Part shown: positions 1-64,000 of the stretch, piece after piece | Layout of the letters: the number at the start of each line of letters is the position of its first letter | How positions within the stretch are numbered: position 1 is the first letter of the stretch | Virus record (IMG/VR): IMGVR_UViG_3300011871_000002 | Location: 154,702-218,701 of that record | Direction: 5' to 3' (one strand) | DNA from: a virus | Lineage: Duplodnaviria; Caudoviricetes | Length of the DNA stretch: 64,000 nt | Program-made: the position numbers and the translations under genes | Notes under the pieces: generated by a model | What the model saw: only the letters and a program-made list of their open reading frames with translations | What the model was told of the DNA's origin: nothing | The model's database searches: none

Positions 1-3
1 GGC

Positions 4-939
4 ATGGGGCGCCACTTCTTCTTTCACAAAGGGCGTCTCTTCTGGTTCAAGAAGTCCCAGATGGAATCTGCTGGAAGCGAGCGCAGCAAAGAAAGTATCT
101 CGATCACCACGTTCGGGCGCAGTCACAAAGCCATGCTAGACTTGATCAAGGACTTCGAATACAAGCCGAGCAACAATAACGTGGCGGTCTACGAGTACCA
201 TTCCGGTAACGGTTGGTCCAGTGTGACTGACATCGTAAAGTCTCCCCTCGAATCCATGTTCATCGAGCCAGAGATTCTCGACAAGCTGATTAAATCGCAC
301 GACCAGTTTGTGCACGAGAAAGAGTGGTACCTCAACCACGGCATGGCGTACAAGATCGCCACGCTCCTCTTCGGGCCACCGGGTACGGGTAAAACCAGCA
401 TCGTCAAGACACTTGCCAGTTACTACAACCGTAACGTGTGCCTACTCGACTTGAGCGAGATGAGCAATAAGTCGCTCCAGCGTGCACTGGCGACGTTGCC
501 ACCGAATTCAGCGGTTCTGATGGAAGACGTCGATGCGGCCACCGATGCCGTGGAAAGCCGTGAAGAGAAGAAAGCCACTGGCGGCATCAATCTATCGGAA
601 GTCACGAGCCAGCTGACGCTGGCGGGCTTACTGAATGCGTTAGACGGCATCATCCCACTAAACGACGTGATGGTGTTTCTGACGACGAACAAACCCGAGA
701 AGCTCGACCCGGCGTTGACTCGCAAAGCACGGGTGGACTATTCGTTCGAGATCGGTTACATGCGTGATCCGCAGATTCATGCTTTCATGAACTACATGTA
801 CAAGGACGCAGAGAAGTTCAAGCTCATCGAGTTCCCACCGGCGCCGCGCTGTGACGTGCAGGCGGCGTACAAAGAGAACTCGACGTCGGTAGAAGGCTTC
901 ATCAAACAACTGACTCCGCCCGTGAAGTTGGCGGCATAA
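4..939 (+). CDS. BCS1-like AAA+ ATPase (probably 5'-truncated by window edge)
   Basis: Walker A GPPGTGKTS, Walker B VLMEDVD, TLAGLLNALDG and TTNKPEKLDPAL motifs typical of BCS1-type AAA ATPases. Confidence 0.85.
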   Translation: MGRHFFFHKGRLFWFKKSQMESAGSERSKESISITTFGRSHKAMLDLIKDFEYKPSNNNVAVYEYHSGNGWSSVTDIVKSPLESMFIEPEILDKLIKSHDQFVHEKEWYLNHGMAYKIATLLFGPPGTGKTSIVKTLASYYNRNVCLLDLSEMSNKSLQRALATLPPNSAVLMEDVDAATDAVESREEKKATGGINLSEVTSQLTLAGLLNALDGIIPLNDVMVFLTTNKPEKLDPALTRKARVDYSFEIGYMRDPQIHAFMNYMYKDAEKFKLIEFPPAPRCDVQAAYKENSTSVEGFIKQLTPPVKLAA

Positions 940-977
940 AAAAAGACAGGGGGAGACCCCTGTCTATTAATTTTTTT
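932..977. terminator. Bidirectional hairpin terminator with CGGCATAAA motif
   Basis: gacagggg-gaga-cccctgtc hairpin flanked by A- and T-tracts. Confidence 0.7.
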
Positions 978-982
978 GCAAT

Positions 983-992
983 CACATATTAC
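983..992 (+). promoter_or_regulatory. Putative phage early promoter (CACATATTAC)
   Basis: One of 8 intergenic copies of CRCATATYAY after an AT-rich tract; resembles phiKZ early-promoter consensus TATATTAC. Confidence 0.65.
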
Positions 993-1023
993 CGTTTGGT
1001 GTCCACTCTAGGAAACAAGAAAA

Positions 1024-1668
1024 ATGAAACTTAAACGAGGCGTTTTCATTACGCTAGAAGGACCAGACGCATGCGGTAAAACTACCCAGTGTGATCATCT
1101 AGTGCAGCTGTTGCAACAAAAAGGTTACACGGTCGTACGAAGTCGCGAGCCGGGCGGTACCCCATTGGCAGAAAAACTGCGTAGCTTAATCATTCACGAA
1201 TCGATGGACCCGCTCGCGGAACTGTTCTTGTTCTTCGCATGTCGGGCAGATAACGTCGAAAAGATCATCAAGCCAGCCATCGCGCGCGGCGAAGTGGTGG
1301 TGTTTGATCGGTTCGTGGATTCTTCGATCGTGTTTCAAGGCTATGGTCGCGGGCTGTTAGAGCAAGCGTATAAACTCAAGGAGTTGTTGTTCGAACGCAG
1401 CAAGATACGCATCGATCACACACTCTACTTCGATATCCCGATGGAGGAAAGTTTCCGTCGCTTGGCGCACCGGAGTGGTGAAGATCGGTTTGAAAAAGAA
1501 GTGGCCGATTTTAAAGCCCGCATTTTCCATGGATACCAGGAAGTCATGGATGAAGTGGAACACCGGGTTACTCGCATCGACGCTGGCGGCTCGATTGACG
1601 AAGTAAAAGCACTTGTCGAAGAGTGGGTCGAGAAATTTGTCCAAGAACATCCATTGATGGAGAAGTGA
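1024..1668 (+). CDS. tmk: Thymidylate kinase
   Basis: FITLEGPDACGKTTQ P-loop, REPGGT, DRFVDSSIVFQG motifs. Confidence 0.95.
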   Translation: MKLKRGVFITLEGPDACGKTTQCDHLVQLLQQKGYTVVRSREPGGTPLAEKLRSLIIHESMDPLAELFLFFACRADNVEKIIKPAIARGEVVVFDRFVDSSIVFQGYGRGLLEQAYKLKELLFERSKIRIDHTLYFDIPMEESFRRLAHRSGEDRFEKEVADFKARIFHGYQEVMDEVEHRVTRIDAGGSIDEVKALVEEWVEKFVQEHPLMEK

Positions 1669-2052
1669 ATGGCTGAAGGAAAGAAAATCAAGGTAGGACA
1701 ATGTCGCGTCAAAAGAATGCGCGAAGGCGGAGGCACCTCCATGCCGTGGACGTGGCAGGAGTGTACGGTCTGCGGTGCGCATGAGGACGAAGAGTGTAAG
1801 CTCTCCGAAGATGCAGTAAGTCGAGAGATGACAAACCGTATTTGGACGGCAGAGACTACATGTAGATCCTATCCGGAAGTAGAATCTGATACGAGAATTT
1901 TCGTAAAGGAACTGTTACGTCAAGAACGCATCAAAACGGGGACGGATAGCGTTAAAGACACAAAAGAAAATCCTCTCATTTTGCTTATCGTTCTTTGCGC
2001 TTTCGTTGCCTTAGGCATTTTGGGTGGTGCTTATCTGTACTGTAAACGATAA
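1669..2052 (+). CDS. Hypothetical membrane protein (C-terminal TM helix, CxxC)
   Basis: ORF abutting tmk; hydrophobic C-terminal segment. Confidence 0.6.
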   Translation: MAEGKKIKVGQCRVKRMREGGGTSMPWTWQECTVCGAHEDEECKLSEDAVSREMTNRIWTAETTCRSYPEVESDTRIFVKELLRQERIKTGTDSVKDTKENPLILLIVLCAFVALGILGGAYLYCKR

Positions 2053-2063
2053 GGAGAAATGTC

Positions 2064-2432
2064 GTGTTCGCAATTGGCATACGTTTTACGGGCTACAATG
2101 TCAGTAGCATCGTGGAAGGCAAAAGCATGGCTCAATTTTCGGGCGGCTGTTTCTATCTGTCCGCTCGATTACCGCGCACAAACAAGAGCCCTTGCTGGGG
2201 CTTGACCCAGCACGGTGAAGAACCAACACTCTTCAAGGGGGTGGTGGAAGCCACCGAAATGCTTCAAGATGCATTGGCGTGCCTGACAAAGTACGAATCC
2301 CACGGGGAAGAACTCCGCGCGGCCTTGCAAGAAATTATTGAAGAGATTCCGCAAGGCGTGAATTACTGGACTTTGTTGGAAGTAGTGAAATTCCAACCTA
2401 TCGTTCTCGATACCTTCGAGTTTTCTTTGTAA
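2064..2432 (+). CDS. Hypothetical protein
   Basis: AGGAG RBS upstream, in tandem gene run; exact start uncertain. Confidence 0.6.
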
Positions 2433-2452
2433 TCCATTATCATCTAGAAAGA

Positions 2453-4123
2453 ATGAACATGAAGCAATACACCGATCTCGTTCGTAAGTGCCTGACCCAA
2501 GGCAACATCCGTACCGACCGCACCAATACCGGTACCATCTCCATCTTCGGTCCCCAGATGGAGTTCGACCTGTCCAAGGGCTTCCCGCTCGATACCGGCC
2601 GCCAGCTGTTCCTGCGTGGCATCCTCGAAGAAAACTTCTGGATGCTGCGCGGTTCGACCGACAACAACGAGTTGGTCGAGCGCCGGGTCCACATCTGGGA
2701 CGAGTGGTGCAATACCGAAGTCGAATTCGATGACGATTTTGATAGTCGTCCTATTGTCTACGTAGAGCCGCGCATTAAAGATTATACGTCATACTACAAA
2801 CCTGATTCTTCTGGCGTTTCGGCACCCAACGGAACAATTGATGATAAGCTCCGCTCACAATGGATCAAAATGATGGATCGTTGTTATAATCCGTCCGCAC
2901 ATAACTACAGGTACTACGGAGGTCGCAATATCTTCGTTGACGCGCGTTGGCATATTCTTCAAAATTTCATCAACGATGTAAAACAACTTCCCAACTGGAA
3001 GCACAAACTGGCAGACTGGAACAATTATAATCTCGACAAGGATTATTTTAGTTCCAACTGTTATTCCCGAGAAACTTGTTTGTGGCTCAGTAAGCAAGAA
3101 AACGGCATCTATGGTTCGACCAATAGTACCATTATTGTGGTATTCCCTAATGGACATGTTGAACTGTTTATCAGTGTTTCACAATGTGCCGAAGAGTTGG
3201 AGGTTTCGCGGAGTTCGGTACATCGTTTTACAAAAAGCGTACCTGAAGTTCTGAAAGGTGAAAATAAGAAACTTAAAGGCATTCGATTCGGTATTCTGAG
3301 TCAACCCTTCCGTTATGCAATTCCAAAAATTGGTGATCTCGGTCCTATTTATGGAAAACAGTGGCGTTTTTGGGGAGAAGAAAAAATCACCAAAGCTACT
3401 GTGTTGGAAATCGTCAACAGTAACCTCAATGACGAAGTTCAAATGTTTACCGAACTTAGTAATCTTTTCAAAAATAACGGTATTCATTATTATTCGATCG
3501 CGCAGCGTATCGGTATCGCCGAAGACATGCTGGCCGCTGGCGTGGCCGAGAAGTTCACCCAAGCTGATCTGGATGAATTGAAAGCGTATTGCCAAAATAC
3601 CCAAAGCGAAGAAGGCGCTGCACTTACTGCTTTCGGGAAAGAGCGCGTGAACATGCGCCTCGCCCGATTCGGCATCCCGAAAACGACTACCCGCCGCGCC
3701 ACCATCGACCAGATCACCAAGCTGATCGACGACTTGAAGAAGCGCCCCAACTCGCGCCGTCACGTGGTCTCGGCGTGGAATGTGGCTGCTCTGCCAGACG
3801 AGTCGCTCACGCCCCATCAGAACGTGATGGCTGGCAAGATGGCACTGGCGCCGTGCCACGCGCTGTTCCAGTTCTACGTGGAAGACCGCAGTATTCAGGA
3901 CATGGTCGCGGAACTGCCGGAAAACGTACAGCAGGAATTCAAGTGGTTTAAGAAGGACAACGACCTGATCCACCTCGCTCAGGACATGCTCAGCCTCGAT
4001 GCACTTCCGCAACCGGCGTACTACGAAGCGATGTTTAACTTCGAAAAGCGTGAAAAGCTGATGTCATTCTTCTCGGAGCGCGGCATCAAAACCAAGAAGC
4101 TCTCCTGCAAGCTGTACCAGCGT
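2453..4123 (+). CDS. thyA: Thymidylate synthase exon 1, containing in-frame HNH endonuclease insertion
   Basis: [41 protein letters not shown] (catalytic Cys), KLSCKLYQR; interrupted by intron after the CGT(Arg) codon. Confidence 0.95.
2708..3331 (+). mobile_element. HNH homing-endonuclease domain plus NUMOD1-like HTH fused in frame within thyA
   Basis: W..MMDRCY..YYGGRNI.V..RW..NF..D and LDKD..YSRETC.W..N motifs, then [21 protein letters not shown]; abrupt AT-rich composition; lies between IWDEW and GDLGP. Confidence 0.8.
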
Positions 4124-4383
4124 TCCCATTAATCTGAGCGCCCTCTAGGAGTAATCCTAGTTGAATAATCTCTCTAATTGCTGGGAAGTCTCTTTGAGAC
4201 AATCAGCAGCGAAGCTCCTATACTGGAGAACGTTCAACGACTAGCTGAAAAGCGTAGACCCAAGCGGGTCGAAACGGGAGAGGTCCTCAAATCGAGGATC
4301 GTGATATAGTCTGCTCTGCATGGCGACATGCAGCAGTTCGTAAGAGAACGGGGAAAGCCTAGCGAACTTTCTCGAACATAATG
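4124..4383 (+). ncRNA. ORF-less group I self-splicing intron (T4 td-like, subgroup IA) in thyA
   Basis: P aattgctgggaa (4176), Q aatcagcagc (4201), R gttcaacgactag (4232), S gatatagtct (4303), P9 ctgcatg-gcga-catgcag, 3' end gaacataatG like the T4 td intron; U4123.G4138 P1 wobble; splicing restores YQR|SGD. Confidence 0.93.
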
Positions 4384-4698
4384 TCAGGAGACATCGTGCT
4401 GGGGGTGCCATTCAATATCGCTGCTTACGCCGCCATGACGATGATGATTGCGCAATGCGTCGACATGGTGCCGGGCATGTTCATCCACACCTTCGGCGAC
4501 GCGCACATCTACAAAAACCACATTCTGCCCAACGCCCAAGGCGAATCGATCCTCACTCAACTGGAGCGGGAAGAGCGCCCGCTGCCAAAATTGTGGATCA
4601 ACCCAGAAGTCAAGAACATTTTCGACTTCAAGTATGATGACTTCCGGCTGGAATCGTACCACCCCCATCCGAAAATCGAATATCCAGTAGCAGTTTAA
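4384..4698 (+). CDS. thyA: Thymidylate synthase exon 2
   Basis: [25 protein letters not shown]-terminal PVAV. Confidence 0.95.
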
Positions 4699-4742
4699 TC
4701 GTCCGCGCCGCCGAGCAATCGGCGGCTTTCCTAGGGAAGAAA

Positions 4743-5240
4743 ATGAAAAAGATTACCATTGTCGCTGCGCTTGATCAACGTGGCGGTATCGGAAAGGCCG
4801 GGGCACTTCCTTGGAAGCTCCCAGAAGACCTGCAACACTTCAAGTGCACGACCGCATACAGTGCCATGATCATGGGGCGCAAGACGTTTGAGTCGATCGG
4901 GCGGGTACTCCCGAATCGCCGTCATGTCGTCGTCACGCGTCAAAAGGGTTGGTCGCATCCGGGCGTGGATGTGGCGCATTCGCTGGAAGAAGCCATCGCC
5001 ATGATCAATGACTTGCATGTGTTCGTCATCGGCGGTGGTGAACTCTACAAGCAAGCCCTGCCGCTGTGCGACTACATGGTGTTGACGCACGTGTACGACA
5101 CGTTCGACTGCGACACCTTCTTCCCGGATTTCAACAGGGGTGAATGGTCGGGGCGTTTCACGGTCGACCATGTTGACGCCGAATCAGGCACACGGTTTTG
5201 CTTTGGTTACTGGCTGCGTCAAGTCGGAGGAAAAGGATAG
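4743..5240 (+). CDS. folA: Dihydrofolate reductase
   Basis: GIGKAGALPWKLPEDLQHFK, IMGRKTFESIGRVLPNR, IGGGELY, DTFFP. Confidence 0.95.
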   Translation: MKKITIVAALDQRGGIGKAGALPWKLPEDLQHFKCTTAYSAMIMGRKTFESIGRVLPNRRHVVVTRQKGWSHPGVDVAHSLEEAIAMINDLHVFVIGGGELYKQALPLCDYMVLTHVYDTFDCDTFFPDFNRGEWSGRFTVDHVDAESGTRFCFGYWLRQVGGKG

Positions 5241-5515
5241 TGAACCAGATTCAAGAAGAAGTTGCACGCGTGGTCCACGAAAGTGGTAATCGCGATCCAC
5301 TCTTTGCTGCGGGTGTTGAAGCAGCCAATGTGTGGAGGTTGCTGGGGGAAAATCACGATTCGCCAGGTGGTGAAGAAGGTGGCCAGCTCGCGCTGCGCTC
5401 CCTCAACCGTGAGGTGTACCGGAGTTTTGCTGAATGGTACGACTACACCTTCATCATCTGGCAAGACATGGGCAATGGGCTGGACTACTGGCGTTTTACG
5501 AAACATAAGGCGTAA
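5240..5515 (+). CDS. Hypothetical protein
   Basis: GTG start overlapping folA stop, with GGAGG RBS. Confidence 0.55.
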   Translation: MNQIQEEVARVVHESGNRDPLFAAGVEAANVWRLLGENHDSPGGEEGGQLALRSLNREVYRSFAEWYDYTFIIWQDMGNGLDYWRFTKHKA

Positions 5516-5578
5516 TAATTAACCCGCTGCCCGTATGTGGTGGCGGGTGTTATTCTTTTTTCCGAGGAGTTAAAAATC

Positions 5579-6016
5579 ATGCAACAAGCATCGAAGTACA
5601 GCGACCAGAGCGTCTTGCTGCAAAAAGACATCGATTACATCAAGTCAGCTGGTCAATCAGACATCGGCAAGCTGATCTCGACCGCCCAAATCTTGGGCGG
5701 TTACACCAACACCAAGTTCGCTATCGGTGAAGATGTGGTCCTGTGGATCAATCGTCCTGAGGGCTGCACACCCATCAATGGCACGGTGATTGACATCGGT
5801 GTGGGCGATCTCAACGGCTGCGACATTGCGCTGTATAACCTTGCTGTATCCACGCAAATCGAAGGCATCTACGTCTCGATCCACAATATCGGCGGCAACA
5901 TCAGCAAAGCGGGTACGCTGGTACCCGAACACCCCGTTGCCAAGTGGCCACTGGAGGTGCTGAAGGACAACCGAGTGAAACCAAAACCCAAGCTCCGGCT
6001 CGTAAGCAAGTCGTAA
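5579..6016 (+). CDS. Hypothetical protein
   Basis: GAGGAG RBS before ATG 5579. Confidence 0.65.
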   Translation: MQQASKYSDQSVLLQKDIDYIKSAGQSDIGKLISTAQILGGYTNTKFAIGEDVVLWINRPEGCTPINGTVIDIGVGDLNGCDIALYNLAVSTQIEGIYVSIHNIGGNISKAGTLVPEHPVAKWPLEVLKDNRVKPKPKLRLVSKS

Positions 6017-6112
6017 AAAATAAACACGACAAGCACTCTTATGTACACACGAGTGACACGGTGGTCGTCACCCCTACCTGTCGATAATAATCCCTTACGA
6101 AAGGATGTTCCT

Positions 6113-6685
6113 ATGCTGTCCGTGCTTTTCAAGTTCCCCGTGAACCTGTGTCTGCTCGTCTACCTGGCCGCCTGCGCCATGTTGTTGTCGGTGGAAGTGC
6201 TGCGGGATAACCCCCGTCTCGTCGCGGTCTATATCCTCGCAACGTTCGCACTGGCGGTGGTTCTCGTGCGCGAAGTCAGGGAACGTGCCAAGGAAGGTGC
6301 CAGCGCGCTGGAATTCCACCGTTTGGCCGATTATCCCGGCAAGACGTTCTACGTCGGTAAGCGCGTAGCATTCAATCGCATCGGTGACCGTAAGATGTTC
6401 GAGAAGATTCTGAGTGCCGCCATGCTCGGTCGTGACGGCAGCATCTACGCGGGTGACAACCAAGCCACCCACGACCAGATTCGTCACTTCGTGCGTTCCA
6501 AACAACTGGGTCCGGTGGAGAGCTACGGTTTCCTCACCACCCACGGTCGCTACGTCGACACTATCGAAGCATGGGACATCGCGGTGGACGCCTGCCAGAT
6601 TTCGCACGTCAAAGGCACGGCTGACGGCGAACTCACCTGCGAGATGTTGTACCCAAAAGAATCCCCCCAACCCTGCGCTGCTTAA
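6113..6685 (+). CDS. Hypothetical protein; N-terminal TM helices plus conserved phage domain
   Basis: Two hydrophobic segments; C-terminal GFLT..G.YVD..EA..IA...QI.....L..E.LY motif common in phage hypothetical proteins. Confidence 0.6.
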   Translation: MLSVLFKFPVNLCLLVYLAACAMLLSVEVLRDNPRLVAVYILATFALAVVLVREVRERAKEGASALEFHRLADYPGKTFYVGKRVAFNRIGDRKMFEKILSAAMLGRDGSIYAGDNQATHDQIRHFVRSKQLGPVESYGFLTTHGRYVDTIEAWDIAVDACQISHVKGTADGELTCEMLYPKESPQPCAA

Positions 6686-6690
6686 CTACC

Positions 6691-6804
6691 ATGCACAAAA
6701 ATGCTGTTCGCCTGATCGTCCTCTTCGTTACTGCAACTGTATTGGCACTGGCCTACCATGGTTGTCACAAAGAAAAGGACGACTCGCATCAAACGCGGCA
6801 GTAA
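6691..6804 (+). CDS. Small putative lipoprotein/membrane peptide (37 aa; not in ORF track)
   Basis: MHKNAVRLIVLFVTATVLALAYHGC...; ends just before a terminator. Confidence 0.45.
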   Translation: MHKNAVRLIVLFVTATVLALAYHGCHKEKDDSHQTRQ

Positions 6805-6809
6805 ATACG

Positions 6810-6838
6810 AGCCACCCTTCGGGGTGGCTTTTATGTCG
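6810..6838 (+). terminator. Intrinsic terminator
   Basis: agccaccc-ttcg-gggtggct followed by tttatgtcg. Confidence 0.75.
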
Positions 6839-6900
6839 CAATGTCTTTTTATACTACAAACGCTAACCCTATGTCTAACCACCCACGAGGAAACAATAAC

Positions 6901-7515
6901 ATGTCCCGCAAAAGTATGACCTTTGTCGCCAGCCAGTTCGACTTCAACGCAGTGGAAAAGGTCCACCTCCACAAACACCTGTTCTCGCAGTACGGCCAAC
7001 ACATCGGCAAAGCAGCAAAACAACTGCGCGAGATGTTCGAGATGATCCAGATGAACCCCGTATTGGCGGTTTCCATCAATGTCGCCGTCTTCGCGGGCGA
7101 CACCGTAGGGAATAACGGCATGGGTGAAAACTACCAGGCGGCCCTGCTGGCAGACGTTCCACCCGCCGGTGATTTCCCTTCGCCGATCATCGAGTGCGGT
7201 GTACACGAAGGCGACGGCGCCATCGACAATGAAGGCGAAGTCGCCTACATGTCGAAAGCACAGGTGCTCGAAGTGTTCGACCAGTTCGTACAGGAGCATC
7301 ACGCCAAGGACTTCGTCTCGCGCAACGGCGAAGCGAAAATACAGTTCGTCAGCTTCGCGCACAAGGTACGCATCTTCATCCAGATGCTCGACGATAAAGC
7401 CTGCCACGGCATGGTGGGGTCGATCGACCCGGACCCGAACGAATCATCCTTCAATCTGGCCATCGACTATATGGAGCCAGAGGCGCTGATTTCCCTGAAT
7501 CTGTACGCACCGTAA
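6901..7515 (+). CDS. Hypothetical protein
   Basis: GAGG RBS before ATG 6901; biased codon usage. Confidence 0.7.
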   Translation: MSRKSMTFVASQFDFNAVEKVHLHKHLFSQYGQHIGKAAKQLREMFEMIQMNPVLAVSINVAVFAGDTVGNNGMGENYQAALLADVPPAGDFPSPIIECGVHEGDGAIDNEGEVAYMSKAQVLEVFDQFVQEHHAKDFVSRNGEAKIQFVSFAHKVRIFIQMLDDKACHGMVGSIDPDPNESSFNLAIDYMEPEALISLNLYAP

Positions 7516-7616
7516 TGGTTATCGCCCCCGCCCCTGTGGCGGGGGTGTATGCCACTTAAAAATTACGTTCACAAAAGTAAGTATAGTAGGCCAATACCAA
7601 CAACTAGGGTTAAACC

Positions 7617-8843
7617 ATGGGGAATGATAAACCAGCAGCAGAGCAGTACCGGGATCTGGCGAAGATCGTGCAGGAAAAGATATCGGGCACAGAGCGCAAA
7701 ACCGAGATCATGATGGAGACCTTGTCGCAGCTGTTCTTGCTGTTGGGTACCAACATGAGTGGCAGCGGAAGGCTCGCGGTGGACGCACTGCACAAAGAAT
7801 TCTTGGGCGAATGCCGGCCCTTGAGGATGAGTTGGCAAACCACCTTCCACGATGTGTTTTCGGGTAACGGGCCACTGGCTAATTACCTGCGCGAGAAGGT
7901 CGATTTCTCCCAGATCGCCACTCTCTATCCAGAAATCGAATCGGCGCAAGAAGCAAGAAACATCGTATTGCGCGATATCGAATCGTTCGACTTCAAGCTC
8001 CACGAAGACCCGAACGATTATAAGGCATTGCTCGCTTTCTTGCATGACCTGCAAGAGGGCTCGGCAAACATGATGCCTTTTTCTTTTGTGCATTGCCCCG
8101 ACCCACGTGGGCTTGAAATTGCCCTGTCGGAGATGGCGTGGGACCAAGCGTGGGGTACCTTCCCCAGCGGGTTCTACGAAGACACCAGTCGGCCTGCTAA
8201 AGAAGACGGCAGTATTCCGTGGATTTTCCTGATGAAGGTCAATGTGTTTTCTCCGGGCGTCGACGCGTGTCGGCTAGTACTTTTGATGCGACAGCAATGT
8301 TCGCCGCAGATCTACATCAACCATCCGTTCGAGGGTGGCTGGTACCCGTGGGATCAAAAGCACATGTTGCGTAACATGCTGTCCTCGTTGGTGCGTGAAT
8401 ATGCCATGCACGCCCTAGTGCTCCTACGACCGAGAGCGGTGCGCTGGAACTTCCAAGAAGAAATCAAGGGTCTGGTGGATCGGAACCGCAAATACTTGTG
8501 GCAACACGGTTGCCTGCCATCACAGCTGGTGTTTGGTCGCAAAGCTGATCCGGCGCCGGGTGTGTTTGCTGACTTCATGTGGGTACCCAATAGTGCCCGC
8601 TTGACCGTGCTATGTGTGAATGTCTGTATGGTGTTTTACTGTACCTACCACAATAACAACTGGGACCAGCAGGTGCGTTTCATCCGCCCCCAGCACCCGA
8701 AATCCTTGATCACGATTCCAATCGACGAAAAAGATATTTCCGAAGACCAACAACGCGCCCTGATCCAGCGCGCCTCCTACGCGATTAATCTCAAGAATCG
8801 CGCCATCGAAGAACACCATCAAAAAGAAAGAGAAGCAGCATGA
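7617..8843 (+). CDS. Hypothetical protein
   Basis: 408-aa ORF overlapping next gene (ATGA). Confidence 0.7.
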   Translation: MGNDKPAAEQYRDLAKIVQEKISGTERKTEIMMETLSQLFLLLGTNMSGSGRLAVDALHKEFLGECRPLRMSWQTTFHDVFSGNGPLANYLREKVDFSQIATLYPEIESAQEARNIVLRDIESFDFKLHEDPNDYKALLAFLHDLQEGSANMMPFSFVHCPDPRGLEIALSEMAWDQAWGTFPSGFYEDTSRPAKEDGSIPWIFLMKVNVFSPGVDACRLVLLMRQQCSPQIYINHPFEGGWYPWDQKHMLRNMLSSLVREYAMHALVLLRPRAVRWNFQEEIKGLVDRNRKYLWQHGCLPSQLVFGRKADPAPGVFADFMWVPNSARLTVLCVNVCMVFYCTYHNNNWDQQVRFIRPQHPKSLITIPIDEKDISEDQQRALIQRASYAINLKNRAIEEHHQKEREAA

Positions 8844-9970
8844 ACGCACCTACTCCTAAGAAACACCCGCAATCCATCCTCGGCTTTTTCGACAAGTATT
8901 TCAACATGGCTGGTTTCACCAACGGCCTGACCGAATACCCTTTCGAGAAGTTCCTCGAAGAAGTGCAACCCTACCACGTGATCGCTGAACGCAACTTCCT
9001 GGAAAGCTTCCGGGGTGTGCGCCAAGCATTGCCGTGCGCAGCGATTCGCCAGCGCCGCGAAAGCGACGGCGCCACGGTGTACTGGCTCTTCAAACGTACC
9101 GAGAAGATCGGCGAAGCAAAGCTGGCTGGCAAGACCGCCTGCTTCTGGGGTGGCCACGTCGACGCCGCTGACGCTGTGTTCAACGATAAGTCGGTGCTCG
9201 ATCTCGGTACCACGCTGGTCGTCGGGCGTGACCGTGAACAGGGTGAAGAATACCGCATCATCCATCGCGATGGTGCGTGCGGCGAAAACTGGTCGGTAAA
9301 AGTACCACTTACTCCCGCTGACCAATTCATCGCCAACAGCACGGTCGAAGTCGACAAGTATCACGTCGCCATCATCTACACGGTCGACCTGCCGGCCAAC
9401 TATGCGGTCGAAGTGCTCGAAGAAGAACTGATCGGCATCCCGACCCCGATGTCGGCGCAGGAAGCACTGGACGCCCACGAGGCGGGCGAGATCGACCTGG
9501 AAAGCTGGGCGCTGATCTACTTCCGTCACGTGCGTGCACAGGAACTGCTGGATTCGGGTGCCAAGATTGAAGCAGGCGCGAAGGAAGACATCGACAGTGG
9601 AGTCTACCAGAATACCTGGGTCGGAAATTCGGACTTTCGTGTCGAGGCTGGTGAACTGACCGACAAAGAGCGCAAGCAAGGTTACAGCTGGCCGCTGACC
9701 TTCAAAGCACCTGTTGTGGGTTTCGATATGGGTAACGCGGGTGGGCCAATCTCGCCGCCTGATATCTCTCTTGACCCCAGCAAGGGCGGTGTGCGTAACG
9801 AAGATGGTACTCGTACGTCGCTTGCAGAACTCGCCCAACAGTCGGCTGACCTGTACCTCAGTGATGCACCGCAAGAAATTAAGGACGCGGTCGCTGATCT
9901 CATTCCAAAAGCCCTCGCAAAGGTCCATGGCGAGTTCTGGACTAAGTCCGAAGAAGACAATCCGCAATAA
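8840..9970 (+). CDS. NUDIX-like phosphoesterase with acidic C-terminal extension
   Basis: E.KLAGK....GGHVD....RE..EE and H.AIIY motifs of predicted NUDIX phosphoesterases. Confidence 0.6.
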   Translation: MNAPTPKKHPQSILGFFDKYFNMAGFTNGLTEYPFEKFLEEVQPYHVIAERNFLESFRGVRQALPCAAIRQRRESDGATVYWLFKRTEKIGEAKLAGKTACFWGGHVDAADAVFNDKSVLDLGTTLVVGRDREQGEEYRIIHRDGACGENWSVKVPLTPADQFIANSTVEVDKYHVAIIYTVDLPANYAVEVLEEELIGIPTPMSAQEALDAHEAGEIDLESWALIYFRHVRAQELLDSGAKIEAGAKEDIDSGVYQNTWVGNSDFRVEAGELTDKERKQGYSWPLTFKAPVVGFDMGNAGGPISPPDISLDPSKGGVRNEDGTRTSLAELAQQSADLYLSDAPQEIKDAVADLIPKALAKVHGEFWTKSEEDNPQ

Positions 9971-10028
9971 AGTCGGCATAAGCCTCACCACCGACCGGTG
10001 GTGAGGCACAAGAAAGGGGATAAGAATA

Positions 10029-10880
10029 ATGGAAGAAAAGAAAGTAGAAGAGCCTGACAAAGTACCGCTATTGTTGTTCTCTGGTGGACTGGACTCCAGT
10101 TACCAGCTCCAACGCTATCTGGAACAAGGTGATGTGGAGACGTTGTATGTCACCGGCAGCCAGCACCCAACCAAGACCGTAAAAGAGCGAGAAGTCAGGC
10201 AGCGCATTATCAAAGTGCTGGAAGAAAGAACCGGTAACAGGGTTCTAAAAGACCACCACGTCGAAGTAAAGGAACTGTTTTCCAGCTATCCACAATCTAC
10301 GTTTAAGCAGCCAATGATGTGGCTTAACGCAGCGTTGCATGTAGTGAACTCCAGAAAGCACAGCCATTTATCTATCGCCTATGTCGCGGGTGACCAGATA
10401 GCATGTAAGATTCCCTACCTTATCAATGCGTGGGATAACATGCAATACGTCTGTAAAGAAGAACATGTTCCTGTGCGCTTCCCGCTGGAAGTCACGACCA
10501 AACAGATGATTCTCAAGGAGATCTGGTCTGAAGTCATCCAACACGTCTGGGTCTGCGAAACGCCGAGAATGTGGAAAGATGGCCGGGAACTTTATTTATG
10601 GAACAGTGATTTCACTGCCCATCAGACTGACACCATAAAGGCGTGTGGTGACTGCCTGCCCTGCCTGACCATGGCTGGCCAGCTGCATATGTGGAAACTG
10701 CGGCACGGAAGACATTACAGCTTTCACTATCTGCACAAGCTTCAACATTCCCGTAACAACCAACGCGCCCGGCAATACGGCGCGAATAAAGAAGAAAGAA
10801 AAGACAACGATGAATATCAAGAGATTCAGCTCTCCCCTGAAAATATTTGTGACCCGTCTGTTGACACCTTATCCGGGTAA
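10029..10880 (+). CDS. QueC-like PP-loop ATPase
   Basis: LLFSGGLDS PP-loop and C..(CETP)..CGDCLPC zinc site. Confidence 0.75.
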   Translation: MEEKKVEEPDKVPLLLFSGGLDSSYQLQRYLEQGDVETLYVTGSQHPTKTVKEREVRQRIIKVLEERTGNRVLKDHHVEVKELFSSYPQSTFKQPMMWLNAALHVVNSRKHSHLSIAYVAGDQIACKIPYLINAWDNMQYVCKEEHVPVRFPLEVTTKQMILKEIWSEVIQHVWVCETPRMWKDGRELYLWNSDFTAHQTDTIKACGDCLPCLTMAGQLHMWKLRHGRHYSFHYLHKLQHSRNNQRARQYGANKEERKDNDEYQEIQLSPENICDPSVDTLSG

Positions 10881-10887
10881 AGAAGTG

Positions 10888-11130
10888 ATGCGCGAGCGCA
10901 GCGTCGCGACGGAACACGTCGGCAGTATCTGTACTCCGCAAAACATCGAAGAACGGCTCCTCACCCTACTGGCAGACGCCGCGGCATCAGGTCTGACGGT
11001 GGAAGTGGTCCAGCAGCCACTACACCCCCTGGCCATGGGCCACTACCGTGACCACATCGTCGTTCGTGAGTCGCGCGAAATGGTCAAGATGATCATGGAA
11101 CGCCCCAACCCTAAGAAGGAAGCAGCATGA
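10888..11130 (+). CDS. Hypothetical protein
   Basis: ORF between QueC-like gene and Tad1-like gene; start uncertain (10810 or 10888). Confidence 0.55.
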   Translation: MRERSVATEHVGSICTPQNIEERLLTLLADAAASGLTVEVVQQPLHPLAMGHYRDHIVVRESREMVKMIMERPNPKKEAA

Positions 11131-11528
11131 AAGCCACGCCAGCCAACCGCGAGATCAAGTACCACCACTACGGGGCGCATCCACCCGAAGTAACGGTTGA
11201 ATGTATCCAGCGCCCTGAGAAGATGGGGATGCGCGACTACTACGTCATCGGCTACCATGGTTTTCCGTACTACGGCAGCCAAGTACCAAAGTCGAACATC
11301 ATGGTGGAACTGGCGTTTCAAAAAGGTGCACCCCAGATTGCTGGCAACAACGGCATTACCAGGGAAGCACTGCTTGCCGTCGTCATCGATAGTCTCGAAG
11401 TATTGCAGGCTGGTCCCTACCCGTGCGAAGAAAACGCCAAAGCACTGGCCTGCCTCAAAGAAGGCATCGAGCACTTGCACGCTCGTTCGCGCCGGATGCA
11501 GCAAACCTTCATCGAACGGGACGTGTAG
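11127..11528 (+). CDS. tad1: Tad1-like anti-defence nucleotide-signal sponge
   Basis: FQKGA....NGIT.E.LL.VVID.L..LQAGPY.C.ENAKAL..L.E....L..R....IER.V matches the Tad1 pattern FQKG..GV...LL....DRL..FQ.GPF..RENA.AL...EEAL.W...R...R..R.V. Confidence 0.75.
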   Translation: MKATPANREIKYHHYGAHPPEVTVECIQRPEKMGMRDYYVIGYHGFPYYGSQVPKSNIMVELAFQKGAPQIAGNNGITREALLAVVIDSLEVLQAGPYPCEENAKALACLKEGIEHLHARSRRMQQTFIERDV

Positions 11529-11562
11529 GTAATTTTTTACTTGCATAATCAGTATGTTATGT

Positions 11563-12235
11563 TAGATACCAACTTTGGTGTCTGAAGTAAACTACCTGAT
11601 GACCCGTTAAAGCCGGGAGCCATCTTCTTGCAGGGCGTTGCCGTTCCTCCCTCCGGCGAATCGCTTAAACCTGCCCTCTTACCCAAAGAGGTGTATTGAG
11701 AAGACGGTGGGCTAAGACCCGCGAAACACTGGAGACTCCTGAAGATAATGGGAATGCTTCTGACGGCAACAGACCCCGTGGCTAACCCCCGCCGCGCTGC
11801 CGTGTTCGAGTGCTCCGTGTAGTAGTGACGCGTTACGGTACTCTATCCATAACCTCCCTAGGGTATGGAAACGCCTCGGGCTTCCAATCCGACAAAACCG
11901 TACGGCTAGATTTGCGGGTGGAACCGTCATGATAGCAAGTTGTACCGAGCGCCTATCCGCACGCCTCCCTTGGTCTGCGTCATGGTAGGGCAAGACACAC
12001 CTGACTCTTAACCGCAAGGAGGGAGAGGGTGGGATCGCGGACTGCGGTCGTTGTCTGTGTGCAGCCTGTAGCAATCTTCTCTCGTGGCTTGCCACTGCAC
12101 CTAGAACCCGCTGGGTGTGCATGAAACAGCAACTGGGATACTCTCGGGCGAGAGGGCTGTTGGATTGGACAGAAGATTCCTATGGAGTGCGCAGTAAGGC
12201 ATTAAGTGATCAGGTCAAGTTCTTCTGAGCTTGAT
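11563..12235 (+). ncRNA. Putative large structured non-coding RNA (~650 nt), family unassigned
   Basis: No credible ORF in ~760 bp; end-to-end helix 11594-11600/12209-12215 plus many local and long-range complementary segments; followed by a terminator. Confidence 0.65.
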
Positions 12236-12240
12236 TTTCG

Positions 12241-12267
12241 GACCACCCTTCGGGGTGGTCTTTTTTT
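12241..12267 (+). terminator. Intrinsic terminator
   Basis: gaccaccc-ttcg-gggtggtc followed by T7. Confidence 0.9.
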
Positions 12268-12293
12268 CCGACCATTAAAGAAACGAGAGCATT

Positions 12294-13379
12294 ATGTCAC
12301 TGAATTGGGATGAAGAAGCGCCGGCACAAACGGAACAAAGTACTGCACCGGCAGCTTCCGCGGGGCGGGTAAATGCAGAAGACAAGCGCATCATCAATGG
12401 CCAAACGGACGTCAACCAGCTGGTGCCGTTCAAGTACAAGTGGGCGTGGGACAAATACCTCGCCGGCTGCGCCAACCACTGGATGCCGCAAGAAGTGAAT
12501 ATGCAGCGTGACATCGAACTGTGGAAGAGCCCGAATGGCCTATCCGAAGACGAGCGCCGCATCGTCAAGCGCAACCTGGGTTTCTTCGTCACTGCCGACT
12601 CGCTGGCTGCCAACAACATCGTGCTCGGCACCTACCGCCATATCACCGCACCAGAATGCCGCCAGTACCTGCTGCGCCAGGCCTTCGAAGAGGCGATCCA
12701 CACACACGCCTACCAGTACATCGTCGAATCGCTGGGCCTGGACGAGCGTGAAATCTTCAACGCCTACAACGAGATTCCTTCGATCCACGACAAGGACCAG
12801 TTCCTGATCCCGTTCATCAACGTCCTGACCGATCCGGAATTCAAGACCGGCACCCTAGAAACTGACCAGCAGCTGCTGAAGTCGATCATCGTGTTCGCCT
12901 GCTTGATGGAAGGCCTGTTCTTCTATGTGGGCTTCACGCAAATCCTCGCCCTGGGTCGCCAAAACAAGATGACCGGTGCGGCTGAGCAGTACCAGTACAT
13001 CCTGCGTGACGAATCGATGCACGTGAACTTCGGCATCGACCTCATCAACACGATCAGGATGGAAAACCCGCAGCTGTGGACGCCAGCGTTCAAAGCCGAA
13101 CTGAAGGTACTGTTCCTGCAAGCGGTGGAACTGGAATACCGTTACGCCGAAGACACCATGCCGCGTGGTGTGTTGGGCCTGAACGCAACGATGTTCCAAG
13201 CGTACCTGCGCTTCATCGCCAATCGTCGGGCGGTGCAGATCGGTCTCGAACCCCTCTTCCCTGGAGAAGAAAACCCCTTCCCCTGGATGGCCGAGATGAT
13301 CGACCTGAAGAAAGAGCGCAACTTCTTCGAAACGCGCGTGACCGAATACCAGACGGGCGGTGCCCTGAGCTGGGACTAA
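12294..13379 (+). CDS. nrdB: Class Ia ribonucleotide reductase beta subunit
   Basis: [30 protein letters not shown] di-iron ligands, [11 protein letters not shown]. Confidence 0.97.
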
Positions 13380-13392
13380 GAAAGGATGAAGC

Positions 13393-13770
13393 ATGAACAA
13401 CTTACGTATTGCTCTGCTCGAACACAAAGAGCAAAACGGCGGCTGGTACGGTTTTGATCTGGACGGTACCTTAGCCAAGTACATCTCTGGCGACGGCGTC
13501 GAGGGTATTGGCGAACCGGTGCAAGCGATGGTGGATTTGGCCAAGGAACTCATCGCTGAAGGCAAAGAAGTCCGTATCCTGACTGCTCGCATTGGTGGAC
13601 GCTGCTCGCCGGAAGTACGTGACTACCAAGTGAAGATGATCGGCGACTGGACGGAAGAACACATTGGCCAGCGACTGGCTGTCACGTGCGAGAAAGACCC
13701 CGGCATGATCGCGCTGTACGACGATCGTGCTATCCAAGTCGTCGCCAATACTGGCGAACTGGTGGAATAA
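13393..13770 (+). CDS. HAD-superfamily phosphatase-like protein
   Basis: FDLDGTLA motif I, ILTAR motif II, YDDRA motif IV. Confidence 0.75.
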   Translation: MNNLRIALLEHKEQNGGWYGFDLDGTLAKYISGDGVEGIGEPVQAMVDLAKELIAEGKEVRILTARIGGRCSPEVRDYQVKMIGDWTEEHIGQRLAVTCEKDPGMIALYDDRAIQVVANTGELVE

Positions 13771-13855
13771 GTGGAGAGGGGCTGCGTGCCCCTCTTTATG
13801 CTGCAATCTGAAAATACCAACCCTAATTATCTAGTAGTCCAACAAGGAGAAAATC

Positions 13856-14137
13856 ATGGCAATTGACAAAAAGGTACAATTCAAAGAAATCCAATCCTGC
13901 ATGCGTCAGGCGAACAATATCGTCGATGGTGAAGAAATCCACACCATCGACATACAGACGCTGCGTAACGCAGCGGTTCAAGCGCAACAGGGTGCGAACG
14001 CCATCTACAAACTGATTGGTCAACTCGATGGTGAACGCGAAGTCAAGAGGGCAAAGGTGGAGATTCCGGCACCCGTTGATGGCAGGGCTTCGACCTTAAG
14101 CCTCACTCTTCCTAAAGATACGTACCTTAAGGGTTAG
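13856..14137 (+). CDS. Hypothetical protein
   Basis: AGGAG RBS. Confidence 0.65.
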   Translation: MAIDKKVQFKEIQSCMRQANNIVDGEEIHTIDIQTLRNAAVQAQQGANAIYKLIGQLDGEREVKRAKVEIPAPVDGRASTLSLTLPKDTYLKG

Positions 14138-14145
14138 GATACTAC

Positions 14146-14580
14146 ATGAACTGGCCTACCATTGTAGTGCTCGATACGGAACGTATCATGAAGGCGTTTC
14201 GTGAGCATGCCATGAACACTGGTAAGCCGCACGATTTGCCGGACGACATCGCCAATGAGGTGGTTATTGCAATCAAGCAGCGCGACCGTGCACACTTGAG
14301 ACTGGATGACTTGGTGCTCAGTATGCTCATCAAGGATTTCCACTACCCCTACGGTGACTTCATTGACTCGACCGTGGCTTCCTTTACGGAAGAACTCGGT
14401 CGAGCGGTGATCCAACAACTACTCAAGCATAGACTCTATAACCGACACGGATACTTGCCGTATCGGCATAAAACACCGCGTGATCCGCGGTTCAATTGCT
14501 TGATTTTGAAAAGGATTGACGATGGCCCCACCAATCCCCGCGTTACATGGAACCAAACCACCTCGCATCGTGGTTTTTGA
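14146..14580 (+). CDS. Paralogue family A protein (P.IVVLD N-terminus)
   Basis: Shares N-terminal P-x-IV-V/I-L-D and C-terminal LG..L..LY..GY.PY..L.L.R pattern with 5 other ORFs. Confidence 0.7.
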   Translation: MNWPTIVVLDTERIMKAFREHAMNTGKPHDLPDDIANEVVIAIKQRDRAHLRLDDLVLSMLIKDFHYPYGDFIDSTVASFTEELGRAVIQQLLKHRLYNRHGYLPYRHKTPRDPRFNCLILKRIDDGPTNPRVTWNQTTSHRGF

Positions 14581-14938
14581 GTTCAAGGATACCATGCGTA
14601 GTTACGAAGGTTATGTAGAGCGCATGTGTCAAGCCGAGATCGATCTGGAAGCTCTCTTTAATGACGTACTCAATGCGGTGCGCTTTAAGTACACGGCAGA
14701 CGGTGAACTCGTGAATCTCGCCAGTGCGTTTGTGGCAGGTAACCAGCACTGGCTGGGTGATGAAACAGAGTTGCTTGAGCAGGCGATCTTTGCGCTCGGC
14801 AATGGTGTTTATCAAAAGCTGGAAAGTAACGGCTTTTATGATAAGGACGGCATCCACCATTACCAGTTACACGGCCTTACGATGCAGAACAGTTTGGTGC
14901 TTGAACTAAGTGACCAGTCGCAGTTCGTGGCGTTTTAG
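14522..14938 (+). CDS. Paralogue family A protein
   Basis: PRIVVFEF...ALGNGVYQKLESNGFY...Y......LVLEL. Confidence 0.7.
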   Translation: MAPPIPALHGTKPPRIVVFEFKDTMRSYEGYVERMCQAEIDLEALFNDVLNAVRFKYTADGELVNLASAFVAGNQHWLGDETELLEQAIFALGNGVYQKLESNGFYDKDGIHHYQLHGLTMQNSLVLELSDQSQFVAF

Positions 14939-15005
14939 AAAAAAGTGGGCAGTAGTCCACTTTTTTCTTTTATTCCGAACCAGCAATGTTAGAAAAAATT
15001 GCGAT

Positions 15006-15015
15006 CACATATCAT
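15006..15015 (+). promoter_or_regulatory. Putative early promoter (CACATATCAT)
   Basis: Repeated intergenic motif preceded by A-tract. Confidence 0.6.
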
Positions 15016-15072
15016 CCGATGGAACACTCCTAAGTGTTTTTGTGACAATGAACTTTAAGAAAAGGAACCATC

Positions 15073-15414
15073 ATGAAAAAAGGTATTGCAGTGGTACTGG
15101 ATTTGACGCGCCGCATTCAAGATGCGATTGTGGCTGCACACATCGCCGAGGACGGTTTGCTCGGCTTGATGCTGGAAATCGACGTCAATGATCACGGCCA
15201 CAATACACCGGCAGTGGTGCTCGTGCTCAAAGGTAGTCCGCGCAAAGTAGCGTTCATGGACAGCCACAACACCCGCATGGACTCGGCGCGGTCTTCGTTT
15301 CTGGTCAAGTTTAAGAAGTCGCCGGAAGAAGCAGAGTCGGAATACTTCCTGCCTTCCGACAAGAGTATTCGAGAGATGTGCAAGAAAGTGTACAACTTTT
15401 TCAAAGAAGCGTAA
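15073..15414 (+). CDS. Hypothetical protein
   Basis: AAGGA RBS; first gene after promoter motif. Confidence 0.65.
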   Translation: MKKGIAVVLDLTRRIQDAIVAAHIAEDGLLGLMLEIDVNDHGHNTPAVVLVLKGSPRKVAFMDSHNTRMDSARSSFLVKFKKSPEEAESEYFLPSDKSIREMCKKVYNFFKEA

Positions 15415-15446
15415 GCTCTACCAAAACTAGGGATACAAAAAAGAAA

Positions 15447-15707
15447 ATGAACAAGAATAGCTTTGATGTCACACTGACCGTGGTGGTCAATGCGAAGGTT
15501 ACCGGCCAAGTTATTGAAGGGCCATTTAACGTACGGTACGACGTGCATCCAGAACCGTTCAACTGCAACGACCACCTGATCCGGGAAGTGCGGATTCGCC
15601 AGATGGCCGAGATATACATGCTGCATCACTTGGTCAAGATCATGCGCCAACCGAAGTACGGTAACGTTGACTGGACCTACGAGATCACGGAGTTTTCCTA
15701 CATCTAA
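15447..15707 (+). CDS. Hypothetical protein
   Basis: ATG at 15447 in frame with ORF 15378-15707. Confidence 0.55.
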   Translation: MNKNSFDVTLTVVVNAKVTGQVIEGPFNVRYDVHPEPFNCNDHLIREVRIRQMAEIYMLHHLVKIMRQPKYGNVDWTYEITEFSYI

Positions 15708-15793
15708 GGCAGTATCCGATACTTGCGACAAAAAGGAGGCAATATTGTGACAGACCTCCTGTCGCACTTTTTTCCTGAAAGAGGGGCTCTTCT

Positions 15794-16114
15794 ATGTACA
15801 CCGCAATCGCACCAGCAGCACCGGCCGTTCTGCAAGAGGCCAGCACGTTCCGCATCAAACTGGAAGTGGGTATCAAGAATTCCGAAAACGGCGTCATCTT
15901 GCTTTCGGGAGAAAAGTTCGAAACAGAAATCAAGTTGCCCAAGAGCTACGGCAGCTACCAGTCGCGCGTCATCCACTGCGAGAACATCGCACTGGGCAAA
16001 TACGCAGAGAAGCTGGAGAAAGACCTCGAAACCAATCGCACCCTCAAGCGTCGCTTGGCCAATGTCGACTGGACCATCTATAGCAAGACCAAGTCGGTCG
16101 TCGAATTGACGTAA
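15794..16114 (+). CDS. Hypothetical protein
   Basis: GAGGGG RBS. Confidence 0.65.
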   Translation: MYTAIAPAAPAVLQEASTFRIKLEVGIKNSENGVILLSGEKFETEIKLPKSYGSYQSRVIHCENIALGKYAEKLEKDLETNRTLKRRLANVDWTIYSKTKSVVELT

Positions 16115-16138
16115 CTAAACAAAAGGATCAGACAAGAA

Positions 16139-16654
16139 ATGTTCAAGAAGAAAATCGATAGCGCACTGCTCAAGAGCAATCCCATTGCAGCGCTCTTTGC
16201 CCCCAAAGCCACGGTCGTTAGTATGGAGGACTACACTGGAAAATCCAAAGAAAGGGTGGCGTGGGAAAAAGAGATGAAGGTGTACACCGAGTCTTTTTCG
16301 TCGGCGCGCAAACTGACGTTGAAACGCGGCAACGACCTGGACTGGCAGCGGGTCCAGTTTCGTCTGTATGTCGGCGAACAGCTGATCCACGTGTTCGCGC
16401 GTAAATTTGACGACTTCCCTACGGAAGGACTCTTGATCGTGTCGGACGACGCGATCGAAGCGCTGAACAATTCGGCAGCCCGTGTACGCGCCGGCGGGAG
16501 TCTGTACTTCTCGCCGTACGAAGAAATGCACATCATGGAAGCGCTGCGCAATGCGGAAGAACTGTGCCGTCACCTGGATGAGATGGACAATGCGCAGCTG
16601 ATGCGCATCTATCAGCACGTCGAGAAAATGATGAACGACGCACGCGGTCGATAA
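16139..16654 (+). CDS. Hypothetical protein
   Basis: ORF followed by terminator hairpin. Confidence 0.65.
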   Translation: MFKKKIDSALLKSNPIAALFAPKATVVSMEDYTGKSKERVAWEKEMKVYTESFSSARKLTLKRGNDLDWQRVQFRLYVGEQLIHVFARKFDDFPTEGLLIVSDDAIEALNNSAARVRAGGSLYFSPYEEMHIMEALRNAEELCRHLDEMDNAQLMRIYQHVEKMMNDARGR

Positions 16655-16782
16655 ACAAGACGGGAGGCTTCGTCCTCCCGCTTTATGCCGGATTGTCAAA
16701 GTTTATTGAGACGATATTCGTATTGAGTAAAGCAATTTAAAGAGGAGAAGAACATGAAACTTGCACAACTGGATGAATACAA

Positions 16783-17331
16783 ATGACCATCGTCTACGGC
16801 ATTATCGGTACCGCTGGACGAGACAAGAGCAAACCCATGTCGCTCGACTTGTATAAGTGGATGCTCTTTCACATGTACAACAACACCAGGCCAGGCTCCC
16901 GCGCCAAAAGTGGCGGCGCAGCTTGGGCCGATCACCTAGCGATCTCGGGTTTTTTGTTTGGTCATTTTGCAGAACTGACCCTACATTTGCCGGCGCCATT
17001 TGAACATGGCCGCTTTGTTGAAAGTGGTTACAAGAGTGCTGGCGGCACGGCAAACTATTATCACCGGCTCTTTAGTCAGATCATCGAGCGCGATACTTTG
17101 GGTCAAATCCAAGAAGCCTTAAGTCGCCCCAATTGCCATGCGACGTTCGAACCCGCCTCACCAGGTTTGGGCGGCATGTTCGCCAGGAACAGCAAGGTTG
17201 CGGTAGTGGACGAAATGTACGCCTACACGTTTGGCCAAGGTTTGGAGCCAGACGACAGTGGTACTAAAAACACATGGGATAAATGCTTGGGGAAAAAGAC
17301 CCATGTGAATCTTCCGCTGCTCTATCCATAA
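16783..17331 (+). CDS. SLOG-superfamily (DprA/YspA-like) nucleotide-binding protein
   Basis: IIGTAGR, SGGAAWADH, FARNSKVA, SGTKNTW motifs. Confidence 0.55.
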   Translation: MTIVYGIIGTAGRDKSKPMSLDLYKWMLFHMYNNTRPGSRAKSGGAAWADHLAISGFLFGHFAELTLHLPAPFEHGRFVESGYKSAGGTANYYHRLFSQIIERDTLGQIQEALSRPNCHATFEPASPGLGGMFARNSKVAVVDEMYAYTFGQGLEPDDSGTKNTWDKCLGKKTHVNLPLLYP

Positions 17332-17350
17332 AGAAAAGGAAAGAAACATC

Positions 17351-17515
17351 ATGAATACTGAAAATCAATTTGTCGAATGTCTCGTAAGCAGTGCGCCCGA
17401 TACTGTTCGTAGTGATGCACTGTGCGAGGGTGGTTACGAGCGACACGTTCAGCAGCAGTTCGATCGCGCCGCACTGGCCGATCTGACTGGCCTCAGTATT
17501 CCCACAACAAACTAG
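17351..17515 (+). CDS. Small hypothetical protein (54 aa; not in ORF track)
   Basis: AAGGA RBS, ATG..TAG fills gap between genes. Confidence 0.45.
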   Translation: MNTENQFVECLVSSAPDTVRSDALCEGGYERHVQQQFDRAALADLTGLSIPTTN

Positions 17516-17524
17516 GAGACTGTC

Positions 17525-17989
17525 GTGTCTACCGATAATCAAAAATCCAAGGAATACACGTTTGCGCTCAGCAATCCTCCGGGGGTTCCTGGAATAAATG
17601 GCGTCATCTTTTCCCAAGAAGCGCTGGAAAAGGTAGTGGAGGTGTTCAAAAAACGATTACAACAAGGGCGCTATATCGTTGGCGAATACGACAGGCCCAG
17701 GAGCGCAGACCTTCCTGAGCGAATGCTGTTAAGTCGCGTCTTGACCATTGATGAATCTCGCTCTGCTTTGTGTGTCAAAAATGTGCAAATGACAGATCAG
17801 GGCATCGTTGGTGTCGTCTCACCTTTTGGTATGTTTGGCGACTCTGTACAAAAATCCATCGACAGTGGCGAAGTCGACCGCGGTGAAGTCGGTTTTCGTA
17901 TTCGCACGTTAGCCACCGCCGATAATGTCGTGGATGGCGTTGTCACAGACTGTATCCCGGTCACGGTCGATTTTATCAAACTGAAGTAA
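17525..17989 (+). CDS. Prohead-protease-like protein (S80/gp21-gp175 fold), catalytic residues apparently lost
   Basis: NG.IF...., GEYDRP in place of GE.xHP, R...IDE, G.V.P.G..G, FRIRT in place of FSIRS. Confidence 0.55.
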   Translation: MSTDNQKSKEYTFALSNPPGVPGINGVIFSQEALEKVVEVFKKRLQQGRYIVGEYDRPRSADLPERMLLSRVLTIDESRSALCVKNVQMTDQGIVGVVSPFGMFGDSVQKSIDSGEVDRGEVGFRIRTLATADNVVDGVVTDCIPVTVDFIKLK

Positions 17990-18000
17990 AAGGTGGCACT

Positions 18001-18387
18001 ATGCTCAAAGCACTAGCAGGAAATAAAGTGTTTCTCGGCTTGGAAAAGATGAATGTCGAGAAACTGAAAGAAGGTCTGCCGATGCTGGTTCGGCTCAAAG
18101 AGTTGGGTCTGCCAAATATCAAGATCGCGATCGCTTTCGATAAAAAGCAATTCTCGGTACACCTGCCGACTGCCAGCGATTCACTGGTGGTGGTGAAGTT
18201 CGACAATGGGGCGATCAGAAAACTTCGCAATGGTCAAGACATCATGGTACATATGAGGATCGTCAATAGCGAATACATCGTCACCTTCCTTTATGGCGAC
18301 ACTAAAGAAATCATCGCGTCAGACATCGAAAAGAAATACGGACTGAAGATGCCTGTCATCGATCCCATCAACACCCAACCCATGTAA
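18001..18387 (+). CDS. Hypothetical protein
   Basis: AGGTGG RBS, tandem gene run. Confidence 0.6.
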   Translation: MLKALAGNKVFLGLEKMNVEKLKEGLPMLVRLKELGLPNIKIAIAFDKKQFSVHLPTASDSLVVVKFDNGAIRKLRNGQDIMVHMRIVNSEYIVTFLYGDTKEIIASDIEKKYGLKMPVIDPINTQPM

Positions 18388-18415
18388 CTACAACAAACAC
18401 GAGGAGTAACAAATT

Positions 18416-19201
18416 ATGGCAATCAAGTCAGATTCCTGGATCAAACGCCAGTGCATGGTGCCAACTTTTGTAGTATATCGCTACGTCGTAAAAGGTAGCG
18501 AGATGGTGTGCGACGACGGCGAGTACAGCTGGAGCGACGAACTCACCCTTGCTCGCCAAGCGGCCACTGGCGGCATCCATAGCTTCCGCGCGTTGACCGA
18601 AGAAGAAAAGATCAACTTCAGGCCCATGATCGAACCGTTCTCGCCGACTCAAGTACGTACTCAACAAACACTGCGTACTCGCGGAGGTACGATCGATCTC
18701 GAAACTGGAATCGACACGCCAATGCCGGGAGAAAAGATCATCTCGTGGGGGCTCACATCCATGGGCTACGATGTTCGTTTGGCAGATACGTACAAGGTGT
18801 TCTCCAACATCAACAACGCCATCATCGATCCACTCAGGATGAGTGACGACTGCTATGTCGACCGTCAAGGGGAATTCTGTATCATCCCACCGAATAGTTA
18901 CATCCTCGGCCACACGATCGAAACCTTCGACATCCCTCGCGACGTGATTGCAGTATGTGTGGGTAAATCCACATACGCGCGCGCTGGTATTGCGATCAAC
19001 GTAACCCCCATTGAGCCTGGTTTTAAGGGACAGGTCGTGATCGAGATTGCTAACCAGACTCCACTCCCTGCAAAAGTTTACGCGGGTATGGGGATCGCTC
19101 AGTTCCTCTTCTACCAGTCGGACGAGCCGTGTGAAGTGTCGTACGCCGATCGCGATGGAAAGTATCAGAATCAAAAAGGTATCACCACAGCCCGAGTTTA
19201 A
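18416..19201 (+). CDS. dcd: dCTP deaminase (with N-terminal insertions)
   Basis: IKSDSWI, ISWGLTSMGYDVRL, GKSTYARAG, VTPIEPGFKG, SYADRDGKYQNQ. Confidence 0.92.
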   Translation: MAIKSDSWIKRQCMVPTFVVYRYVVKGSEMVCDDGEYSWSDELTLARQAATGGIHSFRALTEEEKINFRPMIEPFSPTQVRTQQTLRTRGGTIDLETGIDTPMPGEKIISWGLTSMGYDVRLADTYKVFSNINNAIIDPLRMSDDCYVDRQGEFCIIPPNSYILGHTIETFDIPRDVIAVCVGKSTYARAGIAINVTPIEPGFKGQVVIEIANQTPLPAKVYAGMGIAQFLFYQSDEPCEVSYADRDGKYQNQKGITTARV

Positions 19202-19211
19202 TGGAGGAACC

Positions 19212-19688
19212 GTGAAGTATCCATACATCAGTATCGGTATCGGCGGTCATGAATTCCACCAAGGCGTGGATGGACCGTGTCCAGTAGAGAAAATACACGA
19301 CCAAGATAAACCAGAGTTGTTTTGTAAGGTTCCTTTTCTGCTGCGCCGTGCGGACGAGGACCTTCTGGATCTTCGGTATGTAGCGGGTGATCCAGTGACA
19401 ATCGATGGGGTGGAATACGTGGCGTATTACGCCAAGCAGTTAGTGTCTCGTTTATCCGTATCGGGTCGTTACGTTTTGAAAATGAGCGCTAGTGAAGTAG
19501 AAGACTGTATCAATGCAGTCAAGATGCTTTACGGTGACGAGCGGCTTGCCGTGATTTCTGAACTAGGTATCGGGTTTATCGGAGAGAACCACGGCGCCAT
19601 CAAGTACGCTACCAATATGCTTGTTCCATTGGCATATTCTCGTGGTGGCGTGGAATTCATTTTCGATGTAGAAGAGCAAACGGCATAA
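19212..19688 (+). CDS. Shortened paralogue of the virion protein at 61422-62273
   Basis: IGIGGH, VPFLLR..DEDL, YVAYYAKQL, AVISEL correspond to IGNGGH, IPFVLREITDDL, YYAYYLKRM, AIISEI. Confidence 0.7.
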   Translation: MKYPYISIGIGGHEFHQGVDGPCPVEKIHDQDKPELFCKVPFLLRRADEDLLDLRYVAGDPVTIDGVEYVAYYAKQLVSRLSVSGRYVLKMSASEVEDCINAVKMLYGDERLAVISELGIGFIGENHGAIKYATNMLVPLAYSRGGVEFIFDVEEQTA

Positions 19689-19735
19689 AAACCGAGGGCG
19701 GGGAAACTCGCCCTCTTTTTCCCTAGGAAAACACT

Positions 19736-20236
19736 ATGTTACCACATGGCGATACTTGGCCAGCACACTGCCGGCTTTTCTATGGCAGTGTGGCGATGGC
19801 GCTACGTAAAGCTGAACAACAGCACAAAAAGCTCAGCAGCGTCACGTATGTGTGCCCACACTTCAAGCCTTATAAAAGGCCGGACTTACTCTTTACGCTT
19901 AGCGTGTCAATCCGTTTTACTAAGAAAGCCACGAAAGAAGAGATTGCTAAGCACCTGCCACACGTCAATAGCGTCAACGAGGCACTATTGGCGCGAAGCG
20001 TGCGTGTCAGTATTCCGAACAAACTGGAGCGCTCACTGTTTGGCGATGTGGTCAATCCGTTTTGTGTGACGTTTAGCGAGAAGATCCCGGAACTGATGGG
20101 CGACACCCGCGACTACGTCATGATGTATTCGGACGATGGCGGTGAACACAAAAATACGTGGAGCAGCGTTATCGCAGGTTTTCACATGATCGAATTTCTT
20201 ACCAAAGGAAGAGTGTCATTAAACGACACGCCATGA
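19736..20236 (+). CDS. Hypothetical protein
   Basis: AGGA RBS. Confidence 0.55.
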   Translation: MLPHGDTWPAHCRLFYGSVAMALRKAEQQHKKLSSVTYVCPHFKPYKRPDLLFTLSVSIRFTKKATKEEIAKHLPHVNSVNEALLARSVRVSIPNKLERSLFGDVVNPFCVTFSEKIPELMGDTRDYVMMYSDDGGEHKNTWSSVIAGFHMIEFLTKGRVSLNDTP

Positions 20237-20249
20237 AAAGGGGTAAAAC

Positions 20250-20801
20250 ATGGGTAGTTATGCAAACTTGAAACTGGATGTGAAACTCAAACCCCTCGAC
20301 GAAATCGGCCCTGAAGTCCATAAGCTGCTCGGTATGCTTTTTATAACCGACGAGCACAGCGGGTCGGTAGATATCGCGGATCGACCCTCTTCGTTCTTCC
20401 CGACCCATCCGTTCTGGAAAGAAGAGCGTTTCGACATTATCGGCTACGGCGGTTACGAGCCGCAGTACAGCGATAGGCCGATCGAAGAAGCCAGTTACGA
20501 ACATCCACTGTTGAAGATTCGCTGCTCGGTAAAATACGGTCGCACTACTGTCGAGAATTTTCTCGACTGGCTGACGCCGTATGTAGATTCTGTCACCGAA
20601 GCAGGAGACTTTTATTACTGTAGTGTGTCGGATTACGAGTTGACGAAAACAGTCGTGACTTTTGAAACCAATCCTGAAGGAGTGAAACGTTTTCTCTTCA
20701 CCGAACATTACGATCGAGACGGAGCATGGGAAGGTCGCTATACAGAAGAAAGAAAATGGTGGGTGCGCGTCTATCCGCCGATAAAGTTGAAAAATACCTA
20801 A
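20250..20801 (+). CDS. Hypothetical phage protein
   Basis: RBS present; KY....VENFLDWLTPY motif. Confidence 0.6.
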   Translation: MGSYANLKLDVKLKPLDEIGPEVHKLLGMLFITDEHSGSVDIADRPSSFFPTHPFWKEERFDIIGYGGYEPQYSDRPIEEASYEHPLLKIRCSVKYGRTTVENFLDWLTPYVDSVTEAGDFYYCSVSDYELTKTVVTFETNPEGVKRFLFTEHYDRDGAWEGRYTEERKWWVRVYPPIKLKNT

Positions 20802-20826
20802 GCTAGGTATCGGATAGGAGGGGAAA

Positions 20827-21102
20827 ATGAAAGACCATCAAATCCGAGAAAAGATCAACGAAGTCCACCGTATCTGTTTGACATACCACGGCATGGGGCA
20901 ATTGCGCCAACGAATTGCTTCAGCGCTCGTCCCCTGTCTGGGTCGCAAACCTGTCGAACCCAGTAACGAAGAGTTGCTGAAGATGATCGGTGAAAATACC
21001 GGCAAGCGCATCAATCTTGGACTGGACGATTTGGACCAATACTTGAGTGTAGCGCGCGCCGCGATCAAACTGGCTCGGCAGAAAGGCGAGGAAGAAAGAT
21101 GA
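20827..21102 (+). CDS. Hypothetical protein
   Basis: GGAGG RBS. Confidence 0.6.
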   Translation: MKDHQIREKINEVHRICLTYHGMGQLRQRIASALVPCLGRKPVEPSNEELLKMIGENTGKRINLGLDDLDQYLSVARAAIKLARQKGEEER

Positions 21103-21326
21103 GTGCCTTAGTTTTCGATATCAAAACCGACAAGCTGATGAAGCTGTCCGATATCCTGAAGGTATTGGAAAAGGCGGGTGTGGTATTGTCGCGTGCTACC
21201 ATGGCGCGATGGATTAAGACGGGTTACTTCCCGCGATGCGATTTTCACATTGGTGGAAGTGGCCGCTGGGCGGAGAGTACCTTTAAGCGCTGGCTCGAAC
21301 AATGCGTGAAAGACGCATCGAAATAA
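21099..21326 (+). CDS. AlpA/excisionase-like HTH DNA-binding protein
   Basis: LSRATMARWIKTGYFP...IGG..RWAES....WL. Confidence 0.75.
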   Translation: MSALVFDIKTDKLMKLSDILKVLEKAGVVLSRATMARWIKTGYFPRCDFHIGGSGRWAESTFKRWLEQCVKDASK

Positions 21327-21334
21327 GTTACAAA

Positions 21335-21344
21335 CACATATCAC
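21335..21344 (+). promoter_or_regulatory. Putative early promoter (CACATATCAC)
   Basis: Repeated motif. Confidence 0.55.
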
Positions 21345-21505
21345 CAGATTGACATAGCGCACCATGTTGCCCTATGCCCCTATTTGGAGGGTCGCTTTCA
21401 TAGCTGTCCTCCAAACCCTCCGAAGACCAAGAATGTGTCTTCGGCTTCAACCCGATCTAACCCACACATGAGTTGGGAGCGATCAACTCTTAATGAGGAA
21501 ATACC

Positions 21506-22297
21506 ATGAAATCCATTTACACCCTGACTCTGCCGTTCGGTGCTATTCAATTCACCACGTTGCCTTCCGTGGTGAACGACATCCATGCACTCCCCCACTA
21601 CGCCATGACGCTCAAATACAAGCGTCGGGAAAATGGCGGAGAAGGGCCTGCCGCCGCGGAATTCCCTTTCGGCCTCAAGCTTGACCACCTCGATGAGAAA
21701 GTCCTCAAGACCAACAACATCAAGGCGGGTATATTCAAGATCAATGAGAGCGCATTTGATCTCATCGAGGAAGCAATCCGCTATGCTCTTTCCCAGAAAG
21801 ACATTCGAAACATGATCCGTAATGAGGTCGATCCGGATACCAGTGTCGCCGGCATGGAGTATGTTCTGGAGCCTTTCAGTGCTTCGCAGAAGACGGCGTT
21901 CATGACGGCCGCATACGTGGCACTCACCGATCGAGTCAGCCAGATCATGGTAGACTACGGTCCAGCAGTCAACCCTGTCGAGAAAGTCGTCATCGATCTT
22001 GGCAATGGTGTCAAGTTACTCAGCCGACCGACATATCTGCCGGCACCGGAAGCGAACGAGCGCCAGATCCGGGGCACCATCGAAATCAGTGGCAAGCTGC
22101 AAAACTTCACGGTTGGTCGCACGCGCGCCATGCCTTTCAAGAAACACGTGACTTGCGACGTGGTGCAGGACGCATACAGCTACGCGTACGACGAATTGCA
22201 AAAGCTGGCATCCTTCAGGGCACTTAACCTGTCACCGGTCCTGTCGTTCGTGGATGACAACGAAGAACTGCCGTTTGCCGAACCCAGCCAAGAGTAA
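21506..22297 (+). CDS. Hypothetical protein
   Basis: GAGG RBS; followed by hairpin terminator. Confidence 0.7.
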   Translation: MKSIYTLTLPFGAIQFTTLPSVVNDIHALPHYAMTLKYKRRENGGEGPAAAEFPFGLKLDHLDEKVLKTNNIKAGIFKINESAFDLIEEAIRYALSQKDIRNMIRNEVDPDTSVAGMEYVLEPFSASQKTAFMTAAYVALTDRVSQIMVDYGPAVNPVEKVVIDLGNGVKLLSRPTYLPAPEANERQIRGTIEISGKLQNFTVGRTRAMPFKKHVTCDVVQDAYSYAYDELQKLASFRALNLSPVLSFVDDNEELPFAEPSQE

Positions 22298-22376
22298 TAC
22301 CCTGTAACTGAAAAGCCGGGTTCGCTCGGCTTTTCTTTATTCCCTGTCCTTTACCTTTACTGCTCTAGGATTACCA

Positions 22377-23054
22377 ATGAATCTGTTCACCCCCATTTTG
22401 ACGCCAGCTGGTCGCCTCAACATCGTCACTGACGATATGCCACTGGGACATGTACGCGACATCCCGAATATGCAACTCTACGTCCAACCCAAAGATGTCA
22501 ACGACCGTAGTTCCATCATCGCTATTCCCTACCGCCTGATCGGCGTAGGTCGCCGCCGTGATGTGATGGAAAAAGCAGTTAGGCTGCTGCTACCGCTCGT
22601 CCAAGCCCAAATGGAAGAGAAGGCATTCATCGACGAGTACGGCGATTGCCGTTTGGTGACCTTCGGTGGCGAACCCAACGCTCGCCAAGCGCTGGAGCGC
22701 GCTATCCTCGATTCGATGTCAGGTCCAAGTAACATCTTCTACCAAACCCATGGCATCGGCAAGGAACGGACTTACTCGAACCGCTTGGTAATGGCGGTGA
22801 CCAATGGCGTGAACATCTGCACCTACACGGAACCAGAAGACTACGAGAAAATCCTGTCCGCACCCTATAAACCCAACGAAATGGTGGGCACGCTCAGCGT
22901 CTTCGGGCGCGAGTCTTACTGCCTGCTGTCCCACAACTTCTTCCATCTGCGCCGCTTTAGCGGTGACGCGTGGAAAAAGACAGTGGAAGAACGCTTGAAC
23001 GAAATCTTCCCCTTCCTCGTGCCGACCGGTATGTTCCATAGTCTGAAGTTTTAA
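22377..23054 (+). CDS. Hypothetical protein
   Basis: AGGA RBS. Confidence 0.7.
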   Translation: MNLFTPILTPAGRLNIVTDDMPLGHVRDIPNMQLYVQPKDVNDRSSIIAIPYRLIGVGRRRDVMEKAVRLLLPLVQAQMEEKAFIDEYGDCRLVTFGGEPNARQALERAILDSMSGPSNIFYQTHGIGKERTYSNRLVMAVTNGVNICTYTEPEDYEKILSAPYKPNEMVGTLSVFGRESYCLLSHNFFHLRRFSGDAWKKTVEERLNEIFPFLVPTGMFHSLKF

Positions 23055-23162
23055 GCACTACCCGTTTCTCCTCGTGGGCCAGCAATGGCCTGCTTTTATA
23101 GCCCCAGTGTATCGGGGCTTTTTTTTTTCCTTCTCATTTCGTTGATTGAAGAAAAAGATAAC

Positions 23163-23172
23163 CACATATAAC
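23163..23172 (+). promoter_or_regulatory. Putative early promoter (CACATATAAC)
   Basis: Repeated motif after A-rich tract. Confidence 0.55.
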
Positions 23173-23229
23173 CAGCAGGAAGTAACGTAGTTATCTTTGT
23201 CTCAATCACTTATTTTGAAGGGAATTACC

Positions 23230-23583
23230 ATGAACACCGCTACCGCCAATACCAATACCAACATCCTCGCTGCTCACGTGGGCGCCGCTACCCTGGCTGC
23301 CGCGATCCCGGCACCGACCATGAAGGACATCATCCCGCTGGGCTTCACCGGGATGCTCATCATGAATGGTGACAACAGTGGCCTGCCGCTGCGCATCCAG
23401 AACGAACTGCGCGAATCGACCATCGAACAGCTGGAGCAGCGCAAGCAAGAAGCTGCCAGCTACGGCGTCGCCGCCTCGCGCTACTTCACGCAAGAAGACC
23501 AAGCCAAGCTCGACAAGCTGGTCGCCGAACATGCCGCCGCGAACAGCAAGAGCGGCAACCAAGCAGCACAAAGCAATCCGTAA
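23230..23583 (+). CDS. Hypothetical early protein
   Basis: AGGGA RBS; strongly biased codon usage. Confidence 0.7.
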   Translation: MNTATANTNTNILAAHVGAATLAAAIPAPTMKDIIPLGFTGMLIMNGDNSGLPLRIQNELRESTIEQLEQRKQEAASYGVAASRYFTQEDQAKLDKLVAEHAAANSKSGNQAAQSNP

Positions 23584-23688
23584 TACCGGTGCCGATGAGT
23601 TAATCTCATCGGATACCCTTTGGCGTAAATCAGAAACCAAACATGGAGGCCATTTTTTCTTGGCCTCCTAACAAGAAGGAGAAAAGAA

Positions 23689-24270
23689 ATGAGTAATATC
23701 GACCAGATTCACCACAAGGCTGTCAAGGACAAGATCAAGCAAGGTATCGCCGAGCGCGGCTACCAGTGCGTGACCTTCATCTCGGACAACAACGGCGACC
23801 GGCATCCGTACCACTACACGGTAGGTCTGTCGGCCATGGGTTACGCCGAGATTTTCATCTCGGGTCGTCTGCCTACCACCGTCGCGTACGCCTTCATCGA
23901 CAAGATGGTGGCGCGCTGGAAAGAAGAAAAGGGCGTGGTGCTCGGCAAGTTCGGCCCATTCAAACGGGTCGTGGAAAAGTACGCCCACAAAATGGTCAGC
24001 CGCCGGGCCACGCTCGTGGGGGAGTTTCCAGAACTGGCAAGGCAACGTAACGGCGGCGCTATCCCGATGATGACGGTCTGGGTGTCGACAGACATGCGAC
24101 GCGACATCGACCCGCATTTCATGCAGTTCCTGTACGAGCAGTATCCGGACAATAAGAACATTCCGGTGGTACAGCTGCACTGGCCAGACGACTACGGGCG
24201 CCTGCCGAACTCGCCGGACTACACCACGGACGAGGAGTATCTGCAAGAACTGCTGCCAGCTAAGCAGTAA
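23689..24270 (+). CDS. DUF4262-like protein
   Basis: PYHYTVGL...G..E....G and VQL.WPD..GRLP motifs. Confidence 0.65.
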   Translation: MSNIDQIHHKAVKDKIKQGIAERGYQCVTFISDNNGDRHPYHYTVGLSAMGYAEIFISGRLPTTVAYAFIDKMVARWKEEKGVVLGKFGPFKRVVEKYAHKMVSRRATLVGEFPELARQRNGGAIPMMTVWVSTDMRRDIDPHFMQFLYEQYPDNKNIPVVQLHWPDDYGRLPNSPDYTTDEEYLQELLPAKQ

Positions 24271-24407
24271 AAATACTGGCTCAGTACAGCTATTGAATAC
24301 TGGCTACCATGCGGTAGCCGTTTCCCACCACCTGTTTATTGGAGTACGCGTTTATGCGAGGTAACAGGTGGATTTTTTTCTTGTTGTAACCCATGAGGAG
24401 TTTTACC

Positions 24408-24917
24408 ATGACGTCTGTCTATAAAGCCACTTCCCGTCACGAAGCGCGCATGCCGTTTAGCCTGACCAACACGGTCAACATCATCGCAGCGATCGCTAAC
24501 CGTAACGACACCCTGAGCCGCATCGGCGAAGCACCGTCTTCTGGTCCGAAGCGCCGTGGTTCAGTTGTTCAGGTCAGTACCCATGTCGTTGCTGCGATCT
24601 TCGGACAAAACATCGCTTTCCGGTACTTCGAGACGATGAGTAACCCAGCGGTGCAAGATTTCTTCGATAAACTCGATACCCGGTTGCTGAGTGTGGGTAT
24701 CGCTGTCTCGCGCGGTAAATACTTCTGGACCATCTCGAAGTTCCCCTTGAATCCGGATGGCACGGTATCCGACGAATATACTTACAGCTTGGAAGACCTG
24801 TGCAAACAATCGCCCAATGGTGTGATCCTACAACTGACGCCCATTACCCAGCCGCGTCCTTCGGAACACTCGATTGTCTCGGGCACCCAGTATGTGACGA
24901 TCACCCTGCGTAAATAA
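24408..24917 (+). CDS. Hypothetical protein
   Basis: GAGGAG RBS before ATG 24408. Confidence 0.65.
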   Translation: MTSVYKATSRHEARMPFSLTNTVNIIAAIANRNDTLSRIGEAPSSGPKRRGSVVQVSTHVVAAIFGQNIAFRYFETMSNPAVQDFFDKLDTRLLSVGIAVSRGKYFWTISKFPLNPDGTVSDEYTYSLEDLCKQSPNGVILQLTPITQPRPSEHSIVSGTQYVTITLRK

Positions 24918-24962
24918 TCAACCACAACTAGGACGAGGGGAGGTAACTCCCCTTGCAATGCT

Positions 24963-25199
24963 ATGCTCATGGATATCCCTGTTCTCCCGGCCGACGGTGA
25001 GAGTGTTGAAGAAGTCGAAGTCGCACAAGACCATCCAGGTTTCCGCCCACCGGATGGCCGCTGGATTTGCCGCTGCGGCACCGGCAACAAAGCAGCCGCG
25101 GAACGTTGCGTGAGCAACGCCTGCGGCCAGCTCCACCGGCGTCATTCGCTCCAGTGGTTGGCAACGGACAGGGGTTCGAAGCATTACGCAGGCAAGTAA
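24963..25199 (+). CDS. Small zinc-ribbon-like protein
   Basis: W.C.CG..N.....C....C pattern (RanBP2-like). Confidence 0.45.
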   Translation: MLMDIPVLPADGESVEEVEVAQDHPGFRPPDGRWICRCGTGNKAAAERCVSNACGQLHRRHSLQWLATDRGSKHYAGK

Positions 25200-25301
25200 G
25201 GCATCGGTGCCGGGATAAAACCCGGCACTTATGCCGGATTCGCAAAGATTACTAGCTTGACCTAACTATTGGATTGTAGGAGCACACGAGGAATGAACAT
25301 C

Positions 25302-26231
25302 ATGAAACCAAACAGCAACCCGAAATTGAGAATTTTTGTTGACAGCCTGCTTGCTCGGTTGCAACCCCATTCGGTACGTCTGTGCCGTAACTTTGTCGTC
25401 AACCATTACGCCATCAACGACACCTATGCTTTTTCTTTCGAAGAAGACCCCACTTCCCCCTACGCTACGCCGAGTCGCGTGGTACAGGCGTCGTGGGATG
25501 ACAGCGTGCCCGAACAACCCATCAAGCTCATCTTCTTGAACGAGCGCGGCCCGTACACGGAAGGCATCCCGCACTCCATGCCGATGGCGCGCTGCGCTGG
25601 CGTACAGTCGATGAACGTCGCTGTGTGCGTAACGACGTATCTCAGTACTGGACAATTCGCACCGGTACTCAAGTACGGTCTTACGGAGCGCAAAGGTGCC
25701 GCACCCGTGATCCGACCTCTGTCAGAAGAACAGGTCAAGGCCAACCGCGACGCACTGCGCCAAAGCCGGGCGAAACCCGCCCCGAAAGCACTGGGCATCG
25801 GGGAACGCATTATTCTGGCAGTAACGAAGTACCGTCTGTACCACCTCTGGAATCCGATCGAAAGCGAGAAGTTCCCGGAAGTGAACATTGACGATTATCT
25901 CGGAGACATGAACATGTGCGGTGTGCCGCGTTTCGAGTCGCAGCTCACGCAGAACCACGTGAACACGATCCGCAACGCCACCACGGTCGATCCTGCTAGG
26001 GCGATCATTCCAGAAAGCCTGCGCTCCGACCTGCGCAAGAAAACGAAGGTGCTCCACATGCAACTGCCAAGCCGTGTGAAGCACATTCTGTTGTCCAACG
26101 ACCTCTACGTCGCTGGGCAGCTCACATGCCGTACTGTTGCAGAAATGAAGAAGCTGCGCGGTCTCGGTAAGTTGTCGTTGCAGCAAATCCAGAGCGAATT
26201 GACGCGACTCAATCTCGCCTTTAGATCGTAA
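25302..26231 (+). CDS. Protein with C-terminal RNA polymerase alpha-CTD-like domain
   Basis: LPSRVKHILLSNDLYVAGQL....VAEMKKLRGLGKLSLQQIQSEL matches alpha-CTD LxVRxxNCL...I..I.DL......L....NLG.KSL.EI. Confidence 0.7.
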   Translation: MKPNSNPKLRIFVDSLLARLQPHSVRLCRNFVVNHYAINDTYAFSFEEDPTSPYATPSRVVQASWDDSVPEQPIKLIFLNERGPYTEGIPHSMPMARCAGVQSMNVAVCVTTYLSTGQFAPVLKYGLTERKGAAPVIRPLSEEQVKANRDALRQSRAKPAPKALGIGERIILAVTKYRLYHLWNPIESEKFPEVNIDDYLGDMNMCGVPRFESQLTQNHVNTIRNATTVDPARAIIPESLRSDLRKKTKVLHMQLPSRVKHILLSNDLYVAGQLTCRTVAEMKKLRGLGKLSLQQIQSELTRLNLAFRS

Positions 26232-26255
26232 CTAGAAAAGAAAGAGGAAAGAAAC

Positions 26256-26591
26256 ATGGAACGTGAGAACGAAAATCAAAAGCCCAGTGACGTTGGCGAA
26301 GAAGTTCGCAAGTTGTGGCTCGACACAATGGGTGATGCGTTCTTCGATGAACTGAGTGTCATCCTGAACAAACGCCGCAGCCAGCTGAACTGCAACAACA
26401 AGGCTGACCCCGACAAGCGTTACGAGGTCGTCACCTGGCGGGTCGATAAGGAAGGCTTTGCCGTCGACCACCACCCCGTGAGCGGCCACGCGGCGCTGTA
26501 CGAAGCAGAAGCCGCCCAGCAGCGTCTCAACACCCGCGCCATCTACGCCGACATCGTCGCCCTGCAACGCAAACACAATCTCGTGAAATAA
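26256..26591 (+). CDS. Hypothetical protein
   Basis: GAGG RBS. Confidence 0.65.
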   Translation: MERENENQKPSDVGEEVRKLWLDTMGDAFFDELSVILNKRRSQLNCNNKADPDKRYEVVTWRVDKEGFAVDHHPVSGHAALYEAEAAQQRLNTRAIYADIVALQRKHNLVK

Positions 26592-26601
26592 GGAAAAGAA
26601 C

Positions 26602-27087
26602 ATGAAAAACATCAACGTCACCACTTTCGCTAACAACAAGCCGGTCCCGCAACACGTCGTCGGCATTACTGCCGCCATCATCGAAGAGAGCAAAAGCCTC
26701 AGTGTCGGCGCGCTGAACATCGAGCACCACTACCAAGGCATGGCCACGACCCGTTACTCGTTCGAGGGCGTGCCGGGCGACTGGTTCAAGATGGAAAAGA
26801 ATTCCCCCCCGGTGGCTGTCTCGCTCTCACACATCACCTATCCAGAAGAAACGCTGGCCGTGACCTACGAAGACCGTCGCCGGCCGAATATCGTGCCGAC
26901 GGTCGGCGGCGCGGTGACCACCTACCCGACCGTCACGCGGCACTACCAGCCAAAAGCCTATCTCGGCCGCAATGCGCTGAACCAGTCCAACAGCCGCGTC
27001 TACGAGACGCAGGTGACGCGCCTGGATGAAGCCAACATCCACACCGACATCTTCCACTTCCTGAACACCGGCGAATTGCCGAAGTAA
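26602..27087 (+). CDS. Hypothetical protein
   Basis: AAGGA RBS. Confidence 0.7.
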   Translation: MKNINVTTFANNKPVPQHVVGITAAIIEESKSLSVGALNIEHHYQGMATTRYSFEGVPGDWFKMEKNSPPVAVSLSHITYPEETLAVTYEDRRRPNIVPTVGGAVTTYPTVTRHYQPKAYLGRNALNQSNSRVYETQVTRLDEANIHTDIFHFLNTGELPK

Positions 27088-27121
27088 GGTTTTATCCACT
27101 GTCGTAACAAGGAGTCTTTCC

Positions 27122-27541
27122 ATGCATCAGCAAGAAAACCAAATCACCATCGTCGTCTCCGGCCCGAATGCTTCGGGCAAAACTGCCATCGTGGGCCTGA
27201 TCGCGGACGTGCTCGTCCACGCAGCCAAGTTCAGTAACGTGAGCATTGCCTATTCGGAACAGACGCGCGAGACCATCAAAGAAAAGGTCGGCGCCCTGAT
27301 CGACGGCAAGATGGACCAAGTGCTGAATAACCCGGTCGTCATTACCGAAACGAACACCTTGGTCAGCACGAAAGACATGGGTCCTCCGTACATGGAGAAT
27401 GGTTTTATCGGTCACTACAGGCGTGGCATCAGCATGGCTACCGTCGTGTGGTCGAAGACGAAAGAAACGCTACCGACAGGTGTTGACCTGAAGCTCAACA
27501 CCGAAGACTCGCTCGCACCACGCGACTCGCCAAGTTACTGA
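27122..27541 (+). CDS. Small P-loop-containing protein related to paralogue family B
   Basis: ITIVVSGPNASGKTAIVGLIADVL...FSNV; LNNPVVITE. Confidence 0.6.
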   Translation: MHQQENQITIVVSGPNASGKTAIVGLIADVLVHAAKFSNVSIAYSEQTRETIKEKVGALIDGKMDQVLNNPVVITETNTLVSTKDMGPPYMENGFIGHYRRGISMATVVWSKTKETLPTGVDLKLNTEDSLAPRDSPSY

Positions 27542-27574
27542 TTCATTCAAGTAGCTACTCAAAATAATTACAGT

Positions 27575-27584
27575 CGCATATCAC
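27575..27584 (+). promoter_or_regulatory. Putative early promoter (CGCATATCAC)
   Basis: Repeated motif; upstream AATTACAGTC shared with the 50921 copy. Confidence 0.6.
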
Positions 27585-27649
27585 CCAGCGGTAAGGAAAA
27601 ACTCCTTGCCGCTTTTCATTAACCATACAAGAAAGAAGGGAGAAGTATC

Positions 27650-27883
27650 ATGGCAATGACTATCGCTAATGGCGATGCATTCCGTAAAGCGTGCGCGGAA
27701 AACAACATCACCGAACTCAAGCTCGCTTTTGGCATCGCAAGCTATGTCGATAAAAACGTGACCTCGGCATCGCAGTGCGCCACCAGCGTGCGCAACCTGC
27801 GCAAAGAACTGGGCCGTGCGGCGATGTCGGACAAGGTGCTGGCCAAGGGGCTGGCAATCATCGAACTGGCAAAGAAGGAGTAA
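27650..27883 (+). CDS. Hypothetical early protein
   Basis: GGGAG RBS. Confidence 0.65.
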   Translation: MAMTIANGDAFRKACAENNITELKLAFGIASYVDKNVTSASQCATSVRNLRKELGRAAMSDKVLAKGLAIIELAKKE

Positions 27884-27887
27884 GAAC

Positions 27888-28217
27888 GTGGCCAACCAAG
27901 AAACCATCAACCTGCTGGCACGCGCCGCTGCCGCACTCGAAACCCCGGATGACCTGTCGGCGGACGAAAAGACCGAATTGGCATCCGACCTGCGCGCAGC
28001 TGAAGAAGAAATGCGTGACGAACTGGGTGGCAACAAGCTGCATCTGCGCGCCATCGTCGACATCAAGTACAATCTCGATGGTACTGAAGTCGGTACGTTA
28101 CGCGAGTATCTGGAAAGAGCCATCACCAATATGTTCGGTGAGGGCTACATCACCCGCGATACCCCGGCGACGGTTGATACCTGGGAAATTGTTACCCAGA
28201 TCGTCATCACCGAGTAA
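27888..28217 (+). CDS. Hypothetical protein
   Basis: GTG start after AAGGAG. Confidence 0.65.
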   Translation: MANQETINLLARAAAALETPDDLSADEKTELASDLRAAEEEMRDELGGNKLHLRAIVDIKYNLDGTEVGTLREYLERAITNMFGEGYITRDTPATVDTWEIVTQIVITE

Positions 28218-28251
28218 CACCCCATCAACATTAAGAAAGAGGAGAAATACC

Positions 28252-29121
28252 ATGAACACCAATACCCGTATGATCCCAGTTTCCTTCCACGTCGCCAAAC
28301 GTTCGTTCGGTGAATTCCACTTCTGCCAACTGCCGCCGCTCGGTAGCATCAAAACCTTCGAGCAGTTGCCGGATTTCGTGATGCCGTTCGTCAACGCGCG
28401 CGACGGCAAGCATGAACTCGTCGCGGTCTACATCGAGAAGATGGAACCGGCCCTGTACCGTGACCACTCCAGTGCGATCGTCGGCAAAGTCCTCATCACG
28501 GAAATGGTGGGCACCCTCGCCGACGCGCGCGAGATCCCCGTCTCCACCCGAGTGGAAGCGCTCCCGGTACAATACCAGCGCCACCTGCGGCCGCTCCAGC
28601 GCCCAGAAGGCGGGTTCGCGGCCCAGGCCGCTGTCGGCAACGCTGCCAGTTATTCGGCACTGGCCGAGCGCGAGCAGACGGAATTCTGGATGGACGCCAT
28701 GGCCAAGGCATTCGTGGCCGAGGTCGATCACATCATGCACAACCGCGACCACACCCGTCATTTCGCTCCGGATGTCACCATCCGCACGGTCGACGGGAAG
28801 CTGGCCCATATGACGGTCGAACGGGAAGCCTACAAGGTCGAGTTCTATGTCAGCAAGCAGGCACCGCAAGTAAGGGAGGTATACGCCAACCGGGTACCTG
28901 GCCCGAACTACAACGGCTACAACGGCCGCCAGGAAGTCCAGTTCGAGCATGCCGATCTCTCGCTCACCGCCAGGATCGACTGCTACTCGGGCGACTACCT
29001 GAAGAAACTCATGGCTGACGAAAACATCGAAGCCAACGTCAAGGCCGTGTTCTACCTCGGCCTGGGTGAAGCCAAGGGTATCATCGACGACATCAGCGCG
29101 GCGCAGCACTTCGGCGTGTAA
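28252..29121 (+). CDS. Hypothetical protein
   Basis: GAGGAG RBS before ATG 28252. Confidence 0.7.
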   Translation: MNTNTRMIPVSFHVAKRSFGEFHFCQLPPLGSIKTFEQLPDFVMPFVNARDGKHELVAVYIEKMEPALYRDHSSAIVGKVLITEMVGTLADAREIPVSTRVEALPVQYQRHLRPLQRPEGGFAAQAAVGNAASYSALAEREQTEFWMDAMAKAFVAEVDHIMHNRDHTRHFAPDVTIRTVDGKLAHMTVEREAYKVEFYVSKQAPQVREVYANRVPGPNYNGYNGRQEVQFEHADLSLTARIDCYSGDYLKKLMADENIEANVKAVFYLGLGEAKGIIDDISAAQHFGV

Positions 29122-29219
29122 CCACGTCACGCATCAACGCAAAGAGGGCTGCGGTCCTCTTTGTTTTTTGTTATCGACTCAACAATCAAGACAACAATCA
29201 AGAAAGAAGGGAAAGCAAC

Positions 29220-31631
29220 ATGGAACAGAATAAGCAGCTTAAAGAAAATGCAGCCAAGCTGAGCCAGTATTTGGTGAATACCGGGATCAGTGAAGAAGAA
29301 GCAAAACGCCGCATCGACGCGTATTACGCAAAACAAACCACTGGTACTGCGTATTCGCGACCCAAAGCCGCCCAAGACATGAAATGGAAGTTGCGCTGGG
29401 AAGAACTCGATTATTTGGACTTCGCGATGCTCCTCCATATCTTCGGCGAAAGCGAAGAACAAATCAAAGCAATCATGGGCGATGGCGCCTCGAAAGAGGC
29501 TCTCGACAGCAGTCTCGAAAAAGGCCCGGTGCGTGACCCCCATCTGCAACCGGTGCATCACCTCGAAGTTCCCTACGGTCCGAATGGTTACCTGATCGCG
29601 TGGCACCTGTACCACGCACTGAAGGAACAAGGCGCTTCGCTGGAGCTGGCAGACGGCACCCCGGTACACCCGGCGGTGCTCGACAGCGTGCTGAAAGGCC
29701 CCGACGGCTTCGGCGACTGGGTCAGCACCCAGTTCACCATCGTGCTACCGGTGAGCCAGCCGATCAGCGAAAAGGCGGCGGAATTCAATGCCGCACAAGA
29801 AGCTGCCGCGCAGGCGTCCATCGCGCTCGAAGAAGCGCAAACGCATCACCAAGAAGCACTGGACAAGCTCAACGCCATGCTGGGTGTGGAGAAAGCATCG
29901 CCAGCAGCCCAAGGCGAGTCGGCTTTCGTTCCGACCCCCAAGCGCGAGCTGCTCAAGCATTACACCGCGTCGGACATGCGTAACAAGATCCTCTTGGAAG
30001 GAGAGGAGAAGTTCGCAGAACTATTTGGTGTGAGTAAGGCCGAAATCCACGCCTTTCTCCTCGCCTACAAGACGGGACTGCGACAGGTCATCGCAGCTGA
30101 CGGTACCTACCGTTCGGCAACCATTCCTGTCAATCCACTGGAGGGTTTCTTCGGTTACCTGATCTGGGAAAAAGGCACTCCGGAAGAATTGACGTTTGAC
30201 CTCTCCGGCCCCATCCGTGCGCATGACCGCGAAAAGCGCCGTAGCTATCTCGCATCACTCCCGTACGACCAAGTGCTGCACGAACATGCACGCATGAACG
30301 GGTTTGGTTTCATGGAAAAATACGGTGTCTCATTGGGAGAGTACCAGGGCTTCGACGCGGCACGCCACACAGGGGTGCGTCAAGTGGTGTCACCCGATGG
30401 ACAATCGCACCGCCCCATGTCATTATTAGGGGCAGGGAACGGGTTCTTTGACCATCTGGCGTGGGAGAAAGTCCATCCTGACGGATCGAAGTCCTTGGTC
30501 TTGCAGCGCGAACCAGTCGCCGGGTACATCGGCTATTCCGCAGGAATTTCAAATGTCCGTAGGACGTTGCTGAACGTGGATGGTGGCGACATCGGCCAAG
30601 AAGAAGCCGCGCGCCTGCTGGAGTCGTTCCAGAAGCTGCAACAGGAAACGGCCGGTGGTCCCTTTTTCATGTTGAAAAATCCGGAAGAAAAGGGTCCAGG
30701 CATGTTCGGCACTGTGGCAGGTGAAAAGTTCTTGGGCGAGGGCGATGATGTTCTGAGCAAAATGGACAAGCAAGCCGCGGCCCTAGAAGAGATCACTGCG
30801 GACGATCTTTACGCAGCCATCGTGAATGGCCCTGCGGAGAAGATCCAGGACGAGTTCGGCTTGGCTCCAGAAATCCAGCAGTATTTCGTGCGTGCTTACC
30901 GCGTCGAGCTTCAATACACCATCAACTGCCACAAAGGTTGCGTGCTGGCCGACACGCGATCCTTGCCAAAGATGGTCGACGAGCCTTACAAGTTCGTTGA
31001 CTATATCCAACTCGTCCAGCACAGCGAGAGGGAGGAAGCAACAAAGGCGACGGCGGAACTATCGGCGCAGGTGCAGGAAGCAGTTACCGACGCGGCATCG
31101 GTAAAGGAAACGGTCGCAACTGTTCCACCAAAAGCTGGTCCGCTGGAGATGGTCGCGGCGAATGTAGACGTACTGGGTGAGGAAGTCACGCCGGAACAGC
31201 GGCGGGAGTATGTTGAAATGCTGATTTCTGCGCATCCTGAAATACTCAAGCATGTGTCTGATCTGGCAGGAAATCGGATCGCGCTGGGGCAAGTGCTGTA
31301 CGATGCGTTCTTTCACTTCTCCGTGTTCTTTGGTGACACGCTAATGCTGCGTCTGTTGGATAAATACAATACCAACATCATGGCTGGGGCGGTTCTGCTT
31401 AACTTCATGTCGAAATTCCCCCAAGTGTTGGCTGAAGCCGGTGGGTTCGATCTGGAGAAAAGGCGCATCCGGATGGATCTCTCCAAGGAAGAAAAAGATG
31501 CTGTCGATGCTAGGCTGAATGACCGCGTCGTGACCCTCCTGCAAGACGCCAATCCGGGTGTCTGGACGCGCGAAGAAATCATTGCTGATTTCAACGGTGA
31601 CCAAGAAGCACCTGAGCAACCAAACCCGTAA
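29220..31631 (+). CDS. Large hypothetical protein with internal ~85-aa repeats
   Basis: 803 aa; repeated unit F.E.FGVS..E...F..A..TG.RQV...DG....FF..L.WEK. Confidence 0.75.
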   Translation: MEQNKQLKENAAKLSQYLVNTGISEEEAKRRIDAYYAKQTTGTAYSRPKAAQDMKWKLRWEELDYLDFAMLLHIFGESEEQIKAIMGDGASKEALDSSLEKGPVRDPHLQPVHHLEVPYGPNGYLIAWHLYHALKEQGASLELADGTPVHPAVLDSVLKGPDGFGDWVSTQFTIVLPVSQPISEKAAEFNAAQEAAAQASIALEEAQTHHQEALDKLNAMLGVEKASPAAQGESAFVPTPKRELLKHYTASDMRNKILLEGEEKFAELFGVSKAEIHAFLLAYKTGLRQVIAADGTYRSATIPVNPLEGFFGYLIWEKGTPEELTFDLSGPIRAHDREKRRSYLASLPYDQVLHEHARMNGFGFMEKYGVSLGEYQGFDAARHTGVRQVVSPDGQSHRPMSLLGAGNGFFDHLAWEKVHPDGSKSLVLQREPVAGYIGYSAGISNVRRTLLNVDGGDIGQEEAARLLESFQKLQQETAGGPFFMLKNPEEKGPGMFGTVAGEKFLGEGDDVLSKMDKQAAALEEITADDLYAAIVNGPAEKIQDEFGLAPEIQQYFVRAYRVELQYTINCHKGCVLADTRSLPKMVDEPYKFVDYIQLVQHSEREEATKATAELSAQVQEAVTDAASVKETVATVPPKAGPLEMVAANVDVLGEEVTPEQRREYVEMLISAHPEILKHVSDLAGNRIALGQVLYDAFFHFSVFFGDTLMLRLLDKYNTNIMAGAVLLNFMSKFPQVLAEAGGFDLEKRRIRMDLSKEEKDAVDARLNDRVVTLLQDANPGVWTREEIIADFNGDQEAPEQPNP

Positions 31632-31709
31632 GGGTGCGGCATAAAAAAGAGAGGGGTGGCGCCCTCTCTTTTTTCTTTGTCACAATGTACGATTGTAAAT
31701 AATTGTGGG

Positions 31710-31719
31710 CACATATTAC
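31710..31719 (+). promoter_or_regulatory. Putative early promoter (CACATATTAC)
   Basis: Repeated motif. Confidence 0.65.
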
Positions 31720-31766
31720 GTCAATGAATCAGGTTCACAATCATTCATTTTCGTACAGGAGCAACT

Positions 31767-32183
31767 ATGACTACTACTACCCATCAAGTGTACAAAATGC
31801 GCATTCGCTTGGCGCGCATGAAGCTGGCCCACCTCATCCGCACTAGTGAAGACGCTGACGACATCACGATCGCCATCAGTGCCATTCATATCGCAGAGAA
31901 AGCGTGTGAAGAAGGGCGTTACGATGTGGTGCCGACTGTATTAAGTCTTGTCAGGACGAGGGCTAACAGGGCAGACAAGAAAGCAGAAGCGTCCTTCCAG
32001 AATCACATGCAGTTGTTCGATACGAGGCGCGACCAGTTACTTCGCGATACGTTCGACAGTGACAAGATGCAAGAAGACGTCGATAAGATTCTCGATGCCA
32101 TGAAAGTCATGATGCTGGCCAAAGATGCCAACCCCGTAATCATCATGCAGGTAGGGTACGAGCAACTGCTCACCCTGTCGTAA
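31767..32183 (+). CDS. Hypothetical early protein
   Basis: AGGAG RBS. Confidence 0.7.
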   Translation: MTTTTHQVYKMRIRLARMKLAHLIRTSEDADDITIAISAIHIAEKACEEGRYDVVPTVLSLVRTRANRADKKAEASFQNHMQLFDTRRDQLLRDTFDSDKMQEDVDKILDAMKVMMLAKDANPVIIMQVGYEQLLTLS

Positions 32184-32213
32184 ACAAAGAAAAAAGAAAG
32201 AAGGATAAAGAAG

Positions 32214-32624
32214 ATGGTAACCAAGAAAAGCAAAGCGCCCAAGAACGCCGGCATCCGCCCGATCGTCACCAACTACTACGGCACCAGTGGTAAAACGCTG
32301 CTGTGGTATAACCGCGCCAAAGATGCAGGCCGCGCGATGGACTTAGCATTTAGCCACATGCGGCAAAACCACTACGGCGCATTTGTCGCAGAAATCTTTA
32401 ACGAAGAGACGGGCGAACTCTTCGGCGTGATTATCCACAACGCCGCTGGCAAGATCGTCACGCTCTTTGAGAAAGACCCGGCCACCAAGATGGTCGTCAC
32501 GGACTTCGACGCGCAACTCGTCAAGGAAGTGCAAGAGACCCAGGCGCACGAGCTGGAGCTGATCAACCTGATCCTCAAAGAAAGTCGGCTCGAACAACGT
32601 ATCCAGGAGAAAGCATATGGATGA
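32214..32624 (+). CDS. Hypothetical protein
   Basis: ORF in tandem run. Confidence 0.65.
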   Translation: MVTKKSKAPKNAGIRPIVTNYYGTSGKTLLWYNRAKDAGRAMDLAFSHMRQNHYGAFVAEIFNEETGELFGVIIHNAAGKIVTLFEKDPATKMVVTDFDAQLVKEVQETQAHELELINLILKESRLEQRIQEKAYG

Positions 32625-33303
32625 GAAACTCAGTAAGGTACTGAAACGTCTTACCCAAAACGTCGAATTGGATATACCGTTGGTGGTAGCAGAAATGGTA
32701 CGGCGCCTGCGCTGGTCGATGGGTGAACTGAAGAAAGATGCAGAGAGTAAAGGCGGTTCGTTCGACTACGATTTGCATATCGCGCATACGCATGCAGCCA
32801 GTAAGATGAAGGGTGTCGACATCGTCGCGTTTCCTACCAATTCCAGTGTTGAAGAATTGGTGGCGTCGTACCCGTACCGTATGGTTCAACTCAGTGTGGC
32901 TGAAGACGAAGAGGACGTTCGTGATGTAATGGCGATGTTATTTCTCTTTGAAGAACAAGGTATAACCAGTGAATTCCATTATTTCATGGAAGACATGGGT
33001 AACCGGGCGCTCACTGAGAAAGACCATCTGAAAGACTTGGCGTTTAACGTCACCCGTCATGATTTGGTGGATTTACCTGAAAAGGTATTGGTTTTTTTTG
33101 TTGGCACCATTAATGCCACCAGAATAAAAGGAAAGGATTATGAAAAAGAACGAGGCTACCATTCAAAGTGGCATCGGCTTTCACACAGCCACGCAGGACG
33201 CTGCAATGATTTACGATACCTCGCTGAATTTTCTGTCATCGCACTGTACCCATCAAGAACTGTTCCAGGACATCCGGAACCTGATGGACAGAGAATTCGA
33301 TAA
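32617..33303 (+). CDS. Hypothetical protein
   Basis: AGGAG RBS; 3' end overlaps next ORF. Confidence 0.6.
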   Translation: MDEKLSKVLKRLTQNVELDIPLVVAEMVRRLRWSMGELKKDAESKGGSFDYDLHIAHTHAASKMKGVDIVAFPTNSSVEELVASYPYRMVQLSVAEDEEDVRDVMAMLFLFEEQGITSEFHYFMEDMGNRALTEKDHLKDLAFNVTRHDLVDLPEKVLVFFVGTINATRIKGKDYEKERGYHSKWHRLSHSHAGRCNDLRYLAEFSVIALYPSRTVPGHPEPDGQRIR

Positions 33304-33568
33304 GGCCGCGAGTAACTGGCAAAAGAACTGGGGCAGAAAAGTCACGCCGCGTTTCTTTACCCAAGTGCGGGTCTTTGACGCACACAAGGTGGCGTTGATC
33401 AAAGTCGGTATGGTCACGCCCAATTTCATGGATGCATGGGTGAGGATCACCACCGTGACCGACATCTACTTAAGCCTCACGGAAGATGGCATGGTCACGG
33501 ACATCGTCGAGCGCCCGGCAGTTATGAACCCGGCCAATGCGCGCCCTGTAGCGTGCGCTAAGTGGTAG
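33140..33568 (+). CDS. Hypothetical protein
   Basis: AAGGA RBS; followed by terminator. Confidence 0.6.
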   Translation: MKKNEATIQSGIGFHTATQDAAMIYDTSLNFLSSHCTHQELFQDIRNLMDREFDKAASNWQKNWGRKVTPRFFTQVRVFDAHKVALIKVGMVTPNFMDAWVRITTVTDIYLSLTEDGMVTDIVERPAVMNPANARPVACAKW

Positions 33569-33623
33569 AAGCGGCGCTACTTCGGTAGCGCCCTTTTATG
33601 CCCGCCAATAAAGGAGAAAAGAA

Positions 33624-34250
33624 ATGGACAAGAAAAAAGAATGGTACGCCCGCAACGGCCACTTCTTGATCATGCGTGTCATTCCAAAAGACTGGGAAGA
33701 GCGCGAAGATGCGATCTACTACCGCACCATGCATCGCGACACAGTCAGCTTGATCAAAGAACTGGCTTTTCTGATCGGCGGTGGCGAGATGCTCGACACG
33801 ATGCGTGACTCAACCATGCGCAGTATCCGGTTCGCCAACAACGATCTCGCATCTCCGCGCCTGCGAGAACGACCCATCGTGACCTTCACCTTGCGAAAGA
33901 AAAGCGGTAAGGAGCATTTCGCGATTTTCTTGCACCCTGACGTGGACTTAGGTTACGTCTTCGGGCGTTACTATGGTTTTCCTGAGTGTTGCATCCGTGA
34001 GTTCTCTAAAGGGGAGAGCCACTATAAAACTCGTCAGTTTTGTGGCACTGGCTTTGTGCCTTGCGCGGCGTGCAATGAAAAGCCAGCGTGGAAAATCCTC
34101 AAGGATATCCGGGCGCGGCGTATCGCGCCTACTCCTTTCCCGGATGGCCACAAACACCCCACCCACACGCACCACCTGCTGGAAGTGTTGCTTAAAGTGA
34201 TCGACAACACCATCGATCCTTGTCAGGTGAAAAATACCCAGTCGCCGTAA
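33624..34250 (+). CDS. Cys-rich conserved phage protein
   Basis: GRYYGFPECCI..F and GTGFVPCAAC motifs. Confidence 0.65.
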   Translation: MDKKKEWYARNGHFLIMRVIPKDWEEREDAIYYRTMHRDTVSLIKELAFLIGGGEMLDTMRDSTMRSIRFANNDLASPRLRERPIVTFTLRKKSGKEHFAIFLHPDVDLGYVFGRYYGFPECCIREFSKGESHYKTRQFCGTGFVPCAACNEKPAWKILKDIRARRIAPTPFPDGHKHPTHTHHLLEVLLKVIDNTIDPCQVKNTQSP

Positions 34251-34268
34251 GTATGGGAGGAATACTGC

Positions 34269-34673
34269 ATGGAACCAAAAATCGTTGTACTAGATGTGGG
34301 TAAGAAACTGCATAACCTGCGCACCCAGTGTAGCCACAGCGCGGTGTACTTGGAAGACCATCCGAAAGAGATTTGCCAGCGCTTGTCGCAGTGCGTGATG
34401 AGCCGCTTCAATCCTTACGGAGAACTCCTCGCCTACATCGCAGAACTCAAGCACGGCAAATACGTGCGCATGCCAGAAGAACAGCTGAACCGTTTGGTGG
34501 TGGCGGTGGGTGACTTGGGAGTGTCACTCATCCAGTCGATGGAACAAAGCCAGTTTTACCAGGGGGAACAAGACTTGCCGTATGCGTTTCAGCGTGCGAC
34601 GAAAAATGTCTTTGTACTGGAACGTCAACAGGAGCGACCATGGCAAAACCAGAAATCGTCATCCTCAATATGA
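34269..34673 (+). CDS. Paralogue family A protein
   Basis: MEPKIVVLD...LG..L.......FY......PY......FVLER. Confidence 0.7.
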   Translation: MEPKIVVLDVGKKLHNLRTQCSHSAVYLEDHPKEICQRLSQCVMSRFNPYGELLAYIAELKHGKYVRMPEEQLNRLVVAVGDLGVSLIQSMEQSQFYQGEQDLPYAFQRATKNVFVLERQQERPWQNQKSSSSI

Positions 34674-35074
34674 CGGATGCGTTTGAGAAGTTCAATCGCG
34701 ATGTGCGCCCGCTTGTCGCCAACCACAAGACCATTGTGGGTACCTCTAGCGACATCCTCCAGTGCGCCATGGAGCATCTTCTCGATAACTGTGAGCACTG
34801 GGATCGGGCTCTCCAGAGCATTTGTAAGAATGCAATGGGTGTCGTCGACCAGTTTCTTCCGAAGCACAGGAGTAACTCCGAAACGCGGCTCATGGTGTAC
34901 GAATCGATCTGTGTATTAGGGTTTGCACTCAAGCAAAAGGCGGAACAACACAACTTGGAGGAATTTGATGAATTTTACTACAGCGTCGATTCCTTTCAAC
35001 CGAATGGACTCGTCGTACTTAAACAGTGGTGGTCGTCCCACGACCGCTTTGAACCAGACCGTCCAGCAGCCTAA
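34640..35074 (+). CDS. Paralogue family A protein
   Basis: KPEIVILN...LGFALKQK...HNL...YY......LVVLK. Confidence 0.7.
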   Translation: MAKPEIVILNMTDAFEKFNRDVRPLVANHKTIVGTSSDILQCAMEHLLDNCEHWDRALQSICKNAMGVVDQFLPKHRSNSETRLMVYESICVLGFALKQKAEQHNLEEFDEFYYSVDSFQPNGLVVLKQWWSSHDRFEPDRPAA

Positions 35075-35444
35075 GGTTGTCATCCTCGACACTCGCGACA
35101 TACTGGAGAGGTACCGGACTTATCATCTCAATAAGTTCTGGAACGATGATGGTGACCTCTTGGAAACGATCGTGCGTCAGTTGTTTGAACTATTCAAGGA
35201 TTGGGACACCATGCCGTTGTTTTTGGATGAGTTGTCGCAAGACTTGATCGACGCGCTTGGTATTACCAATCCTTTACCCAAACTTGCTTTGAGAAAAGCA
35301 GTGGCAGAATTGGCCCATGGGTTCATCAAGAAGATTGAGAATCATGACCTTCTCTGTAAAGCACCTTACGGTAATTATTTCTTCTACGATTACCGAGGCA
35401 TGCAGGGTTCGAACGTGGTGTTGGGTTCAATGTTTGGTATGTAA
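35049..35444 (+). CDS. Paralogue family A protein (start uncertain)
   Basis: QPKVVILDTR...LAHGFIKKIENHDL...Y.Y....NVVL. Confidence 0.65.
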   Translation: MNQTVQQPKVVILDTRDILERYRTYHLNKFWNDDGDLLETIVRQLFELFKDWDTMPLFLDELSQDLIDALGITNPLPKLALRKAVAELAHGFIKKIENHDLLCKAPYGNYFFYDYRGMQGSNVVLGSMFGM

Positions 35445-35460
35445 TTAATAGGGGGAGGGT

Positions 35461-35907
35461 ATGCTACCTACTTTACCTAAAATCATTATCTTTGATATTC
35501 GCCCTGAGTATCAAAGTTTTGTGAAACAAGCCAAACCGTTCTTGGAACAGAATGGTACGGACCCGCAAGCAATTGTGGAAGACTTGTGGGAAGCGATGTT
35601 TGATCAAGACACCGCTGATGAGCGTATGCTCGAAGTTGTGTGCGAGACGACGTACGACAAAGAAACCCACAATGTCGCAGCATCTGGCCCCTTCTTCAGC
35701 CATGTGCACGGCTTAGCGCAAAGCATTTACGACCGGGTCAATGGCCACGAACTCTACGAAGGGAGAGGTTACATTCCTTACAACTTGTCGCTGCGGGAAA
35801 ATGGCTTACTCATCTTGGAGCGTGATGATGAGATCGAGAAAACCCAACAAGAGTGGTTGGTTCAGGAAGGCATGGCGGATGCACCTGAAGAACAAGATGT
35901 TGCGTAA
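35461..35907 (+). CDS. Paralogue family A protein
   Basis: LPKIIIFDIR...LAQSIYDRVNGHELYEGRGYIPY....GLLILER. Confidence 0.7.
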   Translation: MLPTLPKIIIFDIRPEYQSFVKQAKPFLEQNGTDPQAIVEDLWEAMFDQDTADERMLEVVCETTYDKETHNVAASGPFFSHVHGLAQSIYDRVNGHELYEGRGYIPYNLSLRENGLLILERDDEIEKTQQEWLVQEGMADAPEEQDVA

Positions 35908-35959
35908 GTATATGGGCATGACGCATTAAGAACCCATAGGACAGAAAGGAAAAATCTGT

Positions 35960-36091
35960 ATGAAATTGTTTCTCACCAAAATGCTGGAATGGACCATCGG
36001 CGCAGTCGTCGTGATGGCAGTGCTGTGCTTGGCAGCATGGACCGACACCGATAGCGTTAAAACGCCACCAGAGAGTGCGTATCAAGTCTAA
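35960..36091 (+). CDS. Small membrane protein (43 aa; not in ORF track)
   Basis: AAGGA RBS; MKLFLTKMLEWTIGAVVVMAVLCLAAW. Confidence 0.5.
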   Translation: MKLFLTKMLEWTIGAVVVMAVLCLAAWTDTDSVKTPPESAYQV

Positions 36092-36178
36092 ACGGATAAG
36101 CCCACACTACCCCTACTCCTTACGGAAAAGGTGGTAGTGTGGGTGGTAATGCTTTTATGCCGTGCTTTCTTTTTTTGC

Positions 36179-37513
36179 CTATTTGGCGTTGAAGATCATG
36201 CGCAGCGCCAGATACATGTTGTATTTGGCACCCTTGATCGAGCGAGCGACTTCGGCCTTAGCGGGGTTCTGGTAGCAGTGCACCAGATTGTTAAGGTACT
36301 GCTCGACTTGTTTCACGCCTGCGCGCACAGCAGCAGCGTCTTCGCTTGGCATCTCGTTATCGATCGTATCCACCAAACGCACCAGTGCTTCGGACGCTTT
36401 GGCGGCCTCGATCAGGAAACGGCGACCGTTGGTGATGTAGCTGTCCACGTTGTCGAGATAGGTGAAGCCAGCTTTAATGGCATCTCCGATTTCGTTCGTG
36501 GTCATCTTGATCTTGGCCGAGGCGACAAAGTTGGCGATCATGCCGACGTAACCCGTGCCGTTGGCTGCCACTTTCATGGCGGTGTGGGTCCACTTACCAA
36601 CTTCCACCACCGTATCGGGCGTGGCCAGTTCAGCCAGACGGGAACGTGCTTTACCACCGATCTCATTGACCCGGCGACGGTCGCCGCGTTTGACGGTCAA
36701 GCCAGTGACTGACAGATACGGGTGGCCACCGATGTAACTCTGGTTAAACAGCTGCGCACCCGTCTTGAGGCGCTCGACGTCCTGGAAGAACTTCTCGGCG
36801 TCTTTCAGCGTACGCAGCTTACCGGCGCGGATGATGGCACCGAGCTTGGCCACAGCGCCAATGACTTCACCGCTGTAAGTCTTGAGGATGTAGGTCGACA
36901 GTGCTACATCCTTGGCAATGGCTGAGGAGATGTCCTTGGTCTGGCCACGGTCGTTGCTGAAGTGGTACCATAGCTCCAGTAGGCTACCTTCGTGTTGGAC
37001 GTTTTCCCAGCTGCCGCTTTCCGTGCGGAATTCGCTTTCAGCATCGCTGAGCTTGTTGCGATACTTGCCGATCTGGCTGTGTGTTGAGCGGAAGAAGTCG
37101 GCCACGGCATTGAGACGGTGTTTGACGCCGAGCACGTTGGCTTGGTAATACTTGTTGAGGATGTCGCGAATGCCTTCGAGGGCGATTTCGTGCTGGCGGA
37201 CGATGTCCACGCCTTCCGATTCCAGGCTGACCGCATTGATCGGTGCGTGGATACGATTGAGCTGCTGCTCCACACCCAGACGCAAAGCAGTGAGCGTGCC
37301 TTCGCTGCAAGCATTGTTCTGGATCAGTGACTCGATGCACAGGGCGTAACCAGCGAGGTTTTCCATCACGACCGACATGCTTTGTTCGTCTTCGAACTCT
37401 GCATCCATGTCTTGGCTGACGCGACTGATGTCGTATTCAACACCGTCTTCCACGCCGCCTTCTGCTACTTCCGTAGCATCTCCTTCCAGCGCAAGACGAA
37501 GGTAATTGCTCAT
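36179..37513 (-). CDS. Virion inner-head protein (phiKZ head paralogue-family type)
   Basis: Acidic N-terminal propeptide with ALE/SLE prohead-protease sites (LALEG, VSLES, IALEG); TATG late-promoter-like motif upstream. Confidence 0.7.
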   Translation of the reverse strand: MSNYLRLALEGDATEVAEGGVEDGVEYDISRVSQDMDAEFEDEQSMSVVMENLAGYALCIESLIQNNACSEGTLTALRLGVEQQLNRIHAPINAVSLESEGVDIVRQHEIALEGIRDILNKYYQANVLGVKHRLNAVADFFRSTHSQIGKYRNKLSDAESEFRTESGSWENVQHEGSLLELWYHFSNDRGQTKDISSAIAKDVALSTYILKTYSGEVIGAVAKLGAIIRAGKLRTLKDAEKFFQDVERLKTGAQLFNQSYIGGHPYLSVTGLTVKRGDRRRVNEIGGKARSRLAELATPDTVVEVGKWTHTAMKVAANGTGYVGMIANFVASAKIKMTTNEIGDAIKAGFTYLDNVDSYITNGRRFLIEAAKASEALVRLVDTIDNEMPSEDAAAVRAGVKQVEQYLNNLVHCYQNPAKAEVARSIKGAKYNMYLALRMIFNAK

Positions 37514-37618
37514 GATAAAGCCTTTTTCAAGAGAGTAAATAAGAGAGTGTTACATATCTATTTTTTTCATCTTGCGGCATAAATAGCCACCCGCTTGGAT
37601 GGCTATTTACGATTGACG

Positions 37619-38398
37619 TCATCCTTTTGCCCACGTTGCCATGGGGTGGGCTTCTTCATGACTCAGAAGCGCTGCGCGCTGCAACTTCTCGCCCATGTAG
37701 TCGCCCTTGGTAATGGATTCGACCGTGAAGTCTTGATCGTGCTTCCAGCTTTCGGTGTTTTGATTGACCGTGCCCTGAATCTTCCAATATCCCTTCTTGA
37801 GGAAGATGTTCTTGGAGAACCACAGGCCACCATCCATGACGATTTCCACGAGCATGGTCAGTCGACCTTCAGGGAGCTTCTTGGTGCGCGAGCTAAACGT
37901 CATTTCGCTACAGAAGAATCGCCCCGCGGTCACAGGAATGAATTCCCGCGTCTCAGGACTATACGAAACCATCCAGTGCTCGTCGGTACTGGGCTGGTCG
38001 TACACCATCGACTTGTTGGGCCTGAGTGATGCTTGGCACGGCAAGGCGTAAATCTTGTACCCGCCTTTGTAGTCCTTCTCCGAAGCATCGGACGCATACT
38101 CGAAAAAGTCACCTTCTACCGCACCATAACCCAGCATACAGCCCAAGAGGGTCGGTGCCACATACACACGGGTAATGTCGCGACACTCTTGGGGCGAACC
38201 CCGCAGGGTGAGCTGCGGGATGAACTTGCGGATGTTGGTGTTGGTACTGATGTGGAGCTGGAAGTCGCCATAATATAGGCCACCAGCATCTCCAAGCTGT
38301 TTGACTAGATCTTCTGGCGTCACGACAGTTGTATTCTTCTGTACCCGAGCACTACAGTGCTCCAAATGTTTTTCTAGTTTCTCTCTTTCGGAATACAT
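37619..38398 (-). CDS. Conserved phiKZ-like hypothetical protein; 5' end apparently supplied by the endonuclease cassette
   Basis: HISTN...F.P....RV.VAPTL.GC..G motif; first ~40 codons AT-rich and duplicated at 39067-39198. Confidence 0.75.
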   Translation of the reverse strand: MYSEREKLEKHLEHCSARVQKNTTVVTPEDLVKQLGDAGGLYYGDFQLHISTNTNIRKFIPQLTLRGSPQECRDITRVYVAPTLLGCMLGYGAVEGDFFEYASDASEKDYKGGYKIYALPCQASLRPNKSMVYDQPSTDEHWMVSYSPETREFIPVTAGRFFCSEMTFSSRTKKLPEGRLTMLVEIVMDGGLWFSKNIFLKKGYWKIQGTVNQNTESWKHDQDFTVESITKGDYMGEKLQRAALLSHEEAHPMATWAKG

Positions 38399-38422
38399 AG
38401 TCTACCTTACTATTTTAACTTT

Positions 38423-39070
38423 ATGAAAAAACAACCTTGTGTTTACTTTATCCACGATACCACTGAAAAAATGCTTTACGTAGGCAGTACGCAGTGCTTA
38501 TCTCTCAGAATGAATGATCACAGAAGCCAGCTAAAAAACCAGAAACACTCAAATCCTCGGCTTCAAGAAGCACACAATAAAGGAAATAATTTTCGCATAG
38601 AACATGTTAATCTACCGGAAGGCATAAATCCGATTGATGCCGAACAAGTAATAATTGATGCCTTTCAGGGCGCAGGAATTTTGTACAACTACGGCACGGA
38701 TGCTTACGCGCCCAGTCGAGGAAGAAAACACGATGAAAAGTCTATACTTAAACAAAGAGAAAGAGCTTTGGAACGTTGGGGTGATCCAGAGGAAAGGATG
38801 AAACAGAGTGAGAGAATGATGGGAAGAGAATTACCAGAAAGTACTAAAAAAGCTATCTCTGAGGGAAAGATAAAACACGCTATGAATCTTTCTCAAGAAG
38901 AGAAAAAACAAATGACCTCAAAGGCGCACGAAGGAGCTAGAAAGAAAGTAATAGCGGACGGTATAACTTACAATAGTATCGGAGATGCTGCAATAGCGCA
39001 CAGCATCTCCGGAAGTACTGTTACTCATCGAATTAATAGCCCGACATTTCCAAATTGGCTTTTTGCTTAA
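38423..39070 (+). mobile_element. Free-standing GIY-YIG homing endonuclease (NUMOD3 + HTH tail)
   Basis: CVYFI......YVGST..L..R...H...L....H.N..LQ...E.....YN; AT-rich; opposite strand to neighbours. Confidence 0.88.
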
Positions 39071-39198
39071 TCGTACGCACCACCTGCATCCCCCAACTTC
39101 TCTACCAGGTCTTCTGGCGTGACCACCTGGGTATTGCGCTGTACCCGAGCACTACAGTGCTCCAAGTGGTCTTCTAGTTTTTTTCGTTCATTGGCCAT
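39067..39198 (-). pseudogene. Orphaned original 5' end (43 codons) of gene 37619-38398
   Basis: MANERKKLEDHLEHCSARVQRNTQVVTPEDLVEKLGDAGGAYD* vs MYSEREKLEKHLEHCSARVQKNTTVVTPEDLVKQLGDAGG. Confidence 0.85.
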
Positions 39199-39210
39199 CA
39201 TCTTTCCTAG

Positions 39211-40767
39211 TTACATGTCCATTGCCCAGGCGTGGTCGTCCGTGGCTTCTTCTGATCCGAGCGGACTACCGCCAACACGGGTGAGCGTGCTGTCCGCTTT
39301 ACCAAAGTCGTCGCGCAAACCACCGATGGGGTGGAAGGCGAGCACCACATGATGGAATTCTTCCGGCAGTGGGATGTTCACGCGCTGCTTACCGCGCTGG
39401 ATGGTCAGATACGAGCGGCCATTGAACTTTTCGATGTGGATGAAGATCTCGCAATCGAATTCGTTGTCGAGCGATGCGCAACCTTTGTAGTAACCCTTGC
39501 CAACCATCTCCTTGACAAATCCGGTTTGCGAGACACGCAGGATGTTACGCTTGGCATCGGTCGAGATCTGGTGCGGGGTGATCAGGGTGATTTTACGGGT
39601 GTTGCAAAATTCACGCATGCGCGCGAACATGTCTTGCATGTCGCCACCGGCAACGCCACCACCGAAGCAACCGATGGCTGGGACCAGACCCAGATAGTCG
39701 AGGACGAGCGCATGGATTTCATAACCCATCGACTCGTACTTGATGACTTCATTACAGATGTCGCGGTACGTCATCTGCTTGGCCTTCATCCTGGCCATCT
39801 TGACGTTGTAGCCGTTGACCTTCATCTTGTCACGGACATACTCGGCAATTTGGCGCGGCGTCAAGTCCTGCATATTGGCGCGCTGACCCGTTTCGTTCTC
39901 GTACAGCGACATGTACAGGAACTCGTAGTTCTTCTCCAGCGTGTCTTCAAACGAGATGCGCAGAATGAGTGGCTTCTTCTCTGCGTTGAACATGAAGGGC
40001 TTGTTGTACAGCGCAATGTGCTTCATCAGGTTCAGCGTGAAACCCGTTTTGAAGTTGTGTTGCAGCGCTGCAATACACACAAGGTCGCCACGACGCATGC
40101 CACCTGAGAGCATGCGGTTCACGCCCTGCCAGCCAGTCTTGAGAAGCGACTCGCCGCTTTCTTCTTTCTGTACCTGTTCAGCAACGCGCGCCATGTCCTC
40201 GATATTGTCGAGGTCAATGCAGTCCACCATCGCCGGGTTCTTCGCATCGTCACCCGCTACGGTATAGGGATCGAGCTGGGCTTGCAGCTCTTGCAGGTAC
40301 TTGGACCAGTTGGTGATCTTGGTTGGTTCAAACTTGGCCGTGTAGGCGGCCTTTTGCAGAATTTCCTGTGACTTCTCAAACGAGAGAAAGTCGTTGAGTT
40401 TGCGTTCCAAGTTCCGGCAAGTGCGGTGCAAGGTTTTCTCATCGAGATCGACTTCGATACCATCACGCAGTGCTTCGTATGAGATGTTGTCTTCTCGTAC
40501 GTTCATGCGCAGCGTTTGCAGCACCTCCATGACTTCGTAACGGTGTTCTACTGGGTCATTGCACATCATCAGGGCGGTGTTCTTCAAGCCCTGGATAATG
40601 TCACGTTCGCCTTCAATACCCAAGCTAATCTCGGGCAGCTTGATACGTTCGAGGATATCGCGCACCAATTGGGATGATTTTTCTGCCACCATTACGTTTC
40701 CATCGTTGAGCTGGCTTTGGCGATACAGGAGAGTGATGCAGGTAACGAGGAGAAGTTTATTGTTCAT
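39211..40767 (-). CDS. DnaB-like replicative helicase (phiKZ gp118-like)
   Basis: KTGWQGVNRML.GG.RRG, ALQHNFKTG (deviant Walker A), ISFED, LDYL, ITPHQIS, IQRGK. Confidence 0.88.
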   Translation of the reverse strand: MNNKLLLVTCITLLYRQSQLNDGNVMVAEKSSQLVRDILERIKLPEISLGIEGERDIIQGLKNTALMMCNDPVEHRYEVMEVLQTLRMNVREDNISYEALRDGIEVDLDEKTLHRTCRNLERKLNDFLSFEKSQEILQKAAYTAKFEPTKITNWSKYLQELQAQLDPYTVAGDDAKNPAMVDCIDLDNIEDMARVAEQVQKEESGESLLKTGWQGVNRMLSGGMRRGDLVCIAALQHNFKTGFTLNLMKHIALYNKPFMFNAEKKPLILRISFEDTLEKNYEFLYMSLYENETGQRANMQDLTPRQIAEYVRDKMKVNGYNVKMARMKAKQMTYRDICNEVIKYESMGYEIHALVLDYLGLVPAIGCFGGGVAGGDMQDMFARMREFCNTRKITLITPHQISTDAKRNILRVSQTGFVKEMVGKGYYKGCASLDNEFDCEIFIHIEKFNGRSYLTIQRGKQRVNIPLPEEFHHVVLAFHPIGGLRDDFGKADSTLTRVGGSPLGSEEATDDHAWAMDM

Positions 40768-40914
40768 AGTAGCAATACTTTCGTTTTTCGTGTCGCTATT
40801 TATTGTAAGGCTGTCTGTGCGGCGTAGTCTTTTTTCTTTCTTTCTCTATGGCCGTTCATACATGGAGTATCCCGTTTTTTTAATTACTGCTTTTTACTTT
40901 TAGGGGGTTCTCAA

Positions 40915-41541
40915 GTGAGCATTGGGAATATCAAATCGAAGCTGCCCACGGTGGTTTTCATCCCGTACTGGATCGCGGAAGCGGTCCAACGGCAAAGTCT
41001 AGCGCTGAGTGACCTCGTGGACTACGAGAAGATTCGCCCAGCGCTCTCCATGCATGATATGGCCACATTCATGGCGATGCAGTACGAGCAAGCCACTCTG
41101 CTTTATGCCGGGCCTTTGGCTAACAAGAACCAAGCGGTCGTCATCGACGGCCTGCTCGAAGCGTGGTGTCACCTGACCCACACCTGGACGGTCGAGGCTG
41201 GCCGGGAATCGTCGCAGAAAACCCCGTCGGCAGATTTCTACAAAATCGCCCAGTACGCCCAAGACAGCTCTGTCAAAGGTGACGTGGAAGCAAGATTGTA
41301 TGGACAAGCTGTAAAGCTCGACCGTTACGACCATGCTTACGACGTGGTGCAGCTGGCCACCCAGGTGGTTGGTGTTGTCGTGTACCCTGGATACTTCAGT
41401 AAAGAGAACGTTGATCTGGCCTTGCAAGCCAAGCTGATCGATGACCTCGTGCGAGTATTCTATAGGAACGATGCGAAGTACCATGAAATCGCATCGACCG
41501 ATCTCTTCAAGAGACATCTTAAAGTATTATCTGCTGTGTAA
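40915..41541 (+). CDS. Conserved hypothetical protein upstream of capsid gene
   Basis: Position between helicase and MCP as in phiKZ-like phages. Confidence 0.65.
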   Translation: MSIGNIKSKLPTVVFIPYWIAEAVQRQSLALSDLVDYEKIRPALSMHDMATFMAMQYEQATLLYAGPLANKNQAVVIDGLLEAWCHLTHTWTVEAGRESSQKTPSADFYKIAQYAQDSSVKGDVEARLYGQAVKLDRYDHAYDVVQLATQVVGVVVYPGYFSKENVDLALQAKLIDDLVRVFYRNDAKYHEIASTDLFKRHLKVLSAV

Positions 41542-41611
41542 AGCTACGTAATACTTTGAGGCCCATGCCCCAAAAGCACATTTCCATTCACTTAGATGAG
41601 GTTTCTGAACC

Positions 41612-43804
41612 ATGTCGAAATACGCAAAACGCAATGTCGGTTCGCACACCGATGCTGACCAAGCCAACCTGGCCGGTCTGCACACCCTGACCAACAACAT
41701 CAAGGCAGCTACCAAGAACAAACCAGGCCAGGCCCTGATCGGCGCCGACATCACCAAGACCGTCGTGTCGATGGAAGGCTATTCCGAATCCGACGCTCAA
41801 GACATGGTCTCGGCCATGAAGGGCCTGGAATCGTCCATGGAATCGTTCCTGGTCGGCACCGGCCTGAACGTCACCGATACCCAGCGTGAAGCAGCCGTCT
41901 ACGGCGCCGCCCTGGCCGCCGATCCGGTCAGCACCCGTCGCTTCAGCGTCAACCGCAACCTGCCGGCCATGGAAGGTGTCGAGTACATCAGCCCGTCGGG
42001 CGCCGAGATGTTCTACGAAGCCCCGATGCGCAAGGCACTGGAATCGTACGACGAACGCGACAACCGCCACGTCACCACCTACTCGACCGTGTACAACATG
42101 GTCGCTTCGCGCCAAGGCCCGTTCGCCGAGATGTTCTTCCCGACCATCAACGTGGCGCCGGACCAAGTCGGCTTCGAAACCACCATCCGCATCAACAGCG
42201 TGATGTCGGAAGTGAAATCCTCGATCGACGGCGCGCCGTCCGTCTTCAACAAGAAGAGCCTGATCCAGGCAGCGATCGACCCGGACATCTTCACCCCGGA
42301 CCAGACCAAGGTCGTGCCGGTGTACCGTGACGAATCGAAAGCCAAGTTCGTCGCCGACACCCTGGTCACCCCGCACCCCGTCCTGGTCGACACCGAAAGC
42401 GTCATGACCAGCTTCCTGAAGATGGGCGTGAAGGTCGGCCTGCTGCCGATCAGCCAGACCGAAGCGCTGCTCAAGACCGGCACCATCGACTACAGCGATG
42501 CGCTGGACGTCTCGCTGACCCTGGACAAGATCCTGATCAAGCTGACCGGCCTCGTCGGCGGCGAAACCAAGACCGAAGCATTCGAGTTCTCGACCAAGCG
42601 CCTGCCGACCGCCGTGTTCACCCACGCGCTGCAAGGCCTGGACCGCCAGATGAACCTGGCGTTCAAGACCGAAGCCATCACCTTCAGCAAGAACACCAAG
42701 ACCGTCTCGGGCGCCGCATCGGAACTGCTGGCCGTGCTGGGCAACAACATCGCCCGCGTGAACGTCGGCGTGAGCGGCGAAGTCAACCTGCAAACCTCGG
42801 ACTGCGAACTGTGGGCACGCCCGGTGACCGCCTCGATCGTCCTGGACGAAGGCAAGCAGTCGCTGCCGCTGAACGCCGGCGTCGGCGCCACCATCTCGGC
42901 CCTGCTGAACACCGCAACCGTGGAAGGCTACGAAGTCGACGCACGTCGCGTGAACACCAACCAGCGTCAACGCGGCCAGCTGCTGGACACCGTGTACTAC
43001 AACCAGATCTACACGGTCCCGCTGCGCGCCCCGATGTCGATCCCGCGTCCGCGTACCTCGGGCGAAGAGAACGACGCTTCCGACCTGGCTGCGCTGATCA
43101 CCGCGACCCACCACAAGATCAACGCCGCCGCAGTGCAGACGCTGCTGGAAGCTGCTGATTTCCTGGAAGAGTACGTCAGCGACCGCGACAGCTTCGAAAC
43201 CGCGCCGGCAATCCTGGGCGTGGCGCGTCACCTGGTGACCGCATACTTCCGCCGGAAGGAAATCGACGTCACCACGATCGTCCAGTCGCTGACCTCGATG
43301 GACAAGCGCGAAAACATCTCGGCCGCGATCGTCAGCGTCCTGCGCGACTACATCTTCAACGCGATCCGTGATTCGGGCTGGCAGGCAGCTGCTGACTCGC
43401 TGGCTGGCGGTGACGGCGGCAAACCGCTGATCCTGATCGGTACCGACCCGGTGATCGCATCGTACCTGTGCACCACCGGCGACGGCCGCCTGCTGGGTAC
43501 CGAGTGGGACGTTCAGGTGGAAACCACCCTGAACAAGTACATGAAGGGTCGCCTGATCGTCTCCTTCGGCCAGAAGGGTTCGACCGGCAAGCACAACCCG
43601 ATGCACTTCGGCAACATGGCCTACCGTTCGGAACTGGCCCTGGTCCTGCCGACCCACCGCAACGGCCAGAACAGCAAGGAACTGATGGTGACCCCGTCGT
43701 ACCTGCACATCGTCAACCTGCCGATCATGATGGCCTTCACCGTCACCGGCCTGACCGAAGTCGCCACCGGCCAAGTGGCTGTTCCGACCAAAGAAGTCGT
43801 CTAA
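41612..43804 (+). CDS. Major capsid protein (phiKZ gp120-like)
   Basis: 730 aa, strong codon bias, ALE|SYDE processing site, RQGPFAEMFFPTI, IGTDPVIA, P.YLHIVNLP motifs; synteny. Confidence 0.92.
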   Translation: MSKYAKRNVGSHTDADQANLAGLHTLTNNIKAATKNKPGQALIGADITKTVVSMEGYSESDAQDMVSAMKGLESSMESFLVGTGLNVTDTQREAAVYGAALAADPVSTRRFSVNRNLPAMEGVEYISPSGAEMFYEAPMRKALESYDERDNRHVTTYSTVYNMVASRQGPFAEMFFPTINVAPDQVGFETTIRINSVMSEVKSSIDGAPSVFNKKSLIQAAIDPDIFTPDQTKVVPVYRDESKAKFVADTLVTPHPVLVDTESVMTSFLKMGVKVGLLPISQTEALLKTGTIDYSDALDVSLTLDKILIKLTGLVGGETKTEAFEFSTKRLPTAVFTHALQGLDRQMNLAFKTEAITFSKNTKTVSGAASELLAVLGNNIARVNVGVSGEVNLQTSDCELWARPVTASIVLDEGKQSLPLNAGVGATISALLNTATVEGYEVDARRVNTNQRQRGQLLDTVYYNQIYTVPLRAPMSIPRPRTSGEENDASDLAALITATHHKINAAAVQTLLEAADFLEEYVSDRDSFETAPAILGVARHLVTAYFRRKEIDVTTIVQSLTSMDKRENISAAIVSVLRDYIFNAIRDSGWQAAADSLAGGDGGKPLILIGTDPVIASYLCTTGDGRLLGTEWDVQVETTLNKYMKGRLIVSFGQKGSTGKHNPMHFGNMAYRSELALVLPTHRNGQNSKELMVTPSYLHIVNLPIMMAFTVTGLTEVATGQVAVPTKEVV

Positions 43805-43883
43805 CAGCGACTCTGGCTGTACTAGGTAAGGCCTGTCTCGTAAGAGGCGGGTCTTACTTACGTGATGTCAGCTTTTGGGGCTG

Positions 43884-43926
43884 CCCCTCACTCTCGGGTC
43901 ATACCGGGGGTGAGGGGTTTATGCCG
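43884..43926 (+). terminator. Hairpin terminator with TTTATGCCG
   Basis: cccctcactctcgg/ccgggggtgagggg then tttatgccg. Confidence 0.7.
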
Positions 43927-43947
43927 TAAAATCAAAATCAGCGCAAT

Positions 43948-43957
43948 CACATATTAC
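43948..43957 (+). promoter_or_regulatory. Putative early promoter (CACATATTAC) for the nvRNAP operon
   Basis: Repeated motif; consistent with early expression of non-virion RNAP. Confidence 0.7.
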
Positions 43958-44046
43958 AAACCTGAGCAGTATCAATCGTGATGCCGCTAGTTGAGCCTAG
44001 AGTTTGTAGGAAAAGCTTAGAAGGCCTTTATTTTCGAGAGCTTACT

Positions 44047-45204
44047 ATGGATAATCTTCACACCCCTATCCATGCGCATTTTGGAGTTCCGTCCATGGCT
44101 CCAGCAGGTGGCCTCGATACCCGAACGGCTAACACACCAATCGAGTATCGCACCACCTTCGGTAACAACTTGTCCGTGCCTGTCACGGTACACATGCGTA
44201 ATGGCCTGAAGTTTGTGGTACCACCCGATCCCACCATGGAACACAATACGTTTGTCGTGCGGGTACATATTCGCATTACTCCGCAAGCGTTCCAGAATGT
44301 GGTCCGTGCATTGCATGAGTTGTCTCACCACGACAGTAAACACGTCGAGGTACTCACCCGTGCGTTCAATGCAGCAACCAGCAACAATATGTGGAAAGGA
44401 GGCGAACTCACACTTGACTATGACTTGACCTTGGAGCAGTTGCGCCAGCTCGGAGGAACAGTCTACTTAAGTGATGTAGATTACGTAGTCTCGTTAGAAT
44501 CCATCGAGACCCCTATTTATCACCCCCATAGCGAGAAAGGAAGACTACAGCAAGTGGTTCTGGATAGCCCACTCCAGCATCCAGATATCCAGCGTGAAAC
44601 ACCACTGGGATTGGGATACTCGATCATCATGATCGACAACCAAGGCAAGAACGGTTCGCGTTACATCAACATCGGTAACACAGTGTACCGAATTGTGCCG
44701 CGCCGCGACTTTAGCAAGAAGGACGGAATTTATATTGTCTCGAATAATTCCATGAGTAGTAAGATGGGAGGCGGGGCGTTTGAGTCACGTTACTTCGAAC
44801 TAGAGAACGCCGAAGAGCGGTTAGGGTTATACCGGACACCGGACGAGGCTGAATATGGTGGTGACAAAACGATCGCCGCCAAAGAAGGTCTTGCGAAAGC
44901 GCAAGCAGAACTAGAGCAGCTCAAGGCGGAGCGCCAAAAGGCTGAAGAGAAGAACGGAATTGCCAAAGCAGCACTAGAGGCCCAGATTCGCGAACGCGAA
45001 GTGGAGCTGACCAAAGAGCGCGAGGCGATCGCCAAAGAACGCGCTGAACGTGAGCACCAAGAGAATGTGCGGCGCAAAGAGTTGGCGGACTATTACGAAC
45101 AGCGTTCCTACGAACGTAGGGACACAAGTGAAGGTCTGAAATTTTTACCAAGTCTCCTTATCGGTTTAGGAGCACTGTTTAGTGTTCTTAAGTTGAGTTC
45201 CTAA
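44047..45204 (+). CDS. Conserved phiKZ-like protein with C-terminal coiled coil and hydrophobic tail
   Basis: HPHS, DGIY motifs, EK-rich coiled coil, YYEQRSYERRDTSE; synteny after MCP. Confidence 0.75.
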   Translation: MDNLHTPIHAHFGVPSMAPAGGLDTRTANTPIEYRTTFGNNLSVPVTVHMRNGLKFVVPPDPTMEHNTFVVRVHIRITPQAFQNVVRALHELSHHDSKHVEVLTRAFNAATSNNMWKGGELTLDYDLTLEQLRQLGGTVYLSDVDYVVSLESIETPIYHPHSEKGRLQQVVLDSPLQHPDIQRETPLGLGYSIIMIDNQGKNGSRYINIGNTVYRIVPRRDFSKKDGIYIVSNNSMSSKMGGGAFESRYFELENAEERLGLYRTPDEAEYGGDKTIAAKEGLAKAQAELEQLKAERQKAEEKNGIAKAALEAQIREREVELTKEREAIAKERAEREHQENVRRKELADYYEQRSYERRDTSEGLKFLPSLLIGLGALFSVLKLSS

Positions 45205-45253
45205 CTACTCATTGGCATACTCAGTTGACAAGAACTTTAGAAAGGGAGAAACT

Positions 45254-46915
45254 GTGTTGGATTCCATGATCGATGACGAATTTTCACGCTTGGTGGACCA
45301 GTCCACCGTGAGGATCAATCCCTTGATCGGGGATGGCTTGGCCATGGTACACGTACCACAGGCGGCAACGTATATCGAAAAGGCATTCCTGTCGGTGAGT
45401 TCAGACTTCCCGGCCTGCGTGCGTTTCGGGGGCGGGGAACCGTGTGATCCGATGGATGAATTCATCGAGCAGACAAAACGGCGTCAGAACAAGGCCGGCA
45501 AGCAAGGTAGCCGGCGCAGTTACGATATCTCGACATCGAACCTGTACATGATGCGCTACAAGTTCTGGTATCGTGATGGTGGCCGGGAAACTGAACTCGA
45601 TTCGCGTTACATCTTCCTGCCCTATGTGGAAGACGCTGGCGTTATCACCATCAGTGGTAGCCGCTGGGTGATTTCCCCGGTCTTGATTGACCGGGTGATT
45701 TCGGTCGGGCTGTCGAACGTGTTCGTGCAGCTCAACAAGACTCGCCTGATCTTCAAACGCATGCCGCACCGCGTGATGATCGATGGTGGTGAAGAATCGG
45801 TCCAGGTGGTGTGGGCCAAGGTGCACCAAGGTAATCGTACCCACAAAACATCGCGGGCAGTGACGACCATGATGCATTACTTGCTGTGCAAGTATGGTTT
45901 CAGTGAAACCTTCTCGCGCTTCGGTAACTGCCATCCGGTGGTCTTGAAGGACGATACCGACATGACCATGTTCCCGAGCGAAGAATGGGCAATCGTGCAA
46001 AGTAGTGCGATCAAGCTGAAGAAGGCTGGCCGGGCGCACTACGAGCGTTCCAACGTGCGCTTGGCTATCCCGCGTTCCCAGATGACCCAAAAGGTGGTCT
46101 CGATGTTGGGTGGCCTGTTCTACGTGATCGACCACTTCCCGCTGCGTGCCATGGCCGAGAGCATGAACTCGAAGCGGATGTGGATGATTCTCCTGGGCGA
46201 ACTCATTCCGGGCGAATCGGATCACGCTGGCGTCTTGTTCGAGGAAGCTGAAAAGCACTTGCGTTCGCTCGACAAGTACATCGACATGCTGACCGATGAG
46301 CGGCTCAAGAATATCGGCATGCCGGTCGAAAACATTTACGAGTTGTTCTCGATCATCATCGGGAAATACAACGAGTGGCTGCTCTCGGGCTCGGAGCGGG
46401 TGGCCAGTATGTACGACAAGGAGTTTAGCATCTTGCCGTTCGTGCTGTACAACATCGTTTCGGCCATTAACAACCTGTACTTCCGCCTGAAGGCCGCTGA
46501 AGAGAAAGCCTTGAAGGCAGGTAAGAAACTGACGCCGGAGAATATCAACGGCATCACGTTCGACCTGCTCAAGACGGGCCTCATCTTCAACATCAACAAG
46601 GGTCACGGCGAAGTGTCCACCATTAGCTGCCCTGGTGACAACAAGGCATTCAAGACAACTGCGGTGCTGGTCTCGCAAACCAACTCCAACAACCAGTCGT
46701 CGAGTCGTGATCGGGCCGGGACCAAAGACCCGCAGCGCTTCTTGCATTCGAGTATTGCAGAAGTCGGCGGTGCATGGAACCTGCCCAAGAGCGATCCTTA
46801 CGGTAAAGCTCGTGTCAACCCAACGGTGAAGATGGATGCCAACTGGGTGGTCGAAAGAAGGCCTGAATTCATCGACCTGCTGGACGATATCCAGAACAAG
46901 ATCCGTCGTCGTTAA
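45254..46915 (+). CDS. Non-virion RNA polymerase beta-like subunit (phiKZ gp123-like)
   Basis: IFLPYV..AG.I.ISGS.W.ISPVL.D.VIS; H.S..EVG....LPKS.P.G..R.NP; synteny. Confidence 0.85.
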   Translation: MLDSMIDDEFSRLVDQSTVRINPLIGDGLAMVHVPQAATYIEKAFLSVSSDFPACVRFGGGEPCDPMDEFIEQTKRRQNKAGKQGSRRSYDISTSNLYMMRYKFWYRDGGRETELDSRYIFLPYVEDAGVITISGSRWVISPVLIDRVISVGLSNVFVQLNKTRLIFKRMPHRVMIDGGEESVQVVWAKVHQGNRTHKTSRAVTTMMHYLLCKYGFSETFSRFGNCHPVVLKDDTDMTMFPSEEWAIVQSSAIKLKKAGRAHYERSNVRLAIPRSQMTQKVVSMLGGLFYVIDHFPLRAMAESMNSKRMWMILLGELIPGESDHAGVLFEEAEKHLRSLDKYIDMLTDERLKNIGMPVENIYELFSIIIGKYNEWLLSGSERVASMYDKEFSILPFVLYNIVSAINNLYFRLKAAEEKALKAGKKLTPENINGITFDLLKTGLIFNINKGHGEVSTISCPGDNKAFKTTAVLVSQTNSNNQSSSRDRAGTKDPQRFLHSSIAEVGGAWNLPKSDPYGKARVNPTVKMDANWVVERRPEFIDLLDDIQNKIRRR

Positions 46916-46941
46916 TTAAACCAAGAAAGAGGAAAAAGACT

Positions 46942-48837
46942 ATGTTTAATCAAAACCAAGGACTGCCTGTTGACCCGTTCAAACAGCAGTTCCAGTTCAT
47001 GAACGTCAACCCGAACATGCCGCCCTACGTGCCGAGCATTGTGGCGCCGGCACAGTCGGTACAGCAGTACATGGCGTACATCTCGGGTATCCTGGCCATC
47101 AAGGTCCAGCAAAACGCCCAGCAGAACCCGCTGCGCATGTTCCTGTTCAACATGGCTGCGCAAAACGGCTTCCAGAACCAGTACTTCGATTCGATGGCGA
47201 TCATGGCTATTCGCCTGACCGCGTATGTGATGGCGGTGCAGCGCGCCAATATCGAATCGGCCGCTGACAGCGCATGCAGCACCATCTGCGACTACTACGC
47301 GGCGGCCAACGTGCGCAGCTGGCCGGCACTGGACAAGTTGATCGACGACCAGGGTGTCCGCAACGGCGTGTACCAGACGGTGCAGGAATTCGATGCAGTC
47401 ACTGCTGAACTGGATCGCTTCAACACACCTGCAAATACCGGTATGGGCATGGGTGGTGGCGCCATCAGCTGGTCGGGCAACAGTGGTGGCAGCAGCTTCA
47501 CGGGTGGCTCGTCCTATGCCAGCGGCGTGACTACCGGCAGTACGCCCGCCAGCAGCTTCTCGACGGCGCTGACCTCCCATACCGGCACCAATGCTGGTAC
47601 GATGTCGCAATGGGGCGCGGCTGCCATGGCGGAGCAGCAAGCCGCGCCAGTGGCGACTGTCGAGCAAGCAGCACCGAAGGCAGAACCCGTGCAGGAAACG
47701 CTGCCAGCACACACCTTCAACTGGCGCCCGAACCTGCTGACCGAGCCGTACTTCTACGCGTACAACCCGAGCGAATGGGATGCACGCCTCATGGTCCAGG
47801 CCGACGGCACCACCACCCCAGACTACCACCGGATCGACAACACCGCCATGGAATACGACAAACACCGCACCCCTTCCGCACTCGGCAAACTGCCGTCCTT
47901 CCTCGACCTGTCCAGCGCCGCCAAAACCATGGAACGCATCGGCGCCGGCATCGCGCAACTGAACGGCGAACTGATCGAAGACGACGTCAATGAAAACGTC
48001 ACCACCGTCAAGACCACCGTCTGCGATGAATGGCTGATGGCCAACAGCGAAGCCGGTGCGTGGATGCAGGCCAGCCTCAAGCGCCTGCAACTGACGCCAG
48101 GTGACGATGGCCTGCCGGGCGTGTATCGTGTCTATACGCGTGTCGTCGACGCTGTGCTGACCGACAACGACGAAACGCTCAACATGGACATGCTGCTCAA
48201 GTGCAAGTCCTTCACGGGCCTGCGTGAACGCATGCATGGCCTGGGTGGTGAGCTGTCGATGGCCCTGTTCAACGCCATCAACGAACGCATGACGAATCTC
48301 ATCAATCGCAAGATCCAGATGGAACTCGGCCTGCGCAAGGTGACGATCGACAGCTTCTACGACGACATCGGCGACACCATCGACTACTTCGACAAGACCA
48401 AGCAGTACGGTCCGGTGATCAAGTCGGCATTTCTGAAGAACCAGGAATTCGACATCGCCGTCACGCTCCAGCAGCTGAGCAAGGAAACGGCGGCAGCCGA
48501 AGCCGATGTGATCCTGGCAGGCATGAAGTTCACGGACAGCAACCGTCCCAACATTTCCTTCCTGTCGACCAACTATAGCCTGACCTACCTCGACTGCCTG
48601 TCGTGGGAACTGAACGTCGAGTTCGGTGGCGACATTCCGGTCAAGCTGGCGATGGAAACCGTGCCGATGTTCTACCACCTGGTCAAGGCTGCCTTCGAGG
48701 ACGCCGACAACCTCGCGTCGAAGTCGCGTACGCTGGCGATCGGCCGCGTCATGATGCGCACCAAGGATGGCCGGGTGTTCGAGTGCACCCGCGGTGCGCT
48801 GGCTGACGAAGCCTACCTGATCACCCTGGTCAAGTAA
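46942..48837 (+). CDS. Conserved phiKZ-like hypothetical protein
   Basis: 631 aa with Gly/Ser linker, MEYDKH and DSFYDD motifs; follows the nvRNAP subunit. Confidence 0.75.
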   Translation: MFNQNQGLPVDPFKQQFQFMNVNPNMPPYVPSIVAPAQSVQQYMAYISGILAIKVQQNAQQNPLRMFLFNMAAQNGFQNQYFDSMAIMAIRLTAYVMAVQRANIESAADSACSTICDYYAAANVRSWPALDKLIDDQGVRNGVYQTVQEFDAVTAELDRFNTPANTGMGMGGGAISWSGNSGGSSFTGGSSYASGVTTGSTPASSFSTALTSHTGTNAGTMSQWGAAAMAEQQAAPVATVEQAAPKAEPVQETLPAHTFNWRPNLLTEPYFYAYNPSEWDARLMVQADGTTTPDYHRIDNTAMEYDKHRTPSALGKLPSFLDLSSAAKTMERIGAGIAQLNGELIEDDVNENVTTVKTTVCDEWLMANSEAGAWMQASLKRLQLTPGDDGLPGVYRVYTRVVDAVLTDNDETLNMDMLLKCKSFTGLRERMHGLGGELSMALFNAINERMTNLINRKIQMELGLRKVTIDSFYDDIGDTIDYFDKTKQYGPVIKSAFLKNQEFDIAVTLQQLSKETAAAEADVILAGMKFTDSNRPNISFLSTNYSLTYLDCLSWELNVEFGGDIPVKLAMETVPMFYHLVKAAFEDADNLASKSRTLAIGRVMMRTKDGRVFECTRGALADEAYLITLVK

Positions 48838-48910
48838 CATCTGGGCGGTTCGGCATAAAGAGAGGGGATTACTCCCCTCTCTTTTTTTCGTTTATTCCGA
48901 GGAGAAAGAA

Positions 48911-49261
48911 ATGGAAGAAACTAAAACCAATGGGGTTGAAGTGGTCAGTCCCGGTGGTGCACTGTGCATTGCTATATCCGCCCCGCCCAGTCTGCGAGAG
49001 GTCTTGGAGAGCAACCAGACCTGGAAGAAAGTGTATGTGGCTTCTGACGAGGTCACGCAGGAAGAGTTGCTGGAGAACGCCAAGGACCACTTCAATATGG
49101 CGGCGGCTGACATCGTCGTAAAGATGCACGTCGCCGGCCACACCGCGTACGAGATTGCGGAAGATACTGGCCTTTCTCGCAACTACGTTTACCAAACCAT
49201 GGAGGCACTCCAGATCGAAGACCTGAAACAACAAGGACTGGAGTTGGGCGATGAAGGCTAA
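48911..49261 (+). CDS. HTH protein, paralogue family C
   Basis: MHVAGHTAYEIAEDTGLSRNYV. Confidence 0.65.
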   Translation: MEETKTNGVEVVSPGGALCIAISAPPSLREVLESNQTWKKVYVASDEVTQEELLENAKDHFNMAAADIVVKMHVAGHTAYEIAEDTGLSRNYVYQTMEALQIEDLKQQGLELGDEG

Positions 49262-50447
49262 CGATGAAGACGATGGCCAGGTCACCATCGGCGCTGGTCG
49301 GCAAAAATATTCGCTGCAAAACGTTCCCTCGCTGCTGAAGATTCTCGAATCGAACACGGCGTGGAAAACAGTGTACGACCACGCACCGGGGAGCATGAAG
49401 GGCTTGATGACGGAAAATGTGGTGGACGTGTTCCATGCGCAAGCTGTCACTGCCGTGAGTCGGCTCGACCATGCAGGGTTCACGCCAGCGCAAATCTCGC
49501 TGGAAACAGGCTTGATGCCTGCCAAGATCGATGTCGTGTTGGAGTCGATCGGTAAGGATGTCGGTCGGGAAGTGCGTGGTCCTGAGAACGAACCACTCGA
49601 TCCGCCGCCCTGGGCTGAATCGCCTGCACCACCACCACCACTGCCGTCGTGCCGTCTGTGGGAAGTCAGGCACAGCTATCACGGGGAAACCGATTACAAC
49701 GAGATGGATTTTGCAACGTGGGAAGAGTTCCTCGAAAATATGGGGAACGCCGACAACGATTACAACTTCCTGATTCGCTGGGATTGGTACGAGCGTGATC
49801 GCGAACTCGATGTTGTCACCTACAAAGGGGACGATAACGAGCGCACTGGCTACATGAAGTTGATTTACCACGCGCAGCGCAAAGGCTTCACGATGAGCGC
49901 AATCGTCAGAGTCTGTCGCAACGACGAACCCAAGATACGCAAGTATCTGGAAGAGAAGTGGGTGTACATGAACAACATGTGGGCACCCATCAGCAACGGC
50001 ACGTCTGAGCGTGTTTCTGAACGCGAACTTGCGGCGCGCACGCCAGAGCAAATGATGCGCAACCAATACGTTGAGTTGTTCTACGGCGAAGACGAAGCTA
50101 AAAACAGAAGGCTCGTCAAAGAAGCACTGGGGGACTTTGACCCAAATAAGGTCTCTTGGGTGAAATACATGTTCAAGGTAACTTACCAACAGCTTCATCC
50201 ACAGGTATTTCCACCAGCCGGACCATTTTGGTACAATCGTCCATCGGTACCAACAGACGATCTATTCTCGGTTGTAGCGTATTTACCAGAAGGTGTTCCA
50301 ATTGAAAAATATTGGCCGGAACGCATTGAGTTGACTTCGCCAGAGCACTTTGGTAGGATTATTTACGAGCCCGATATGAACGGTGGTTACTATGTTGCAG
50401 CCTTTGGTCGTAAAGCCTACAGCAAACCCAAATGGTGGCCATTCTAA
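49251..50447 (+). CDS. Multi-domain protein with family C HTH
   Basis: LDHAGFTPAQISLETGL, Pro-rich linker, additional domains. Confidence 0.7.
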   Translation: MKANDEDDGQVTIGAGRQKYSLQNVPSLLKILESNTAWKTVYDHAPGSMKGLMTENVVDVFHAQAVTAVSRLDHAGFTPAQISLETGLMPAKIDVVLESIGKDVGREVRGPENEPLDPPPWAESPAPPPPLPSCRLWEVRHSYHGETDYNEMDFATWEEFLENMGNADNDYNFLIRWDWYERDRELDVVTYKGDDNERTGYMKLIYHAQRKGFTMSAIVRVCRNDEPKIRKYLEEKWVYMNNMWAPISNGTSERVSERELAARTPEQMMRNQYVELFYGEDEAKNRRLVKEALGDFDPNKVSWVKYMFKVTYQQLHPQVFPPAGPFWYNRPSVPTDDLFSVVAYLPEGVPIEKYWPERIELTSPEHFGRIIYEPDMNGGYYVAAFGRKAYSKPKWWPF

Positions 50448-50469
50448 ACAACGAGAAAGGAGAAAAGAA

Positions 50470-50859
50470 ATGAAAACGAGCGACGCTGTTGTGTCAAAGC
50501 AAGGCGAAGTCTATCTCGATACCCAAGGGAACTTGGGATTGACTTCCACGTATGGCGGAATCACCGTCAACGCGTTCAACAAAGAAACGTCCCTCTACGA
50601 AGTCATGCAACAAAGCGTGGCGTGGAACATCGCGTTCCAGTCGGTCATCCCGCCGGTACAAGAAAAGTTGGTGGGAAATACGCTCGATGCGTTCAAGGCT
50701 GGCGCCCTCCAAGCAGTATCGCGCCTGACCTTCACTGGCATGACGCCAGAAAGAATCGCCCAAGAAACGGGGCTGACGGAAGAAACAGTCGAACAGTACA
50801 TGCGCCACCACCGGTTCCACACCGGACAGAGTAACGACGATCCGAGCTACGACGAATAA
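50470..50859 (+). CDS. HTH protein, paralogue family C
   Basis: LTFTGMTPERIAQETGLTEETV. Confidence 0.65.
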   Translation: MKTSDAVVSKQGEVYLDTQGNLGLTSTYGGITVNAFNKETSLYEVMQQSVAWNIAFQSVIPPVQEKLVGNTLDAFKAGALQAVSRLTFTGMTPERIAQETGLTEETVEQYMRHHRFHTGQSNDDPSYDE

Positions 50860-50920
50860 CAGTGCGCCAAAGGGGTAGCTCCGGCTACCTCTTTTATGCC
50901 GGATTCAAAGAAATTACAGT

Positions 50921-50930
50921 CACATATTCT
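50921..50930 (+). promoter_or_regulatory. Putative early promoter (CACATATTCT)
   Basis: Repeated motif with AATTACAGT upstream. Confidence 0.55.
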
Positions 50931-50991
50931 TCCGGTGAGTACAGTACAGTATTCACTTCTATCAACCGACTATCAATGGAGATTTGCAACT

Positions 50992-51288
50992 ATGACCACC
51001 ATCGCATCCCTGAGCAAAGAAGCCGCTTTCGAATTCTTCTTCGGCCACACCCACAGCATCATCAACCGTATCCGCTACGGCAAGCACCACACCAAGATCG
51101 GCTTCCGTGAGTTCCTCGGCGTCGCAGTACGCATCGCCGTCGCCATGTCGATCCTGATGGTCCTGCCGGACGCATTCGAAAAGACCGCCTACGGTCTGCT
51201 GAGCTTCTCGGCTGGCCTGCGCATCAGCTGGGTTTACCTGAGCTGGAAGAAAGCCAATACCGTGGAAGAATACACCAATGAGTATTGA
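50992..51288 (+). CDS. Small early membrane protein (2 TM)
   Basis: GGAG RBS; own promoter and terminator; two hydrophobic segments. Confidence 0.65.
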   Translation: MTTIASLSKEAAFEFFFGHTHSIINRIRYGKHHTKIGFREFLGVAVRIAVAMSILMVLPDAFEKTAYGLLSFSAGLRISWVYLSWKKANTVEEYTNEY

Positions 51289-51488
51289 TTACCAGAGTCC
51301 CCTGTTTGCTTGGGGGACTCTAAAAAAGAGACGATCAAGTCGTCTCTTTTTTCTTTTGCTGTAGTGAAATTTTACAGAGTTTCCTATTGGCAAAAAAGCA
51401 AAAAAATACACAGCCGTGGTATAGAGTAGAAGGAAAAATACTTCTCGCTTTATGCCCATCATCAAGACAGATTACCAAGGAGAACAAC

Positions 51489-51869
51489 ATGCTGAAGAAC
51501 ATCAATGTTTCGATCACGGGCGCTACCCCAGAACAACGTGAACTCGTCTCGAACGTGATCACCAATAGCCTCGTCGCAGAAGGCTACTCGAACGTCGCGC
51601 TCGTCAATACCGTGGGTGAGCCAATGGTCGGCTCGGATGTGCCGTCGCTCAAGGACGTCCTGCAAAAGCACCACCCGGAGTTCCTCGCCACGCCGATTCG
51701 CGTGTGGTCGATCCCTGTGGTCGACGAACCTGCTGACATCCCCGAAAACGATATCGCAATCGCTGTCAAGGACGACGAAGGTGGCATCACCATCGGAATC
51801 CCGGAAGGCGGGCACCCGCTCATCGAGGAAATGAAGCATCTCGACGCCAATCCGCAACACCTCGCGTAA
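51489..51869 (+). CDS. Paralogue family B protein 1
   Basis: INVSITG...ITNSLVAEGYSNV...SLKDVLQKHHPEFLATPIRV. Confidence 0.75.
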   Translation: MLKNINVSITGATPEQRELVSNVITNSLVAEGYSNVALVNTVGEPMVGSDVPSLKDVLQKHHPEFLATPIRVWSIPVVDEPADIPENDIAIAVKDDEGGITIGIPEGGHPLIEEMKHLDANPQHLA

Positions 51870-51878
51870 GGGGACGCC

Positions 51879-52625
51879 ATGCCTACCAACATTACCATCA
51901 CCAGTGACGATGTTGCCAAATCCCGCGTCATCGGTGAAGTCGTTGCGCAGGCACTGGACGATCACGGTTTTACGAACGTCCAGTGCACGCATCCGCCAGC
52001 ATTTCAAGAGCCGTTCGGGGTTCATGGATTCAAAAAGTCGAGGTCGTGCCTCGACCAAATCCGCGACACTTATCCTGACTTCTTGCAGGAGTCAGTTTCA
52101 ATTCGTGCCGTGCCTGTAATCGGTTACGACAAGAACGGCCTGCCGAACTACGACGTAGAAGGTTCGGTGGAACGTGAAGTTGCCTTCCTGAATACGGGCG
52201 TGACGGGTGAAGGGGTGACGGTTGTTGCATTTACTGAACAAGGCCATAAACCACCATCATCGCTGAATGATGTTCCGAACGTGCAGGCGGTCGTCAAAAT
52301 CGCCATGGATGAACTGCTCAAGGACCCGACGTCATCGCTTGACCTTTCTGGTGCCGCATGGAAGCTCGCTGAAGAAGGAAAGATGTCCCGAGGCGACTCC
52401 CTCAAAGTAGTCGATGAGATTCACGCCATCGAACAGCAAAACAGCTTAAAACGTGCGGTGGATGTCATCATCGATGAAACAGGTTTCACTACGCGCGGAA
52501 TTAGCCAGGAAACTCGTGAACTCATCCGCCAGAAAGCAGAAGAGAAGCGTAAGCATGAAGACCAAGTACGGAAGAATCGTGCTGGAATACACATAGTTCC
52601 GAACAATGAAGAGGTGACAAAATGA
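51879..52625 (+). CDS. Paralogue family B protein 2
   Basis: NITITSDD..KS..I...L...GFTNV...SCLDQIRDTYPDFLQESVSI. Confidence 0.75.
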   Translation: MPTNITITSDDVAKSRVIGEVVAQALDDHGFTNVQCTHPPAFQEPFGVHGFKKSRSCLDQIRDTYPDFLQESVSIRAVPVIGYDKNGLPNYDVEGSVEREVAFLNTGVTGEGVTVVAFTEQGHKPPSSLNDVPNVQAVVKIAMDELLKDPTSSLDLSGAAWKLAEEGKMSRGDSLKVVDEIHAIEQQNSLKRAVDVIIDETGFTTRGISQETRELIRQKAEEKRKHEDQVRKNRAGIHIVPNNEEVTK

Positions 52626-53074
52626 GCACCAACGTAATTGTTATCAGCGACGATGTCGAGAAATCCAAAATCATCGGCGACCTGTTTGTGGAGGCACTTG
52701 CTTCGGCCGGATTTACCGAGATCGATGCAACGTTTCCGGAGTATAGATCGATCGAAGGCGTCAATGACCACAAGAGCGCCTTGGACGTGATTCAAGACAC
52801 GTACCCCAACTTTCTCAATGAGAAAGTGACGGTGCGCGCCATCAAGGTCGAAGGCATGGACGTCAACGGCTACGATGAGGACGACGAAGAGGCTGCTTTC
52901 GTAAAGAACGAGTCGGCTCAGCGCAGCAAGTTCGGCGACCAATTCCACACCACGGTCAGTTTGTTCGAGGACCGGCCAAGCAAGAAGAGCATGGCGGAGA
53001 ATCGTGCGAAAGCGGCAACGGAACGTCGCGCCAAGATGCATGCCATCGTGGACAACGAGAAGGTGACGGAATGA
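52622..53074 (+). CDS. Paralogue family B protein 3
   Basis: NVIVISDDVEKS...ALASAGFTEI...SALDVIQDTYPNFLNEKVTV. Confidence 0.75.
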   Translation: MSTNVIVISDDVEKSKIIGDLFVEALASAGFTEIDATFPEYRSIEGVNDHKSALDVIQDTYPNFLNEKVTVRAIKVEGMDVNGYDEDDEEAAFVKNESAQRSKFGDQFHTTVSLFEDRPSKKSMAENRAKAATERRAKMHAIVDNEKVTE

Positions 53075-53991
53075 AGCCGCCGATCAGCGTCACCGTCACG
53101 GGCGCTAACATCCAGAAGTCGGCATACGTGGCGGAAACCATCATGGAGGCATTGGCGGAAAAAGGCTTTACCAATGCCACCTACCACAACCCGCCACCGC
53201 CGAAGCTGCAAGCGGTGCTTCCAGGCGGTAAGACAAAGTCGCTCTTGGATCAAATCCGGGCGACCTACCCGGACTTCCTCGAAGACCCCGTTCACGTTTG
53301 GGCCATACCGGTGCTCAGTATCAACGATGACATCGATCCCAATAAGGGCATCGACCGGGCGGCGGCTGTAGACTACGACGGGGCCAGCACGCAGATTTTC
53401 GTGCCTACAGGCATCGTCGGTATGGCGGAAGAAAGCTTTACGCCTCAAGAGAAAACACCAGCTGGACCGGATACCGTCGCAGTGGTCAAACGTGCTGCTG
53501 AAATTGCGACCCGGACCGGGCGGGATATGGAAGACGACGTATTCCAACAGGCCGCGAAAGAGCTGCACGCGGAAGGCAAGATCGGCCCAAAGAAAAAGGC
53601 CCATCTGTCAATCGTGGAAAAGCCTGCATCGGGTTTGGAAATCGAAACCAATATCCTCGCAGACGAACTCGTGCTGGAAGACGAGCCATCCAAAGAAGTC
53701 AAGGCGGTGTTGCAACGCGCCCGCGAGAACGGTGAGAAGTCCGGGAAAGACCGCCTGGACATCAATAAGGCGATCAAGCAGCTCGTCAAGGAGGGCGTCA
53801 TCGCGAAACACGATGAAGGCTTGGTCGGCCTCCAGACCACGGTCGAGGTAATGAAGGAAGTCATGGGCACGCAGTTCCCTGACACTGACATTCACTGGTA
53901 CACGAAACCCGGAGACGGGGAGCGCAGTATCAAAGAAATGTACAGCTTCGACAAGAAAGCCGAAGTCGATATCACACCGGAGGAACCATGA
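53071..53991 (+). CDS. Paralogue family B protein 4
   Basis: ISVTVTG...ALAEKGFTNA...SLLDQIRATYPDFLEDPVHV. Confidence 0.75.
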   Translation: MKPPISVTVTGANIQKSAYVAETIMEALAEKGFTNATYHNPPPPKLQAVLPGGKTKSLLDQIRATYPDFLEDPVHVWAIPVLSINDDIDPNKGIDRAAAVDYDGASTQIFVPTGIVGMAEESFTPQEKTPAGPDTVAVVKRAAEIATRTGRDMEDDVFQQAAKELHAEGKIGPKKKAHLSIVEKPASGLEIETNILADELVLEDEPSKEVKAVLQRARENGEKSGKDRLDINKAIKQLVKEGVIAKHDEGLVGLQTTVEVMKEVMGTQFPDTDIHWYTKPGDGERSIKEMYSFDKKAEVDITPEEP

Positions 53992-54278
53992 CCTTACACG
54001 TCACCATCACCGATGACGATAAAGACCGCAGCGAGCCGCGAAACCGAGATGACCTTGGAGAAGCCATTGCCGAGTATCTCGTCTCGGTCGGTTTTCAAGA
54101 CATCACCTTAGTCAACAGTGATGAAGCAGAAGTTTTGCGAGTCGAGCGTTCCTCGTTCAATACTTTCGCTGGTGAAATCATGCCAACCGCATGGGGAATG
54201 ATCCAGAAGTTTCGGCCGGGGTTTCTTTCGACCCCTGTCATCGTCACCGTCGAAGCAGAATACCCGGAGGAATCATGA
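53988..54278 (+). CDS. Paralogue family B protein 5
   Basis: LHVTITDDD...IAEYLVSVGFQDI...PGFLSTPVIV. Confidence 0.7.
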   Translation: MTLHVTITDDDKDRSEPRNRDDLGEAIAEYLVSVGFQDITLVNSDEAEVLRVERSSFNTFAGEIMPTAWGMIQKFRPGFLSTPVIVTVEAEYPEES

Positions 54279-54736
54279 CTGTCAACATTACTGTAGCAAG
54301 CGACGATATCGAAAAATCGGACATTCTCTCGCAAGCTATCGCTGAGTTCCTCGTCGGCAAAGGCTGCCTGAACGTGGTCGACGTGGGTTCGAATATCGAT
54401 TACAGCATCGACACTGCTGACGGTTCGATTCGTGCACGCATGATCGAAGAAGCGCACGCTCAGCGTGAGGGCGCTCCATACACGCTTCTTGATATGCTCA
54501 AGAAGAATCAACCCGGCTTCGACGACTTCTTGACCGACGAAACCTTCCGCGTCAAGGCAGAAGTGATTTCAGACCTCGACAAGGATATTGCCAAGGCTGC
54601 TGAGTTGAAGCAGGAGATCGGTTGGGTGCGAGGTGCAGCCCACAGGTATTTGGACGATGTGGAAAGTCGTTTAAATCGCTTACGCGAAATCGCCAAGGGC
54701 GACGGCTTGGCCAACATTCAAGTCAGTACGTTTTAA
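54275..54736 (+). CDS. Paralogue family B protein 6
   Basis: VNITVASDDIEKS...IAEFLVGKGCLNV...TLLDMLKKNQPGF. Confidence 0.7.
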   Translation: MTVNITVASDDIEKSDILSQAIAEFLVGKGCLNVVDVGSNIDYSIDTADGSIRARMIEEAHAQREGAPYTLLDMLKKNQPGFDDFLTDETFRVKAEVISDLDKDIAKAAELKQEIGWVRGAAHRYLDDVESRLNRLREIAKGDGLANIQVSTF

Positions 54737-54805
54737 GTAGTTAAAACTAGGGACTAACACTCCCTAGTTTTTTTGTTTAAGCATTTCATTGAAAGGAAAG
54801 ACCAG

Positions 54806-55210
54806 ATGTCGCAACACAACCAAAACGGACTCGATGTCATCATCGAGGGGGGTTCTAAAGCAGAACAATACATCGTCGGCGCACTCATCAGCAAAGCACT
54901 GAACGAAGCCGGCTACAGCAACACGGAACACCACGACACCCCCGGCCATGTGGTCGACCCTGTCGTACAACGTGCGATGTACCCGTCCCTGTTGTCGGTA
55001 GTCAAGCAAAACCGCCCCGACTTCCTCAACACCCCGGTCATCGTTTCCGCCTACCACGCACCTATCGTGCCGCGTGAACGTCGTGCCTACGACCGCGTCA
55101 AGGTCCAGGCACTGGAAAAAGCCCTCTCGCACCGCGACGAGGAAGACGATAACGGCACGCAGTGGCCGGGTCTGGTATCGGAAGAGAAAGAAGATCTCGT
55201 CGACGCCTAG
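54806..55210 (+). CDS. Paralogue family B protein 7
   Basis: LDVIIEGG...ISKALNEAGYSNT...SLLSVVKQNRPDFLNTPVIV. Confidence 0.7.
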   Translation: MSQHNQNGLDVIIEGGSKAEQYIVGALISKALNEAGYSNTEHHDTPGHVVDPVVQRAMYPSLLSVVKQNRPDFLNTPVIVSAYHAPIVPRERRAYDRVKVQALEKALSHRDEEDDNGTQWPGLVSEEKEDLVDA

Positions 55211-55266
55211 AGATCAAAAACAACAACGGGGAGTCCATTCACAATTGAACCTTTAAGGGGGCAATC

Positions 55267-55614
55267 ATGGCTCGCAAGACAGTAACTGAAGAATTGAAGA
55301 TCGAGGTAAAAGGACCAGAACGTACCAGCAACACCTACATTTGCAAGATCATTGCAGATGCACTAAAAGAAGTCGGTATCACCCACATGGAAGTCATCAA
55401 TCAGTTTGGTGACGATATTGCGTCCTTGCCTACGCCTGAGCTATACCAAGCGGCGCGCTTACGCAATCCCATACTGGGTATAGCTGGTGTGGCCATTTTC
55501 CCAGAAGGCCCTGTTGTTGAAGAAGTGACGGTACATGAAAACACCGACCTGAGCTTTGAAGACGACATCTCTGACGAATTCGATCCAACGTTAGAATTCG
55601 AACCAGGAGAATGA
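55267..55614 (+). CDS. Paralogue family B protein 8
   Basis: LKIEVKG...IIADALKEVGITHM.V.N..G. Confidence 0.65.
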   Translation: MARKTVTEELKIEVKGPERTSNTYICKIIADALKEVGITHMEVINQFGDDIASLPTPELYQAARLRNPILGIAGVAIFPEGPVVEEVTVHENTDLSFEDDISDEFDPTLEFEPGE

Positions 55615-55910
55615 TCATGATGAGTATTAATGACTTTTCTGTAGTCTTAACAGGCGCCAGTAGTGCTACCCGCCGAACCGCAGCACTCTTGATTAATCAA
55701 GCACTGCGTGAACGCGGCTTTCAACACATCGATGTCTTGGATAACCACGGTGAGCCACTAGAGTTACCGGAATGTGTGCCCAGTGTACTCGATACCATCC
55801 GTAAGAATGCACCACGGTTTTTAGATTCCATGGTGACCATTCAAGAAGTCAAGGTACGTACCTACGACCAATCCTACAGTGAGGAGGATACGCCGTATGC
55901 CATGGGATGA
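55611..55910 (+). CDS. Paralogue family B protein 9
   Basis: FSVVLTGA...INQALRERGFQHI...SVLDTIRKNAPRFLDSMVTI. Confidence 0.7.
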   Translation: MIMMSINDFSVVLTGASSATRRTAALLINQALRERGFQHIDVLDNHGEPLELPECVPSVLDTIRKNAPRFLDSMVTIQEVKVRTYDQSYSEEDTPYAMG

Positions 55911-56017
55911 CCAGCATTAAAGCGCACCACGCGCCCCTAGTCCAAGAGCTAGGTCCTGAAAGTTTGTCACTGAGGTAGAGGCGTGAACACATGCCCGCAG
56001 TGAAAACACCCAAGACA

Positions 56018-56133
56018 AAAAGGGAAGCCTTCGGGTTTCCCTTTTATGCCGCACTTTCAAGTTTTCGGCATAAAAGCCACCACACGACTGTACCGCTCCC
56101 GTTCTATGGGAGAGGGTACAGTCGTGTGGTGTG
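56018..56133. terminator. Convergent terminator pair, each with a TTTATGCCG motif
   Basis: gggaagcc-ttcg-ggtttccc-ttttatgccg (+) and long hairpin cacacgactgtacc/ggtacagtcgtgtg with cggcataaaa (-). Confidence 0.75.
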
Positions 56134-56175
56134 CCTAAGTTAGCCTAACCTTTTTTCTTGGGTTAAACCAGCTTC

Positions 56176-59007
56176 TCAGGTTTTGTCTTCGGTGTCCGAG
56201 GACGTGCCTGCGTTTTCGTCATCGGTTTTGCCGTCACCTTTGTCGTCACCTTCAGCTTTTGGCTCGTCGTTAGGTGCGTCTTCTTCACCTTCAACTGGGG
56301 CCGTGGTGTCGGGGGCTGCTTCGAGTGGGTTGGCATCATCGTCTCCGAGTGAGAAGTCTTGGAATCCACCGCCATCGTCGGTAGTGCCAGCATTACCTTG
56401 GTCGTCGTCAGCAGTGGCCGTATCCGATACGCCACCGAACCCTTGGACGGTTTCGTTCGACAAGTCTTTCTGTGGCTGGAAGGACTTGAGCAGTCCGGTG
56501 AGCGATGCCGACATGGCCTGTACGAAATCATGCTGGTCCTGATACAGGTTGAGCATCGGCTTGTTGTTCTCATCCTTGGTAATGAGCGCGCCCAGTTCTG
56601 GGAGAATGCCGTTCTCAGCCATGTACTTGCGCATGAAGTGTGATTTCACCAAAGCCTTGAGCGCATCGAATTGGCTATTGTTGTCGCCCACCGTATCTTG
56701 CGTCAAGCCTTCACGCGGAATCCACGATTCGAGTGCCTTGTCCAGCAACTTCTCGTACTCTTCCAGTGCGGCGAACTGGTTAGCCTGCGAGGCCGTGTTC
56801 GGAGTAGGCAACGACACTTCAAAGCTAAGGATGAATTGCTTCAGCACTTCGCCAATTACCAAGCCTCTTTGCAGCTTGCCTTCTTCCGTAGTAAAGTCAA
56901 TCAGATTACCACTTTGGTCTTTCAACCAATCTGGCTTGATTTTATCGAAGTTGGTTTCGATAATCTTCGCCATGCTACGCAAAAGTCCTTCGGTATTATG
57001 AATCACCTTGCGGTGGTGTTCGGTCAGTGAAGGAGTGATCTGCTGTTGGTACTGCGACGCACGCTTAGATAGCAGCAAATTGTTGTGGTTAGCCACAGTA
57101 GCGAACTCGGCGTTATACGACGCATCCACTTGCTCGGGGCTCACACCAAACGCCATGATCGATTCTTTGCGCAGGTTCTCTTCCAGTGTTTGGTCCGGCA
57201 TCACATGCGAGTCAGACTTTTGCTGGACACTCACCTTCACGTCCGGCAGCATCGGATTGCCTTCAGGGACAAATTCGTAAGCGGCACGTTGCATCCAGTC
57301 AACGATGTCGGCTGGATTGCTCAGACCCACCGGCAAGGCGCCTTGCCGGGTACGCATGAATTCGTGCACCATGATCTCGAACGACTTCATCGGATCAGGA
57401 TCGTCTTCATCGAACTTGAGCGTGACTTCACTGCGGCCGATCGAATTCTTCATGGCTGCCGCCACGTTGGCGAACTTGGTCATCACGCGCAGACTGTGCA
57501 GCGTTTTCATGCGCTCCAGAATTGATTCACCGATGCCGTTCTCGTTGTACTTCACCGCGATGTAGGTGGTCAGTTCCACCGGCAGGAACAGCAACTGGGT
57601 GTGCTGTTTGGCCAGCGCACGGGCCAGCATGATGCGATACAGTTCGTCTTGCTTGGCCAGCGACAAACCACCGCCATAGACGCGGCCATTGGCCAAGCGC
57701 ATCATCAGCTCCTGTTCCACCAGTTCTCCGAAGACCCGCGCGCTGATGTCGAGGTGGTTGCGGTTGAACTGGTTGAAGTCGCCCTCGATCTGGTTCTTGG
57801 CTTTCTTCAACAGGGTCGTGGCAAAATTGTCACCCGTACCGAAACGGTTGGCCAGTTGACGGTACTGGTCTTCCGAATTGATCTTCGAGATGGGATTGCC
57901 TTCCGCGTCGAGGAGCACGAAATAACCGATGTGCTCGTGCGGCTTACCCGGTACGTACACCGGCATCACTGATTCTGATGGCAAGTGGAGCACCAGCGGG
58001 TTACCGATGGCGCGGCGCGACAGCTGGTCCTGGGTATGGACCCGGACCATGGGGCGATAGGCGTACTGCGGGTTCTTGAAAATCTGGCTGGCCAGCTCAT
58101 GCGTTTGCACAGTGCCATACGCTTCGGCGGCGTATCCCGAGACTGCACCGACTGCCTTCATTACGGCGCTACCGGAATTGACCAGTGCACTGACGCGTTG
58201 TTCACGCAGCCTGCGGTGCACGTCAGGAATCTTCAAGACGTCTGGATTATCGAGGACCGAGACCATGGGGTCGAGTTGTTCCTGGGCGTTCTGACGATTG
58301 AAGAACACCCGTGGGTCGATATTTTCTTCATGGTCTCGTTCGTCAAAAGTTTCCATCGACAAGATAGCGCGCGATGCTACTGGCTTAGGCGTCGCGTTGA
58401 CTGCGTTGCCCAGAATACCCAGCGAACGGACATTACCTTGCTTATCGATGGTCTCGCACAGACTCTCCAGCGTGATCTTGCCGGTGCCGTTAATCATGTG
58501 GTCCACCGAATTTTCCGGGATGACCGCATAAATCCAACTACCAGTACGGAAGAAGATATCGCGCAGTATCTCTGGGAGCTGGTTCTCTATTTTATAGTTC
58601 TTCTCGAAATGCTCCTTGATTTCTGCCGTCAGCATGGTGGCAACGTCCGAAGAAATGATGCCTTCGCCGCCTTTGTAGGTCAGCTCCGTGGTCATCATGT
58701 CCTTCGGCGCAATGATGGCGCCGACCAAGATTTCCTTGGCCAAATCCATGTCTGGCAGGACTTCCAGAATCGTTTCTGCATCCGCGATATTGGTCGCGGT
58801 CCGATCTGAAATCGAATGGAAGCGCCCGATGTCGGGCAAAGTTTGGTTTTGCTCGTCTTGGGACGTAACGCGATTGGTGTGAGGCGCCGTGGTCAGCTTA
58901 CTGACGGCGGCGGCAGTTTGGGGATCGTCACGCACCATCTTCATGACGGGAACCCAATCGCCTTTACGTGATGCTTGCAGTGCAGTCTTGAAAGTTTCTT
59001 TGGACAT
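56176..59007 (-). CDS. Portal protein (phiKZ gp129-like)
   Basis: 943 aa; LPSESVMPVYVPG.P..H.GYFVLLD..GNP, LYRIML.R.L motifs; SME/SLE processing sites; acidic tail; divergent from virion genes. Confidence 0.8.
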   Translation of the reverse strand: MSKETFKTALQASRKGDWVPVMKMVRDDPQTAAAVSKLTTAPHTNRVTSQDEQNQTLPDIGRFHSISDRTATNIADAETILEVLPDMDLAKEILVGAIIAPKDMMTTELTYKGGEGIISSDVATMLTAEIKEHFEKNYKIENQLPEILRDIFFRTGSWIYAVIPENSVDHMINGTGKITLESLCETIDKQGNVRSLGILGNAVNATPKPVASRAILSMETFDERDHEENIDPRVFFNRQNAQEQLDPMVSVLDNPDVLKIPDVHRRLREQRVSALVNSGSAVMKAVGAVSGYAAEAYGTVQTHELASQIFKNPQYAYRPMVRVHTQDQLSRRAIGNPLVLHLPSESVMPVYVPGKPHEHIGYFVLLDAEGNPISKINSEDQYRQLANRFGTGDNFATTLLKKAKNQIEGDFNQFNRNHLDISARVFGELVEQELMMRLANGRVYGGGLSLAKQDELYRIMLARALAKQHTQLLFLPVELTTYIAVKYNENGIGESILERMKTLHSLRVMTKFANVAAAMKNSIGRSEVTLKFDEDDPDPMKSFEIMVHEFMRTRQGALPVGLSNPADIVDWMQRAAYEFVPEGNPMLPDVKVSVQQKSDSHVMPDQTLEENLRKESIMAFGVSPEQVDASYNAEFATVANHNNLLLSKRASQYQQQITPSLTEHHRKVIHNTEGLLRSMAKIIETNFDKIKPDWLKDQSGNLIDFTTEEGKLQRGLVIGEVLKQFILSFEVSLPTPNTASQANQFAALEEYEKLLDKALESWIPREGLTQDTVGDNNSQFDALKALVKSHFMRKYMAENGILPELGALITKDENNKPMLNLYQDQHDFVQAMSASLTGLLKSFQPQKDLSNETVQGFGGVSDTATADDDQGNAGTTDDGGGFQDFSLGDDDANPLEAAPDTTAPVEGEEDAPNDEPKAEGDDKGDGKTDDENAGTSSDTEDKT

Positions 59008-59040
59008 TCCGACCTCTTACTTTTTTGGGGATGTGTATAA

Positions 59041-61344
59041 ATGGACAATAAGTACCAGCTTTATCTGAACAAAGTAGTGGAGCTGGCCGAGACGATTGTC
59101 ATTAAGTCGGTAGCTGCTGCTAGTGCGATTAACAAACGACTCGTCGAACTTTACGGTCCGCTGGCCGTTGGTGACGACCCCACTACATGGAAATACTATC
59201 TGAACTTGGCTGGCGAGTACCACCCGAGTAATCAGGTGATGACTGTCGTATCAATGGATACTCAGGAAACCATTGTGTTTTCGAAAGAGAATCTGGCGAT
59301 TCATCGCGCCACTGCGCGCGCCTACACTTACGGAACGCAGCAATACCAGCAACTGGTAGCGCAGTATCCCGGCCAGGAAAACCTGATCTTGGGCATCCTG
59401 TACCCGGTAGACAAGCACGCCGCAATCAATGCCGCCGATGGCGCCATTCTCGGTTACCCCAAGCATCTGGTAGAAGCCAATGAATACAACTTCATCCCCA
59501 AGCTGCAAGCGTGGATCGACGGGTTCATGGCGCGCTGGGTGGTACGGGGGTTTAGTGTCACCGACTCTCTTTACACCGCGACATGGATGATGATCCAGCG
59601 CATCTTCGTGGTGCCTGCCATTTTGACTATCCGGCTGGGGGCATGCAAAACCAACGAAGCGCATAGTTTTCATGTACGCAAGTATTTGGCCAGCCACGGC
59701 TTAAATGAAAACCACCTAGAGTATCTGACCATGCGTCAGTCGCTCTGGCTATACCGCAACATCGATTACTTGCAGCGACACATCGGCAAACAAGAGAACC
59801 TCGAACTACTGATTGAGCACTTGCTGACCGAGCGCAATTTGCCGATCGCGGAATACACCATGCGGCACAACGTCACGTCGATGCCTGACGAGATCTATCC
59901 TGAAATCACGTTCCGTAAAAAGAACATGAACATAGGCCAGCTCGATTTGGTACCGGTTTCCATGAACGTGATGCAGATTCTGGATAAGCAAGACCAGTTT
60001 GCACGTGCCAACCAGCAAAACAAAATCGACAAAGCGCCCTTGATCCAAGAGGTGATGGAAAATGCTTCGTCTAACGTGGTGATGACCAAGCTCTTGGAAT
60101 CGACCGTGGTGGACTATGGGGACGGCACACCTTATACCAAGATCAATGTCTTGTTCCATCACTGGATTTACCTTGCAAGCCATGGTGTGTACACTGCCTT
60201 TATCGGGGTAACCAACCCCCGTACCGGCGAGCGTTTCCAGATCAGCGTGAAAGATGCAGTGACGTTGGCGTGCTATGCGTTCGCCTGTGCCCACGGTTCG
60301 CCCCCTGTGTATGTGGAGCAGATCATCGCTGAGCGAGTACAGCGCATGCCCACGCCATTGGCGGAAGAACTGCGTTCGATTGCTGACCCAGAATTGGTGT
60401 CACTTGCAGATGCGCAGATGTTACTAGCCAAGCAACCCGGCATTAGCACCATCATCTCGACCGAGGCATTTTACAACACCTGCATCGAGATTTACCATGC
60501 TCAGCAACACCAGCGCGGCATGATGGCTTTGCAAGAACATAGTGTCAAACGGGCCATGATACAAAACATGGCGGCGCGTATTTATAGCGATACCGTCTGC
60601 ACGCTGGAACCCAGCGGTACGATGTTTAGTTCTTGGCTCAGTGAGCGCAACATTGACTTGCAGAACTTTACCGAGGCAGACTTTCATTCTGTCTACGAAG
60701 CCATCGTACAAGACGCCACCGGAATGAGTTTGCACAACACCACCTCGATCAAGAGTATCCAGCGCGCGATGGTGGGCCTACTCTCGGGCTTGAGTAGCTA
60801 CAGCATCCAGATCAATGCCGAAGTCAACGGTAGCGACCTCGTGGTCTTGGACAACCCCCAAGTGCGACTGGGCGATGTCGACATGGAAGGGCATGATTAC
60901 GTCCCTGTGCAAGAAATCAGCGCTGTCATCCAAGACGCCACCCATCACCAACACACGGTCCAGCAGTTCGATCTGAATCCGTGCGGCGAGCGGGAAGTAT
61001 TGACAGCAGAAACCCATATGGGTGATTTGGTGCTTAACAGCGCAGTGTCGGTAGCGATCACAGACGGCGGGCGACAAAGCCACATGCACTATCAAATGCC
61101 GTTGGTGCGCATGAAGGTGATTACACCGCTTGCACCAAATGACCGCGGCGTGATTGTGGTACCTGGTATCCCAGAGTACCTAGCCTTAACGCCAGAGCAG
61201 CAACTCGATGTGATCGATATGTACGACACGGGGCTGCCACCATTGATACCACATACCGAGTACGACGACCCGAACCAAATCGAGAACGTTCTGCGACAAA
61301 ACATCCTGAGCGGATTGACTTACAACCCTGACCAGCAGTCCTAA
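59041..61344 (+). CDS. Virion structural protein (phiKZ-like, probable baseplate/tail component)
   Basis: WKYYLNLAGEYH, LI.GIL.P, T.EAHSFH...YL.SH, LYRNI.YL....GK motifs; synteny with portal. Confidence 0.7.
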   Translation: MDNKYQLYLNKVVELAETIVIKSVAAASAINKRLVELYGPLAVGDDPTTWKYYLNLAGEYHPSNQVMTVVSMDTQETIVFSKENLAIHRATARAYTYGTQQYQQLVAQYPGQENLILGILYPVDKHAAINAADGAILGYPKHLVEANEYNFIPKLQAWIDGFMARWVVRGFSVTDSLYTATWMMIQRIFVVPAILTIRLGACKTNEAHSFHVRKYLASHGLNENHLEYLTMRQSLWLYRNIDYLQRHIGKQENLELLIEHLLTERNLPIAEYTMRHNVTSMPDEIYPEITFRKKNMNIGQLDLVPVSMNVMQILDKQDQFARANQQNKIDKAPLIQEVMENASSNVVMTKLLESTVVDYGDGTPYTKINVLFHHWIYLASHGVYTAFIGVTNPRTGERFQISVKDAVTLACYAFACAHGSPPVYVEQIIAERVQRMPTPLAEELRSIADPELVSLADAQMLLAKQPGISTIISTEAFYNTCIEIYHAQQHQRGMMALQEHSVKRAMIQNMAARIYSDTVCTLEPSGTMFSSWLSERNIDLQNFTEADFHSVYEAIVQDATGMSLHNTTSIKSIQRAMVGLLSGLSSYSIQINAEVNGSDLVVLDNPQVRLGDVDMEGHDYVPVQEISAVIQDATHHQHTVQQFDLNPCGEREVLTAETHMGDLVLNSAVSVAITDGGRQSHMHYQMPLVRMKVITPLAPNDRGVIVVPGIPEYLALTPEQQLDVIDMYDTGLPPLIPHTEYDDPNQIENVLRQNILSGLTYNPDQQS

Positions 61345-61421
61345 GGTAAACAGAAGGTGGAATAAAAAACACCTTCTGATTATCTTGTGACAGGCTTAAC
61401 ACCCCTATCAAAGGAAACACC

Positions 61422-62273
61422 ATGGAGTCCATTACCCGTACCGCGTATAGCGGCTTGCTGCAAACCTGCATGCTGCTGCGCCGCCCTTACCCGGTGTACC
61501 CCAACACCACGCTCAACGAGAAACTCAACATCCGTAAAGAAGACAAGCTGGGTGTGGGTGTCTATCCGTACCTGGGTTTTCTCGCCATCGGTAACGGCGG
61601 GCATAAGCTCGGTCTGGGCGCGGACAGCCTCTTGGCCCCCGATCCCCATCAGCAAGAACCGACCAACGCATCGCCTTTCAAGATGATCCCGTTCGTGCTG
61701 CGTGAAATCACGGACGACCTGGACGCTGTGCAGCGCGCCCGTTACGCACTGCGCCGGGAAGAAGAATACGGTGGTGTGCGTTACTACGCGTACTACCTCA
61801 AACGGATGGACTTGTCCAACGTCAACCCGAAACTCGAATACATCGTCATCGACGGCGAGAACAAGTCGGTGAGCGACTACGTGCCGGACGCATCGGTGCT
61901 CAATCCGCAACCGCGTGAACTCTCGCCCGTGGGTGTTAATACCACCGACGGCGACTACATCTCGTCCACTGCCAAAGTCCCGATCATCTTCACAAAAGAA
62001 GACATGACGGAACTGCGTAACATGGCCAAGATCAAGTTCGGTCATGAAAAGTACGCCATCATCTCCGAGATCGCCCCCGTCACAGCCGTGGACAAGGATG
62101 TCGATTCGCCAGCCCCTGGTAACTCGACCATCCCATTCAAGGAAGCCATCTGCGCCCAGGTCGCCTCCTACATCTCGTCGTTCGTCGCCGCCAAGTTCTC
62201 CCAGTCCGGCTACGACATAATGTTGGATGCTGGTACCACGGAGCCTCTGTTCCAGATGGGCGCGCCAGAATAA
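61422..62273 (+). CDS. Virion structural protein (phiKZ-like)
   Basis: NTTLNEK, IGNGGH, IPFVLR, YYAYYLK, AIISEI motifs. Confidence 0.7.
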   Translation: MESITRTAYSGLLQTCMLLRRPYPVYPNTTLNEKLNIRKEDKLGVGVYPYLGFLAIGNGGHKLGLGADSLLAPDPHQQEPTNASPFKMIPFVLREITDDLDAVQRARYALRREEEYGGVRYYAYYLKRMDLSNVNPKLEYIVIDGENKSVSDYVPDASVLNPQPRELSPVGVNTTDGDYISSTAKVPIIFTKEDMTELRNMAKIKFGHEKYAIISEIAPVTAVDKDVDSPAPGNSTIPFKEAICAQVASYISSFVAAKFSQSGYDIMLDAGTTEPLFQMGAPE

Positions 62274-62285
62274 GGAAACGTCGCT

Positions 62286-62897
62286 ATGTTACGCATGCCG
62301 CAAAGTGCATCGAACGTGGCGACTCTGATTGGTATTGATCCCGGTTCTTCCAAGATGGGGGTCTGTATCATGGAGTACAACGTCGATACCTTGGAGTTAC
62401 TGTCCACGAACGCATTCACAATTGTTGGCGAAAAGTTGATCGCCAAGAATAGCTTTCTGGCCATGGTCCATGGTGATCGCTTTGCGCGCATCGAGGGTAT
62501 CGGATTGCGTCTGTACGATTTGTTCGTGCGTCACAATCCGACCTACGTTGCATCAGAGTCGCCCTTTTTCAATCCTTCTCGACCCAATGCCTTTGAGGTA
62601 TTGATCGAGGTCATCATGAAAATCCGCCAAGCTCTTTGGCGGTACGACCCTTGGATCGAGTTATACCGCATCGACCCACCAACTGTGAAAGCAGGTGTGG
62701 GTGTGACCAAAGTTCCCAAGGGAGAAAAAGCCAAAATAGTGGTGCGCGACGCGGTCTTGGCCTTAGCGCCAGAACTGCGTTACATCGGCATCACGCCACT
62801 GCATCTTCTCGACGACAACGCCATCGACAGCATTGCCGTAGCGAAGACGCGCCTCGAAATCCTCAGGGGAAAACTATGTCACAAACCAAGGCGGTAA
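62286..62897 (+). CDS. RuvC-like Holliday junction resolvase
   Basis: IGIDPGS, ASESPF, P..VK..VG, AIDSIAVA acidic catalytic motifs. Confidence 0.82.
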   Translation: MLRMPQSASNVATLIGIDPGSSKMGVCIMEYNVDTLELLSTNAFTIVGEKLIAKNSFLAMVHGDRFARIEGIGLRLYDLFVRHNPTYVASESPFFNPSRPNAFEVLIEVIMKIRQALWRYDPWIELYRIDPPTVKAGVGVTKVPKGEKAKIVVRDAVLALAPELRYIGITPLHLLDDNAIDSIAVAKTRLEILRGKLCHKPRR

Positions 62898-63364
62898 TCG
62901 CCCTCGTCATTGCTGTTCTCATCGCCTGCCTGTTCTTCTTTGTCAAAGGACAAAGTAAAGAAATCAAAGCACTGGAGGCGACAACGACCCAGCAAGCCAG
63001 TACCATCAAGCAACAGAACGCCGCAATCGAACTCGACAAGGGGAGTGACCAAATCACCGACGATGTCACGGCGCGCAATGCTACCGAAGGTCGAAAGATC
63101 GAAGAAGAAGCGCTTCGCACTTCCCAAAAGATCCAGGAGCGCGAAGCGGCAGTGAAGAAGAAGTACGAGAAGCTCTTGGCAGACGCGGAAGCACGCGCTC
63201 GCCAAGAACCCTTTGTGGAACCCGTTCCCAAATCTGAAGTCGAGGTGCTCAAAGAGCAGCGCGCCCATGAAATCAGTGCCACCCGAATCGTTAGTCTGTG
63301 GGAAGAGTACTGTACGACTGAAAAGGTACCGGAATGTAAGGTACTGTCCGCTACCTCACACTAG
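62876..63364 (+). CDS. Putative inner-membrane spanin (Rz-like)
   Basis: N-terminal TM, long coiled coil, C-terminal W..YC...C. Confidence 0.65.
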   Translation: MSQTKAVIALVIAVLIACLFFFVKGQSKEIKALEATTTQQASTIKQQNAAIELDKGSDQITDDVTARNATEGRKIEEEALRTSQKIQEREAAVKKKYEKLLADAEARARQEPFVEPVPKSEVEVLKEQRAHEISATRIVSLWEEYCTTEKVPECKVLSATSH

Positions 63365-63375
63365 AGAAGAAGACC

Positions 63376-63693
63376 ATGAAGAACCTCTACCGCCTACTGG
63401 CACTGTCGGCTACGCTACTGTTGACAGGCTGCCAGACGACACCTCCAGTTACCCAGATCGAGTACATCTACAAGGCACGCCCCCAGGCGCTGTCGCAGAA
63501 ATACCACAAAGTGGCACCGCCGCGCGCAGCCGCTTACATGGCATCATCCTGGGAAGACAAAGAGGCGATGTGGATCGATATCTACCGCGCCCAAAACAAG
63601 GCCATCGACCTGTGCAACCTGCAAACCGACAAGGGTAGCGAGTGGGATGCCCTGCAAAAGGCCAACTACACCAAGCACAAAGAGGCACCTTAA
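63376..63693 (+). CDS. Putative outer-membrane spanin lipoprotein (Rz1-like)
   Basis: Lipobox LLTGC, Pro-rich, C-terminal CN; follows i-spanin. Confidence 0.7.
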   Translation: MKNLYRLLALSATLLLTGCQTTPPVTQIEYIYKARPQALSQKYHKVAPPRAAAYMASSWEDKEAMWIDIYRAQNKAIDLCNLQTDKGSEWDALQKANYTKHKEAP

Positions 63694-64000
63694 ATGGCGC
63701 TCATGGAGAGTATTCTCCAGCGTATTGACGACCATGAGCCTGTCATTGGCCGCATGGAAAAGTCAGTCGCGCTCAAAGGCTTGGTAGAAGGCTACCAACG
63801 ATACACCCACGACGACGCTACACTTCCCATCATCACAAGTTTGACCACGGGACTCGAACTGAAAGCAGCCGTAAGAAAGCTTTCACCAGAACACCAGCTC
63901 GACTTGCTGAAGAAGTACAGTGACACCGTACGCGGCATTCATCCGCATGAGCCGGCTGACAAGGTGGAAGAGCGCCGGCACCGGCACTGGCTGGGCAAGC
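63694..64000 (+). CDS. Hypothetical protein, truncated by window end
   Basis: ATG at 63694 with open frame to the end (MALMESILQRIDD...). Confidence 0.55.
   Translation, partial: MALMESILQRIDDHEPVIGRMEKSVALKGLVEGYQRYTHDDATLPIITSLTTGLELKAAVRKLSPEHQLDLLKKYSDTVRGIHPHEPADKVEERRHRHWLGK

Follow-up and report, generated by a model that had tools for sequence, protein, structure and literature searches.

What does a jumbo phage keep in a stretch of some 760 bp that lacks a credible gene? The stretch lies in the window, as we call here the final 64 kb of an IMG/VR virus contig with a length of 218.7 kb. The phage's major head protein falls into the phiKZ-type family phrog_3231, and by this protein the nearest cultured relative is Burkholderia phage FLC9 with 43% identity. 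An earlier note on this DNA had proposed a large and pseudoknot-rich non-coding RNA at this place. We hence compared the region with its homologues in related phages and asked which parts of a structure are conserved and what such an RNA might do.

Results

Coding potential and known RNA families

The locus is located between the gene of a 133-aa protein (11127-11528) and nrdB (12294-13379), both of which are complete ORFs. The nrdB product matches Pfam Ribonuc_red_sm (E = 2.6e-89), and the 133-aa product resembles the Thoeris anti-defence protein Tad1 (PDB 8kbe, E = 3.6e-7). Like the earlier note, we found no credible gene at 11540-12267. ORFs in the 760 bp are short or run on the minus strand, and the longest of these minus-strand frames (136 aa, 11712-12122) has no Pfam match. 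Translated similarity among the four closest homologues is scattered over many frames of either strand, and the frame changes from genome to genome. From this it follows that no reading frame is conserved between the upstream stop at 11528 and the nrdB start at 12294. The plus strand folds better than dinucleotide shuffles (minimum free energy z = −2.9), as had been predicted for a structured RNA, and the minus strand reaches z = −1.5 against its own shuffles.

Known RNA families did not account for the region either. In a cmscan search, none of the 4227 families of Rfam 15 was found there at gathering thresholds, and at E ≤ 10 (11450-12350) we obtained just terminator look-alikes and weak chance matches. 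GOLLD, ROOL, OLE, raiA, HEARO and other catalogued large RNAs gave no family model match in the region at E ≤ 10. The earlier reading had seen no hallmarks of group I or II introns, RNase P or tmRNA, in agreement with our searches, since Rfam matched neither the introns nor RNase P RNA nor tmRNA in the region and ARAGORN detected neither a tmRNA nor a tRNA in the window. Two blocks, GAAAGCCGG and GAACCCGC, resemble CR-I and CR-V of RNase P, but no P4 pairing forms and an Rfam match is missing. The Rfam scan did locate a group I intron elsewhere in this phage.

At the 3′ end, the UUCG terminator recognized before is a textbook intrinsic terminator with a 9-bp hairpin and a U7 tract (12240-12268). 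It is kept in the three nearest relatives with compensatory changes, and a 93% identical copy exists elsewhere in the genome. The proposal of a promoter and late expression fared less well: a sigma-70 scan found no sigma-70-type site in the suggested promoter stretch, and its TATG-containing motif does not recur across the 219-kb genome. A stretch similar to it is also present upstream in one relative (G002). A wastewater run labelled RNA-Seq and flagged 'probably DNA' contained only two 151-nt contigs of the region, 11846-11996 and 12021-12171, both in its back part. Zero reads of the region came from two raw-read runs of this wastewater study, and such a thin record does not count as evidence of expression.

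Homologues in related jumbo phages

We traced homologues to at least 17 records of phiKZ-like jumbo phages. One of these phages is the cultured FLC9, where a BLAST search with one member showed that the conserved 5′ block opens a 507-nt unannotated gap; on the minus strand of its record LC667451.1, the counterpart of the ribozyme lies at about 137809-137949 and that of the back domain at 137469-137816. The three closest genomes (G001, G002 and G003), whose major capsid proteins are 66-67% identical, each carry a co-linear homologue with patchy nucleotide conservation and form group A together with the window. Further members were found in IMG/VR and metagenomes with an invariant 25-nt block, written as the degenerate pattern CTNYCTGAWGANCCGTKNAARNCGG, and a looser pattern added more in related genomes. 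Group B comprises five 300-kb phage contigs and FLC9. L102, L128, L129, L094, L107 and L117 were also accepted, and L127, from genome G023, represents a ribozyme module on its own.

Other routes were less productive. A BLAST search with the region among 50,697 phage records gave no match, relatives traced through nrdB were non-syntenic and devoid of the RNA, and searches with the QueC-like and HAD-like neighbour genes provided no useful relatives; neighbour genes mostly led to non-syntenic phages. The pattern TCTGTGTGCAGCCNNTA was too narrow and returned the three close relatives plus chance matches only. We dropped two genome_contigs matches to the 25-nt pattern, as well as L097/L103, L099/L106, L104, L110, L112, L113, L116, L118 and L119, which lay in coding sequence or looked like chance. 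Four chance matches in coding ORFs (L099, L103, L104 and L118) also fail the hammerhead descriptor.

A hammerhead-type module in the front third

Judged by its sequence, the 5′ third of the region is a hammerhead-type module, which the first reading had missed. The stretch 11591-11826 carries all hammerhead core elements in the same arrangement in each of the 15 sequences examined, of which 12 are distinct and 14 entered a MAFFT alignment. Every lineage follows the order stem I, CUGAnGA, stem II, an insert of two helices termed P2 and P3, GAAA, stem III, U, non-G and the 3′ strand of stem I. Positions in the window are compiled in Table 1.

Table 1. Elements of the RNA in the window, in 5′ to 3′ order
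Element	Position	Strand	Sequence or remark
5′ leader hairpin	11564..11583	+	AGAUACC / GGUGUCU; read from sequence
Stem I, 5′ strand	11591..11595	+	ACUAC; pairs with 11822-11826
Core C3-A9	11596..11602	+	CUGAUGA; CUGA(U/A)GA in 15/15 sequences
Stem II hairpin	11603..11617	+	C-CCG / CGG-G, 4 bp; 7-nt loop II UUAAAGC
P2 with sub-helices P2a and P2b	11620..11707	+	11620-11627 / 11700-11707; between stem II and GAAA
P3 hairpin	11708..11722	+	abuts the GAAA core; in all lineages
Core G12 A13 A14 A15.1	11723..11726	+	GAAA; invariant in 15/15 sequences
Stem III	11727..11819	+	11727-11738 / 11808-11819; closes sub-domain with P5 and P6
P5	11741-44 / 11757-60	+	inside stem III
P6	11763-68 / 11798-11803	+	inside stem III
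U16.1, H17 and stem I 3′ strand	11820..11826	+	U16.1 at 11820, H17 = A11821, GUAGU 11822-11826; predicted scissile bond between 11821 and 11822
Ornate domain, predicted core of the 3′ cleavage product	11822..12193	+	group A covariation by helix
P7	11832-40 / 11898-11905	+	GUUACGGU / ACCGUAC in group A; encloses P8 and P9
P10, then conserved AAGUUGUAC block, then GNRA-capped hairpins		+	downstream of P7
P12, long terminal helix	12058-12080 / 12171-12193	+	22 bp; GCAGCC / GGAGUGC motif at base
3′ hairpin and intrinsic terminator	12215-12234; stem-loop 12240-12261 plus U-tract, to 12268	+	terminator scan

The core is nearly invariant, and the helices around it have diverged. In the C3-A9 segment, the sole variable position among the 15 sequences is the canonical N7, and the A15.1-U16.1 pair is kept in all 14 aligned sequences. 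Stem III and stem I are spaced by exactly two nucleotides, U and a non-G, throughout the 15 sequences; H17 reads A, U, U, C, A, C, C, C, C, U, C, C, A, A, A and thus never is G. Stem I measures 4-6 bp across lineages and takes forms as different as ACUAC/GUAGU, GCUAU/AUAGC, GCUCU/AGAGC, GCUGU/ACAGC and UCCGU/ACGGA; it is 97% paired in the 14 sequences, and four of its five pairs have changed on both sides. Stem II is 100% paired in the same set, with a closing pair that is G-C in ten sequences, U-A in three and C-G in one. Stem III is 88% paired, its sequences are unrelated between lineages, and five of six basal pairs have changed on both sides. Inside it, all six P6 pairs have changed on both sides within group A alone; group B instead has a plain hairpin as stem III. 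Over the 20 core pairs of the MAFFT alignment, 91.3% of cells are paired compared with 29-50% when the partners are slid, although all such 'paired' percentages are inflated by counting structures that were partly derived from the same sequences. The core helices hold 41 cells changed on both sides against 4-9 in the slid controls, and the covariation score is 0.41, where the controls reach 0.11 at most.

Sequence complementarity links loop II (11607-11612) with the 5′ leader, in which the loop and top pairs of the leader hairpin (CUUUGG, 11573-11578) can pair with loop II. This complementarity covaries across lineages: the window has UUAAAG/CUUUGG and group B has UGCAA/UUGCG; L107 and L117 share UUCAA/UUGAG, and L094 has UGAA/UUCG. 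Stem I is also preceded, at a distance of about 10-15 nt, by a leader hairpin of unrelated sequence in L095, L105, L102 and L117. The putative contact between loop II and the 5′ leader is the one pseudoknot of this RNA with comparative support. In natural hammerheads, Perreault et al. (2011, PMC3088659) report pseudoknots by which the active fold is stabilized.

The insert between stem II and the GAAA block

In one respect the module departs from the textbook. Stem II directly follows A9, but all members have 30-130 nt, made up of P2 and P3, between the 3′ strand of this stem and G12. Stem II is thus not contiguous with both A9 and G12, in contrast to the hammerhead three-way junction, where insertions next to the core do not exceed 1-2 nt. 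A contiguous canonical hammerhead can thus be ruled out, because GAAA does not come directly after stem II. An alternative stem II, in which NCCG would pair with the strand before GAAA, has mismatches in most lineages and was rejected. Contiguity of stem II with G12 has been stated as universal for described hammerheads, and the boundary between stem II and the GAAA block was assumed to be uninterrupted (Eckert et al. 2023, PMC10085705). In the hammerhead literature that we consulted, we found no description of a two-helix insert between stem II and GAAA.

Both inserted helices recur in the relatives. P2 shows compensatory changes, with CCAUCUUC/GAAGACGG against CCACGUGC/GUACGUGG in G003, and its sub-helix P2b has a different stem in all four group A genomes around a conserved A(C/U)CCA loop. 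P3 takes the form (G)(U)GGG-loop-CCC(R)C, or GGAG/CUCC in L107 and AAGG/CCUU in L094, and is only 82% paired on the MAFFT alignment. As P2 and P3 lie between the stem II 3′ strand and G12, we read the position of stem II as a four-way junction. Its arms would be the stack of the tandem GA pairs on stem III, stem II, P2 and P3, with 0-2 unpaired nucleotides between arms, and we infer that a stacked-X junction could preserve the usual stacking of stem II on A9·G12. The location of the insert also explains why the Rfam hammerhead models gave no match, either at E ≤ 10 in the window (11450-12350) or at E ≤ 1 in six other members. Since the insert breaks the contiguity, membership in the hammerhead class rests on cleavage, and we call the ribozyme putative.

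Conserved fold and the downstream domain

For group A, we aligned the four sequences and combined RNAalifold with manual curation, removing helices that relatives do not keep, among them GAUG/CAUC and a helix formed by GGAAAGAA and the U-tract of the terminator. The resulting fold comprises 150 pairs in 23 helices. In this fold, 90.4% of cells are paired compared with 40-47% after sliding the partners by 1-3 columns, and 65 pairs have changed on both sides compared with 10-20; deriving the fold from the same four sequences favours it, with the double-change counts less affected. None of 500 column shuffles matched the observed values. In P2b, P6, P8, P9 and the inner part of P12, stems are entirely different in each genome around conserved loops. 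The covariation expected of a genuine RNA is hence present among homologues, and the proposal of a large, structured, stand-alone non-coding RNA of a phiKZ-like jumbo phage agrees with its conservation and compensatory pair changes.

Conservation reduced the list of helices in the earlier note. Among its nested helices, ccatcttct/agaagacgg (P2), tacggt/accgta (P7), tccata/tatgga (P8) and aatcttct/agaagatt (distal P12) covary. The pairing cccgcgaa/tttgcggg was lost: relatives retain 3-5 of its eight pairs, and P3 together with the GAAA core makes up its 5′ arm. The helix gcagg/cctgc occurs in the window within a variable sub-helix where relatives have other pairings in its place. The supposed pairing of the ends, acctgat with atcaggt, retains 2-5 of seven pairs in relatives, and here the 5′ arm is conserved hammerhead core. 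Of the three long-range pseudoknots, relatives keep 0-6 pairs; like the end-to-end helix and cccgcgaa/tttgcggg, they are specific to the window, and the label 'pseudoknot-rich' is unsupported.

Downstream of the module, groups A and B, L102 and L094 have in common the AAGUUGU block, the GCAGCC...GGAGUGC blocks and P12, and AAGUUGU with the P12 motif is also found in L117. Peripheral elements of this back domain vary in presence and order between lineages, and distal sequences, as read from the individual members, differ by lineage (CCUGUAGCAAUCUU, CCUGCAGA, CCUGUAAGA and CCGCAAGGUGUUC). The back part spans about 345 nt in group B including FLC9, and about 370 nt in the window, where the 3′ hairpin and terminator extend it to about 445 nt. 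The RNA of group B and FLC9 stops about 30 nt before the ribosome-binding site of the next gene and has no terminator, and there it could act as a 5′ UTR.

Genomic neighbourhood

The gene downstream of the RNA differs among relatives, and nrdB takes this place only in the window. Other neighbours recur. Tad1-like genes are found within 3 kb of the RNA in three lineages, in group B as a cyclophilin fusion. Genes for tRNAs adjoin the RNA in three lineages as well: in L107 it leads directly into tRNA-Gly and tRNA-Leu genes, in L129 a tRNA 3′ end lies 13 nt before stem I in place of the leader hairpin, and in L102 a tRNA is located about 350 nt upstream. The 3′ end of the L107 RNA could thus come from tRNA processing, which would fit a product trimmed at both ends. 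GOLLD and ROOL are often encoded near tRNA genes, and some members of the present RNA resemble them in this respect. G023 has the ribozyme module by itself ahead of a small ORF, with the large RNA missing; the module therefore looks like an autonomous unit.

Discussion

Our comparison leaves hardly any doubt that the locus encodes a real and conserved non-coding RNA, and its front third very probably derives from a hammerhead. For the RNA as a whole, we consider a ribozyme followed by a structured RNA that it releases the likely explanation. Module 1 (~11564-11826) would be a self-cleaving ribozyme of the type I hammerhead class with a short stem I, a stem II of 4 bp with a loop that base-pairs to the leader, and a stem III bearing an extra sub-domain. 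After transcription it would cut between A11821 and G11822, and the 5′ fragment would end in a 2′,3′-cyclic phosphate. Module 2 would be set free as a heavily paired RNA that starts with a 5′-hydroxyl and measures about 370 nt (about 445 nt when the 3′ hairpin and terminator are counted). We believe that self-cleavage between 11821 and 11822 with release of the back domain as a functional RNA probably takes place. The species of about 650 nt expected by the earlier note would more likely be cut into a 5′ piece of about 260-290 nt and a 3′ piece of about 370-450 nt. For module 2, a stable GOLLD/ROOL-type phage RNA that may serve as scaffold or decoy during infection is our best guess. We may further speculate, with little confidence, that the released RNA of about 370-450 nt is a new ornate class with a role in infection, either as a ROOL/GOLLD-like RNA-only assembly or as a decoy or sponge connected with the Tad1-like genes, and that the hammerhead core still works with stem II replaced by a four-way junction.

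Alternatively, the RNA might remain a single uncut ornate molecule of about 680 nt, in which the hammerhead-like junction is a relic or scaffold without cleavage. An insert that breaks a contiguity kept by all described hammerheads (PMC10085705) would suit such a relic, and so would the short stem I and the missing match to Rfam hammerhead models. However, 13 positions of the catalytic core are invariant and H17 is never G, although the helices have diverged completely; a structural role alone would need neither the H17 rule nor the two-nucleotide spacing, and the module stands on its own in G023. We thus think it unlikely that the RNA stays uncut. The solitary module in G023 precedes a small ORF, which could point to an RNA that acts in cis on neighbouring mRNAs, as a processing signal or regulatory leader, and has no separate function; it might trim the Tad1-like mRNA upstream of it or head the gene that follows. 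The end of the RNA shortly before the next ribosome-binding site in group B and FLC9 agrees with this, as does the frequent position of bacterial and phage hammerheads between genes of polycistronic RNAs (PMC3088659). In contrast, the downstream gene is not constant among relatives, a strong terminator parts the RNA from the next gene in group A, and some 370 nt of covarying structure past the cut far exceed the needs of a processing signal, so a mere leader function seems improbable to us.

We give next to no credence to a decayed protein gene, the remnant of a mobile element such as an intron or homing element, or chance structure in a spacer. The 136-aa minus-strand ORF and the intron elsewhere in the phage might suggest such an origin; however, similarity among homologues switches frame and strand, the ORF lacks a Pfam match, no intron family matches at E ≤ 10, the flanking genes are complete, and covariation is far above controls. 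A ribozyme that releases a structured RNA remains the reading that we prefer.

Comparison with known systems

The closest counterparts of the front module are type I hammerheads of bacteria, prophages and phages (Rfam RF00163; PMC3088659), with which it shares the block order, all core nucleotides and ends that open at stem I. Like pseudoknot-stabilized members of this type, it has a likely tertiary pairing, here of loop II with the leader, and its context is an intergenic phage region. Differences concern the P2/P3 insert, which creates a four-way junction where type I hammerheads have a continuous stem II, and stem III, which here often contains a sub-domain of about 90 nt; moreover, Rfam models miss the present module, and its cleavage is predicted. 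That the core tolerates unexpected connectivity is known from the non-circularly permuted SGC and CSG hammerheads (Eckert et al. 2023, PMC10085705), which were recognized through a conserved CUGAnGA inside an 'unclassifiable' motif. In contrast to these types, the block order here is the classical C-G-S of type I, and what is altered is the boundary of stem II with GAAA. If the cut occurs, the hammerhead core would tolerate a large two-helix insert at a boundary thought inviolable. This would widen the search space for ribozyme discovery and explain why covariance models miss such cases.

The back domain invites comparison with GOLLD and ROOL (Weinberg et al. 2017, PMC5737381), which likewise are large (400-800 nt), multi-helix, non-coding RNAs encoded by phages or prophages; GOLLD and ROOL form multimers according to cryo-EM (bioRxiv 10.1101/2024.12.08.627333). 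In contrast to them, the RNA described here is headed by a ribozyme module, and it matches neither family at E ≤ 10. Its carriers are phiKZ-like jumbo phages of Proteobacteria. In the literature that we searched, neither a hammerhead nor a large structured non-coding RNA was described from jumbo or phiKZ-like phages. With cleavage, these nucleus-forming phages would possess a conserved, processed and structured RNA of about 400 nt. The recurring neighbourhood of Tad1-like and tRNA genes offers concrete hypotheses on its function, and the cultured carrier FLC9, which infects B. glumae, makes cleavage, abundance, structure and the knock-out phenotype of this RNA directly testable.

3′ ends and terminator of the RNA

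The RNA at L107, a locus in another phage contig, ends in a T-arm-like hairpin (AAGGG-UUCGAUU-CCUUU; L107:8110-8200, minus strand) that stands immediately ahead of tRNA-Gly and tRNA-Leu genes. ARAGORN made no call for this hairpin; a degenerate tRNA is one possible reading, a tRNA-like end another. In the window, the RNA closes with a terminator hairpin (12243-12270). A second copy with 93% identity lies at the opposite end of the same contig, outside the window (G000:C1:885-912), which points to a terminator cassette that has been used more than once.

Only two 151-nt contigs (window 11846-11996 and 12021-12171) from a wastewater library (labelled RNA-Seq, flagged 'probably DNA') matched the 1-kb stretch examined; both map within the predicted 3′ cleavage product, and they are too few to bear an interpretation.

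Hammerhead module and intron outside the full-length RNA

The elaborate hammerhead module also occurs on its own, as about 110 nt (L127:1493-1607; G023, about 22.5 kb). Here P2 and P3 are present without the large back domain, and directly after the module come a ribosome-binding site and an ORF of ~66 codons. Elsewhere in the window, positions 4092-4333 hold a group I catalytic intron (Rfam RF00028, 81 bits, E = 5e-19).

Neighboring genes

Three lineages encode a ~150-aa protein family 0.7–4.4 kb downstream of the RNA. The N-terminus of these proteins resembles a DEDD exonuclease motif (YLD.EFN), and the family had no Pfam match at E <= 0.01.

Members of the ~150-aa family, by RNA-carrying locus
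Feature	Coordinates	Strand
~150-aa family member	L102:3505-3960	+
~150-aa family member	L095:2443-2934	-
~150-aa family member	L107:3805-4275	-

Upstream of the RNA, window 11127-11528 encodes a Tad1-like 133-aa protein, and related domains are also found close to the RNA in further lineages. In five 300-kb phage contigs and Burkholderia phage FLC9, the Tad1-like domain is fused to a cyclophilin in a 334-aa protein (L095:4126-5130, minus strand), of which it makes up the C-terminal half. The 133-aa protein is similar both to a 'gp184' chain (8y6v_I, E = 9e-9) and to the Thoeris anti-defence protein Tad1 itself (PDB 8kbe, E = 3.6e-7).

Follow-up and report, generated by a model that had tools for sequence, protein, structure and literature searches.

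How can an endonuclease gene lie inside a protein-coding gene without breaking it? The question is raised by a locus in the window analysed here, the final 64 kb of a 218.7-kb contig from a phiKZ-like jumbo phage (phiKZ-like traits in the window include the major capsid protein, PF25620, and a divergent DnaB helicase, PF20307). The DnaB-like replicative helicase gene (39211-40767, minus strand; E = 6e-120 to PF20307) forms the upstream flank of an operon and is followed by a gene of phrog_5043, here called gene X. This family is annotated as having an unknown function, and 61 phage records contain relatives, among them FLC9, Noxifer, RAY, Goslar and PCH45. An earlier sequence-only reading of the locus had described a stub of the gene, an antisense GIY-YIG gene and an intact open reading frame; all three are present, at the coordinates that follow.

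The stub, on the minus strand, consists of the original codons 1-43 of gene X (39067-39198). It retains the native ribosome-binding site (RBS; AGGA, 39205-39208, minus strand), which now drives the stub, and an in-frame ATG at 39201 would lengthen it by one codon. Its TAA overlaps the stop codon of the endonuclease gene within the palindrome TTAA (39067-39070). This gene (38423-39070, plus strand, antisense to gene X) encodes a free-standing, I-TevI-like GIY-YIG protein of 215 aa and has a GC content of 0.405. A 24-bp AT-rich spacer (38399-38422, minus strand) separates its start from a second, divergent start, that of another copy of codons 1-45 of gene X (38264-38398, minus strand), hereafter the head. 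The head is joined to the native core, codons 46-259 (37619-38263, minus strand), and the rebuilt open reading frame (38398-37619, minus strand) runs uninterrupted for 259 aa. A candidate RBS (AAGGT, 38408-38404) lies 5 nt ahead of its ATG and plausibly serves the rebuilt gene.

A protein search returned a protein (P0001) that begins with the residues of the stub; this 258-aa protein is 94% identical to the rebuilt one. In the corresponding contig (L005), the helicase gene and gene X lie 12 bp apart with no endonuclease between them, and the gene start is present as a single copy. Residues 1-40 of the stub are identical there and are fused straight to the core. L005 is 96% identical to the window across the helicase and stub (95.8% nucleotide identity for the helicase), and the bases of the native RBS are the same in both. 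The sequence-only reading had predicted just such an endonuclease-free relative, with the stub joined directly to the core. It had placed the join below about 38280; the join itself is confirmed, while the position shifts slightly, as ungapped comparison with L005 shows native sequence through codon 43 (ending at 39070) and again from codon 46 (38263). These junctions delimit a putative mobile cassette of 806 bp (38264-39069) replacing 6 bp (native codons 44-45). Within the coding sequence, this cassette of endonuclease, RBS and foreign codons leaves a stub and rebuilds a full-length open reading frame.

The stub and L005 share 89.9% nucleotide identity and 42 of 43 amino acids, with ten synonymous codon differences and one amino-acid change, a pattern that fits recent death. 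Gene X also directly follows the helicase, with no space for an endonuclease, in nine further lineages (L001, L002, L006, L035, L037, L038, L039, L125 and L126), giving ten empty lineages against two occupied ones (the second is described below). As the earlier reading had anticipated, no endonuclease-free relative with two copies of the gene start was found among the loci screened. It had also raised the possibility of an assembly artefact. This is ruled out by an independent assembler, since the Logan assembly L040 (SRR1749289, maybe from the same sample) is 100% identical over 7482 bp. The stub and head match at 77% over 110 nt, 800 bp apart (blastn, E = 6e-16, genome-wide), and form the strongest short-range repeat of the 218.7-kb genome. 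They share an identical 27-nt tract, which hints at some gene conversion or re-copying between them.

The head has a different history from the rest of the gene. It shares only 65.9% of nucleotides and 34 of 45 amino acids with the L005 allele, compared with 93.9% nucleotide identity in the core, and the break in identity is sharp at codon 45/46 (Fisher p = 1e-16). In a 120-nt comparison, its identity is 74% with the stub, 70% with L005 and 53-68% with other species. Because it is as far from the stub and L005 as other species are, sequence comparison identifies it as a foreign homologous allele from the same clade, not a recent copy. A recent tandem duplication of the host's own gene start was considered and rejected, as the head has diverged far more than this phage has from L005. 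The proposal of a recoded N-terminus thus stands as far as a diverged, AT-rich copy is concerned; purely synonymous recoding does not, given that the 45 codons differ from L005 by 11 amino-acid changes as well as 18 synonymous ones.

Composition also sets the head apart. Its GC content is 0.44, and its GC3 of 0.38 is the lowest among the first 45 codons of 106 host-like genes (mean 0.65, sd 0.09), although the difference from the empty allele's head alone (0.58) is not significant (p = 0.09). The endonuclease gene has a GC3 of 0.34 and the core 0.71. This shared AT-rich codon use suggests that head and endonuclease travelled together. No donor of the head can be named, as an 81-nt tree was unresolved within the host clade.

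The endonuclease itself appears to be intact. Its product matches both PF01541 and PF20987 above the Pfam cut-offs, with the latter (I-TevI_DNA-bd, residues 172-214, E = 3.5e-8) forming a C-terminal DNA-binding module. The catalytic positions are intact, and Y8, Y19, G21, R29, H33, H42, E74 and N89 are invariant among ten relatives. There is a weak match to the I-TevI structures 1mk0 and 1i3j, in which R29 aligns with R27 of I-TevI; the first GIY-YIG motif reads CVY, both here and in its closest relative (P0053). The domain, the DNA-binding module and the optional presence opposite an empty allele together place it with the I-TevI-like GIY-YIG endonucleases. No clear RBS precedes the gene, and the search for a promoter was negative, with a sigma-70 scan performing at chance level. 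An imperfect inverted repeat with 28-nt arms (75% matching) lies near its 3' end (38963-39028).

I-TevI favours the motif CNNNG, nicking after positions 2 and 4 (PMC12774661). The empty allele has two CNNNG motifs at codons 41-44, and both are gone from the stub and head. In one of them, CGATG, the position-4 nick falls exactly on the left junction. We regard this as a suggestive lead to the cut site; the match is post hoc, is expected by chance at about 7% of positions, and is not visible at the junction of the second carrier, where the true empty allele is missing.

What kind of gene is being targeted? The gene X product has no Pfam match, and a Foldseek search with it gave no significant match. 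The structure model of residues 40-192 has a pLDDT of 90, and its top 50 structural matches are nearly all ADP-ribosyltransferase (ART) folds, but with Z scores of only 3.1-6.3 (the best match is 1s21; Z 6.3, rmsd 3.5, 80 residues aligned). The nearest family according to Atlas features is Arr (0.93). Judging from the model, the product is probably ART-like in fold, from the strand carrying His49 onwards. The cassettes land in the most variable segment of this protein, which lies before the core and shows 48% identity, compared with 73% and 84% in the flanking parts. Between the motifs TPED and LHIS (38258-38308 in the window, and homologs), this segment has a short form of 6 aa and a long form of 15-17 aa, and the two forms do not track the core tree: the short L002 falls among long forms, and the long L008 is sister to the short L035. 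These scattered forms are possibly scars of cassette gain and loss.

Some variation is also seen downstream of gene X. An inverted repeat 3' of the gene (37580-37609, minus strand), spotted by eye and not called by the terminator scan, possibly marks where the helicase operon transcript ends. In several relatives (L002, L006 and L038), but not here, the end of gene X is overlapped by a GNAT acetyltransferase gene. The next gene in the window (36179-37513) encodes a 444-aa phiKZ internal head protein (PF12699), and its similarity to L005 is lost over much of its length while the flanks are 86-88% alike. Variability of the gene itself or a second boundary of exchange may account for this.

To find out whether the arrangement is unique, the endonuclease was compared with 1.84 billion representative proteins. 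The best relative (P0053, 37% identity, E = 1e-35; the next is at E = 1e-24) is located in gene X of a distantly related jumbo phage, on 23 contigs, and the locus is nearly invariant among the four contigs compared. This phage and ours are 59% identical in the helicase and 55% in gene X. Its locus (L008) repeats the architecture: behind the helicase lies a stub of 30 codons whose final GAT TAG overlaps the stop codon of the endonuclease gene, and a new start of gene X follows, with a head that is 68% identical to the stub. Here, too, an empty relative is matched more closely by the stub (77%) than by the head (67%), and GC3 is 0.52 in the head, 0.50 in the endonuclease gene and 0.67 in the core. 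Its own empty allele was not found, the nearest being 68% identical in amino acids. Each head is more similar to its own host clade than to the head of the other cassette, and in the tree the L008 head groups with its clade (support 96/95), apart from the head studied here. Both stubs end ahead of LHIS, the first conserved motif of the core, at a distance of five codons here and seven in L008, provided that the L008 recipient had the short form.

Searches for additional carriers returned none. A word-based protein search recovered only the enzyme itself, and scans of viral contigs with the enzyme, an alignment of the two enzymes and a DNA pattern found no further cases. Scans with alignments of the target gene and helicase gave only empty or unrelated loci, and a search of genome contigs was empty. 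Repeat and profile searches found no duplicated gene start for P0054 or for a GIY-YIG gene that follows the helicase in L107. The L107 gene (5075-5728), in a distant jumbo phage, is antisense, 29% identical to the one studied here and directly adjacent to the helicase; its locus has neither gene X nor a visible stub.

The best explanation, which we consider probable on the sequence comparisons above, is a splicing-free homing cassette dedicated to a single phage gene. During co-infection, the enzyme would cut an empty allele near codons 42-44, just ahead of the conserved core. The left broken end could then pair with helicase and stub of the donor, which are about 96% alike, and the right end with the donor's core. 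Repair would copy the cassette in as happens with mobile introns, except that no splicing would be involved. The junction would split the target site, leaving the stub without its 3' half and the rebuilt gene with a 5' half only about 56-60% alike. As a result, a carrier should be immune, and cleavage resistance of the new allele, as the earlier reading also supposed, is plausible. Divergence of the head would additionally restrain loss of the cassette through recombination between stub and head. The stub would be renewed from each recipient, which would explain why it looks freshly dead, while the head would move with the endonuclease. The element probably arose from an endonuclease upstream of a foreign allele that was repaired into gene X through homology at just one of its ends, and T4 offers a precedent for such one-sided illegitimate repair (PMC2988022).

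Several observations speak against a homing cassette: the two known carriers, each close to a single genotype, are the only occupied lineages, their stubs end at different codons (43 and 30), the endonuclease gene lacks a clear RBS and a recognised promoter, and the identical 27-nt tract suggests some re-copying between stub and head. The two loci might instead be one-off accidents, in which a free-standing endonuclease normally resides between the helicase and a foreign allele, and illegitimate repair on the left occurred twice independently. The stub would then be a scar and the layout not a spreading unit. Illegitimate one-sided junctions are documented (PMC2988022), both stubs look recently dead as well as differing in length, both heads are foreign, and such an event is also the likely origin under the homing cassette explanation. 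However, no stub-less donor, with the endonuclease upstream of the gene, occurs among the screened loci, and both carriers share the stub and the overlapping stop codons, a repetition unexpected by chance. We therefore think that two separate accidents are unlikely.

A function for the stub is less likely still. The stub could couple translation to the helicase, control read-through over the antisense endonuclease gene or yield a 43-aa peptide that is put to use. It has kept its RBS, both stubs are in frame up to the junction, and one amino-acid change against ten synonymous ones departs from neutrality (p ~5e-5). However, a recent insertion gives the same counts, because the changes would have arisen while the codons belonged to a whole gene. 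The unequal lengths of the two stubs, and the complete N-terminus that the rebuilt gene already has, also argue against this view, leaving it with a very small probability. Phage endonucleases often reside in group I introns, so the stub might instead be exon 1 of an unrecognised intron or bypass element. We find this scarcely credible. There is no Rfam match of note, and no ribozyme core or protein-splicing domain was found around the endonuclease. The 806 bp are taken up by the endonuclease gene, the 24-bp spacer and the coding head, with no room for a ribozyme core. The endonuclease gene is also antisense and out of the host frame, and a second complete head would be needless. The sequence-only reading had likewise proposed repair without intron or intein, and its interpretation as a whole is supported.

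Whether the homing cassette belongs to something broader is more doubtful. It is conceivable that a GIY-YIG lineage specialised on the ART-fold gene X makes up a separate class of jumbo-phage "head-swap" elements, intron-like but splicing-free, with repeated gain and later loss through recombination between stub and head that leaves the foreign head behind. Such a history would explain both the variable segment before the core and the scattered short and long forms, but we hold it only tentatively.

Elsewhere in the genome, one locus looks like a mirror-image, 3' version of the cassette, judging from its layout. At 116443-118864 of the full contig (G000:C1; L121), an RNA polymerase subunit gene (phrog_2962) ends in KFDWQNDIF and is followed by an HNH endonuclease gene and then by an orphan KFDWQKDIF with a stop codon (25/30 nt). 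A relative (L123) has a similar HNH gene at the same place, where the orphan is represented by its last three codons alone. A search for a close empty allele of this locus was negative, so either copy may be the native one. The genome also contains two more GIY-YIG genes, another HNH gene and one more open reading frame that are AT-rich (G000:C1:51669-52559, 87561-88271, 46709-47710 and 72905-74077), none of which has a duplicated gene end alongside. In the window, a further AT-rich stretch (about 2800-3550) lies within a 559-aa thymidylate-synthase-like open reading frame. A 70-100-bp intergenic repeat occurs three times ahead of gene starts (G000:C1:902-969, 110253-110354 and 205592-205703); its copies have a core in common and are probably early promoters, and a self-blastn found none in the cassette.

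If the homing cassette explanation is right, such elements add to introns and inteins a third means by which a homing endonuclease can reside inside a protein-coding gene without breaking it. As a by-product, the N-terminus of a conserved phage protein is swapped between species. There are also practical consequences, as gene callers will list the stub as a small gene in its own right, and phylogenies of gene X will blend two histories. This is not a new kind of system, since the principle is already known from fungal mitochondria (at 3' ends) and partly from MobA of T4. It is, however, an unusually clean case: the empty allele is 96% identical, the junctions are mapped to the base, and there are both a second lineage and a candidate motif for the cut.

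The sequence-only reading had likened the cassette to integrative elements that target tRNA genes and restore them. The outcome is indeed similar, but not the mechanism: besides the head, the GIY-YIG protein is the only coding content, so there is no integrase, and there is no identical att core, as the repeats match at 77% and two codons are lost. A closer parallel is the intronless homing of the T4 seg genes (PMC2988022), where free-standing I-TevI-like GIY-YIG endonucleases also lie beside conserved genes and carry part of a foreign allele. However, the seg genes lie between other genes, and their products cut at a distance of hundreds to thousands of bp from the insertion site, while here the insertion is within the open reading frame and cutting is predicted at the junction, as with an intron. 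Short gene remnants beside phage endonucleases have also been described in HEG-islands, where they were proposed as recombination substrates for homing (Barth et al., PMC10055350), although with no junction-level model of stub and head and no base-mapped empty allele.

MobA of T4-like phages, which is found in the topoisomerase gene 39/60, is likewise a phage cassette without intron or intein that recurs near one site, deletes few native codons and supplies a diverged homologous region. There, the replacement region is 67-81% identical and closer to its own host clade than to other cassettes, and polymorphisms alone failed to block nicking (10.1101/2022.08.31.505936). MobA differs in being an HNH endonuclease, in splitting the protein in two with novel extensions and in its use of ribosomal bypass, whereas the cassette described here has a GIY-YIG endonuclease, duplicates the whole N-terminus and yields one full-length protein with no bypass. 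With most subscription journals lying outside our search, we found no description of a 5'-end version in phages.

A close likeness is seen in fungal mitochondria, where endonuclease genes create hybrids in atp6 of Allomyces macrogynus and in atp6, atp9, cox2 and nad3 of Glomus (PMC3630166). In these hybrids, too, an endonuclease has inserted into a coding sequence without an intron, and the homologous gene end that it brings is foreign and fused in frame. The native end that was displaced is 91-98% identical to an empty-allele relative and the carried end 64-81% (PMC3630166), and our locus shows the same order, with the displaced stub (89.9%) closer to the empty allele than the carried head (65.9%). 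The fungal insertions replace the 3' end and hence the C-terminus, with the endonuclease following it, whereas in this jumbo phage the 5' end is replaced, with its own RBS and an antisense endonuclease. By analogy, the logic of the cassette is the mirror image of the Allomyces atp6 type.
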